Of a stretch of 4,569 nt of DNA, positions 1 through 4,569 are shown piece after piece. Numbering within the stretch: the first letter of the stretch is position 1; every line of letters starts with the position of its first letter. The notes beneath the pieces were generated by a model. The model was not told where the DNA came from and did no database searches. It saw nothing but the letters and a program-made list of their open reading frames with translations. The translations under genes were made by a program, and so were the position numbers. The DNA is taken from IMG/VR virus record IMGVR_UViG_2681813320_000017, one strand, 5' to 3'. The stretch comes from a virus (lineage: Duplodnaviria > Heunggongvirae > Uroviricota > Caudoviricetes).

Positions 1-262
1 CAATGGTTTCAACCATGTACCGGATGTGTTCTGCCATGCGCTCCTGAAACTCAACATCGTCATCAAACGCACGGGTAATGGCTTTTTTGCTGGCCCCGTG
101 GCGTTGCAAATGATCGATGCATAGCGATTCAAACAGGTGCTGGGGCAGGCCTTTTTCCATGTCGTCTGCCAGTTCTGCCTCTTTCTCTTCATGGGCGATC
201 TGCTGGTAGTGACGCGCCCAGCTCTGAGCCTCAAGACGATCCTGAATGTAATAAGCGTTCAT
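1..262 (-). CDS. gam: RecBCD inhibitor Gam, short form (GamS); 5' portion only, gene runs off the left edge of the window
   Basis: Minus-strand translation from ATG at 260-262 reads [87 protein letters not shown]..., which I recognise as near-identical to phage lambda Gam (short form). CAGGAG Shine-Dalgarno-like motif shortly upstream. No stop codon before position 1. Confidence 0.85.
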
Positions 263-337
263 GGCTGAACTCCTGAAAATGGCTGTGAAAATATCGCCCG
301 CGAAATGCCAGGCTGATTAGGAAAACAGGAAAGGGGG

Positions 338-481
338 TTAGTGAATGCTTTTGCTTGATCTCAGTTTCAGTATTAATATCCATTTTTTATAAGCGTCGAC
401 GGCTTCACGAAACATCTTTTCATCGCCAATAAAAGTGGCGATAGTGAATTTAGTCTGGATAGCCATAAGTGTTTGATCCAT
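338..481 (-). CDS. kil: Kil, host cell-division inhibitor (47 aa)
   Basis: Internal Met of the 338..607 track [50 protein letters not shown] matches my recollection of lambda Kil along its whole length. ATG at 479-481, CAGGAG upstream, stop TAA at 338-340. Overlaps the 3' end of cIII as in lambda. Confidence 0.8.
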
Positions 482-614
482 TTTTTGGGACTCCTGGCTG
501 ATTAAGTATGTCGATAAGGCGTTTCCATCCGTCACGTAATTTACGGGTGATTCGTTCAAGTAAAGATTCGGAAGGGCAGCCAGCAACAGGCCACCCTGCA
601 ATGGCATATTGCAT
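450..614 (-). CDS. cIII: CIII, FtsH protease inhibitor that stabilises CII (54 aa)
   Basis: Internal Met of the 450..674 track [57 protein letters not shown] matches recalled lambda CIII. ATG at 612-614 preceded by AAGGAG at about 6 nt spacing; stop TAA at 450-452. Confidence 0.85.
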   Translation of the reverse strand: MQYAIAGWPVAGCPSESLLERITRKLRDGWKRLIDILNQPGVPKNGSNTYGYPD

Positions 615-762
615 GGTGTGCTCCTTATTTATACATAACGAAAACGCCTCGAGTGAAGCGTTATTGGTATGCATATAAAAAGGCCCTCACACTGGAGGGC
701 AAAGAAGATTTCCAATAATCAGAACAAGTCGGCTCCTGTTTGGTTACGAGCGACATTGCTCC

Positions 763-790
763 GTGTATTCACTCGTTGGAATGAATACAC
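763..790. repeat. Perfect 9-bp inverted repeat (GTGTATTCA / TGAATACAC) with a 10-nt loop, in the ORF156-cIII intergenic region
   Basis: gtgtattca at 763-771 is the exact reverse complement of tgaatacac at 782-790. It lies just downstream (in the leftward transcript) of the ORF156 stop at 805-807. No U-tract follows, so it is not a classical intrinsic terminator. Confidence 0.4.
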
Positions 791-804
791 AGTGCTTATT
801 CGTA

Positions 805-1275
805 CTAATAAAACACCCAGTTTTCTGTTTCTTGGTTGTGTCCAAAGTTATATTCAATATCTGGTGTTGATGTATCAATATTCTTCATCCCATCAACAAG
901 AGTTGATACAACAGCCAAATCTTGTTTGATTCTCATTAAATGGTATTTCTTCCGGTGCAATAAACTCTCAATGGCAAGTTTCTTCGTTGGGAATGCAAAA
1001 GATCTTTCTGCATTTTTTGCTACTTTCTTAATTGCATATCTATTTCTCCTTTGTTTCCATTCCTGTAACCACTGATTTGGTGCTGGTTTAAAATTAACAA
1101 TCCAATGCGCAGGAACCAACCATGCATAATGCTCTGTCTGATGAAAAGCTATATATTGAAGTGCGAATATTTTTATCCCATCTTCTTCAACTGTCGCCTG
1201 GAATCTCCAGAAAACAGGCATTCCATCATGTTCAGTTTCTGATTCAGGAAAAGGTACGCTCCATGATTTTGTCAT
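805..1275 (-). CDS. Hypothetical protein, 156 aa, no recognisable family; accessory gene between N and cIII
   Basis: Full ORF with ATG at 1273-1275 preceded by GAGGTGA about 6 nt upstream; stop TAG at 805-807. Same strand and operon context as N, cIII, kil and gam. Visibly AT-richer than the flanking core genes. I cannot match it to lambda ral, sieB or ea10. Confidence 0.7.
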   Translation of the reverse strand: MTKSWSVPFPESETEHDGMPVFWRFQATVEEDGIKIFALQYIAFHQTEHYAWLVPAHWIVNFKPAPNQWLQEWKQRRNRYAIKKVAKNAERSFAFPTKKLAIESLLHRKKYHLMRIKQDLAVVSTLVDGMKNIDTSTPDIEYNFGHNQETENWVFY

Positions 1276-1333
1276 ATCTCACCTCAAATAAGTGGTTTGC
1301 TGCCTAATTTCATTTTCTGGCGACCAACACAAG

Positions 1334-1606
1334 TCACCTCGCCGTCAGTTGTTTGGATTTCCGGTAGCCTGCAGCGTAAATGGCTACGTTTGGAAGACAA
1401 GTTGAACCTTCATATTTTCTGGTCAACGTTGTCAGAGTTATAACTTCTGCTCTCATTGCTGGTTTGCGCTTGCATTGCAAGACCACTCGTGAAGGGGTTG
1501 GCCTGTGTAGCTTGTCGGAGCTAATCGACTCCTGACTTTGCAGGTTTGCGCGACGAGCTCTACGGCGAGAAGCTGCGGTGCCTTTAAATTCTGTTTTTCT
1601 GGACAT
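1334..1606 (-). CDS. N: N-like transcription antitermination protein (90 aa) with N-terminal arginine-rich motif
   Basis: The track ORF 1334..1678 has an internal ATG at 1604-1606 preceded by a strong SD (GGGAGGA, about 5 nt spacing). The product starts MSRKTEFKGTAASRRRARRANLQ..., an arginine-rich motif like the boxB-binding ARM of lambdoid N proteins (my recollection is that it is closest to the phage 21 type). It sits immediately downstream of a boxA/boxB nut site, in the position N occupies in lambda. Confidence 0.75.
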   Translation of the reverse strand: MSRKTEFKGTAASRRRARRANLQSQESISSDKLHRPTPSRVVLQCKRKPAMRAEVITLTTLTRKYEGSTCLPNVAIYAAGYRKSKQLTAR

Positions 1607-1704
1607 AGATTCCTCCCGAATAAACTTTGGCGATGCAATCTCGAAGCTCCTCCTGAGACGGTTGCTTCGGCATTGCATCCCACAGCTTATGTGGTTGGGT
1701 GATC

Positions 1705-1751
1705 TGGCTTTTCAGCCACGTAGTCGAGAGTTCGACGTTGTTTAAAGAGCC
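1705..1751 (-). promoter_or_regulatory. nutL: nutL-like site: boxA (GGCTCTTTAAACAACG, rc of 1736-1751) plus boxB hairpin (UGGCU-GAAA-AGCCA, rc of 1705-1718)
   Basis: On the minus strand, GCTCTTTAAACAACG matches the boxA consensus (GCTCTTTAACAA-like). It is followed after 17 nt by a perfect 5-bp stem with a GAAA loop. The same arrangement (GCTCTTT..AACAACG, then ..CTACGT.GCTGAAAAGC.AG hairpin) recurs downstream of cro at 4205-4250. A second small hairpin, GTCGA-ACTC-TCGAC, lies in the spacer. Confidence 0.6.
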
Positions 1752-1794
1752 TGCCAGTCTGTTCCGTTTGGCTTCCAGCGTCCTGCTGATGGTG

Positions 1795-1905
1795 ATAATA
1801 ATGAACTATTGGTTCGATATAATCAAGAACCATAAGTACGAAATTTTGTTGTTCATTCGTTTTCTCGAGATATGGTTTTGATATATAAGGTATTTTATTT
1901 TTGTA
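1795..1905 (-). promoter_or_regulatory. Probable pL/OL region (leftward early promoter and operators); exact hexamers uncertain
   Basis: AT-rich non-coding stretch upstream of nutL and N. Candidate minus-strand promoters: TTGATT (rc of 1821-1826) -17- CATTAT (rc of 1798-1803), or TTTACA further upstream. The motif AACCATAAGTACGAAA at 1828-1843 repeats the AACCATAA...GTACGAAAA motif seen at OR (3930-3957). Confidence 0.35.
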
Positions 1906-2023
1906 AATGTTGAGGATGAAGGTGATGGGGCAGGGATCAGGGTTGCACTGTTTAGCAAGTTGTATCTATCAGTTTTTCAATAAATACAATCGATTATGTG
2001 TTTTTAGGTGGGCGAACGTTGGG

Positions 2024-2050
2024 CAAAGAAAACCCGGCACTGAGGCCGGG
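2024..2050 (-). terminator. Rho-independent terminator ending the cI/ORF111/ORF227 operon
   Basis: Minus-strand RNA would form CCCGGC-loop-GCCGGG (plus 2033-2038 / 2045-2050, 6-bp GC-rich stem, 6-nt loop) followed by UUUUCUUU (rc of 2024-2031). It starts 7 nt after the ORF227 stop codon (2057-2059). Confidence 0.6.
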
Positions 2051-2056
2051 TGTGTA

Positions 2057-2740
2057 TTAGGGGGTTGAGACTCCAGAGAGCAATCCGTAGATTTTATATA
2101 CAGCAAATGCTAATGCTGGCAAGCCAAGGGCCCATTTGATTATATCAAGCTTAACATCACTAAGCTTACCTTCTAACTTTGCCTCTTGAACAGAAAGAGC
2201 TGCATCGATCTTTTTTGATTGGGAGTCAAGGGCACTCTCAATTCTACTCGATTGTATGTCCAGACGACTGTTGATTTGTTCGTGCTGAGTAACAACTAAA
2301 TGCTTCATCTCCTTTATATCTGAAGCCATTAGTTCACGCCATTTGGCCATATCAGCCTGCATTTTTGAGGCCACTGCATCCACTTCAGCTTTATTTGCCT
2401 TCAGAAGTGCCTGTATTTCGTTTCTGCTCAAATCGGACATTGCGGTTCCCTGTATAGGAGTTTCCTCGTACGGTGGGATAACATTAGATTGTCCTTTACA
2501 ATCGGCAACCCCTCCTTTATCTACGATTGTAGCAGTTAGCTGGGAATTGGTCGCATCATCCACCATGTTTTTTGGTGAATAAGAGGAAATAGGCGTAGAA
2601 AACAGATTACCTTTTGCTGTTTCCATGAACATCATGAAATCGCGAGTATTAACGTTATTCAGGGAAACTTGCAGTGGTTTAACAATACTTGATGTTTTGT
2701 AAGTAATAGTTAAATCACCTACTTCTTCCGGTTGTTGCAT
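2057..2740 (-). CDS. Hypothetical membrane-anchored coiled-coil protein (227 aa); distal gene of the cassette at the rexAB position
   Basis: ATG at 2738-2740 overlaps the upstream gene's stop (TAATG, translational coupling); stop TAA at 2057-2059. Ser/Thr/Asn-rich N-terminal about 100 aa; central region with heptad-like charged/hydrophobic periodicity (EIQALLKANKAEVDAVASKMQADMAKWRELMA...IDAALSVQEAKLEGKLSDVKLD); single C-terminal hydrophobic helix IIKWALGLPALAFAVYKIYGLL. Not similar to lambda RexA or RexB. Confidence 0.75.
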   Translation of the reverse strand: MQQPEEVGDLTITYKTSSIVKPLQVSLNNVNTRDFMMFMETAKGNLFSTPISSYSPKNMVDDATNSQLTATIVDKGGVADCKGQSNVIPPYEETPIQGTAMSDLSRNEIQALLKANKAEVDAVASKMQADMAKWRELMASDIKEMKHLVVTQHEQINSRLDIQSSRIESALDSQSKKIDAALSVQEAKLEGKLSDVKLDIIKWALGLPALAFAVYKIYGLLSGVSTP

Positions 2741-3060
2741 TACGACTTCGCTCCATTAGAGTTTTGTGCCTCTAATTGTTCGAAAAGAAGAACTATATTC
2801 TCTTGAAGAGCCTTTAGTTGTGCCATTGGCATTATCACAGTGCATTGCTGATTGAGTTCATTTACAGAGCCTATCTGCATATTCGCTCTACCTGGTTGAT
2901 CTGGTATATCATTTTGGGATAGTACCGCAGGTATTGACTTGTTTGCGATAAAATGTATACAAATGAGATTTTTTTCCGCTCCCGGTAGTGGAGCAAAACT
3001 AGCGAAGTCCGCATAGGTTTCAATATAATCCACAGATGGTTTAATTTTGACCGGTTCCAT
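2740..3060 (-). CDS. Hypothetical small protein (about 106 aa); proximal gene of the cassette at the rexAB position
   Basis: Track ORF 2740..3075 begins with TTG (3073-3075) then ATG (3070-3072), neither with an SD. The ATG at 3058-3060 (MEPVKIKPSVDYIETY...) is preceded by GAGAGG, so I place the start there; alternative starts at 3072 or 3075. Stop TAA at 2740-2742 overlaps the ORF227 ATG. No recognisable domain. Confidence 0.65.
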   Translation of the reverse strand: MEPVKIKPSVDYIETYADFASFAPLPGAEKNLICIHFIANKSIPAVLSQNDIPDQPGRANMQIGSVNELNQQCTVIMPMAQLKALQENIVLLFEQLEAQNSNGAKS

Positions 3061-3077
3061 AACGCCTCTCATCAAAT

Positions 3078-3106
3078 ATTGTAGGTTTTTTAATTCAATG
3101 TGTTAA
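3078..3106 (-). promoter_or_regulatory. Candidate sigma70 promoter for the ORF111/ORF227 cassette, independent of cI
   Basis: Minus strand: -35 TTAACA (rc of 3101-3106), 17-nt spacer, -10 TACAAT (rc of 3078-3083), in an AT-rich 108-bp gap between the cI stop (3184) and ORF111. Predicted start site lies just upstream of the GAGAGG SD. Analogous in position to lambda pLIT. Confidence 0.3.
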
Positions 3107-3183
3107 ATGTTGGTGGTGTGTTATTTAAAGTTATTTTGACATCCTCCACGCCCTGAAGGACGGGGCTTGTCGCGTACTTGAAG

Positions 3184-3891
3184 TCACAAACTTTTCAGCC
3201 ACTCCCTTGCCTCGATGTCATCCAGATGACGAGATTGCTTCAGAATACCAGCCACATACTCCACCTTTGCTACTTGATGATAAGGTAACGTTATTGGCCT
3301 GTGGTCCTGGTTGATGCTTGTAAATTGGTATTCTCCATCTCTGTCATAGCCAAGAATCTTGATCATGTTGTGTCCTTCAACGGTTCTGACAAACACCTCA
3401 TCCCCCGGGAATACTTTGGTGTTAGGCTCAATGAGTACATATTCTCCTGATTTTATTCTGGGCCACATGCTGTCTCCTTTCACACGAAGACCAAAGGCAT
3501 CTGGATCATCACTATAAATCTTGAGCCACCCATCGCGCTCTTCGGTCATCTCGATGGCACCATCAACACCAAGAATTGCCTCACCAACCACGCGCACTAA
3601 CCCTTTTTTTAATTTGCCAACAAATGAAAGAGTATCTTCATCATTCGCTCCATTTAACGAAGTGCCGTGCTGAAGCCAAACAACATCAACGTTTAGAAAT
3701 TTCGCAAGCGCATTCATTTTTTCCTGACGCGGTAAAGACTCAGCATTAAACCATTTGCTAACGCCTTTGGACGAAAGAGAAAGGGCACGGGCTATGGCCA
3801 TACCCCTACCATGTTCATCAAGACCAGCTTCTTTACAGGCTTGCGCTAGCCGCTGGGCGAATTCTTTGCGCACTTTTTCATTCTGAACCAT
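3184..3891 (-). CDS. cI: CI-type prophage repressor, N-terminal HTH DNA-binding domain plus C-terminal LexA-like S24 autopeptidase domain (235 aa)
   Basis: ATG at 3889-3891, stop TGA at 3184-3186. HTH-like segment GMAIARALSLSSKGVSKWFNAE; catalytic Ser in GDSMWP (Ser141) and Lys in HNMIKIL (Lys178), with 37-residue Ser-Lys spacing as in LexA. Divergent from cro across a 78-bp operator region. No SD before the ATG, consistent with a lambda-like leaderless pRM transcript. Confidence 0.9.
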   Translation of the reverse strand: MVQNEKVRKEFAQRLAQACKEAGLDEHGRGMAIARALSLSSKGVSKWFNAESLPRQEKMNALAKFLNVDVVWLQHGTSLNGANDEDTLSFVGKLKKGLVRVVGEAILGVDGAIEMTEERDGWLKIYSDDPDAFGLRVKGDSMWPRIKSGEYVLIEPNTKVFPGDEVFVRTVEGHNMIKILGYDRDGEYQFTSINQDHRPITLPYHQVAKVEYVAGILKQSRHLDDIEAREWLKSL

Positions 3892-3969
3892 GAGTACGAT
3901 ACTAAAGCACTTGCAAAAACTTTCAGTTCAACCATAATGCGTACTAAAAGTACGAAAAGGGATATTCCT
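3892..3969. promoter_or_regulatory. OR region: pR promoter (-35 TTGCAA 3911-3916, 16-nt spacer, -10 CATAAT 3933-3938), operator palindrome CGTACT-AAA-AGTACG (3940-3954), and probable pRM on the minus strand
   Basis: Divergent intergenic region between cI and cro. Near-consensus rightward promoter. A perfect 6-bp inverted repeat with 3-bp spacer lies right at the predicted pR start site. Further GTACG half-site-like motifs at 3893-3898 (AGTACGATACT). Minus-strand TAGTAT shortly upstream of the cI ATG is a candidate pRM -10. Confidence 0.7.
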
Positions 3970-4197
3970 ATGCAAAATCTTGATGAGCCGATTAAAGGTG
4001 TCGGCATCCCTGAAGTTGCGAAGGCTTGTGGAGTTAGCGAAAGGGCTGTCTATAAGTGGCTCAAAAACGGCTTCCTCCCTAAGACTGAGTTTTTTGGGAA
4101 AACGAAATACGCCTCAAAAATCGAAGAGATTTCTGGTGGCAAATATCAAGCAAGCGAATTGCTTGAAATAAGCAAAAAGAACCTTCTGGCAGCATAA
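3970..4197 (+). CDS. cro: Cro-like repressor / HTH DNA-binding protein (75 aa)
   Basis: ATG at 3970-3972 preceded by AAGGG at about 8 nt; stop TAA at 4195-4197. HTH-like segment IPEVAKACGVSERAVYKWLKNG. The track ORF starts at ATG 3937, but that codon lies inside the pR -10 hexamer and has no SD. First rightward gene, divergent from cI. Confidence 0.8.
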   Translation: MQNLDEPIKGVGIPEVAKACGVSERAVYKWLKNGFLPKTEFFGKTKYASKIEEISGGKYQASELLEISKKNLLAA

Positions 4198-4204
4198 GTA
4201 ACCC

Positions 4205-4250
4205 CGCTCTTTGTAACAACGGACATTCGTCCTACGTCGCTGAAAAGCGA
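4205..4250 (+). promoter_or_regulatory. nutR: nutR-like site: boxA (CGCTCTTTGTAACAACG, 4205-4221) plus boxB hairpin (TCGCT-GAAA-AGCGA, 4237-4250)
   Basis: Immediately downstream of the cro stop. boxA matches consensus and the nutL boxA. boxB is a perfect 5-bp stem with GAAA loop, sharing the core CTACGT.GCTGAAAAGC.AG with the nutL hairpin. Confidence 0.6.
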
Positions 4251-4279
4251 GTCCCAAGATATCTGACCAACTAAGGCCA

Positions 4280-4297
4280 TATGCGTTTCCACGCATA
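4280..4297 (+). other. Hairpin TATGCGT-TTCC-ACGCATA between nutR and cII; possible tR1-associated structure
   Basis: 7-bp perfect stem with 4-nt loop at 4280-4297, followed by ACCTTTCAA (weak U-tract). It sits where lambda has the Rho-dependent tR1. Confidence 0.3.
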
Positions 4298-4335
4298 CCT
4301 TTCAACTAACTATTCACTATTGGAAATCTTAAGAA

Positions 4336-4569
4336 ATGGAACAAACAAGTTACAGCAAACTATCACAGCGCGACGTTGATCGCGCAGAAACAGATTTACT
4401 TATCAACCTGTCAACGCTTACCCAGCGCGGTCTGGCAAAGATGATTGGCTGTCATGAATCGAAGATAAGCAGAACGGACTGGAGATTTATTGCTTCGGTC
4501 TTGTGTGCTTTCGGAATGGCATCAGACATCAGTCCGATTAGCAGGGCTTTTAAGTATGCGCTTGATGAA
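4336..4569 (+). CDS. cII: CII-like transcriptional activator, N-terminal 78 codons; runs off the right edge of the window
   Basis: ATG at 4336-4338, open to the window end, so absent from the ORF track. Translation: MEQTSYSKLSQRDVDRAETDLLINLSTLTQRGLAKMIGCHESKISRTDWRFIASVLCAFGMASDISPISRAFKYALDE. The HTH followed by ...KISR..W resembles the lambda CII helix-turn-helix region (..VDKSQISRWKRDW..). Position after cro and nutR matches lambda gene order. Confidence 0.7.
   Translation, partial: MEQTSYSKLSQRDVDRAETDLLINLSTLTQRGLAKMIGCHESKISRTDWRFIASVLCAFGMASDISPISRAFKYALDE

What the first reader, a model, noticed from the sequence alone, without database searches (positions are those of the whole stretch)
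805..1275. Unknown 156-aa gene in the N-to-cIII slot (where lambda has ral/sieB/ea10)
This position in the pL operon is another variable moron slot that commonly carries anti-restriction, superinfection-exclusion or host-takeover functions. The gene has a good RBS, is AT-rich relative to its neighbours, and I cannot match it to any lambda protein. It is expressed early in lytic growth from pL (N-antiterminated), so an anti-defence or host-modulating role is plausible.
Basis: inference. Interest (0 to 1): 0.5.

Follow-up and report, generated by a model that had tools for sequence, protein, structure and literature searches.

The report
Conserved early phage gene, function unknown
The 156-codon ORF is a real, conserved gene, the same protein as HK97 gp45 and 933W L0079; it sits just after the antiterminator gene N, belongs to a widespread uncharacterised phage family with a confidently predicted fold that matches no solved structure, and nothing yet shows what it does.

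Summary
There is an ATG-started 156-aa ORF at 805-1275 on the minus strand, preceded by a GAGGTGA ribosome-binding site. Its GC is 36% against 45-51% for its neighbours. It lies between N (1334-1606) and cIII (450-611).

The protein is 98-99% identical to HK97 gp45, 933W L0079 and phi24B vb_24B_11c. It occurs in 598 of 5426 complete E. coli genomes and is always annotated "hypothetical". It evolves under purifying selection.

The slot is exchangeable. Other prophages carry sieB, ral or ea10 there, and the gene sits behind at least four N alleles. It also co-occurs with ral, so it is not simply a Ral substitute.

No intrinsic terminator separates it from N, and two follow it. It may therefore be made together with N rather than depending on antitermination.

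The protein is soluble and basic, with no catalytic motif. My best guess, at low confidence, is a stoichiometric early binder of nucleic acid or of a host factor. An anti-defence role is untested.

The parts
805..1275 (-). CDS of 156 aa (18.6 kDa, pI 8.8). Orthologue of HK97 gp45, 933W L0079 (NP_049479) and phi24B vb_24B_11c. Member of PHROG 1636.
   Evidence: ORF list. PHROG 1636 match, E 1.4e-111, full length. 98.7-99.4% aa identity to HK97, 933W and phi24B. dN/dS 0.06-0.16. AF2 pLDDT 92.6, pTM 0.80.
1279..1285 (-). Shine-Dalgarno sequence GAGGTGA, ending 3 nt before the ATG at 1275.
   Evidence: Read directly from the sequence.
1276..1333 (-). 58-nt N-to-gene spacer. It holds one 7-bp hairpin with no U-tract and no predicted intrinsic terminator.
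   Evidence: Terminator scan finds nothing here. Fold z-score 0.05, hairpin followed by AGAAAAUG. The same 58-nt spacing is the commonest in related prophages.
1334..1606 (-). Antiterminator gene N (90 aa from the SD-supported ATG at 1606). Context: the gene immediately upstream.
   Evidence: PF25694 N_peptide, E 1.6e-31, full length.
683..700 (-). First intrinsic terminator after the gene: GCCCTCCAGTGTGAGGGC followed by CTTTTTAT.
   Evidence: Terminator scan. Fold z -3.2 for 635-780. A putative terminator is annotated at the same offset after gene 45 in the HK97 record.
643..662 (-). Second intrinsic terminator in tandem: AACGCTTCACTCGAGGCGTT followed by TTCGTT.
   Evidence: Terminator scan and fold.
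450..627 (-). cIII gene (450-611) with its 5' thermoregulator RNA (569-627). This is the downstream boundary of the slot.
   Evidence: PF02061, E 1.4e-30. Rfam RF01804, 88.5 bits.

Best explanation
**What is shown**
- The ORF is a genuine protein-coding gene, the HK97 gp45 / 933W L0079 orthologue.
- It encodes a soluble, basic, single-domain alpha/beta protein. The predicted elements are a long three-stranded antiparallel sheet (residues 19-55), two short helices, a short strand at 83-86 (with a bridge near 95), one 33-residue amphipathic helix (98-130), and an ordered C-terminal tail ending in a conserved aromatic-acidic pair.
- It belongs to an uncharacterised family spread through temperate and apparently virulent phages.
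- It behaves as a self-contained accessory cassette that sits close to N in lambdoid pL operons.

**What is inferred**
- It lies before the first intrinsic terminators, so it is probably made together with N at the very start of lytic growth.
- The family has no conserved catalytic-type motif. Only A101 is invariant, and G33, E46, T47 and K87 are nearly so. E46 is Q in this protein.
- The conserved side chains are mostly buried aromatics plus a set of basic residues: R24, K83, K84, K87, R91/S92, K98, R108-K110 and K117/Q118.
- It therefore most likely acts stoichiometrically as a binder, not as an enzyme.

**My committed guess**
- The basic surface engages nucleic acid: phage or host DNA, or RNA.
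- Binding would condition or protect the incoming or replicating genome.
- The function would be non-essential and advantageous only in some hosts.
For: - Gene reality: homologues, purifying selection, and a confident AF2 model with the deep alignment.
- Charge: pI is 8.8, with a family median of 9.0. Residues 61-130 carry 16 K+R against 5 D+E. The basic positions are conserved.
- Helix 98-130 is amphipathic, with the conserved basic residues lying off its hydrophobic face.
- It is soluble: the highest Kyte-Doolittle 19-residue window is 0.56.
- No enzyme family matches.
- Structural relatives occur in phages of Erwinia, Achromobacter, Delftia, Rhizobium, Sinorhizobium, Tenacibaculum and Cellulophaga. 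That breadth points to a universal target such as nucleic acid.
- Neighbours are usually DNA-transaction genes: ParB-like and RusA, ParB-like and primase, DNA methylases, RecE and a replication initiator, and recombination modules.
- Placement with N and before the terminators.
Against: - hhalign against an integrase arm-binding domain was negative.
- A basic patch could equally bind an acidic protein surface.
- Lying among DNA-metabolism genes is true of most early phage genes, so it discriminates poorly.
- I could not inspect model coordinates, so clustering of the basic residues on one face is not shown.
- Early, N-independent expression is inferred only from the absence of a predicted intrinsic terminator.
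Confidence: 0.3

Rival explanations
1. Classical counter-defence or host-takeover inhibitor. The protein binds and blocks a host protein, such as a restriction or other defence enzyme, a nuclease, or a housekeeping machine. This is how the other small pL-operon proteins work by established knowledge: cIII on FtsH, Kil on FtsZ, Gam on RecBCD, Ral on EcoKI.
For: - It occupies the exchangeable N-to-cIII slot that elsewhere holds ral and sieB.
- It is placed to be among the first proteins made.
- It is AT-rich and mosaic: it sits behind at least four N alleles, with or without ea10.
- 62%-identical copies have moved into unrelated siphoviruses.
- It is a stand-alone small protein with no enzymatic signature.
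Against: - No similarity to any known anti-defence protein I could test.
- DefenseFinder did not flag it in phages that carry it (PMC12502783).
- It co-occurs with Ral.
- The fold family reaches phages of Bacteroidota and alpha- and beta-proteobacteria. That is broader than most inhibitors of a single defence system.
- It is basic, not an acidic DNA mimic.
Confidence: 0.27
2. Developmental regulator of the phage itself. It tunes the lysis-lysogeny decision, early transcription or replication, as cIII does and as the exo-xis region genes are reported to do.
For: - It lies next to N and cIII in the regulatory heart of the phage.
- It is basic, as a DNA- or RNA-binding regulator might be.
- The exo-xis accessory genes are reported to influence the lysis-lysogeny decision (abstract of PMC7093339, listed).
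Against: - It is present in phages that look virulent and have no lysogeny module nearby. Structural relatives occur in many non-lambdoid phages.
- It is absent from lambda and from many lambdoid phages with the same regulatory genes.
- It assorts independently of the N and cI alleles.
Confidence: 0.12
3. Prophage-expressed exclusion or defence gene, a moron in the strict sense. It would be made in the lysogen and protect it against other phages, as SieB does in the same slot.
For: - Same slot as sieB.
- Own terminator and deviant base composition, both typical of morons.
- Very common in E. coli prophages: 598 of 5426 genomes.
Against: - No promoter-like site was found on its strand upstream. 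The same scan also failed to flag pL, so this is weak evidence.
- Same orientation and tight spacing behind N argue for pL-driven lytic expression.
- No transmembrane segment, unlike SieB.
- No PADLOC match.
- Homologues occur in apparently virulent phages.
Confidence: 0.08
4. A conserved ORF that is not functional: a decaying or spurious reading frame.
For: No function, phenotype or publication was found.
Against: - Purifying selection.
- Full-length conservation down to about 20% identity across phage groups.
- Confident single-domain fold prediction.
- Strong RBS.
Confidence: 0.02

Closest known systems
HK97 gp45 / 933W L0079 (ST933Wp19, NP_049479) / phi24B vb_24B_11c / PHROG 1636
   Same: 98.7-99.4% amino-acid identity. 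Same strand and same position directly after N. In HK97 the arrangement is exactly that of the window: N, gene 45, terminator, cIII.
   Different: Essentially nothing. In 933W and phi24B an ea10 gene lies between it and cIII, and the window lacks it. All of these are annotated only as hypothetical, so the match names the gene but gives no function.
Lambda N-to-cIII slot genes: sieB, orf28, ral, ea10 (DUF2528)
   Same: Same genomic interval, and exchangeable with them between otherwise near-identical prophages. All are small accessory genes.
   Different: No sequence or profile similarity. It is soluble rather than membrane-associated, unlike SieB. It co-occurs with ral and with ea10, so it does not substitute for either.
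Small pL-operon host-protein inhibitors: cIII on FtsH, Kil on FtsZ, Gam on RecBCD (functions from established lambda biology)
   Same: Same operon, same size class, non-enzymatic, early expression. This is the functional analogy behind the counter-defence or host-takeover rival.
   Different: No homology. No target is known. Its family reaches far beyond lambdoid phages.
Immediate-early anti-restriction proteins such as T7 Ocr (gene 0.3) (my own knowledge)
   Same: Positioned to be among the first proteins made after DNA entry.
   Different: Ocr is a highly acidic DNA mimic, whereas this protein is basic (pI 8.8). No fold match to any solved structure.

Membership tests
PHROG 1636 / HK97 gp45 orthologue group (uncharacterised) | Full-length sequence match to the family profile | tested here: met
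   E 1.4e-111 over 1-156 of 156. All 62 members of the wider alignment also match PHROG 1636.
PHROG 1636 / HK97 gp45 orthologue group (uncharacterised) | N-proximal position, same strand, in a lambdoid pL operon | tested here: met
   Same strand as N in the window, with a 58-bp spacer. Of 65 IMG/VR prophage loci with enough flank, 63 have a recognised N homologue within 2.5 kb upstream. Among 76 loci with an N upstream, spacing is at most 113 bp in 54.
Ral (restriction alleviation) | Sequence or profile similarity to Ral | tested here: not met
   The family profile finds nothing in lambda 31.0-38.5 kb (contains ral) or in L016 (contains a Ral gene) at E<=10.
Ral (restriction alleviation) | Alleviates type I restriction in vivo | not testable with these tools
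   Needs plating assays on EcoKI-type hosts.
SieB superinfection exclusion | Sequence similarity to SieB | tested here: not met
   No profile hit in L015 or L020, which encode SieB.
SieB superinfection exclusion | Membrane-spanning hydrophobic segment (SieB as a membrane protein is my own knowledge) | tested here: not met
   The highest 19-residue Kyte-Doolittle mean is 0.56.
Ea10 / DUF2528 | Profile similarity | tested here: not met
   hhalign probability 0.15. No Pfam hit.
Known anti-phage defence proteins (PADLOC-DB) | Match to a defence-system HMM | tested here: not met
   The only hit is Cas1_II at E 0.02, 12 bits.
Known anti-defence families (DefenseFinder / dbAPIS type libraries) | Match to a curated anti-defence model | not tested
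   No such library is available here. Indirectly, PMC12502783 ran DefenseFinder on phages that carry this gene (phi296, phi345, phi367) and reported only methyltransferases, Ral and Gam.
AP2 / integrase arm-type three-strand-plus-helix DNA-binding domain (a lead from the motif RSFAFPTKKLA) | Profile or fold similarity | tested here: not met
Moron (own promoter and terminator, deviant composition, prophage expression; definition is my own knowledge) | Own terminator and deviant base composition | tested here: met
   Two terminators follow the gene. GC 0.36 against 0.45-0.51.
Moron (own promoter and terminator, deviant composition, prophage expression; definition is my own knowledge) | Own promoter active in the lysogen | tested here: inconclusive
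   No sigma-70-like site on the minus strand in 600-2100. The scan did not flag pL either, so it is insensitive.

The most novel reading that the evidence does not exclude
The gene is the E. coli representative of a large, unrecognised family of immediate-early phage proteins with a fold not yet seen in any solved structure. The family would neutralise or hijack a broadly conserved bacterial machine or defence by a new binding mode. HK97 gene 45 would then be a ready-made genetic handle on a new class of host-takeover or counter-defence factor shared by temperate and virulent phages of several bacterial phyla.
Probability: 0.2. Interest if true: 0.6.

Novelty: new member of a known kind. Interest (0 to 1): 0.33.

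Why it matters
The gene is carried by about 11% of complete E. coli genomes, including the Stx1- and Stx2-converting prophages of O157:H7, and by the model phage HK97. It sits where the phage's first proteins are made, yet it has no assigned function.

This work shows three things:
- It belongs to a broad phage family.
- With a deep alignment it gives a confident structure prediction that matches nothing solved.
- It travels as an independent cassette.

That makes it a reasonable, cheap target for a knock-out and binding study in HK97. By itself, a conserved hypothetical early gene in a known variable slot is ordinary for phage genomes.

Tried and rejected
**Searches that found nothing**
- Pfam, NCBIfam, PADLOC and PDB sequence searches with the single protein.
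- Pfam over all 62 family members at E<=5: no recurrent family.
- PDB search with the family profile: best E 0.7.
- The second database search, with the wide alignment, returned only "hypothetical" names and no informative domain fusion.
- Literature searches by locus tag, accession, gene name and topic found no study of this gene. Three candidate papers turned out to concern the HK97 capsid fold, gp45 of phage HK578, or other early-left genes.
- Rfam found only the cIII thermoregulator in the window.

**Ideas tested and dropped**
- Distant homology to lambda Ea10, Ral or SieB.
- Two long profile hits, P0057 and P0070, looked like domain fusions but are repeat or junk sequences.
- A conserved gene neighbour. 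None was found across about 15 contexts; ParB-like genes recur in three. N is a recurrent upstream gene in lambdoid prophages but is not a fixed partner, because several N alleles are involved.
- Plus-strand ORFs overlapping the region (836-1075 and 1122-1307) are treated as shadow frames. All homology and selection signal is in the minus-strand frame.

**Technical failures**
- The first AF2 run, with only 21 close homologues, was poor (pLDDT 59) and was replaced by the deep-alignment run.
- The AFDB fold libraries were not available.
- The search for related loci could not use the wide alignment.

Full report
**1. The observation**

The window is the immunity and early-left region of a lambdoid phage, read leftward on the minus strand.
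- cII starts at 4336 and cro is at 3970-4197, both on the plus strand.
- On the minus strand come a 933W-type cI (3184-3891), two genes in the rexAB position (2740-3075 and 2057-2740), and a terminator (2051-2032).
- These are followed by N (1334-1606), the ORF in question (805-1275), two terminators (700-683 and 662-643), cIII (450-611), kil (338-481) and the start of gam.

It has 156 codons and an ATG start, with GAGGTGA ending 3 nt upstream. It is AT-rich: GC 0.36 and GC3 0.29, against 0.45-0.51 in the flanks.

It is not a chance ORF.
- It has full-length homologues from 99% down to about 20% identity.
- dN/dS is 0.06-0.16 against close relatives. Against more distant ones dN is 0.2-0.3 with dS saturated.

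**2. Identity**

At the DNA level the gene and its junction with N are 98.9% identical to phage 933W and many Stx1- and Stx2-converting phages.

The protein is 99.4% identical to 933W L0079 (ST933Wp19) and phi24B vb_24B_11c, and 98.7% identical to HK97 gp45.

HK97 has the window's exact arrangement: N, gene 45, putative terminator, cIII. 933W and phi24B have an extra ea10 gene before cIII.

The gene is present in 598 of 5426 complete E. coli genomes (834 copies, all at least 95% identical). NCBI's pipeline always calls it "hypothetical protein".

**3. Searches for a known family**

Sequence searches gave nothing.
- Pfam's best is Tmem26 at E 0.1. NCBIfam has none. PADLOC's best is 12 bits. PDB's best is E 0.099.
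- PHROGs gives a full-length match to PHROG 1636 (E 1.4e-111) and weaker ones to 13631 and 25384. All are "unknown function".

The word-indexed search found only Enterobacterales relatives at 55% identity or more.

A profile built from those, scanned against 1.84 billion representative proteins, found 94 proteins at E<=1e-3. Most are 130-160 aa and align end to end.
- All 62 members I aligned also hit PHROG 1636, and 51 hit PHROG 13631.
- None carries a Pfam domain, and no family recurs even at E<=5.
- No member has an informative fusion, and no source gives any member a name.

**4. Structure**

With 21 close homologues AlphaFold2 was poor (pLDDT 59). With the 62-sequence family alignment it was confident: pLDDT 92.6, pTM 0.80, all five models above 91.

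The model has these elements:
- strands at 19-30, 33-46 and 50-55
- short helices at 56-61 and 66-74
- a strand at 83-86
- a 33-residue helix at 98-130
- an ordered C-terminal tail

Comparison with solved structures found no relative.
- Foldseek against 350,542 PDB chains gave no match with E<=0.001. The best was 0.47.

Foldseek against predicted viral structures gave 13 matches at E<1e-3, all uncharacterised. They come from phages of Erwinia, Achromobacter, Delftia, Rhizobium, Sinorhizobium, Tenacibaculum and Cellulophaga.

So the fold is phage-wide and has no solved relative. The AlphaFold-database libraries were unavailable.

**5. Sequence features**

- The protein has pI 8.8, and the family median is 9.0.
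- The N-terminal 60 and C-terminal 26 residues are acidic. Residues 61-130 carry 16 K+R against 5 D+E.
- Across the family only A101 is invariant. G33, E46 (Q in this protein), T47 and K87 are nearly invariant.
- The other conserved positions are aromatic or aliphatic, or basic: R24, K76, R77, K83, K84, K87, position 92, K98, R108, K109 and position 118.
- Helix 98-130 is amphipathic, and the conserved basic residues lie off its hydrophobic face.
- There is no membrane-spanning segment.
- Nothing resembles a catalytic motif.

**6. Genomic context**

The slot is exchangeable.
- Lambda holds sieB, orf28, ral and ea10 there.
- E. coli prophages with the same cI, rex-slot genes and N as the window hold sieB+ea10, ral alone, or a 107-aa ORF plus this gene plus ea10.

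I examined 80 IMG/VR prophage loci that carry the gene.
- 63 of the 65 with enough flank have a recognised N homologue upstream on the same strand.
- The N alleles are of at least four kinds.
- The spacing ranges from 8 to 1227 bp. The window's 58 bp is the commonest.
- ea10 is present downstream in some and absent in others.

More distant relatives also lie in pL operons next to various recombination modules: ERF, RecT with Gam, and GamL with RecT. In Pectobacterium the gene sits next to xis-int.

Copies at 62% identity lie in the siphoviruses TanjaMuster_Bas81 and Salmonella NX263. There they head a short operon with a ParB-like gene and RusA, set among structural genes.

Still more distant members lie among small early genes near methylases, a primase or RecE.

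In phage phi296 the gene sits directly after ral.

No gene is a constant neighbour.

**7. Expression (inferred)**

- No intrinsic terminator is predicted between N and the gene. The only hairpin in the 58-nt spacer lacks a U-tract, and the fold is no better than shuffles.
- Two canonical terminators follow the gene. The HK97 record annotates one at the same offset.
- The gene therefore shares a terminator-bounded unit with N.
- In lambda the first leftward terminator, tL1, lies beyond N (my own knowledge). By analogy this gene may be expressed before antitermination, not only after it.
- Rho-dependent termination and internal promoters cannot be judged with these tools.

**8. Interpretation**

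Three things are shown:
- a real, selected, soluble and basic single-domain protein
- an uncharacterised phage-wide family
- an independent cassette placed close to N

The function is inferred. With no catalytic signature and a conserved basic surface, the protein most likely works by binding.

I commit, at 0.30, to nucleic-acid binding that conditions or protects the phage genome early in infection. The classical alternative, a protein-protein inhibitor of a host enzyme or defence system, is almost as likely at 0.27. The slot fits it, but no specific evidence supports it. The remaining rivals are:
- developmental regulator, 0.12
- prophage-expressed exclusion gene, 0.08
- non-functional ORF, 0.02

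The remainder is "something else".

**9. Comparison with what is known**

- The gene is the same gene as HK97 gp45 and 933W L0079, so the ORF itself is not new.
- It is a positional analogue of lambda ral, sieB and ea10, but it fails every similarity test against them. It co-occurs with ral and with ea10.
- It matches no PADLOC defence protein.
- A published DefenseFinder analysis of phages carrying it did not flag it (PMC12502783).
- I found no paper that studies it.

**10. Verdict**

It is a further, uncharacterised occupant of a known kind of accessory slot. Interest is moderate to low at 0.33.
- In its favour: it is common, it is present in a tractable model phage, and it has a confident fold prediction with no solved relative.
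- Against it: conserved hypothetical early genes are the rule in phage genomes, and nothing here is surprising to a specialist.

Noticed in passing
window 2057-3075 (minus strand): Two overlapping genes occupy the rexA/rexB position between cI and pL. One is a 111-aa ORF (2740-3075) with no family match. The other is a 227-aa protein (2057-2740) with a sub-threshold CCDC90-like coiled-coil match (E 2e-6, 28.1 bits, below the 33.5-bit cut-off) and a hydrophobic C-terminus. A strong terminator follows at 2051-2032. This looks like a prophage-expressed two-gene module, possibly for exclusion or defence. PADLOC finds nothing. HK97 gp48 at the same position shares only a 36-residue stretch (E 4e-6), and gp49 shares none.
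   Followed up: partly
window 1334-1678 (minus strand); L024-L103: The window's N is not the 933W/HK97 N. In most related prophages with the same 58-bp N-to-gene junction the N protein is only about 40% identical to the window's. DNA identity to 933W runs from the target gene into the last roughly 65 nt of N. This suggests a recombination junction inside N. The mechanical ORF extends to an ATG at 1678, but the SD-supported start at 1606 gives a 90-aa N that matches PF25694 nearly end to end.
   Followed up: partly
window 675-804: ea10 (DUF2528) lies between this gene and cIII in 933W, phi24B and many prophages. It is missing here, as in HK97, leaving only about 130 bp with the two terminators.
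   Followed up: yes
window 569-627 (minus strand): The lambda cIII thermoregulator RNA element (Rfam RF01804, 88.5 bits) is intact upstream of and overlapping the cIII start.
   Followed up: no
L014 4001-6270; L019 3501-5901: In the siphoviruses TanjaMuster_Bas81 and Salmonella NX263 a 62%-identical homologue is the first gene of a short operon. The operon also holds a ParB-like protein, small ORFs and RusA (the NX263 record annotates that ORF as DNA polymerase III beta), and in NX263 an ORF annotated as a MarR-type regulator. It is inserted in opposite orientation among head and tail genes. A ParB-like gene also lies two genes downstream in Klebsiella phage VLCpiS10a.
   Followed up: partly
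window 1705-1750 (minus strand): Upstream of N there is a boxA-like GCTCTTTAAACAA (1750-1738) and a 5-bp hairpin with a GAAA loop, TGGCTGAAAAGCCA (1718-1705). By eye these look like nutL. I read them from the sequence only and did not test them.
   Followed up: no
L004 686-1609: A lambdoid contig carrying a 43%-identical relative has a gene with a BstA C-terminal domain, a known prophage abortive-infection defence, in the position between the immunity region and N.
   Followed up: no

Follow-up and report, generated by a model that had tools for sequence, protein, structure and literature searches.

The stretch of DNA analysed here, 4,569 bases long and hereafter called the window, comes from a lambdoid E. 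coli prophage, of which it is the region for immunity and early regulation. It carries two sites, at 1705–1751 on the minus strand and at 4205–4250 on the plus strand, that are very probably the nutL and nutR sites of N-dependent processive antitermination, with a GNRA-tetraloop boxB that has co-evolved with an ARM subtype of its own, RRR-x-RRA-x-LQ. This tetraloop N/nut is no new kind of system but belongs to a well-known one, of which it is a variant that is widespread and under-annotated. Its boxB lacks the loop feature that defines the lambda, the P22/H-19B and the phi21 types. A sequence-only reading of the window had proposed that the N/boxB pair may form a distinct specificity class, a proposal that is supported by comparison of the sequences of related loci.

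Organization of the window

The leftward genes on the minus strand are the 3' part of gam (1–262), kil (338–607), cIII (450–614), a 156-aa ORF (orf156, 805–1275) and N (90 aa, 1334–1606). The region at the start of cIII (569–627, minus strand) has a full-length match to Rfam RF01804 (88.5 bits, E = 2e-21), the lambda cIII thermoregulator. A terminator scan identified two intrinsic-terminator-like hairpins between orf156 and cIII (700–683 and 662–643, minus strand), which are candidate tL terminators by their position. Orf156 occupies the ea10/ssb position; it has a full-length match to phrog_1636 (unknown function) and none in Pfam. Note that phage AU5Stx1 has a hypothetical-protein CDS, also of 471 nt, immediately downstream of N. 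The window N gene lies directly downstream of nutL and of the predicted PL promoter (1798–1826, minus strand; TTGATT, 17-nt spacer, CATTAT), whose score of 8/12 is under the scan threshold. The PL transcript would start at about 1790 with AUCAGCAGGACGC, presumably in agreement with the start of the lambda pL transcript.

Two ORFs of 227 aa (2057–2740, minus strand; phrog_14825 of unknown function and a weak CCDC90-like Pfam match under the cut-off) and 111 aa (2740–3075, minus strand; no family match) abut between PL and cI, at the position of lambda rexAB, and are followed by a strong terminator-like hairpin (2051–2032). They are candidates for prophage-expressed exclusion or defence genes. 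The cI gene (3184–3891, minus strand) codes for a protein with Peptidase_S24 and HTH domains. On the plus strand, a PR promoter-like site (3911–3938; TTGCAA, 16-nt spacer, CATAAT) precedes a cro-like HTH gene of 75 aa (3970–4197) with HTH_17 and weaker HTH-family matches, all except two of which are below Pfam cut-offs. The interval between nutR and cII contains the hairpin UAUGCGU-UUCC-ACGCAUA (4280–4297, plus strand), homologous by alignment and fold to the H-19B nutR/tR1 region, a Rho-dependent terminator (PMC3526286). The 5' part of cII (4336–4569, plus strand; Pfam Phage_CII, E = 1.9e-26), the first gene downstream of tR1, runs past the window end.

The best single-place cover of the window by any record of the phage collections is about half, and the window is therefore a mosaic. 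Coverage reaches at least 80% in eleven complete E. coli chromosomes and 100% in the four best of them, in three aligned pieces with 98.9% identity.

Anatomy of nutL and nutR

The nutL site lies between the predicted PL start (~1790) and N (1606–1334), and nutR between cro (3970–4197) and cII (from 4336), starting 8 nt past the cro stop codon. The sites are on the transcribed strands of the PL–N and cro–tR1/cII intervals, the arrangement of lambdoid N/nut systems. Direct reading of the sequence located every element listed for them by the sequence-only reading, namely, at both sites, a boxA, a spacer of 15–17 nt ending in CTACG and a 5-bp boxB with a GAAA loop. In nutL (minus strand) boxA (1751–1736; DNA GGCTCTTTAAACAACG, RNA GGCUCUUUAAACAACG) is followed by a 17-nt spacer (1735–1719; TCGAACTCTCGACTACG) and by boxB UGGCU-GAAA-AGCCA (1718–1705), a 5-bp stem with a GNRA tetraloop and a U-A closing pair. 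In nutR (plus strand) boxA (4205–4221; DNA CGCTCTTTGTAACAACG, RNA CGCUCUUUGUAACAACG) precedes a 15-nt spacer (4222–4236; GACATTCGTCCTACG) and boxB UCGCU-GAAA-AGCGA (4237–4250). The nutL boxA matches the rrn-type consensus UGCUCUUUA (PMC2724277) and is conserved in about 80 related loci. The motif (C/U)GCUCUU(U)A is found 5' of boxB at both sites, as GGCUCUUUA in nutL and CGCUCUUUG in nutR.

The sequence between boxA and boxB had been taken for a plain spacer. The lengths and the CTACG end given for it were right, but each spacer is a conserved second hairpin, which had been overlooked. At nutL this hairpin is GUCGA-ACUC-UCGAC (1736–1723, minus strand), which is part of the MFE fold both when the leader is folded whole and when the site is folded alone; at nutR folding gives GGAC-AUUC-GUCC (4221–4232, plus strand). 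The difference in spacer length, 17 nt versus 15 nt, arises because each spacer forms its own hairpin. The CUACG linker (1719–1723, minus strand, between the nutL spacer hairpin and boxB; 4232–4236, plus strand, in nutR) provides with its C the final base of the spacer helix.

The 14-nt boxB sequences fold into the 5-bp stem with a 4-nt loop at −6.3 kcal/mol for nutL (z = −2.8) and −5.7 kcal/mol for nutR (z = −4.6). There is practically no likelihood that the hairpins are unrelated to N, being terminators, RNase III sites or chance palindromes. They are short, and on the plus strand the terminator scan did flag the sequence complementary to the nutL spacer hairpin, but neither is followed by a U-tract on its transcribed strand. 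Furthermore, the 19-nt core CTACGTSGCTGAAAAGCSA has exactly two occurrences in the window, one per strand, and had no match in 200 dinucleotide-preserving shuffles. The canonical positions of the sites, their homology to a site footprinted with N and their strict linkage to N genes also speak against an origin independent of N.

When the PL leader was folded whole from its predicted start, the spacer hairpin and boxB were both in the MFE structure (z of the whole-leader fold = −4.2). This bears on a long-range pairing in which the boxA 5' end, (G/C)GCU, would pair with the boxB 3' arm, AGC(C/G), and compete with the boxB hairpin as an RNA switch. Folded in isolation, the 56-nt nutL and nutR RNAs do have such pairing as their MFE structure, and the base preceding GCU, G in nutL and C in nutR, changes together with stem position 2. 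Nevertheless, the full PL leader MFE and the centroid of the nutR fold keep both local hairpins, and the pairing is broken in relatives by A in the Shigella 75/02 nutL, by T (U) in loci L070 and L075, and at both Citrobacter sites. The apparent co-variation is explained by the resemblance of the boxA consensus (C/U)GCUCUUU to the boxB 5' arm. The switch was rejected on these grounds and is very improbable, and the two sites are treated below as nut sites with two local hairpins. Note that a long stable hairpin is also present in the N leader (1620–1690, minus strand), between boxB and the N ribosome-binding site, in the place that the RNase III-processed stem has in the lambda N leader.

Covariation in related nut sites

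The exchange of G-C for C-G at stem position 2, which the sequence-only reading had pointed out between nutL and nutR and taken as internal evidence for functional hairpins, is real, and compensatory changes reach well past this pair of sites. Pairing was counted in 11 distinct tetraloop nut sites in a fixed-register alignment, since MAFFT, applied to the full set of nut sites, placed spacers and pentaloops out of register. The five boxB pairs are all formed in 11/11 sites (100% of cells paired). The outermost pair is UA, CG or AU and the second GC, CG or AU, two pairs having changes on both sides, while the inner three (G-C, C-G, U-A) are invariant in these sites. The observed covariation score was reached by 0/500 shuffles, and shifting the 3' partner by one to three columns lowered boxB pairing to 11–51%. 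The base 3' of the boxB 3' arm is G or A and faces the G of CUACG; the stem is therefore fixed at exactly 5 bp.

CUACG is invariant in all nut sites examined, of the tetraloop and of the pentaloop class. The spacer hairpin is kept with four unrelated stems (GUCGA/UCGAC, GGAC/GUCC, GGCC/GGCC and GAUUCA/UGAAUC), and its first G-C pair always links ACAA(C/U)G to CUACG. Relatives of nutL have a hairpin with other stems at the same spacer position, and the nutR spacer hairpin changes an A-U to a C-G pair in the Citrobacter and Kluyvera relatives. One further plus-strand match in the window, at 1384 inside N (CTACG followed by GUUUG-GAAGA-CAAGU), was discarded as a chance occurrence: it has G-U pairs, is antisense to N and lacks a nut context.

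The N protein and its ARM

The 90-aa product of the window N gene, whose ribosome-binding site GGGAGG is 5 nt upstream of the ATG, matches Pfam PF25694 N_peptide over residues 1–90 (E = 1.6e-31) and phrog_271 “anti-termination protein N-like”. It was aligned with H-19B-type, g341c and phi21-type N proteins. The ARM spans about residues 9–25 (GTAASRRRARRANLQSQ; also given as GTAASRRRARRANLQ). Two ARM subtypes are distinguished in the alignment, in proteins that are otherwise homologous. Subtype 1, (S/G)RRR(A/E/D)(R/H)RA(N/A/E)LQ, is found in the window, in the Stx1-converting phage Morioka, in YYZ-2008, 2851, the PA-series and Shigella 75/02 Stx, as well as in a Citrobacter prophage, in the Salmonella phages g341c/epsilon34 and in Kluyvera. 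Subtype 2, RSRRRERLKAKALANG, is present in H-19B, 933W, HK97, mEp234 and SPN9CC. An RNA-motif scan widened the ARM repertoire with sequences such as NGSSAARRRERRAHLQSE and KGSSAARRRARRAELQSQ.

The ARM core of the tetraloop class, RRRxRRAxxQ, agrees with the N ARM at 9/19 positions in lambda, 10/19 in phi21, 7/19 in P22 and 6/19 in H-19B, counts for which the lambda and P22 sequences were entered by hand. Where lambda has W18, the tetraloop-class ARM lacks a Trp. A PDB sequence search with the window N returned no match.

Just past the N stop codon (1284–1343, minus strand) the window has an out-of-frame stretch encoding ...EVTCVGRQKMKLGSKPLI*. Its identity is 100% with the C-terminus that the phi21-type N of phages DE3, HK544 and Dewey has in frame and 65% with that of lambda N, and a copy also follows N in 933W and HK97. 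The stretch looks like a mosaic scar left where a phi21-type N gene was replaced.

Comparison with characterized N/nut systems

An experimentally footprinted site for comparison is H-19B nutR, whose sequence was rebuilt from the complements of the antisense oligos RS662-665. It reads CGCUAUUUUCACAAU-GGACAUUCGUCC-UACG-UCGCU-GACAA-AGCGA (assembled: CAUAAGUAACACCGCUAUUUUCACAAUGGACAUUCGUCCUACGUCGCUGACAAAGCGAGUCCCAAUAUAUCUGACCAACUAAGG) and is identical to nutR of the Stx1 phage AU5Stx1, whose N has the ARM 12-RSRRRER-18. The comparison with H-19B that the sequence-only reading had advised revealed about 150 nt of homology between the nutR sites of H-19B and the window, the alignment with H-19B-type nutR beginning at the end of cro, passing tR1 and reaching the start of cII. 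Both window sites have the layout with two hairpins that has been reported for H-19B nutR. The H-19B/933W/HK97-type sites share with the window the boxA-like end ACAA(C/U)G, the spacer hairpin, CUACG and a 5-bp boxB closed by U-A; H-19B nutR also has in common with the window nutR the spacer hairpin GGACAUUCGUCC, the stem UCGCU/AGCGA and the downstream tR1 region. The differences lie in the boxA region (GCUCUUUGUAACAAC in the window versus GCUAUUU-UCACAAU), in the loop (GA-AA versus GACAA) and in three substitutions downstream of boxB. Given this 1-nt loop indel in the nutR alignment, the window site is an H-19B-type two-hairpin nut site minus the loop C; both window sites have GAAA instead of the H-19B GACAA.

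The N proteins of H-19B and the window are homologous, with 40% identity, a common MxR(K/R)TxFKG start and a common CLPNVA(I/L)YAAGYRKSKQLTAR end. They differ in length (127 aa versus 90 aa) and in the ARM, RSRRRERLKAKALANG in H-19B and SRRRARRANLQ in the window. The H-19B sequence 12-RSRRRER-18 followed by LKAKALANG is replaced in the window by SRRRARRANLQSQ. The boxA also differs: that of H-19B nutR is CGCUAUUUU and the H-19B-type nutL has no recognisable boxA, while the window boxA is near-consensus at both sites. Neely and Friedman are said to have described in 2000 both the dyad symmetry of the H-19B spacer and a reduced Nus requirement.

The pentaloop read by lambda N is a GNRNA that adopts the fold of a GNRA tetraloop (PMC12027372). 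The lambda boxB (GAAAA or GAAGA, with loop base 4 extruded) resembles that of the window in its 5-bp stem, U-A closing pair, G...A loop and GNRA fold, and the two systems also share a boxA 5' of boxB and the ARM core RRRxRRAxxQ. In contrast, the window has neither the fifth loop base nor its extrusion, the lambda spacer is single-stranded where that of the window forms a hairpin, and the C-terminal parts of the N proteins are unrelated. The extruded lambda loop base was reportedly tied by Legault et al. in 1998 and Chattopadhyay et al. in 1995 to NusA-dependent complex formation.

In the P22 gp24/boxB complex (GACAA; PDB 1A4T) the C of the loop is turned outward, in contact with the peptide (PMC12550061). 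The P22 boxB, with the stem GCGCU/AGCGC, has the U-A closing pair and GNRA fold of the window boxB, and the N proteins have homologous C-terminal tails; the ARMs differ (7/19 positions in common). The looped-out C is missing from the window boxB, so that this peptide contact is impossible with the window tetraloop. The phi21 N/boxB (CUAACC hexaloop; PDB 1NYB) likewise combines an ARM peptide with a boxB hairpin of GNRA-like fold, and its ARM is similar to that of the window (GTAKSRYKARRAEL versus GTAASRRRARRANL, 10/19 positions). The phi21-type boxB, as in VT1-Sakai nutL, differs by its longer stem and hexaloop.

The tetraloop is shared by epsilon34/g341c, whose boxB is CGGCU-GAAA-AGCCG in nutL and UCGCU-GAAA-AGCGA in nutR and whose ARM is of the subtype GSAAGRRRERRAALQN. 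The window has the combination found in these phages, an RRR-x-RRA-x-LQ ARM with a GNRA-tetraloop boxB at both nut sites. They differ from the window by an N of 120 aa with an HK97-like body, by nut sites without consensus boxA, by the nutL spacer hairpin GAUUCA-GUGA-UGAAUC and by their hosts, which are Salmonella (Kluyvera for a related locus) and not E. coli. The tetraloop class was partly anticipated in the epsilon34 genome paper, where Villafane et al. (2008) reasoned that epsilon34 N “has a novel BoxB specificity” on account of its diverged N-terminal 27 residues. In the GenBank record of g341c the 14-nt feature “Putative NutR (similar to NutR Epsilon34)” is exactly boxB. The nutL sites of the Salmonella, Kluyvera and H-19B-type loci (L006, L090, L091 and L004/L005), and g341c nutR, have no recognisable boxA (e.g., GGUGAACAUACAACG). 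As boxA is near-consensus at both sites of the E. coli class with a 90-aa N and absent or degenerate in the Salmonella and Kluyvera members, NusB/NusE dependence may differ within one boxB class.

Matching of ARM subtype and boxB loop

The correspondence between ARM and loop was examined in 178 loci besides the window, sampled by their N gene, the hairpin after CUACG being read without loop constraint. A search of viral contigs with N gave only 97–100% identical N genes; diversity was obtained from genome contigs, from a g341c query and from the RNA-motif scan. NutR was scorable in 146 loci, of which 105 combine an RRR[EAD][RH]RA (RRRxRRAxLQ) ARM with GAAA and 41 an RRRERLK(AK) ARM with GACAA. 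Mixed pairing of ARM and loop was found in none of these 146 loci with readable N and nutR. Loci with the tetraloop-type ARM have GAAA or GCAA at all readable nut sites, nutL and nutR alike, and some phages have GCAA at both, which gives the loop consensus G(A/C)AA. Loci with the H-19B-type ARM have GACAA throughout, the one exception being the aberrant SPN9CC nutL. Note that the sample consists mostly of near-identical E. coli prophages and contains few independent lineages, roughly 16–25 ARM variants and five or six stem variants.

The match of nutL to the ARM could reflect linkage, since the ARM codons are only about 100–200 nt downstream, and nutR is the sole independent witness. It is 1.35 to 3.1 kb away from N across the loci, with 27 distinct cro-end signatures in the tetraloop class and 9 in the pentaloop class. 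The two are parted by the most mosaic stretch of the genome, and the agreement of nutR with the ARM therefore argues for selection and not just linkage. The g341c/SPN9CC pair offers, at the level of sequence, the cleanest natural comparison: the N body is nearly the same, the nutR flanks are identical, and what sets the two apart is confined to the ARM and to the boxB loop together with its closing pair.

These data bear on the possibility that the nut sites are genuine and loop size is neutral, the N family taking any GNRA-like boxB and the 4-nt/5-nt difference being a hitch-hiking polymorphism. One loop base is indeed the sole boxB difference from H-19B nutR, with identical stem, linker and spacer hairpin, and lambda N recognises the GNRA fold and not the extruded base (PMC12027372). 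A neutral loop is nonetheless unlikely in view of the lack of mixed pairing in the 146 loci despite frequent immunity-region exchange between N and nutR, of the confinement of the g341c/SPN9CC nutR difference to boxB, where it tracks the ARM, and of the peptide contact made by the looped-out C of P22 (PMC12550061). Co-evolution of loop and ARM is the preferred reading.

In a reverse scan, viral contigs were searched for CTACGNNGCTGNAAAGC, which gave 120 loci. Among the 37 loci with two full hairpins the tetraloop-type ARM is present in 35, and in the other 2 N is lost at the contig end. No locus of this viral contig scan has a pentaloop-type ARM. Forty-eight matches without hairpin were set aside as chance occurrences, the ACAA(C/U)G context being missing too.

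The aberrant boxB of SPN9CC nutL (about 5878–5895, plus strand) can be drawn as GCUC-CGUCAAC-GAGC or as GCUCC-GUCAA-CGAGC with a C-C mismatch, and is common to seven loci. The nutR of this phage is UCGCU-GACAA-GGCGA, with a U-G closing pair.

Proposed mechanism of antitermination

The PL and PR transcripts would carry boxA, the spacer hairpin, CUACG and a 5-bp boxB with a GNRA tetraloop, GAAA in the window and GCAA in some relatives. From the homologous systems of lambda and H-19B, the N ARM is expected to bind boxB on the nascent RNA. Together with NusG, with NusA at the spacer and with NusB/NusE at boxA, N would then render RNA polymerase termination-resistant, and the complex would stay on the polymerase. 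Leftward transcription would read past the candidate tL terminators (643–700) into cIII, kil and gam, and rightward transcription past tR1 (hairpin 4280–4297) into cII and the replication genes. The tetraloop may be viewed as the GACAA loop of H-19B/P22 minus the looped-out C or, equally, as the lambda GAAAA loop minus the extruded base.

It is conceivable, at somewhat less than even chances, that the pair of tetraloop boxB and RRRxRRAxLQ ARM represents one more orthogonal N/nut specificity, with discrimination resting on one nucleotide of the loop. For lambda N peptide a boxB with a GAAA loop is a good ligand, and P22 N takes many GNRA-like loops; discrimination by 4-nt versus 5-nt loop size is therefore not guaranteed. 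If such discrimination holds, the one-nt difference would insulate the early circuits of co-resident lambdoid prophages, for example where one EHEC strain harbours Stx phages of the tetraloop class and of the H-19B class. It would also follow that the extruded loop base, which makes the peptide contact in P22, is dispensable for full antitermination. In lambda this base is reported to matter for NusA-dependent complex formation.

N/boxB is the textbook model of arginine-rich peptide-RNA recognition and a much-used tethering tool. The structurally characterized pairs of lambda, P22 and phi21 have 5- or 6-nt loops that mimic GNRA by base extrusion (PMC12027372, PMC12550061). The interest of the present class lies in the strict one-nucleotide co-variation of ARM and loop and in the light that it may cast on the role of the extruded base, of whose purpose a natural plain tetraloop is a natural test. 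The class possibly adds one more orthogonal peptide-RNA pair. For annotation it provides the rule that the ARM subtype predicts the boxB loop size.

Distribution and annotation

The N/nut module is found in 759–767 of 5,426 complete E. coli genomes (about 14%) and in the public phages Stx1-converting phage AP005153, Stx2 II, YYZ-2008, 2851 and the PA-series; a related tetraloop module is present in the Salmonella phages epsilon34 and g341c. The description of the boxB as unusual in the sequence-only reading thus holds relative to lambda, P22 and phi21 but not among sequenced prophages, where it is common. Several of the carriers are Shiga-toxin phages, in which N-dependent read-through feeds toxin expression. 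In RefSeq the features at the top matches to the module are all called “hypothetical protein”, some genomes using “transcriptional antitermination N peptide”. Rfam has no nut or boxB family, and the cIII thermometer is its sole match in the window. A search of the accessible literature found no paper describing or testing a natural tetraloop boxB. Short contigs assigned to Segatella copri (L088, L094; MAG) and Xanthomonas pisi (L092) carry an E. coli-type N/nut with up to 98% aa identity in N, and most likely reflect mis-binning or contamination.

Follow-up and report, generated by a model that had tools for sequence, protein, structure and literature searches.

The window of 4,569 nucleotides analysed here is the immunity region of a lambda-like prophage of E. 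coli. Between cI and oL it carries a mobile accessory operon, or moron, of two genes, which encode a small soluble protein, ORF-A, and a coiled-coil protein with a C-terminal anchor, ORF-B. On position, architecture and conservation pattern, we infer a pair made of a sensor and a membrane effector. The boldest reading is that A-B represents a new prophage two-component abortive-infection family, in which a DUF3467/COMM-like protein and an evolving head would gate a coiled-coil stalk capable of disabling the inner membrane; we give this reading a probability of roughly 0.3. The broader proposal, that the cassette acts in phage exclusion in one way or another, deserves more credit, though in our estimate somewhat less than an even chance. 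The features on which the argument is built are the following:

gam, kil and cIII, minus strand: the leftmost genes of the window
569-627: match to the Rfam lambda cIII thermoregulator
805-1275, minus strand: an ORF of 156 aa
1334-1606, minus strand: N antiterminator (PF25694, 1e-31)
1829-1843: oL operator-like 15-mer from the repeat search, the left limit of the slot
2024-2051, minus strand: intrinsic terminator (a G+C-rich hairpin and a T-run) closing the cI-A-B transcript
2053-3178: exchangeable cargo unit, with homology breaks at 2052/2054 and 3179
2057-2740, minus strand: ORF-B, 227 aa (phrog_14825, 8e-129)
2740-3060, minus strand: ORF-A, 106 aa, with an ATG start, a beta-sheet and a C-terminal helix
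3061-3183, minus strand: cI-to-ORF-A intergenic region, with a promoter-like site, the Shine-Dalgarno sequence GAGAGG and an element of 31-34 nt
3184-3891, minus strand: cI-type repressor of 235 aa with HTH and S24 peptidase domains (Pfam Peptidase_S24 4.8e-16, HTH_3; phrog_4)
3887-3901 and 3943-3957: oR operator-like copies of the oL 15-mer, between cI and cro, from the same repeat search
cro and cII, plus strand: beyond cI

The minus strand thus reads cI, ORF-A, ORF-B, the intrinsic terminator and oL, and since the cassette lies between cI and oL/pL it occupies the position that rexA-rexB hold in lambda. This placement in the rex slot had been proposed in an earlier note on the same DNA, and the operator-like repeats and the location of N both agree with it. 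A close relative, the prophage of E. coli PC-NDM34, has its integration site next to ybhC and displays the complete lambda gene order; in the relatives, the counterparts of cI are annotated as LexA family regulators.

The two genes form a genuine translationally coupled cassette, as claimed from the letters alone: the ORF coordinates support it and the stop codon of ORF-A and the start codon of ORF-B share the overlap TAATG at 2738-2742. The length of ORF-A had been left at 106 to 111 aa, and of these the shorter version stands. The longer one (2740-3075, minus strand, 111 aa from a TTG at 3075) is less likely, and the ATG at 3060 is preferred because the Shine-Dalgarno GAGAGG lies 5 nt upstream of it, the homologues start with MEP... 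and PGAP calls a gene of 321 nt. The intrinsic terminator predicted at the 3' end of the cassette was also detected and reads, at 2051-2032, ACCCGGCCTCAGTGCCGGGT followed by TTTCTTT; it was found in the window and in one of the three relatives scanned. It falls in a flank common to prophages with other cargo, 53 nt of which are identical in cassette-free genomes. The cassette is AT-richer than cI and gam, as the earlier note had it, but the difference is modest: the GC content is 39.6% for ORF-A and 41.2% for ORF-B, that is 4-6 points under the 45.5% of cI, with 49.1% for N and 51.5% for gam.

The suggested separate promoter at 3078-3106 found no support beyond chance. The promoter-like site TTAACA-17-TACAAT is present at 3106-3078 and matches the consensus at 10 of 12 positions, but the region shows no excess of sites of this kind over shuffled sequence (4 found for 4.5 expected), and consensus matches are not enriched in three homologous loci either, so that a promoter belonging to the cassette is a possibility only. 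Weak promoter-like matches land in the spacer between cI and ORF-A in three of the four loci (the window and the three homologous ones). With the exception of the first 5 nt past the cI stop, this spacer is part of the swapped cargo, and its element of 31-34 nt at 3135-3169 recurs elsewhere. A structured RNA in the spacer was considered and rejected, its fold being no better than that of shuffles (z of -0.16) and without any match in Rfam. In the window, no terminator-like site was found between cI and ORF-A. The lack of both a terminator and a stable RNA at this place favours read-through from the cI promoter, and the lysogenic cI transcript most likely reads into the cassette, which would then be co-transcribed with cI in the lysogen.

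ORF-A is an acidic (pI of 4.75) and soluble protein, for which AlphaFold2 (AF2) returned a confident model with a beta-sheet plus helix fold. This fold weakly resembles COMM and PC4, both of which are small beta-sheet-plus-helix dimerisation folds, and a fold search against BFVD retrieved two uncharacterised phage proteins with an E of about 1e-3. The family is tiny: a profile built from 3 sequences found 13 representative relatives among 1.84 billion proteins, far fewer than for ORF-B, and its members occur only beside ORF-B homologues. An assignment of ORF-A to DUF3467 (PF11950), suggested by the UniRef label of one homologue (P0056), was abandoned, as the Pfam profile gave no match with E up to 10 to any sequence of the alignments A1 and A5; a literature search on DUF3467 gave no function for that family.

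ORF-B is modelled by AF2 (mean pLDDT of 72, above 90 in the stalk) as three successive parts: a folded beta-beta-alpha head (residues 7-45), a disordered linker rich in Ser, Thr and Asn (residues 48-98), which is hypervariable and unalignable between homologues, and one long helix (residues 103-222) with a hydrophobic segment at its C-terminal end. The coiled coil and the single C-terminal anchor described in the earlier note are therefore retained, but not its Ser/Thr/Asn-rich N-terminal domain: the Ser/Thr/Asn-rich part is the linker 48-98, and the N-terminal fold is the segment 7-45. The possibility that this head duplicates a part of ORF-A was rejected with an hhalign probability of 0.6%. 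Hardly any variation is seen among homologues over the 40 residues that open the helix (MSDLNRNE.QALLKANKAEVDAVAS.MQADMAKWRE) or over the C-terminal segment (IIKWALGLPALAF.VYKIYG), in which K, W, G, P and Y are nearly always kept. This segment is the sole hydrophobic stretch, with its maximum at residues 196-222 and the anchor at about 200-222; a tail of 5 residues follows, and there is no N-terminal signal sequence. The most plausible interpretation of ORF-B is a tail-anchored protein of the inner membrane that has nearly all of its mass on the cytoplasmic side. With a Kyte-Doolittle score of 1.49 over 19 residues, the C-terminal segment is only moderately hydrophobic, and two lysines lie within it; the E. 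coli anchor could thus be a peripheral amphipathic helix instead of a pore-forming transmembrane segment. Distant relatives present at the same place a strongly hydrophobic transmembrane segment and, after it, a tail rich in Pro and Gln.

Profile searches and structure predictions, which had been proposed as a check, were run on both proteins, and neither has strong homology to a characterised family. Single sequences and profiles compared with Pfam, PHROG, NCBIfam, PADLOC and the PDB gave only a sub-threshold CCDC90-like match and PHROGs with no assigned function. More precisely, neither protein resembles an NCBIfam family or a solved structure, Foldseek found no match for ORF-B in the PDB, and in PADLOC-DB v2.0.0 ORF-A had no match and ORF-B only a chance-level coiled-coil match to HEC-07 (E of 0.009, 12.5 bits). 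The CCDC90-like/DUF1640 match of ORF-B (PF07798) covers residues 106-214 with 28.1 bits and an E of 2.1e-6, below the Pfam cutoff of 33.5, and the precomputed PF07798 matches for its homologues are graded weak or faint; PGAP names the protein 'CCDC90 family protein'. What ORF-B shares with CCDC90-like/DUF1640 proteins (MCUR1/CCDC90B in mitochondria, DUF1640 in bacteria) is a coiled-coil stalk running into a C-terminal anchor. In DUF1640 the stalk starts with a beta-layer motif, [aliphatic]-A-T-K-x-[D/E] (PMC4786415), which is absent from ORF-B, where A-M-S-D-L-S/N is found with a family consensus of M-S-D-L-N-R-N-E. Two further features are specific to the A-B family, its head domain and its obligatory small partner. 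The accessible literature on DUF1640/CCDC90, DUF3467 and the RefSeq accessions of the proteins gave no link to phage defence. Finally, a search among 50,697 phage records for near-identical DNA and by tblastn matched neither gene, and the cassette is known from prophages and metagenomes only.

The closest comparison is with the RexA-RexB system of lambda. Both pairs lie after cI and before a terminator and oL, in the same orientation as the repressor, and both consist of a soluble first protein and a membrane second one, presumably expressed in the lysogen. The components differ, as had been noticed from the first reading. RexA (PF15969) has 279 aa against 106 for ORF-A. RexB (PF15968) is a polytopic protein of 144 aa, whereas ORF-B is a protein of 227 aa with a long coiled coil in the cytoplasm and one anchor, at its C-terminus. 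No similarity was found by BLASTP between ORF-A and lambda RexA, by profile and sequence comparison between RexB and ORF-B, or by Pfam and PADLOC for either protein, using RexA profiles (Pfam and PADLOC) that recover lambda RexA at 1e-97 and 9e-110.

The cI-adjacent slot exchanges its content at fixed points. Compared by blastn with the loci L016 and L017, the window loses homology at two points. The left one, 2052/2054, coincides with the edge of the terminator stem; the right one, 3179, lies 5 nt beyond the stop codon of cI. The same cI accession, WP_002431456.1, is common to a locus carrying A-B (L001) and to one carrying PD-Lambda-2 (L016). The cargo found in the slot of other prophages is the following:

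L016: PD-Lambda-2 A and B (padloc, 6e-43 and 4e-50) and a third gene
L017: a ClpP/SDH-like protease
L022 (O157:H7): DUF3024/PDC-S43, an unknown protein and a Stk-like Ser/Thr kinase of the PD-T4-6/mad6 type (kinase, 7e-50)
L023: a protein of 299 aa with no known role
L024: a P63C-domain protein

PD-Lambda-2 is a TA-derived and experimentally validated Abi system, and the Stk kinase of 933W reportedly excludes HK97. The presence of PD-Lambda-2 and of a PD-T4-6-like kinase at identical breakpoints, beside the same cI type, supports the view that the slot is a hotspot for diverse exclusion and defence cargo, the claim from which the idea of an exclusion cassette had started. According to a study of BstA, the region from cI to N is an established hotspot of mosaicism where rexAB and bstA are found, and BstA is conserved downstream of prophage repressors (PMC8585504). 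BstA from the Salmonella prophage BTP1, PD-Lambda-2 and the 933W Stk/PD-T4-6-like kinase are thus alternative occupants of a repressor-adjacent slot; their proteins and domains are unrelated to those of A-B and none has a tail-anchored coiled coil. As an argument about function, hotspot membership is guilt by association, because the P63C protein, the 299-aa protein and the protease found in the slot have no known role.

The survey of co-occurrence near cI that had been suggested revealed a pairing kept across genera and immunity types. In E. coli, the cassette is present in 40 of 5426 complete genomes with about 99.9% identity, as compared to 427 genomes for the cI type of the window. ORF-B homologues of 214-233 aa with 35-67% identity exist in Klebsiella, Yersinia, Providencia and metagenomes, and each full-length ORF-B whose context was examined (in E. 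coli, Klebsiella, Yersinia, Providencia, Arsenophonus and metagenomes) has an ORF-A homologue of 94-106 aa directly upstream. In E. coli, Klebsiella, Yersinia, the cI-adjacent Providencia loci and metagenomic phages, the pair lies just 3' of an S24 repressor and is co-oriented with it; in Arsenophonus it stands beside a short HTH repressor, and in Providencia alcalifaciens away from any repressor. Among the viral contigs of IMG/VR, ORF-A is detectable directly upstream in 14 of 22 B-type loci, and a co-oriented repressor is upstream in 12 of these 14 A-B loci and adjacent in 11. A scan of species-representative genomes added only 4 distant loci, and the ORFs of 92-96 aa found upstream of distant B-like genes gave an hhalign probability of 12% against ORF-A, too low to establish similarity. 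Cryptic prophages of Klebsiella contain degraded copies without an obvious intact A-B pair.

The two genes also diverge together. For pairwise divergence, the Spearman correlation is 0.95 between A and B and 0.32 between A and cI, and identical A-B pairs adjoin repressors which are only 68% identical (L002/L003) or 39% identical (L005/L007). This co-divergence, together with the identical pairs next to dissimilar repressors, indicates that the cassette moves as a unit between immunity types. The same mobility bears on the first alternative to be weighed, according to which A and B are accessory genes for lysogeny or host physiology without a role in defence: a modulator of prophage induction or of the CI-Cro switch, a factor for membrane stress or stationary phase, or a moron for virulence or fitness. 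Genes in this slot are expressed in the lysogen whatever their role, several of the sampled cargoes have no known defence role, and the tail-anchored coiled coil of ORF-B, with its sub-threshold match to CCDC90/DUF1640, recalls a family that the literature searched does not connect with phage defence. Genes at the core of lysogeny would, however, be expected to stay with one immunity type, which the cassette does not, and the cassette is rare, patchy and mobile, with validated defence systems taking its place between the same breakpoints in other prophages. We consider this explanation rather improbable.

The way in which conservation is distributed along the two proteins bears on how an exclusion system could be built. 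Across three genera, the identity is 77-90% for the stalk and anchor of ORF-B, 44-62% for ORF-A and 33-52% for the ORF-B head. Such a split fits a variable sensor (ORF-A and the head of ORF-B) joined to a conserved effector; it could also come merely from differing structural constraints. The pattern of a stable stalk and anchor with a fast-evolving ORF-A, head and linker lends support to a protective role, in which the cassette would shield the lysogen from other phages. Under the abortive-infection reading, ORF-B would be anchored by its tail in the inner membrane with its head, linker and coiled coil in the cytoplasm, and ORF-A would be a cytoplasmic dimerising beta-sheet/helix protein which binds the fast-evolving head, either to keep it inactive or to signal to it. 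The complex of ORF-A with the ORF-B head would be disturbed by some product of the infecting phage, the coiled-coil/transmembrane stalk would then re-pack or oligomerise, membrane function would collapse and the infection would abort, with a Rex-like outcome produced by unrelated parts. This specific path from sensor to membrane stalk is tentative, and we think it more doubtful than probable.

A membrane protein made in the lysogen could also act earlier, and a second alternative is superinfection exclusion by a block of DNA entry at the inner membrane, as for SieA, Imm and HK97 gp15. ORF-B, which is predicted to be membrane-anchored and presumed to be expressed in the lysogen, would occupy or modify some component of the host inner membrane that serves in the entry of phage genomes, with ORF-A as a cofactor, and the Pro/Gln-rich tail of the distant relatives, if periplasmic, could reach incoming phage parts. 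To our knowledge, the entry blockers described so far have exposed parts that are periplasmic or polytopic, whereas the E. coli, Klebsiella and Yersinia forms of ORF-B are predicted to be almost wholly cytoplasmic, with only 5-6 residues past the anchor, and ORF-A entirely so. Since ORF-B is scarcely periplasmic and since the requirement for a soluble cytoplasmic partner better suits intracellular sensing, a membrane output triggered from inside the cell is favoured over a block of entry, which appears quite unlikely.

The layout of the operon suggests a third alternative, a toxin-antitoxin-like addiction module in which ORF-B would be a membrane toxin and ORF-A its antitoxin, stabilising the prophage without any anti-phage role. 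The arrangement fits that of type II TA operons, with a small gene for an acidic product coming first and sharing TAATG with the larger gene that follows, and the TA-derived PD-Lambda-2 lies in the same slot of sister prophages. Against this, neither ORF-A nor ORF-B has homology to the TA families of Pfam and NCBIfam, and degraded copies persist in the cryptic prophages of Klebsiella. Because TA-like prophage cargo is often defensive, this alternative also overlaps the abortive-infection reading; as a separate explanation it has a slim chance. Finally, that the two ORFs are chance open frames in AT-rich filler, an idea that draws on the absence of any match above threshold to a curated family, is effectively refuted by conservation between genera: in several of them the ORFs keep their length, order and overlap, and the protein sequences are conserved down to about 20-50% identity. 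The confident AF2 model of ORF-A and the strong PHROG match of ORF-B also speak against this idea.

The kind of system proposed here, a prophage exclusion cargo beside cI in which one component is soluble and the other sits in the membrane, is well known, and to specialists unknown defence genes at this hotspot come as no surprise; the proteins ORF-A and ORF-B are new to it, with no description in the accessible literature. If A-B is defensive, a new protein family joins the anti-phage repertoire, and two orphan protein types, including bacterial DUF1640-like tail-anchored proteins, would receive a first function. At only 1.1 kb, the pair would be a compact counterpart of RexAB, with a mechanism that could prove easier to solve than that of Rex, and its simplicity and clear division into variable and conserved parts would make it a tractable model of how a cytoplasmic signal reaches a membrane effector. 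The occurrence of the cassette in clinical E. coli lineages and in prophages of Klebsiella and Yersinia means that it could affect the host range of phages used in therapy. If A-B is not defensive, the cassette still illustrates how cargo is swapped at fixed breakpoints beside cI.

The slot running from the 3' end of cI to the terminator, which carries the A-B cassette in the window, holds other genes in sister E. coli prophages:

L016 4054-5533: PD-Lambda-2, three genes
L022 1363-3440: block of DUF3024/PDC-S43 and a Stk-like kinase
L017 4083-5087: ClpP/SDH-like protease
L023 2467-3366: 299-aa unknown protein
L024 2546-3457: P63C-domain protein

The last three of these are uncharacterised candidates located in the same hotspot as A-B. 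Exchange of cargo also seems to reach the pL operon, whose relevant elements in the window are the following:

569-627, minus strand: lambda cIII thermoregulator element (Rfam, 88.5 bits)
805-1275, minus strand: 156-aa ORF strongly matching phrog_1636, whose function is unknown
about 1584-1767, minus strand: frameshifted hypothetical ORF annotated by PGAP in relatives (equivalent to 7816-7999 of L001, the close relative carrying A-B)

The Rfam match to the thermoregulator confirmed that the operon is of the lambda type. The GC content of the 156-aa ORF is very low (36%), and Pfam, PADLOC, NCBIfam and PDB gave no match to it. It stands in place of the ral gene found in L001, and the window also lacks the DUF2528 gene present in that relative. 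The ORF looks like a second swapped cargo. The frameshifted ORF, which in relatives shares sequence with the beginning of N and with the nutL region, probably reflects an artefact of annotation within the pL transcript leader.

Inside the upstream spacer of the A-B cargo lies a short stretch with matches elsewhere:

3135-3169: stretch of 31-34 nt, tgacatcctccacgccctgaaggacggggcttgtc

It is 100% identical to a site in 44 Stx-phage records, located within the small ORF L0135 of 933W, beside morons and hok/sok, and a site after parA in the E. coli plasmid pCE8-2 also matches it. The stretch could represent a short repeat that is shared and either marks moron boundaries or is mobile.

Degraded copies of the cassette were found in Klebsiella (L009 4111-5492; L010), in which truncation leaves a repressor of 106 aa and B is broken into a 163-aa C-terminal ORF and fragments, showing that the cassette decays together with cryptic prophages. 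More distant B-like proteins are encoded at these loci:

L040 2457-3459, L042 2526-3429, L018/L019 (Xenorhabdus-type)
L046-L048

They have in common a stalk (...KANKAEVD..MA.WREQQN), a transmembrane segment that is strongly hydrophobic, and a tail rich in Pro and Gln. Their upstream partners differ: those of the Xenorhabdus-type loci are 131-172 aa long and start with MVKC.KCL, and those of the other loci are ORFs of 92-96 aa, only faintly A-like and in some cases found with their B-like genes within tail-gene regions. Together, these shared elements and differing partners suggest that the B-like proteins form a wider modular family whose partners are exchangeable.

Follow-up and report, generated by a model that had tools for sequence, protein, structure and literature searches.

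A candidate nested translation start in a two-gene cargo cassette of a lambdoid repressor operon

What purpose might be served by the gene that lies between cI and pL in this lambda-like prophage, and does it specify one protein or two? The window considered here (the whole stretch of DNA analysed, 4,569 nucleotides) carries ORF227, a frame of 227 amino acids on the minus strand at 2057-2740, with an ATG start and a TAA stop at 2057-2059. Its identical RefSeq twin, WP_048970231.1, goes by the name of either ‘CCDC90 family protein’ or ‘hypothetical protein’ and, since homologues exist at 35-67% identity, ORF227 is on comparative grounds a real, conserved and uncharacterised gene of a lambda-like prophage. 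Searches of PADLOC, NCBIfam and PHROGs supplied no functional annotation (phrog_14825 is itself labelled ‘unknown function’). The family is both rare and patchy in prophages, at 57 clusters in a set of 1.84 billion representatives; among E. coli it is present in 40 of 5426 genomes, where every copy is at least 99.7% identical, with no diverged allele among the 40.

The locus is a lambdoid immunity region, with ORF227 in the cI-to-pL slot that is home to rexAB in lambda. A cro-like gene points away from cI, which is followed in its own direction by ORF106/111, ORF227, a terminator and then pL/N; the neighbours of ORF227 thus include N (PF25694), cI (HTH plus S24), the cro-like gene and cII. The cI-type repressor (3184..3891, minus strand; HTH plus Peptidase_S24) is the first gene of the operon that bears the cassette. 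Next comes the partner, ORF106 (2740..3060, minus strand; listed as ORF111 when read from a TTG at 3075), whose TAA stop at 2740-2742 overlaps the ATG of ORF227, such that stop and start together form TAATG. The junction, as read from its letters, shows the two genes to be translationally coupled, and in most loci the spacing between partner stop and target start falls between -17 and +14 nt. The partner family to which ORF106 belongs, type A, is found in 16 of 27 loci. ORF106 itself has few homologues and no match in Pfam, PHROG, NCBIfam, PADLOC or PDB, and its AlphaFold2 single-sequence model has a mean pLDDT of 47.6. The cassette is closed by an intrinsic terminator (ACCCGGCCTCAGTGCCGGGT + TTTCTTTG; 2022..2051, minus strand), with an equivalent hairpin in 28 of 29 loci, situated at most ~30 nt past the stop in the majority and 74 nt past it at the maximum.

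An uncertain promoter-like sequence, TTAACA-17-TACAAT, with a 10/12 match, is present between cI and the partner (3078..3106, minus strand). Sites of this kind occur in the repressor-partner spacer of 8 of 29 loci, which is about chance, and they are not conserved; we therefore consider the cassette to be co-transcribed with the repressor, and the idea of a dedicated promoter was set aside. The synteny of repressor, partner, target and terminator holds even with repressors that are only 30-55% identical, and also with repressors that are not of the S24 type. Phages with the same cI hold other, diverse cargo in the slot, and the cI-to-N interval is a known mosaic hotspot, with rexAB and bstA amongst its occupants (PMC8585504). 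A ~1000-aa ORF found downstream in four loci is a RecE-like exonuclease VIII and lies outside the system.

At the level of the protein, ORF227 opens with an N-terminal head (residues 1-44; 2609..2740, minus strand) that is moderately conserved, at 34% mean identity to homologues, that is modelled with low confidence (pLDDT <50 in the AlphaFold2 single-sequence model) and that has no relatives in PDB or Pfam by sequence search. A hypervariable linker follows (residues 45-100; 2441..2608, minus strand), with 12% mean identity, frame-keeping indels and, again, pLDDT <50. Met101 then marks a border in identity, from 12% in the linker to 72% in the stalk. It is also the first residue of the family signature MSDLSRNEIQALLKANKAEVDAVASKMQADMAKWRE (residues 101-136; 2333..2440, minus strand), the sole segment common to every branch of the family, within which sits a cap, L-S-R-N-E (2417-2431, minus strand), that looks ‘beta-layer-like’, a likeness judged by eye only. 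Heads across the family are of several unrelated types, making the N-terminal part a variable and swappable region; a head concerned with specificity or regulation would be expected to vary in this way, and the pattern agrees with the regulatory or sensor domain that the initial annotation had proposed there. PDB sequence searches with the family profile, the partner, the head and the C-module returned nothing significant.

The remainder of the protein is predicted to be a helical stalk (residues 106-199; 2144..2425, minus strand), as supported by AlphaFold2, by hendecad periodicity and by an alignment to PF07798 over 106-214, and a nearly invariant C-terminal hydrophobic tail, IIKWALGLPALAFAVYKIYGLL (residues 200-221; 2078..2143, minus strand), which is a putative membrane anchor. 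In the single-sequence AlphaFold2 model, residues 106-222 form one unbroken helix, with pLDDT >90 over ~110-190. The initial annotation had described a long amphipathic/heptad region here; a long helix is indeed predicted, but the repeat is 11/3, that is hendecad (INSRLDIQSSR/IESALDSQSKK/IDAALSVQEAK/LEGKLSDVKLD), with nil power at 3.5 and with the observed value attained in 62 of 2000 shuffles, and a heptad coiled coil is therefore out. Its other structural claim, a single hydrophobic helix at the C-terminus, is upheld inasmuch as 200-221 is the only hydrophobic segment (best Kyte-Doolittle 19-mer mean of 1.49, versus 0.39 for the next best elsewhere in ORF227). The tail nonetheless contains two Lys and one Pro, gives a simple Hessa sum of +4.5 kcal/mol, and as a predicted TM helix is marginal. 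The second branch of the phage family, where stalk and TM differ beyond the first 36 residues, has clear TM helices (KD 2.1-2.7).

The only consistent match to a described family is Pfam CCDC90-like/DUF1640 (PF07798), covering residues 106-214 of ORF227 with E=2.1e-6, and with a score of 28.1 bits that is under the gathering score of 33.5. Likewise, 25 of 32 family members match PF07798 (best E=7.3e-7), with all 32 under the gathering threshold. Because this sub-threshold similarity is so consistent, we regard the ORF227 family as a probable distant relative of DUF1640/CCDC90, and it is in this qualified sense that the ‘DUF1640-like’ label first attached to the protein is sound. DUF1640/CCDC90-like members comprise eukaryotic MCUR1, CCDC90B and yeast homologues, along with prokaryotic membrane proteins; PMC7519068 describes those of eukaryotes as scaffold factors. 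Both groups have a long coiled-coil stalk with a C-terminal membrane segment, that of ORF227 being marginal. DUF1640 proteins have, in addition, a beta-layer motif at the point where the stalk begins, [aliphatic]-A-T-K-[polar]-[DE] (PMC4786415), which the phage-family caps L-S-R-N-E, F-T-K-T-E or I-S-K-E-E resemble when judged by eye; the phage motif, (L/I/F)-(S/T)-(R/K)-x-E, stands directly before the helix and is without the Ala position of its DUF1640 counterpart. The two groups part company at the N-terminus, where positions 1-62 of PF07798 are unaligned and the phage family has unrelated, swappable heads instead. No DUF1640 structures were recovered by PDB sequence search, and no nested start for DUF1640 is described in the literature found.

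Met101 is the residue on which the question of a second product turns. The initial annotation had pointed to an in-frame ATG here (2438..2440, minus strand), with AGGGAA upstream and a 127-aa product downstream, and all of these are present: the weak SD-like AGGGAA lies at 2446..2451 (minus strand), 5 nt 5' of Met101, in a sequence that reads ...CTCCTATACAGGGAACCGCA|ATG, and the predicted short isoform of 127 aa (2057..2440, minus strand) would consist of stalk and anchor, a module that is a stand-alone gene in some phages. Seventeen full-length homologues all keep a Met here. The duplex of its SD with the anti-SD is worth -5.1 kcal/mol, a value that 11% of positions across the window attain and that ranks 25th of 215 among ORF227 in-frame positions; none of the nine internal Met codons does better, and real starts in the window, including that of ORF227 itself, score the same. 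Taken by itself, the SD match at Met101 is not above chance in this allele. What we see here is a minimal AGG/GGA remnant, and the short isoform would probably be the minor product.

The same weakness is found in the closest clade of the window, with SD values of -3.3 to -5.1 kcal/mol. Even so, the GG at -10/-9 of Met101 is retained in the four clade lineages with DNA, and the residue at -3 to Met101 is D/E/G (GRN codons) in 16 of 17 homologues, versus 22% across the remaining linker. The folding of the mRNA around the internal start shows no dip (-4.5 versus -5.4 kcal/mol elsewhere, within one standard deviation), and the value at that point lies above the gene's own median in 16 of 28 genes.

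It is the comparison across the family that makes the case for the internal start, and here we consider the evidence, comparative as it is, to be strong. In 31 of 31 distinct genes with DNA an ATG or a GTG occupies this site, and each of the four independent Val lineages has GTG, although GTG makes up just 24% of Val codons in the loci concerned (P ~0.003); lineages termed ‘independent’ in these start-codon counts do, however, share ancestry, and the GTG test covers Val lineages with DNA, and the Val proteins P0016, P0025 and P0028 lie outside it. A canonical GGAGG is present upstream in at least eight lineages whose upstream frame stays open. Within a set of 18 genes, 10 have the strongest SD found anywhere in the ORF at the internal start (dG -10 to -12, a level that only 0.5% of control positions reach), and the mean dG is -7.8 at the internal start, versus -1.9 at control positions and -1.8 at other in-frame ATGs; further strong cases are found in L020, L075, L032 and HK542. 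The start codon also ‘floats’, its distance from the invariant Glu in the conserved motif varying between 4 and 9 residues. In six cases (L024, L027, P0043, P0069, P0076 and P0084) stalk and anchor are encoded by a gene of their own, which begins exactly at the Met101 equivalent. In L024 the TAG stop codon sits within the SD itself, and the distance between split and fused forms comes down to a single codon in that SD: TAG GAG GAG in L024 against AAG GAG GAG in L003 and L025.

This nested-start signature is unusually clean, with ATG or GTG only, GGAGG within an open frame, and split-gene variants. The retention of the start codon, the GGAGG of many lineages and the existence of the module as a stand-alone gene lead us to infer that the ORF227 gene may make two products. 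A conserved SD at proper spacing inside the coding sequence is a feature of the family, whilst this allele reaches only -5.1 kcal/mol; the initial proposal of an internal start gains a good deal from the comparison, but overstated the SD of the allele on which it was based. Two possibilities belong beside the two-product reading as caveats: the start codon and its SD could be fusion relics that persist through recent ancestry, and the side chain of Met or Val could have a part in a hydrophobic core.

Synthesising these findings, we lean, with the balance slightly in its favour, towards a reading in which ORF227 would be the membrane-anchored part of a two-gene cargo cassette of the repressor operon, with a nested start and an Esc-like headless isoform, serving exclusion or defence in the lysogen. 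We suggest that the gene yields the 227-aa protein together with a 127-aa headless stalk-anchor, and that the stalk forms oligomers, probably trimers like those proposed for DUF1640 proteins (the oligomeric state is assumed here); were it to do so, headless subunits would co-assemble with full-length ones. Such subunits might then determine how many heads each complex carries, and damp or gate its activity, comparable to the effect of Esc on SieB or of excess RexB on Rex. The cassette would be expressed in lysogens and may act at the inner membrane on superinfecting phages, through exclusion or abortive infection, with the head and the partner as the parts that provide specificity or sensing. 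The suggested role in defence is drawn from position only.

The closest precedent for such a dual start is, by analogy, sieB/esc, which we consider a better fit than either the holin/antiholin or the GamL/GamS pairs to which the gene had at first been likened. In P22 and lambda the in-frame internal product Esc inhibits the full-length exclusion protein SieB, with the sas antisense RNA acting as the switch for translation (PMC3224144, PMC7067206). ORF227 would resemble sieB as a lambdoid prophage gene expressed in lysogens, with an internal start that gives a second polypeptide in frame. The differences are that sieB belongs to the pL operon and ORF227 to the repressor operon, that no antisense promoter above chance is seen at ORF227, and that the role of antagonist is for ORF227 purely inferential. 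The one candidate for a sas-like promoter, a 9/12 match at 2065-2093 on the plus strand, is at chance level.

With rexAB, and with BstA of BTP1, the cassette shares its slot, being co-oriented and 3' of the repressor, with a terminator before pL; in position ORF227 corresponds to these systems, co-transcription with the preceding repressor included. As in rexAB, moreover, there are two genes, one for a soluble and one for a membrane protein. RexB, however, is polytopic, and ORF227 is predicted to have a single C-terminal anchor after a long cytoplasmic stalk; gene order differs too, and the membrane protein of the present cassette has a head of its own and is coupled to a partner of ~100 aa. 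How active Rex is depends on the RexA:RexB ratio (PMC8585504), a dependence that is reminiscent of the control by stoichiometry that we propose for ORF227. In terms of homology, no match of ORF227 to SieB families was found in Pfam or PHROGs, and none to RexA/B, SieB or BstA (no such Pfam family); PADLOC-DB v2 likewise holds no significant match for ORF227 or ORF106, the best for ORF227 being E=0.009 at 12.5 bits.

Genuine but distant homologues are found in the sequenced lambdoid phages HK542 and HK244, of lambda immunity (HK542_035 pair; GenBank JQ086373, EF120457). These also have a two-gene cassette between cI and pL, of 144/162 aa and 206 aa, that replaces rexAB. The signature segment recurs in its second gene, together with an internal GTG after ACGGAGGAAGAA and a terminator. 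They differ from the window in having only ~30% identity (over residues 81-217), a partner of type B, a head of the RLKVVGG type, and a stalk and TM of the other branch, with a strong TM and a P/Q-rich tail. Their cassette ORFs are annotated only as hypothetical.

Other readings of the locus have to be weighed against this one. The stalk-anchor may once have been a separate gene to which heads were fused through loss of an upstream stop; the internal ATG and the SD remnant of this allele would then be leftovers, only the 227-aa form would matter, and Met101 would be structural. This we hold to be doubtful, though it does account for several observations: split and fused genes differ by that single SD codon (L024 versus L003 and L025), the SD of the window's clade has decayed to -3.3 to -5.1 kcal/mol and is unexceptional among in-frame positions, there is no signal in mRNA accessibility at the internal start, and Met and Val are both hydrophobic. 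It is, however, hard to square with the persistence of GGAGG in at least eight lineages, within hypervariable linkers of open frame, or with the fact that Val is always encoded by GTG. Nor would a fixed core residue float with respect to the structural motif in the way that this start does, and even the clade with the weak SD still keeps its GG at -10/-9 and its GRN codon at -3.

The remaining alternatives concern function. ORF227 was at first likened to holin-like or XhlA-like membrane-disrupting proteins, which would make it a lysis-type disruptor with long and short forms that act as a holin/antiholin pair in the timing of lysis. The single C-terminal hydrophobic helix that comes after a long amphipathic one, and the two potential in-frame starts, speak for this, as does the precedent of lambda S105/S107, a holin-antiholin with a dual in-frame start in which S and S' are antagonistic membrane proteins (PMC3224144). 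We nevertheless judge it very improbable: the gene belongs to the immunity (repressor) operon, with cI on one side and pL on the other, rather than to a lysis cassette, it ends in a terminator of its own, and its expression would be expected in the lysogen instead of late in infection; searches of Pfam, PHROGs and NCBIfam at E<=0.1 gave no holin or XhlA family; 100 codons rather than 2 separate the starts, such that a whole domain would be removed; and the hydrophobic segment is marginal. An unlikely, if less remote, alternative is that the cassette has nothing to do with defence and is instead a membrane scaffold akin to mitochondrial MCUR1/CCDC90B that modulates host physiology or prophage maintenance or induction, in which case the internal start may still be used. 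Its sole detectable kinship, with DUF1640/CCDC90, whose eukaryotic members PMC7519068 describes as scaffold factors, would favour this, as would the lack of any significant match to known defence models and the diversity of cargo in the slot. Set against it are the characterised occupants of the slot that the literature consulted names, rexAB and bstA, which are anti-phage systems (PMC8585504), the combination of a conserved module with heads and partners that vary, which is the pattern expected of an arms race, and the rarity and patchiness of the family noted above.

Returning to the exclusion cassette with its nested start, we also put forward, as a tentative extension that is possible but has the chances against it, that a partner together with a tail-anchored stalk may constitute an unrecognised family of anti-phage systems in the rexAB slot of Enterobacterales. 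Swappable heads and partners would set its phage specificity, the nested headless form would join the full-length protein as an antagonist or self-immunity factor, by analogy with Esc and SieB, and the stoichiometry of head to stalk would fire a membrane-directed abortive response. The cI-to-N slot is a classic home of prophage defence, and none of the libraries searched assigns a function to this occupant, its versions in HK542 and HK244 included.

Finally, should the preferred reading be true, a single gene would give rise to an effector or scaffold and to its own truncated modulator. Should the cassette prove to have no phenotype, the locus would still neatly illustrate how gene modules can fuse where translation is coupled. 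Either way, ORF227 would offer tractable bacterial genetics for the DUF1640/CCDC90 ‘stalk-anchor’, the role of which is debated even in mitochondria.

The window, 4.6 kb in all, is a prophage immunity region of lambdoid type. Reading along the minus strand, a cI-type repressor with HTH and Peptidase_S24 domains (3184-3891) is followed by a small partner ORF (2740-3060/3075; the PGAP start, ATG 3060, gives 106 aa), ORF227 (2057-2740), an intrinsic terminator directly after it (2022-2051; hairpin at about 2051-2032) and antiterminator N (1334-1606; PF25694, E=1.6e-31); a cro-like gene (3970-4197) and cII (4336 onward) lie on the plus strand. A pR-like promoter match sits at 3911-3938 (plus), and the cI start codon (3891, minus) has no SD (dG +0.6 kcal/mol), as would fit a pRM transcript that lacks a leader, the situation in lambda. 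E. coli PC-NDM34 carries an identical prophage, with a lambda-like early region (exo, bet, gam, kil, cIII, N / cargo / cI, cro, cII, O, P, ren, nin) and a RefSeq order that matches the window; the gene order in both therefore places ORF227 and its upstream neighbour in the cI-to-pL interval, which in lambda holds rexA-rexB.

Between N and cIII lies a 156-aa ORF of unknown function (805-1275, minus; phrog_1636). In other phages, the same flanks enclose Ral and DUF2528 (locus L001) or, in phage 1H12 (L077, 1615-2196), a gene on the plus strand whose annotation reads ‘superinfection exclusion; inhibits SieB’; this interval looks like a second variable cargo slot. A lambda-like cIII ORF (MQYAIAGWPVAG...) is overlapped at its 5' end by a match to the Lambda_thermo RNA element, the cIII thermoregulator (569-627, minus; Rfam RF01804, 88.5 bits, E=2e-21). 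In the cI-partner spacer, a 31-bp stretch (3135-3165) is 100% identical to sequence inside a ‘hypothetical protein’ gene of 44 Stx phages, far from their immunity region (e.g. 933W L0135, VT2-Sakai, Min27).

ORF227 is a real gene, its identical protein being annotated in RefSeq, and full-length homologues of 35-67% identity occur in Klebsiella, Yersinia and others. The initial annotation, whose coordinates and sequences are all correct, had listed ‘DUF1640-like’ among the likenesses of its architecture, and the sole consistent family match is indeed Pfam CCDC90-like/DUF1640 (PF07798, residues 106-214), matched by 25 of 32 family members, none of them at threshold (28.1 bits for ORF227 against 33.5). 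DUF1640 proteins are membrane proteins of prokaryotes and organelles in which a beta-layer motif starts the C-terminal stalk (PMC4786415); judged by eye, the (L/I/F)-(S/T)-(R/K)-x-E found right after Met101 resembles this motif. No match to holins, XhlA, Rex, SieB or BstA was found in Pfam, PHROGs or NCBIfam, nor a significant one to any PADLOC model, and PDB sequence searches found no relative.

The proposed architecture also held: single-sequence AlphaFold2 predicts an unbroken helix over residues 106-222 (pLDDT >90 for about 110-190; low confidence for 1-101), ending in the sole hydrophobic stretch of the protein. The supposed heptad region, by contrast, is rejected; the amphipathic period is hendecad (11/3: INSRLDIQSSR / IESALDSQSKK / IDAALSVQEAK / LEGKLSDVKLD), with nil power at 3.5, the observed power being reached by 62 of 2000 shuffles. 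As a TM helix the C-terminal segment is marginal (KD 19-mer mean 1.49, two Lys, one Pro). It is nearly invariant across homologues. In a second family branch the TM helices are unambiguous (KD 2.1-2.7), with 28-37 Pro/Gln-rich residues after them, and anchoring in the membrane is therefore taken to be general in the family.

As a whole the family is small, with 57 clusters (50% identity) in 1.84 billion representatives. Of 5426 complete E. coli genomes it is present in 40, with alleles at least 99.7% identical throughout; these genomes come from humans, pigs, mink and chicken meat, and strain names such as SUISSEKPC3NDM5 and PC-NDM34 suggest that several carriers are carbapenemase producers. 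The 50,697 deposited phage genomes lack the family except for distant homologues in the lambdoid phages HK542 and HK244. Small Col(156) mobilisable E. coli plasmids are reported with an ‘orf2 (DUF1640 domain-containing protein)’ (PMC13516913).

The order in 29 distinct loci is as follows: divergent cro-like gene, repressor, small partner, target, terminator. The seven genes sampled two positions upstream of the target all encode HTH repressors, four with an S24 domain. The partner-to-target gap is -17 to +14 nt in most loci, and in the window the ORF227 ATG overlaps the partner's stop as TAATG. Repressor-to-partner spacers are short and hold no conserved promoter-like site (8/29), so that the cassette is probably co-transcribed with the repressor in general, and expressed in lysogens. 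The window has an additional promoter-like site, a 10/12 match at 3106-3078 (minus). An intrinsic terminator, usually of the form AACCCGGCC...GCCGGGTT plus a T-run, follows the target stop in 28 of 29 loci, within about 30 nt or less in most (maximum 74 nt). Its hairpin is near-identical in the window (2022-2051) and 28 other loci (e.g. L065, L031, L018) despite highly diverged repressors and cargo, and may, by analogy with lambda tIMM, mark a conserved border between modules or a joint for recombination.

At least three families of partner, unrelated to one another and all without annotation, are represented: type A (about 100 aa; 16 of 27 loci, window included), type B (about 143 aa, always with an ‘RLxVVGG’ head; HK542 included) and a third with a Cys-motif. 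The heads, too, are of several types, and the stretch common to all members is limited to the 36 residues that follow the internal start (MSD..xE.QALLKANKAEVDAVA..M...MA.WRE). Two different stalk/TM halves follow: a DUF1640-type hendecad stalk and tail, or Gly-rich 7/11-residue repeats (KIDGKLDSVEG..., ISGIQSGIS) leading to a strong TM helix and an extracytoplasmic tail, Pro/Gln-rich or (AP)n; this mosaicism is seen in L021, L024, L065 and others (proteins P0027-P0034, P0055, P0079). The pattern of partners and heads is that of a conserved module with putative variable specificity parts. Downstream of the cassette in L014 (6471-9632), L047, L029 and L039 stands a 911-1095-aa ORF starting MEFFYVVKATQKSGK, a RecE-like exonuclease VIII (PF06630 plus a PDDEXK-like DUF3799 domain); the hosts are Rac-type lambdoid prophages, and we rejected it as a cassette member.

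Met101 (2438-2440), from which the initial annotation had proposed a short isoform, is invariant in 17 full-length homologues and marks the exact border between a hypervariable linker (12% mean identity) and the conserved stalk (72%). The codon is ATG or GTG in all 31 distinct genes with DNA; Val occupies the site in four independent lineages (L030/33/38, L032, L034/36/37 and HK542), each time as GTG, although GTG makes up just 24% of the Val codons of these loci (P about 0.003). In an 18-gene set, mean SD energy is -7.8 kcal/mol at the internal start, where control positions average -1.9 and the remaining in-frame ATGs -1.8; in 10 genes no other SD-like site in the whole ORF is as strong (-10 to -12 kcal/mol, with -10 reached by 0.5% of control in-frame positions), and GGAGG also precedes the start in L020, L075, L032 and HK542. 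Upstream of these sites the frames are open for 46-119 codons, and these upstream parts, which show conservation inside each type and start from the partner's stop codon, should therefore be translated. The start floats, 4-9 residues upstream of the motif's invariant Glu (MSREEL, MTISREEL, MSDLSRNE, MSDNFTKTE, MSDKNITKTE), as a start codon would and a residue fixed by structure would not. In L024, L027, P0043, P0069, P0076 and P0084 the C-module is a separate gene starting exactly at the internal Met; in L024 a TAG stop lies inside the SD (AAG TAG GAG GAG TAT ATG), whereas the fused relatives have AAG GAG GAG at this point. An mRNA-structure test found no reduced structure at the site. Initiation at the linker/stalk junction is very likely a conserved, selected feature of the family.

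For the window's own allele the case is less firm. The SD-like AGGGAA is present, as described, but its strength was overstated: the clade's variants (CAGGGAA, CAGGAT, CAGGAA, GTGGAA; -3.3 to -5.1 kcal/mol) rank unexceptionally, and the SD there has decayed. It is unlikely, though not negligibly so, that ORF227 is a fusion relic whose short form has no function. The four clade lineages with DNA nevertheless all retain GG at -10/-9. In 16 of 17 sequences, versus 22% elsewhere in the linker, residue -3 is one of D, E and G, which all have GRN codons, and residue -4 is K or Q in 65%. The Met101 SD score equals those of real starts in the window (ORF227 -5.6, ORF106 -5.8, cro-like -5.1, cII -3.3), and use of the internal start in this allele seems likely, probably at low level. 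A non-defence role, in lysogenic conversion or as a scaffold, is less probable still than a fusion relic. The holin/XhlA-type lysis analogy, or a holin/antiholin pair, is very improbable, being contradicted by the position in the immunity region and by the missing family matches. The earlier observation is confirmed, and its interpretation partly supported.

The analysis shows the place of the gene in its operon, the translational coupling, the terminator, the layout of domains and the conserved internal initiation signal. On this basis we propose that the 227-aa protein and a 127-aa headless stalk-anchor would both be made in lysogens and insert via the C-terminal tail, with the stalk cytoplasmic. 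The stalk would oligomerise, mixed oligomers setting the number of heads; head and partner might then sense or bind something of a superinfecting phage, whereupon the membrane module would carry out exclusion or abortive infection. The interval from cI to N is a hotspot of mosaicism; those of its occupants that have been characterised, rexAB and bstA, are abortive-infection systems expressed with the repressor, and RexA:RexB stoichiometry governs Rex activity (PMC8585504); other cargo sits there in phages sharing the same cI. A precedent for the proposed nested product is sieB/esc, in which an in-frame internal product inhibits the full-length lambdoid exclusion protein and a sas antisense RNA acts as the switch (PMC3224144, PMC7067206). 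Literature mentioning DUF1640 (mitochondria, coiled-coil theory, bare annotations) yielded no paper on the cassette or its nested start. Each aspect of the cassette has a known counterpart: it is cargo in the rexAB slot, its stalk-anchor resembles DUF1640, and as a putative exclusion gene with a nested start it would be comparable to sieB/esc.

Follow-up and report, generated by a model that had tools for sequence, protein, structure and literature searches.

In a lambdoid E. coli prophage whose immunity region carries a 933W-type cI, the interval between this repressor gene and the next gene is made of three parts: five bases shared with 933W, a 45-nt PATE and a 75-nt AT-rich leader that precedes a two-gene cassette. 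The PATE, a GC-rich element at positions 3136-3180 of the window (the whole stretch of 4,569 nucleotides that was analysed), is of the terminal-only kind, i.e., an IS200/IS605 (TnpB) element whose core has been deleted. This corrects the annotation of the region: what seemed to be a bespoke regulatory stem-loop of the immunity operon is a miniature IS200/IS605 relic, and for this reason reading it as a riboregulator would go too far. Taken as a whole, the gap is quite probably a 933W remnant followed by a passive PATE scar and by the leader of the cassette, crossed by read-through from pRM and possibly provided with a cassette promoter. The capacity of the cassette to act independently of repressor synthesis depends on the presence of a promoter of its own.

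The cI gene, the cassette and the interval between them

The cI gene lies on the minus strand (3184-3891) and appears in the list of open reading frames as a 933W-type repressor of 235 amino acids, with HTH and S24 peptidase domains (Pfam HTH_3 and Peptidase_S24). It shares 98% identity with the cI of 933W, and the identity extends beyond its TGA stop codon (3186-3184, minus strand) to position 3179. Comparison of the sequences that follow cI shows that the five bases past the stop, CTTCA (3179-3183, minus strand), are common to 933W, and that the similarity to all 933W-type phages stops at 3179.

The cassette is a rare two-gene unit found downstream of several prophage repressor types. Its first gene (2740-3060, minus strand) encodes a protein of 106 amino acids that belongs to no known family: searches of Pfam, PHROG, PADLOC and NCBIfam gave no match, and only 6 relatives were found among 5.8 billion proteins. 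Wherever the upstream gene is on the contig, the homologues of this gene sit just downstream of a prophage repressor. The second gene (2057-2740, minus strand; 227 amino acids), whose start overlaps the stop of the first, encodes a protein with a variable N-terminal part, a CCDC90-like coiled coil (a sub-threshold Pfam match) and a C-terminal hydrophobic helix; it matches phrog_14825, of unknown function, and its homologues share 54-59% identity. Cassettes encoding homologous proteins (54-65% identical) were found in eight loci, representing five distinct versions, after several other repressor types. There, the gap between repressor and cassette ranges from 45 to 228 nt, and the PATE is absent from all eight. 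No functional lead for the cassette proteins came from Pfam, PHROGs, PADLOC, NCBIfam, PDB sequences or the search of 5.8 billion proteins, and PADLOC, Pfam, PHROG-function and NCBIfam revealed no homology to RexA/RexB or to catalogued defence proteins. Since the cassette is found downstream of several prophage repressor types, it is a reasonable candidate for an exclusion function expressed in the lysogen.

The position occupied by the cassette is a rexAB-like hotspot. Other 933W-type cI loci carry many alternative cargos in the same slot, among them stk, HigBA, an SDH-type protease and a DUF1828 protein. An intrinsic terminator detected by a terminator scan (2032-2051, minus strand) closes the cI-cassette unit; it is the positional equivalent of tIMM of lambda and of tM of 933W (the latter as annotated in the 933W record), and homologous cassettes have an equivalent terminator at their end.

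A non-coding interval does separate the cI stop codon from the next gene, as stated in the original prediction, which gave it a length of 108 bp and placed after it an ORF of 111 amino acids. These dimensions have to be revised: the gap covers 123 nt (3061-3183) and the protein has 106 amino acids, because the true start is the ATG at 3060. The three candidate starts that had been listed (TTG 3075, ATG 3072 and ATG 3060) were correctly placed, and only ATG 3060 has a Shine-Dalgarno (SD) sequence (GAGAGG, 3070-3065), again as noted. This SD and its ATG (3060-3058; together 3058-3070, minus strand) agree with the start annotated in RefSeq (PGAP annotation, in nearly all records of the cassette), and the N-termini of homologues (proteins P0002/P0003 and those of L158/L159) align to the same methionine. 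The statement that lambda has no such gap does not hold either: in lambda, 112 nt separate the end of cI (37227) from the start of rexA (37114). From cI to the next gene, the distance is 60 nt in 933W and 97-268 nt in six other 933W-type cI loci. The leader of the cassette (3061-3135, minus strand) has a GC content of 28% and an A/T tract at 3135-3115; its similarity to homologues is weak and found near the ribosome binding site only.

The GC-rich element as a terminal-only PATE

That a GC-rich element exists in the gap and forms a short stem had been correctly seen; its extent, given as 3151-3168, is larger. As defined by a nhmmer profile, the ends of TnpB elements, its fold and BLAST, it covers the 45 nt from 3136 to 3180 (minus strand). 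It starts with a left-end segment, CAAGTACGCGACAAG, continues with an imperfect palindrome (5' arm 3165-3158, loop TTCA 3157-3154, 3' arm 3153-3146) and ends with a 10-nt right-end tail, AGGATGTCAA (3145-3136), whose last bases are TCAA. Its left boundary is uncertain and lies somewhere from 3178 to 3182. In the RNA folding that had been proposed as a check, the GC-rich part (around 3146-3165) gives the hairpin CCCCGUCC/UUCA/GGGCGUGG, with an outer GACA/UGUC stem, at -15.1 kcal/mol. This is mildly better than shuffled sequences (z = -1.7; 15 of 200 shuffles fold equally well), and the structure of the whole gap is not unusual (z = -0.08). The palindrome has two flaws, a C.T mismatch and a G.U pair, and the same variant (T-variant) is found in other E. 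coli copies and in the full-length element L085. The PATE encodes nothing and has no omega-RNA scaffold, and reading the sequence from 3120 to 3195 revealed no terminal inverted repeats, target duplication, ORF or flanking repeat. The hairpin was also considered as an intrinsic terminator and rejected as such because it lacks a U-tract: the sequence after it is AGGATGTCAAAATAAC, and no terminator is reported there by the scan.

The assignment of the element comes first from a nhmmer profile built from 77 independent solo copies, none of them from this prophage. This profile matches the window at 3180-3136 with E = 2.7e-15 (48 bits), over positions 9-53 of its 53, the first positions being unaligned. 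The hairpin CCCCGTCC-TTCA-GGGCGTGG matches the one located after tnpB in 28 loci as well as in L019, and the same hairpin with its tail terminates TnpB elements in both bacteria and archaea. In 28 of the 122 core instances, a TnpB ORF (with OrfB_IS605, Cas12f-like TNB and HTH domains) on the same strand ends at most about 100 nt upstream of the core, mostly 12-40 nt, or slightly past it. The tail comes directly after the palindrome, and the flanks of more than 100 copies diverge immediately past TCAA. At the other end, the GTACGCGACAAGC module agrees with the consensus of the solo copies and with the left ends of the full-length elements L064, L087, L090, L104 and L110. In these elements, the left end bears the same hairpin, and before it comes the GCGCG..AA(A/G)C module that the solo copies also have. 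Furthermore, the right ends of full-length copies give sub-threshold matches to the Rfam families sot0042 and HgcC, which are RNAs from the 3' ends of tnpB. When the window itself was scanned with Rfam (E <= 10), the only match in the gap was HgcC (15.6 bits and E = 2.8, for a threshold of 50), and this chance-level match is accounted for by the PATE hairpin.

Copies of this subfamily follow (T/C)TGAC. In the window, GTGAC (3187-3183) resembles the target motif TGAC; its spacing to the palindrome is 18 nt, not 16, and four bases of the GTGAC region are common to 933W. The left end is ambiguous, both in this spacing and in the unaligned start of the profile, and the junction may result from illegitimate recombination rather than from a clean insertion. 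No empty site, where this cI and this cassette would be present and the PATE missing, was found: the sequences that contain the cassette (40 E. coli genomes, 5 contigs of IMG/VR and 4 from metagenomes) all carry the element; the same is true for the ygiW-linked copy of O157, for which no empty site was found. The insertion of the PATE is for this reason one that we infer and did not see. Two other origins were considered and dropped. The first plasmid match, near an IS91 transposase, had pointed to an IS91 end, which was abandoned in view of the copies linked to TnpB and of the left ends that match. A decayed tnpB upstream of the PATE was also rejected, cI being intact and 98% identical to that of 933W up to the junction. 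In the full-text literature, the sequence of the motif retrieved unrelated primer matches only.

Such single-hairpin relics of about 45 nt were first described in haloarchaea, and copies of the PATE are abundant on plasmids and prophages of E. coli, Klebsiella and Salmonella. BLAST found the 45-nt element in 2,766 plasmid records (4,060 places), in Ralstonia phages and in 17 IMG/VR stretches. Its consensus matches 540 of 5,426 E. coli genomes, and its 28-nt core is present in more than 120 genome loci from Proteobacteria, Actinobacteria, Planctomycetota and haloarchaea. The genomes of Advenella and Kistimonas contain several identical copies with differing flanks, and copies adjoin hok genes on IncI2 plasmids. 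In Stx1 phages, a copy lies just upstream of stxA1, between a Fur-box-like sequence and this gene. It was examined as the left boundary of the stx1 moron and rejected, the breakpoint being about 130 nt upstream of the PATE. The sole promoter annotated in the Stx1-phage record is pR'; the start site of Pstx1 was reportedly mapped by Calderwood and Mekalanos in 1987. This copy in the leader region of Shiga toxin 1 perhaps merits a systematic survey, either of any influence on how adjacent genes are expressed or of a part in mosaic recombination.

Transcription of the cassette and role of the PATE

The proposed origin of the PATE involves an IS200/IS605-family element (IS1341/TnpB-type) whose left-end and right-end palindromes would have recombined, with deletion of the core. 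The remnant retains some 15 nt from the left end, a single imperfect palindrome and, on the right, the tail of 10 nt that closes with TCAA. Most likely, it would now be a passive passenger or scar at the joint between a conserved repressor module and a variable cargo. This passive role is an assumption, and the copies found in the stx1A leader region and beside hok leave room for an exapted function. The AT-rich leader is the cassette's own and supplies the SD, the ATG of the 106-amino acid gene and a good sigma-70-like site. As the PATE hairpin has no U-tract, transcripts from pRM are expected to run through it into the cassette, as in the cI-rexA-rexB operon of lambda, and the cassette could be read from pRM because it occupies the rexAB position. 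Read-through from pRM, possibly together with a cassette promoter, is likely. Concerning the dual expression (pRM and internal) of the original prediction, the layout is reasonable, with the rexAB position and a well-placed site; for its internal half, the evidence is the match to the consensus.

The minus-strand site in question, TTAACA (3106-3101)-17-TACAAT (3083-3078), is present as described (3078-3106) and is the window's only sigma-70 match of at least 10/12 in a consensus scan. It has the optimal spacing of 17 nt and an A/T-rich tract upstream, and it may contribute transcription that does not depend on the repressor. With a start predicted near 3071-3070, about 10 nt would be left before the ATG, an unusually short leader. 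Inactive promoter-like sites are frequent in AT-rich acquired DNA. The chances that the candidate promoter is active appear about even. To the reading that it is a chance occurrence in AT-rich DNA, and that the cassette has no independent promoter and is expressed only at the distal end of a transcript from pRM (and pRE), we give somewhat under an even chance. The hexamers are not conserved in alignments with L158, L159, L161, L162, L173, L174 and L178, and the L158/L160 homologue starts 45 nt after its repressor, which leaves little space for a promoter and is too short for a canonical one. In the same way, promoter-like sites are not in excess across the window (1 site of at least 10/12 observed vs 1.27 expected), and the single terminator after the second gene suits one operon. 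However, the site has ideal spacing and is on the right strand and in the right place, and a match of at least 10/12 arises on the coding strand in about 2% of shuffles of a 123-nt gap of the same composition. Furthermore, neighbouring cassette types of the hotspot carry their own promoters, such as the HigBA-type cassette, whose upstream region includes a TATAAT and an operator-like palindrome.

The PATE might have been more than a scar, either as a recombination linker whose homology joined the cassette to a 933W-type cI or as an active agent that TnpA could mobilise in trans, but this is unlikely. It does sit exactly where the similarity to other 933W-type cI loci stops, and it replaces the relic of the lambda cI 3' end that marks the junction in 933W and in six other loci. 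Identical copies with different flanks, as in Advenella and Kistimonas, also point towards mobility, and 52-bp terminal-only PATEs are suspected to be still mobile (Dyall-Smith et al., PMC3119063). However, no second cassette joined via the same PATE and no empty site were found, and a sequence of 45 nt is short for RecA-dependent exchange. The copy of the Stx1 phages is about 130 nt inside the stx1 moron and not at its boundary, and the homology break of the O157 prophage is about 35 nt off the PATE. A more general proposal, in which the PATE of about 47 nt would be a widespread portable element of enterobacterial phages and plasmids, co-opted at cargo boundaries as a microhomology linker or TnpA-dependent joint for the transfer of cargo cassettes from one backbone to another, or as an RNA stem acting on the stability or translation of the adjacent cargo mRNA, seems rather improbable.

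The GC-rich stem can also be read as a regulatory structure of the cassette itself. A dedicated RNA regulator (attenuator, processing site or stabiliser), combined with an internal promoter in a pLIT-like dual control, appears very unlikely. The hairpin does form in the read-through transcript, where it separates cI from the cassette, and in the Stx1 copy a GGAGGA stretch can be sequestered by an alternative pairing. However, the element is a widespread miniature IS200/IS605 copy, a generic repeat present in thousands of unrelated contexts, and it is absent from all the homologous cassettes examined. Neither its folding energy nor that of the gap as a whole stands out, and its conservation is at the level of the sequence, without compensatory changes, which fits recognition by a transposon protein rather than a local RNA switch. 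That the element could be a functional omega-RNA gene acting in trans for a TnpB encoded elsewhere is scarcely credible: it is common for PATEs to encode omega-RNAs (Meers et al. 2023, PMC10055086) and the hairpin is the last stem of a sotRNA/HgcC-type RNA, but this reading is strongly disfavoured by the absence of the full scaffold of about 100-170 nt, since only the last 45 nt or so are present, the intact cI coding sequence replaces the preceding scaffold of about 100 nt, and the best Rfam match (E = 2.8) does not reach the gathering score.

Comparison with known systems

The core-deleted relic favoured here has close counterparts in archaea, where IS605-type elements have been shortened to 52 bp by deletion between two near-terminal palindromes (Dyall-Smith et al. 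2011, PMC3119063). HqIRS46 and ISHwa23 from Haloquadratum walsbyi are such 52-bp terminal-only forms (PMC3119063). Like the PATE of the window, they consist, within about 45-52 nt, of a left segment, a single near-terminal palindrome and a short right oligonucleotide, and they have no inverted terminal repeats, target duplication or coding capacity. In both cases, the parents are TnpB-type elements with two near-identical palindromes. The PATE of the window differs from them by its location in a lambdoid prophage of E. coli and not in an archaeal chromosome, and by a left end slightly off the subfamily consensus; it is known from its sequence.

At its right end, IS608 has an imperfect hairpin, after which come 10 nt that close with TCAA at the boundary. 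The imperfect hairpin, the 10-nt tail and the TCAA boundary are shared by the window PATE, the right ends of IS608 and ISDra2 and the 3' stem of TnpB omega-RNAs (sot0042/HgcC). Unlike IS608 and ISDra2, the PATE carries no tnpA, tnpB or omega-RNA scaffold, and it stays below every Rfam gathering threshold. REP/BIME elements, which are mobilised by RAYT (IS200-like Y1) transposases, are also single-hairpin, non-coding and intergenic, and have the same evolutionary tie to Y1 transposases. However, the sequence of the PATE is different and is shared with the ends of TnpB-type ISs across phyla, and its copies reside for the most part on plasmids and phages rather than in arrays on chromosomes.

The cassette can itself be compared with the morons of lambdoid phages, a concept that came from comparisons of HK97 and HK022, which are units of promoter, gene and terminator expressed from the prophage. 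It resembles them by its AT-rich upstream region, its promoter-like site, its own terminator and its location between conserved modules. Unlike morons, it may need only co-transcription with cI, and its expression in the prophage is putative.

The pRM-cI-rexA-rexB-tIMM unit of lambda has the same layout as the window, with a cargo on the same strand after the repressor and one terminator just before oL/pL. The resemblance is one of position and operon layout, the cassette proteins being unrelated to RexA and RexB, with no family match. The pLIT promoter of lambda lies inside rexA and serves rexB, whereas the candidate promoter of the window precedes the first gene. In both systems the gap after cI is about 110-120 nt (112 nt in lambda), and in both a secondary promoter is possible.

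Immunity region and the interval 3' of cI

The window covers the immunity region of a lambdoid prophage from E. coli. Its minus strand carries a 933W-type cI (3184-3891; S24 peptidase and HTH), the two cassette genes (2740-3060, then 2057-2740), an intrinsic terminator (2032-2051), the N gene (1334-1678) and a cIII thermoregulator (569-627), while cro and cII are on the plus strand. The thermoregulator is a full-length match to the Rfam lambda model (88.5 bits, E = 2e-21), which confirms the lambdoid early-left operon context. The cI is about 98% identical to that of 933W, and similarity to this phage ends at 3179, five bases beyond the cI stop codon. Of 5,426 complete genomes of E. coli, 40 contain the entire arrangement of cI and cassette, each with at least 99.7% identity.

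The gap between cI and the cassette, the hexamers TTAACA (3106-3101) and TACAAT (3083-3078) separated by 17 nt, and the GC-rich hairpin described in the original prediction are all found in the sequence. However, the gap had been given as 108 bp and the first protein as 111 aa. The first cassette gene starts at ATG 3060, as annotated in RefSeq and as indicated by the homologue N-termini that align there (MEPVKIK..., MEPTKIK..., MQNIEIK...); the gap (3061-3183) is thus 123 nt and the protein 106 aa. Lambda was wrongly thought to have no such gap, since 112 nt separate its cI (37227) from rexA (37114). This lambda gap (L003:2116-2227, i.e., 37115-37226) holds a small GC stem-loop, AGGGGAATTTTCACTCCCCT, so a short hairpin in a post-cI gap is not unusual. 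The corresponding gap is 60 nt in 933W and 97-268 nt in six further loci with a 933W-type cI, whose cargo differs widely (HigBA, SDH-type protease, DUF1828 protein, hypothetical proteins).

Folding of the GC-rich stretch gives the hairpin at -15.1 kcal/mol (z = -1.7), and the structure of the gap as a whole is unremarkable (z = -0.08). An alternative hairpin pairing the GGAGGA stretch, CGUCCUUCA / GGGCG / UGGAGGAUG, is possible (window 3141-3162, minus strand); it is the predicted minimum-energy fold of a copy from an Stx1 prophage (L026:2520-2542).

Identity of the GC-rich element

The GC-rich element (3136-3180, minus strand; CAAGTACGCGACAAG-CCCCGTCC-TTCA-GGGCGTGG-AGGATGTCAA) adds one more example to a class already known, the PATEs of the IS200/IS605 family. 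When the cassette region was used as a BLAST query, short matches to plasmids and Ralstonia phages appeared unexpectedly, confined to 3132-3177. The element is matched in 2,766 plasmid records (4,060 places), mainly from Klebsiella, E. coli and Salmonella, in 540 E. coli genomes (using the element consensus as query) and in 17 IMG/VR stretches. The plasmid and E. coli genome matches fall almost wholly in unannotated intergenic DNA. Among the matches listed, its 28-nt core occurs at more than 120 genome loci, in Proteobacteria, Actinobacteria, Planctomycetota, Nitrospira, Dehalococcoidia and haloarchaea.

In 28 of the 122 core instances among the matches listed, the core is preceded on the same strand by a TnpB ORF that ends no more than about 100 nt away (12-40 nt in most of the 28) or slightly past it. 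One such ORF, on a contig that is probably a Salmonella prophage (L019), has OrfB_IS605, Cas12f-like TNB and HTH Pfam domains. The full-length TnpB element of this contig (L019:3300-4625), with the same right-end hairpin, lies directly 3' of a pertussis-toxin-S1-like gene (L019:2556-3302) and near an isrJ sRNA match (L019:1812-1885).

Similarity between more than 100 copies ends exactly after TCAA, 10 nt past the hairpin foot, which is the right-end geometry of IS608. Copies that lack tnpB, that of the window among them, have another left module in common, about 16-18 nt long (...GTGCGCG.CAAGC), with a short motif (TGAC or TTTAT, for example) in front of it; the left ends of five full-length copies (L064, L087, L090, L104, L110) show this same module and the same hairpin. 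Furthermore, the Rfam models sot0042 and HgcC, which describe RNAs that overlap IS1341-type tnpB genes at their 3' ends, give sub-threshold matches (E = 2e-4 to 8e-3) at the right end of full-length copies, which explains the weak HgcC match in the window. Taken together, the TnpB-linked copies, the TCAA boundary, the shared left module and the Rfam matches identify the solo copy as a terminal-only PATE. From these comparisons, it comprises the left end's 5' part, a single palindrome and the right end's 3' tail. With nhmmer, a profile of 77 independent solo copies, all taken from outside the prophage of the window, matches 3180-3136 (E = 2.7e-15), with no second match anywhere in the window.

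The solo copy belongs to the same class as the terminal-only PATEs of Haloquadratum, where deletion between two near-identical palindromes shortens IS605-type elements from 1.5 kb to 52 bp (Dyall-Smith et al., PMC3119063). No description of this class in E. coli phages and plasmids was found in the literature searched.

Role of the PATE and history of the junction

Co-option of such mini-elements at cargo boundaries is unlikely. It was suggested by copies beside hok genes and by a stxA1-adjacent copy in Stx1 phages. The latter, a terminal-only PATE in the same orientation (L026:2499-2548, E. coli E2865), has a Fur-box-like sequence, GAATATGATTATCATTTTC (2461-2479), on one side and the stxA1 start codon (2588) on the other, and probably falls inside the stx1 leader or at its start. 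However, homology between Stx1 and Stx2 phages stops about 130 nt upstream, placing this PATE inside the stx1 moron and not at its edge. Other solo copies, in the IncI2 mcr-1 plasmid pPK8277-MCR1 (L024:2201-2230), an O157 prophage (L023:2498-2548) and plasmid pM172-1.1 (L004:3001-3037), have settings beside hok/gef loci, 3' of a ygiW-like gene, or between parA and an IS91-family element.

There is a smaller chance that the PATE affects RNA ends or acted as a joint in recombination. The hairpin lacks a U-tract and was not called as a terminator in the scan, so pRM transcripts should run on into the cassette, like those of lambda through rexA-rexB. Nor can it be a guide RNA, the omega-RNA scaffold being absent. 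Its conservation is at the sequence level, with no compensatory pairs, and fits recognition by transposon proteins in the parent elements better than an RNA switch selected at this locus. For these reasons, the PATE is considered quite probably a passive relic.

The two-gene cassette has homologues at eight loci, in five distinct versions. The first-gene products of L173, L174 and L178 share 63-65% identity with that of the window and the second-gene products of L158-L162 share 54-59%. Wherever the contig includes the upstream gene, this encodes a prophage repressor, with several types among the loci, and an intrinsic terminator closes the three cassettes checked. The repressor-cassette gap is 45 nt (L158/L160), 141 nt (L159), about 80 nt (L161/L162), 172 nt (L173/L174) or 228 nt (L178). 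The PATE is absent from all eight loci and is not part of the cassette.

A relic of the 3' end of lambda-type cI, CAGTGGCCTGA[A/C]GAGACG[T/C]TTGG (...QWPEETFG*), follows the repressor stop in 933W (L002:3455-3500), in six 933W-type cI loci (L147-L152, just 3' of cI) and in L173/L174 (2829-2860). It lies about 20 nt past the stop of 933W-type cI and immediately past that of other repressors. Variable cargo diverges directly after this relic; the relic seems to be the hotspot's usual recombination linker. The window lineage is an exception: the relic is absent from 3136-3183 and the PATE comes after TGACTTCA instead. Possibly, either the PATE inserted 3' of GTGAC at a junction already located at the cI stop, or the junction arose at the PATE or inside it. 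None of the 49 copies examined has an empty site, and the left end in the window exceeds its subfamily consensus by 2 nt.

In one IMG/VR contig, a hybrid repressor (L020:2584-3288) with a different N-terminal DNA-binding domain (MENKDIRK...) and an identical C-terminal end (...EYVAGILKQSRHLDDIEAREWLKSL) precedes the same PATE and cassette. This points to an exchange inside cI by recombination, which would change the immunity specificity while retaining the downstream unit.

Candidate promoter and cassette

The AT-rich leader (75 nt, 28% GC) belongs to the cassette. TTAACA-17-TACAAT is the only promoter match of at least 10/12 in the window, which is no excess (1.27 in shuffles); a coding-strand match of this quality within the 123-nt gap occurs in about 2% of shuffles. 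It has ideal spacing and an A/T-rich tract upstream. Its predicted start (about 3071-3070) lies 3' of both the TTG and the first ATG, in agreement with ATG 3060 as start codon, and leaves a leader of only about 10 nt. The hexamers are conserved in no cassette homologue, one of which has no room for a promoter. The chances that this promoter is active appear evenly balanced.

The cassette encodes a 106-aa protein without family, with only six relatives in a search of 5.8 billion proteins, followed by a protein of 227 aa that combines a coiled coil with a hydrophobic helix at the C-terminus. No relation of either protein to Rex or to a catalogued defence family could be detected; judged by its position, the cassette is a candidate lysogen-expressed exclusion module. 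Although its proteins differ from Rex, the unit has the same layout as the lambda cI-rexAB-tIMM operon and as phage morons. Overall, the finding is ordinary to mildly interesting.

What the first reader, a model, noticed from the sequence alone, without database searches (positions are those of the whole stretch)
3892..3969. Compact OR with one perfect operator palindrome (CGTACT-AAA-AGTACG) and GTACG-type half-sites; motif reappears at OL and elsewhere
The only perfect dyad in the cI-cro intergenic region is the 15-mer at 3940-3954, overlapping the pR start, which looks like an OR1. Other operators must be degenerate (for example AGTACGATACT at 3893-3903). The hexamer AGTACG/CGTACT also occurs at 1835-1840 (putative OL, within AACCATAAGTACGAAA, which mirrors AACCATAA...GTACGAAAA at OR), at 3173-3178 just after the cI stop, and at 801-806. 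By rough reckoning this is above chance for a 4.5-kb window, hinting at extra repressor contacts or looping sites. The repressor specificity is not lambda's (lambda half-sites are TATCACCGC-like).
Basis: seen in the sequence. Interest (0 to 1): 0.45.

Follow-up and report, generated by a model that had tools for sequence, protein, structure and literature searches.

The report
Known 933W-type phage repressor operators
The palindrome is the well-studied OR1 operator of the phage 933W immunity type, one of five repressor-binding sites in this E. coli prophage window, so the feature is real but ordinary and already characterised.

Summary
CGTACTAAAAGTACG sits at 3940-3954 and is the only perfect dyad between cI and cro. 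The hexamer CGTACT/AGTACG occurs 6 times against about 0.8 expected.

It is not new. The immunity module (about 3179-4330) is 97.5% identical to phage 933W. The cI protein is 233/234 identical to 933W cI, and Cro is 74/75 identical. The palindrome aligns base for base with the annotated 933W oR1.

The window holds exactly the five known 933W-type operators, each a 15-mer of the form N-G-(A/T)-A-C-N5-G-T-(A/T)-C-N:
- OR1 3940-3954
- OR2 3916-3930
- OR3 3884-3898
- OL1 1802-1816
- OL2 1826-1840

It missed OR2 and OL1 and chose the wrong register for OR3.

The two remaining hexamers (801-806 and 3173-3178) have no partner half-site and score below shuffled background. As a pair they are within chance (P about 0.19). 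The one at 3173 travels with an unrelated two-gene cassette, not with cI. The suggestion of extra contacts or looping sites is therefore unsupported.

The only local peculiarity is a G-to-A change at the non-contacted position 7 of OR1, which makes a central A4 tract.

The parts
3940..3954 (.). OR1 operator, CGTACTAAAAGTACG. It has GTAC in both half-sites and a central A4 tract. It covers the predicted pR start.
   Evidence: Aligns column for column with the annotated 933W oR1 (AF125520 12831-12845). PWM score 18.0 bits. It is the only perfect dyad in the intergenic region. 933W has G at position 7 (window 3946); the A variant is seen in 5 of 86 sequences.
3916..3930 (.). OR2 operator, AAAACTTTCAGTTCA. 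It lies in the pR spacer and over the annotated pRM -35.
   Evidence: Identical to the annotated 933W oR2. One mismatch to GWAC-N5-GTWC. PWM 12.8 bits. The A at position 2 of one half-site is the known OR2 peculiarity (PMC3317979).
3884..3898 (.). OR3 operator, TGAACCATGAGTACG. It spans the cI start codon (CAT at 3889-3891) and the annotated pRM start.
   Evidence: Identical to the annotated 933W oR3. Exact pattern match. PWM 16.6 bits.
1802..1816 (.). OL1 operator, TGAACTATTGGTTCG. It lies in the spacer of the inferred pL.
   Evidence: Exact pattern match. Highest PWM score, 19.2 bits. Aligns with 933W TGAACCAATAGTTCG, which is annotated as the OL1 repressor binding site in GQ499363.
1826..1840 (.). 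OL2 operator, AGAACCATAAGTACG. It abuts the inferred pL -35.
   Evidence: Exact pattern match. PWM 16.6 bits. Aligns with 933W AGAACTATTGGTACG, annotated as OL2 in GQ499363. It lies 24 bp centre to centre from OL1, the same spacing as OR1-OR2.
3911..3938 (+). pR promoter: -35 TTGCAA (3911-3916), 16-bp spacer, -10 CATAAT (3933-3938).
   Evidence: Promoter scan. Same position as pR annotated in 933W and phi24B.
3899..3926 (-). pRM (pM), the maintenance promoter for cI. On the minus strand the -10 is TAGTAT (3904-3899) and the weak -35 is CTGAAA (3926-3921).
   Evidence: Transferred by alignment from the 'putative' pM/pRM annotation of AF125520 and HM208303. Not tested independently here.
1798..1826 (-). 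Inferred pL. On the minus strand: -35 TTGATT (1826-1821), 17-bp spacer, -10 CATTAT (1803-1798).
   Evidence: Read directly from the sequence. The same arrangement is conserved in 933W (TTGATA-17-CATTAT). It matches 8 of 12 consensus positions, below the threshold of the scan, so this is an inference.
3184..3891 (-). cI repressor gene (235 aa; HTH_3 plus Peptidase_S24).
   Evidence: 233/234 identical to 933W cI, with an identical N-terminal DNA-binding domain. Pfam domains.
3970..4197 (+). cro gene (75 aa).
   Evidence: 74/75 identical to 933W Cro. HTH families.
1334..1606 (-). N antiterminator gene, the first gene of the pL operon controlled by OL.
   Evidence: Pfam N_peptide, E = 1.6e-31.

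Best explanation
The window is the immunity region of an E. coli lambdoid prophage of the 933W immunity type.

The palindrome at 3940-3954 is OR1, the highest-affinity site for the 933W-type cI repressor. A repressor dimer reads positions 2-5 of each half-site, G-(A/T)-A-C, in a 15-bp two-fold symmetric site.

The proposed mechanism follows what has been shown for 933W:
- Repressor at OR1 and OR2 occludes pR.
- Repressor at OR2 activates pRM.
- Repressor at OR3, which lies over the cI start, shuts pRM off.
- Repressor at OL1 and OL2 occludes pL.

What is shown here: the presence and position of the sites, their statistical excess, their conservation, and the identity of the repressor to 933W cI.

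What is taken from the literature on 933W: binding, the affinity order, the absence of adjacent-site cooperativity and the absence of an OL3.

What is inferred: that the window's variant sites behave in the same way.
For: 1. Module identity. The module is 97.5% identical to 933W, phi24B and Min27. cI is 233/234 identical and Cro 74/75.

2. Operator alignment. OR aligns with the annotated 933W oR1/oR2/oR3 with only three substitutions, none at positions 1-6 of any half-site.

3. Statistical excess. There are four exact GWAC-N5-GTWC matches against 0.14 expected, all in OR or OL. In the PWM scan the five operators score 12.8-19.2 bits. The next best site scores 6.8 bits, and the best site in shuffled sequence averages 9.6 +/- 2.3 bits.

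4. Conservation of OL.
   - In 78 of the 80 related loci with enough flank, an OL pair 24 bp apart lies 1.6-3.1 kb from the cI start.
   - Positions 2-5 are invariant there and the central 5 bp vary. The other 2 loci carry one substitution at position 2.
   - Between the window and 933W, all 8 differences in the 39-bp OL span avoid positions 1-5.

5. Independent replicate. Salmonella phage SF6 is a P22-like phage whose repressor DNA-binding domain is 91% identical. It shows the same OR1/OR2/OR3 and OL-pair layout.

6. Published biochemistry matches the sites found.
   - The site is 15 bp. Positions 2, 4 and 5 are critical, T at position 3 and C at position 6 are favoured, and position 8 is A/T.
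   - Position 6 is T in 7 of the 10 natural half-sites and C in 3.
   - OR1 is the strongest site (PMC3317979).
   - The window's ten half-sites show the same 7 T / 3 C split at position 6 and have A/T at every centre.
Against: No binding experiment exists for this exact variant. OR1 has A instead of G at position 7, and OL1 and OL2 have different central bases from 933W.

The PWM and pattern were derived from 933W sites that are nearly the same as the window's OR sites. The OR scores are therefore partly circular. The OL sites and the SF6 comparison are the independent support.

The pRM position is transferred from annotations marked 'putative'. It places the OR2 centre only about 31 bp upstream of the start, unlike lambda's -42 (from my own knowledge).
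Confidence: 0.95

Rival explanations
1. The extra CGTACT hexamers at 801-806 and 3173-3178 are auxiliary repressor contacts that help OR-OL looping or regulate neighbouring genes.
For: Each is a perfect copy of the best half-site, CGTACT. The hexamer at 3173 lies 6 bp beyond the cI stop and about 70 bp upstream of a promoter-like site for the downstream cassette. The hexamer at 801 is kept in 19 of 21 loci that carry that segment.
Against: - Neither has a usable second half-site. As 15-mers they score 6.8 and -1.1 bits, against 9.6 +/- 2.3 for the best site in shuffled sequence.
- Two leftover hexamers are within chance (P = 0.19).
- The hexamer at 3173 is present in only 4 of 85 loci with the same repressor. 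It always comes with the two-gene cassette and lies outside the 933W-homologous module.
- The hexamer at 801 overlaps the 3' end of an ORF, so its conservation need not reflect binding.
- 933W repressor is reported not to bind adjacent sites cooperatively, and its long-distance loop is reported to have no role in pRM control (PMC3317979; title of ref 28 in PMC5977221).
Confidence: 0.03
2. The palindrome acts as an RNA hairpin (a leader structure or terminator) rather than as a protein-binding site.
For: The 40-nt stretch folds with the 6-bp stem at -7.3 kcal/mol, z = -2.4. The minus strand was listed as terminator-like by the crude scan.
Against: - The pR -10 ends at 3938, so transcription should start around 3945, inside the left arm. 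The pR transcript therefore cannot form the stem.
- The minus-strand 'terminator' has no T-rich tail (CATTATGGTT).
- The same half-site recurs in non-palindromic partners (OR3, OL2) at fixed 15-bp geometry. This fits a dimeric protein and not an RNA stem.
Confidence: 0.01
3. The operator next to cI is the reader's AGTACGATACT (AGTA-CGA-TACT dyad, 3893-3903), not the 15-mer 3884-3898.
For: AGTA/TACT is a small 4-bp dyad lying wholly in the intergenic region.
Against: - The spacing is wrong for the 15-bp site defined biochemically.
- The registers containing it score about -9 bits.
- The annotated and studied oR3 is 3884-3898.
- ATACTA is the annotated pRM -10.
- In phage SF6 the equivalent stretch reads GAGTTCGATAGTA. 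That keeps the 15-mer (TGAACCATGAGTTCG) but breaks the small dyad.
Confidence: 0.01

Closest known systems
Phage 933W OR/OL operators and cI repressor (Koudelka laboratory; Tyler, Mills and Friedman 2004; Bullwinkle et al. 2012, PMC3317979)
   Same: The repressor is the same (233/234 identical). There are five sites at the same relative positions, with the same half-site cores, the same OR1-OR2 and OL1-OL2 spacing of 24 bp and the same pR. OR2 and OR3 are identical in sequence.
   Different: OR1 has A instead of G at the non-contacted position 7, giving CGTACTAAAAGTACG. OL1 and OL2 differ in 3 central bases each. The DNA between cI and OL carries a different two-gene cassette instead of the stk module, so OL lies about 2.06 kb from OR rather than about 3.08 kb.
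Phage lambda OR/OL
   Same: Same logic. Divergent cI and cro flank three operators that overlap pR and pRM. A second operator cluster lies at pL, about 2 kb away, in front of N.
   Different: - Lambda sites are 17 bp with TATCACCGC-type half-sites, which are absent here beyond chance.
- Lambda has OL3, pairwise cooperativity and a regulatory OL-OR loop. 933W is reported to have no OL3, no adjacent-site cooperativity and a loop without a role in pRM.
- OR2-OR3 spacing here is 32 bp. The intergenic region is 78 bp, against about 100 bp in lambda (the lambda figure is from my own knowledge).
HK022-type repressor DNA-binding domain, and Salmonella P22-like phage SF6
   Same: The 933W N-terminal domain is described as nearly identical to that of HK022 (PMC3202840). 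SF6 has a 91% identical domain and shows the same operator pattern and layout.
   Different: The C-terminal domain and surrounding modules differ. SF6 OR1 is TGTACTGAAAGTACA and its OR3 uses GTTC instead of GTAC. HK022 operators were not examined here.
434 and P22 repressor operators
   Same: The central bases are not contacted and are read indirectly. A central A-tract raises affinity (PMC3317979).
   Different: The half-site sequences and the repressors are unrelated in specificity.

Membership tests
933W-type immunity operators | 15-bp two-fold symmetric site with G-(A/T)-A-C at positions 2-5 and 2'-5', T or C at position 6, and A/T at the centre | tested here: met
   Four exact matches plus OR2 with the known position-2 exception. 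Position 6 is T in 7 and C in 3 of the window's ten half-sites, and all centres are A/T, as described in PMC3317979.
933W-type immunity operators | Three sites in OR between divergent cI and cro, two sites in OL, and no OL3 | tested here: met
   The PWM scan gives exactly five sites above background, three in OR and two in OL. The 'no OL3' statement is in PMC5977221.
933W-type immunity operators | Cognate repressor carries the 933W DNA-binding domain, including contact residues S41, K42 and K46 | tested here: met
   cI is 233/234 identical to 933W cI. The only difference is I179V, in the C-terminal domain.
933W-type immunity operators | Positional identity with the annotated or footprinted 933W operators | tested here: met
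   Alignment to AF125520, HM208303 and GQ499363 features.
933W-type immunity operators | Repressor actually binds these variant sites, with the affinity order OR1 > OL2 ~ OL1 > OR2 > OR3 and no adjacent-site cooperativity | not testable with these tools
   Needs EMSA or footprinting. Published only for the 933W sequences.
Lambda-type operators | 17-bp sites with TATCACCGC-like half-sites in OR and OL | tested here: not met
   One 1-mismatch half-site hit, at 4361 inside cII, against 0.63 expected. None in OR or OL.

The most novel reading that the evidence does not exclude
The lone perfect half-site CGTACT at 3173-3178 lies just 3' of cI and about 70 bp upstream of the promoter-like site of the two-gene cassette. 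It might be a weak auxiliary repressor contact that couples cassette expression, or an OR-OL loop, to repressor level in this sub-lineage.

A milder version concerns OR1. The G-to-A change creates a central A4 tract that could tighten repressor binding and lower spontaneous induction relative to 933W.
Probability: 0.04. Interest if true: 0.3.

Novelty: already known. Interest (0 to 1): 0.07.

Why it matters
It matters little as a discovery. These operators, their repressor and their unusual non-cooperative switch have been dissected biochemically for phage 933W, because the switch controls Shiga toxin 2 release.

The practical value is annotation. This prophage should be homoimmune with 933W, phi24B and Min27. 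The same OR occurs in 427 of 5426 complete E. coli genomes.

The natural variation could serve as a ready-made mutant series for the indirect-readout model. The contacted cores are invariant, the central bases vary freely, and OR1 has an A4 variant.

Tried and rejected
- I tried to read the primary operator papers (Tyler et al. 2004, PMC524894; Bullwinkle and Koudelka 2011, PMC3133280). Neither is held. OL positions therefore rest on the GQ499363 annotation and on consistency with the half-site counts in PMC3317979.
- The Stx2 phage I record annotates different 17-bp 'putative operators', including a set inside another gene. I disregarded these as lambda-style guesses.
- The first conservation test was circular, because OL sites were collected by requiring the core pattern. 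An approximate search corrected this and found 2 loci with a position-2 substitution in OL2.
All were rejected.
- My 20-nt lambda operator pattern was badly built, because real lambda sites are 17 bp. Only the half-site search is used.
- PADLOC and Pfam searches on the cassette proteins gave nothing useful.
- A literature search for a repressor site in stk found nothing.

Full report
**Observation.** CGTACTAAAAGTACG occupies 3940-3954. It is the only perfect inverted repeat with arms of at least 6 nt between the cI start (3891) and the cro start (3970). The hexamer CGTACT/AGTACG occurs at 801, 1835, 3173, 3893, 3940 and 3949. That is six copies against 0.73-0.79 expected from dinucleotide-preserving shuffles (P = 0.0002).

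**Identity of the region.**
- The ORFs are a 235-aa HTH plus S24-peptidase repressor on the minus strand (3184-3891), a 75-aa HTH protein on the plus strand (3970-4197), the start of cII, and an N-peptide antiterminator (1334-1606, minus strand).
- The segment from about 3179 to 4330 is 97.5% identical to the immunity region of 933W, phi24B, Min27 and many other Stx phages.
- The repressor is 233/234 identical to 933W cI, with an identical N-terminal domain. Cro is 74/75 identical.
- Whole-window matches are E. coli prophages. The 96-nt OR stretch is found in 427 of 5426 complete E. coli genomes.

**Operators at OR.** GenBank records for 933W, phi24B, phi345 and phage 27deltatox annotate oR1, oR2 and oR3. 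By alignment they map to these window positions:
- OR2 3916-3930, AAAACTTTCAGTTCA
- OR3 3884-3898, TGAACCATGAGTACG

The window differs from 933W at three positions in this stretch: 3939, 3946 and 3959. Only 3946 lies inside an operator. It is position 7 of OR1 (G in 933W, A here), a position the repressor does not contact.

**Agreement with the biochemistry.** The published work (PMC3317979) describes the following.
- The site is a 15-bp symmetric site.
- Positions 2, 4 and 5 (G, A, C) are critical.
- Position 3 is A or, better, T.
- Position 6 is T or, better, C.
- The centre is A/T and is read indirectly.
- OR1 is the strongest natural site.

The window's sites fit this description base by base.

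**Operators at OL.**
- The pattern GWAC-N5-GTWC has four exact matches in the window against 0.14 expected (0 of 5000 shuffles). Two are OR1 and OR3.
- The other two are TGAACTATTGGTTCG (1802-1816) and AGAACCATAAGTACG (1826-1840), 24 bp apart, upstream of N.
- They align with TGAACCAATAGTTCG and AGAACTATTGGTACG of 933W, which GQ499363 annotates as OL1 and OL2.
- With these assignments the ten 933W half-sites give the 7 T / 3 C split at position 6 stated in the paper, so the assignment matches the authors'.
OL1 was missed because it uses GAAC/GTTC.

**Are there further sites?** A weight matrix built from the ten 933W half-sites scores the five operators at 12.8-19.2 bits. The next best 15-mer scores 6.8 bits, and the best site in shuffled sequence averages 9.6 +/- 2.3 bits.
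- The 15-mers starting at 801 and 3173 score 6.8 and -1.1 bits. Each has one perfect half-site and no partner.
- Two leftover hexamers are within chance (P = 0.19).
- Among 85 related loci with essentially the same repressor, the hexamer at 3173 is present in 4. In all four it comes with the two-gene cassette downstream of cI. The other 81 loci have unrelated sequence there.
- Homology to 933W begins at 3179, immediately after that hexamer.
- The hexamer at 801 overlaps the 3' end of an ORF and is kept in 19 of 21 loci that carry that segment. This is not informative about binding.
- I conclude that these two are not operators.

**Comparative support.**
- Across the 85 loci and the window, positions 2-5 of all three OR sites never change.
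- An OL pair with the 24-bp spacing is present in 78 of the 80 loci with enough flank. It lies between 1.6 and 3.1 kb from the cI start. The cores are constant and the central five bases vary freely.
- That collection required the core pattern, so I repeated it with an approximate search. Two further loci turned up in which OL2 has T at position 2.
- Between the window and 933W, the 39-bp OL span has 8 differences, none at positions 1-5 of any half-site.
- Salmonella phage SF6 is P22-like and its repressor DNA-binding domain is 91% identical. It has the same three OR sites and an OL pair, with four exact matches against 0.18 expected.

**Mechanism.**
- pR is TTGCAA-16-CATAAT at 3911-3938. OR2 fills its spacer and OR1 covers the expected start.
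- pL is read from the sequence as TTGATT-17-CATTAT on the minus strand (1826-1798). It is conserved in 933W. OL1 lies in the spacer and OL2 abuts the -35. This promoter is inferred, because it falls below the scan threshold.
- pRM is transferred from 'putative' annotations. Its -10 is TAGTAT (3904-3899) and its start lies next to the cI ATG, under OR3.
- From the literature on 933W: OR1 and OR2 repress pR, OR2 activates pRM, and OR3 represses pRM at only slightly higher repressor concentration. Binding to adjacent sites is not cooperative and there is no OL3. The OL-OR loop is reported to have no role in pRM control.
- That the window behaves identically is an inference from near-identity.

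**The one local difference.** The G-to-A change at OR1 position 7 makes a central A4 tract. In the consensus-site context, a change that creates a central A-tract raised affinity. The variant is therefore expected to bind at least as well. This is an inference. It occurs in 5 of 86 sequences.

**Rivals.** An RNA-hairpin role for the palindrome is unlikely. The pR transcript should begin inside the left arm, and the minus-strand 'terminator' call lacks a T tail.

**Verdict.** The feature is real and correctly located, but it is the already characterised 933W operator set.

Noticed in passing
L001 785-799 (phage 933W, AF125520 about 10354-10368, inside stk); not in the window: 933W and 27 other loci carry an exact operator-like 15-mer, AGTACATCTAGTACG, with GTAC in both halves like OR1. 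It lies inside the stk kinase gene, about 2.43 kb left of the cI start. It is not among the 'five naturally occurring sites' of PMC3317979. Its position 6 is A on one side, which is unfavourable. The chance of one such match per locus is not negligible.
   Followed up: partly
window 2057-3183: A two-gene cassette sits between cI and OL, where 933W has the stk module. The genes are 2740-3075 (111 aa, no family) and 2057-2740 (227 aa, a sub-threshold CCDC90-like coiled coil), both on the minus strand. It has a promoter-like site (3106-3078, minus strand) and a terminator (2051-2032, minus strand). There was no meaningful PADLOC hit, and the cassette is absent from all 50,697 deposited phage genomes apart from a 31-nt match. 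It may be a lysogen-expressed accessory gene pair of unknown function.
   Followed up: partly
window 3135-3165: This 31-nt stretch just downstream of cI matches 100% a site inside hypothetical gene L0135, near the other end of 933W and many Stx phages. It may be a short shared sequence at a mosaic junction.
   Followed up: no
window 1802-1840 versus L001 132-172: The window's OL1 (GAACTATTGGTTC) is the reverse complement of 933W OL1 (GAACCAATAGTTC). It also shares its first 10 nt with 933W OL2 (GAACTATTGG). This suggests flipping or exchange between operator copies while the contacted cores are kept.
   Followed up: no
window 3884-3954: The OR2-OR3 spacing is 32 bp centre to centre, against 24 bp for OR1-OR2. 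With the annotated pRM start at 3892, the OR2 centre lies only about 31 bp upstream and OR3 lies over the cI start codon. This geometry differs from lambda's. The annotated pRM is marked 'putative'.
   Followed up: no
L038 and L059, OL2: Two related loci have ATAACCATAAGTACG, with T at the critical position 2 of one OL2 half-site. This resembles the tolerated A at position 2 in OR2.
   Followed up: no
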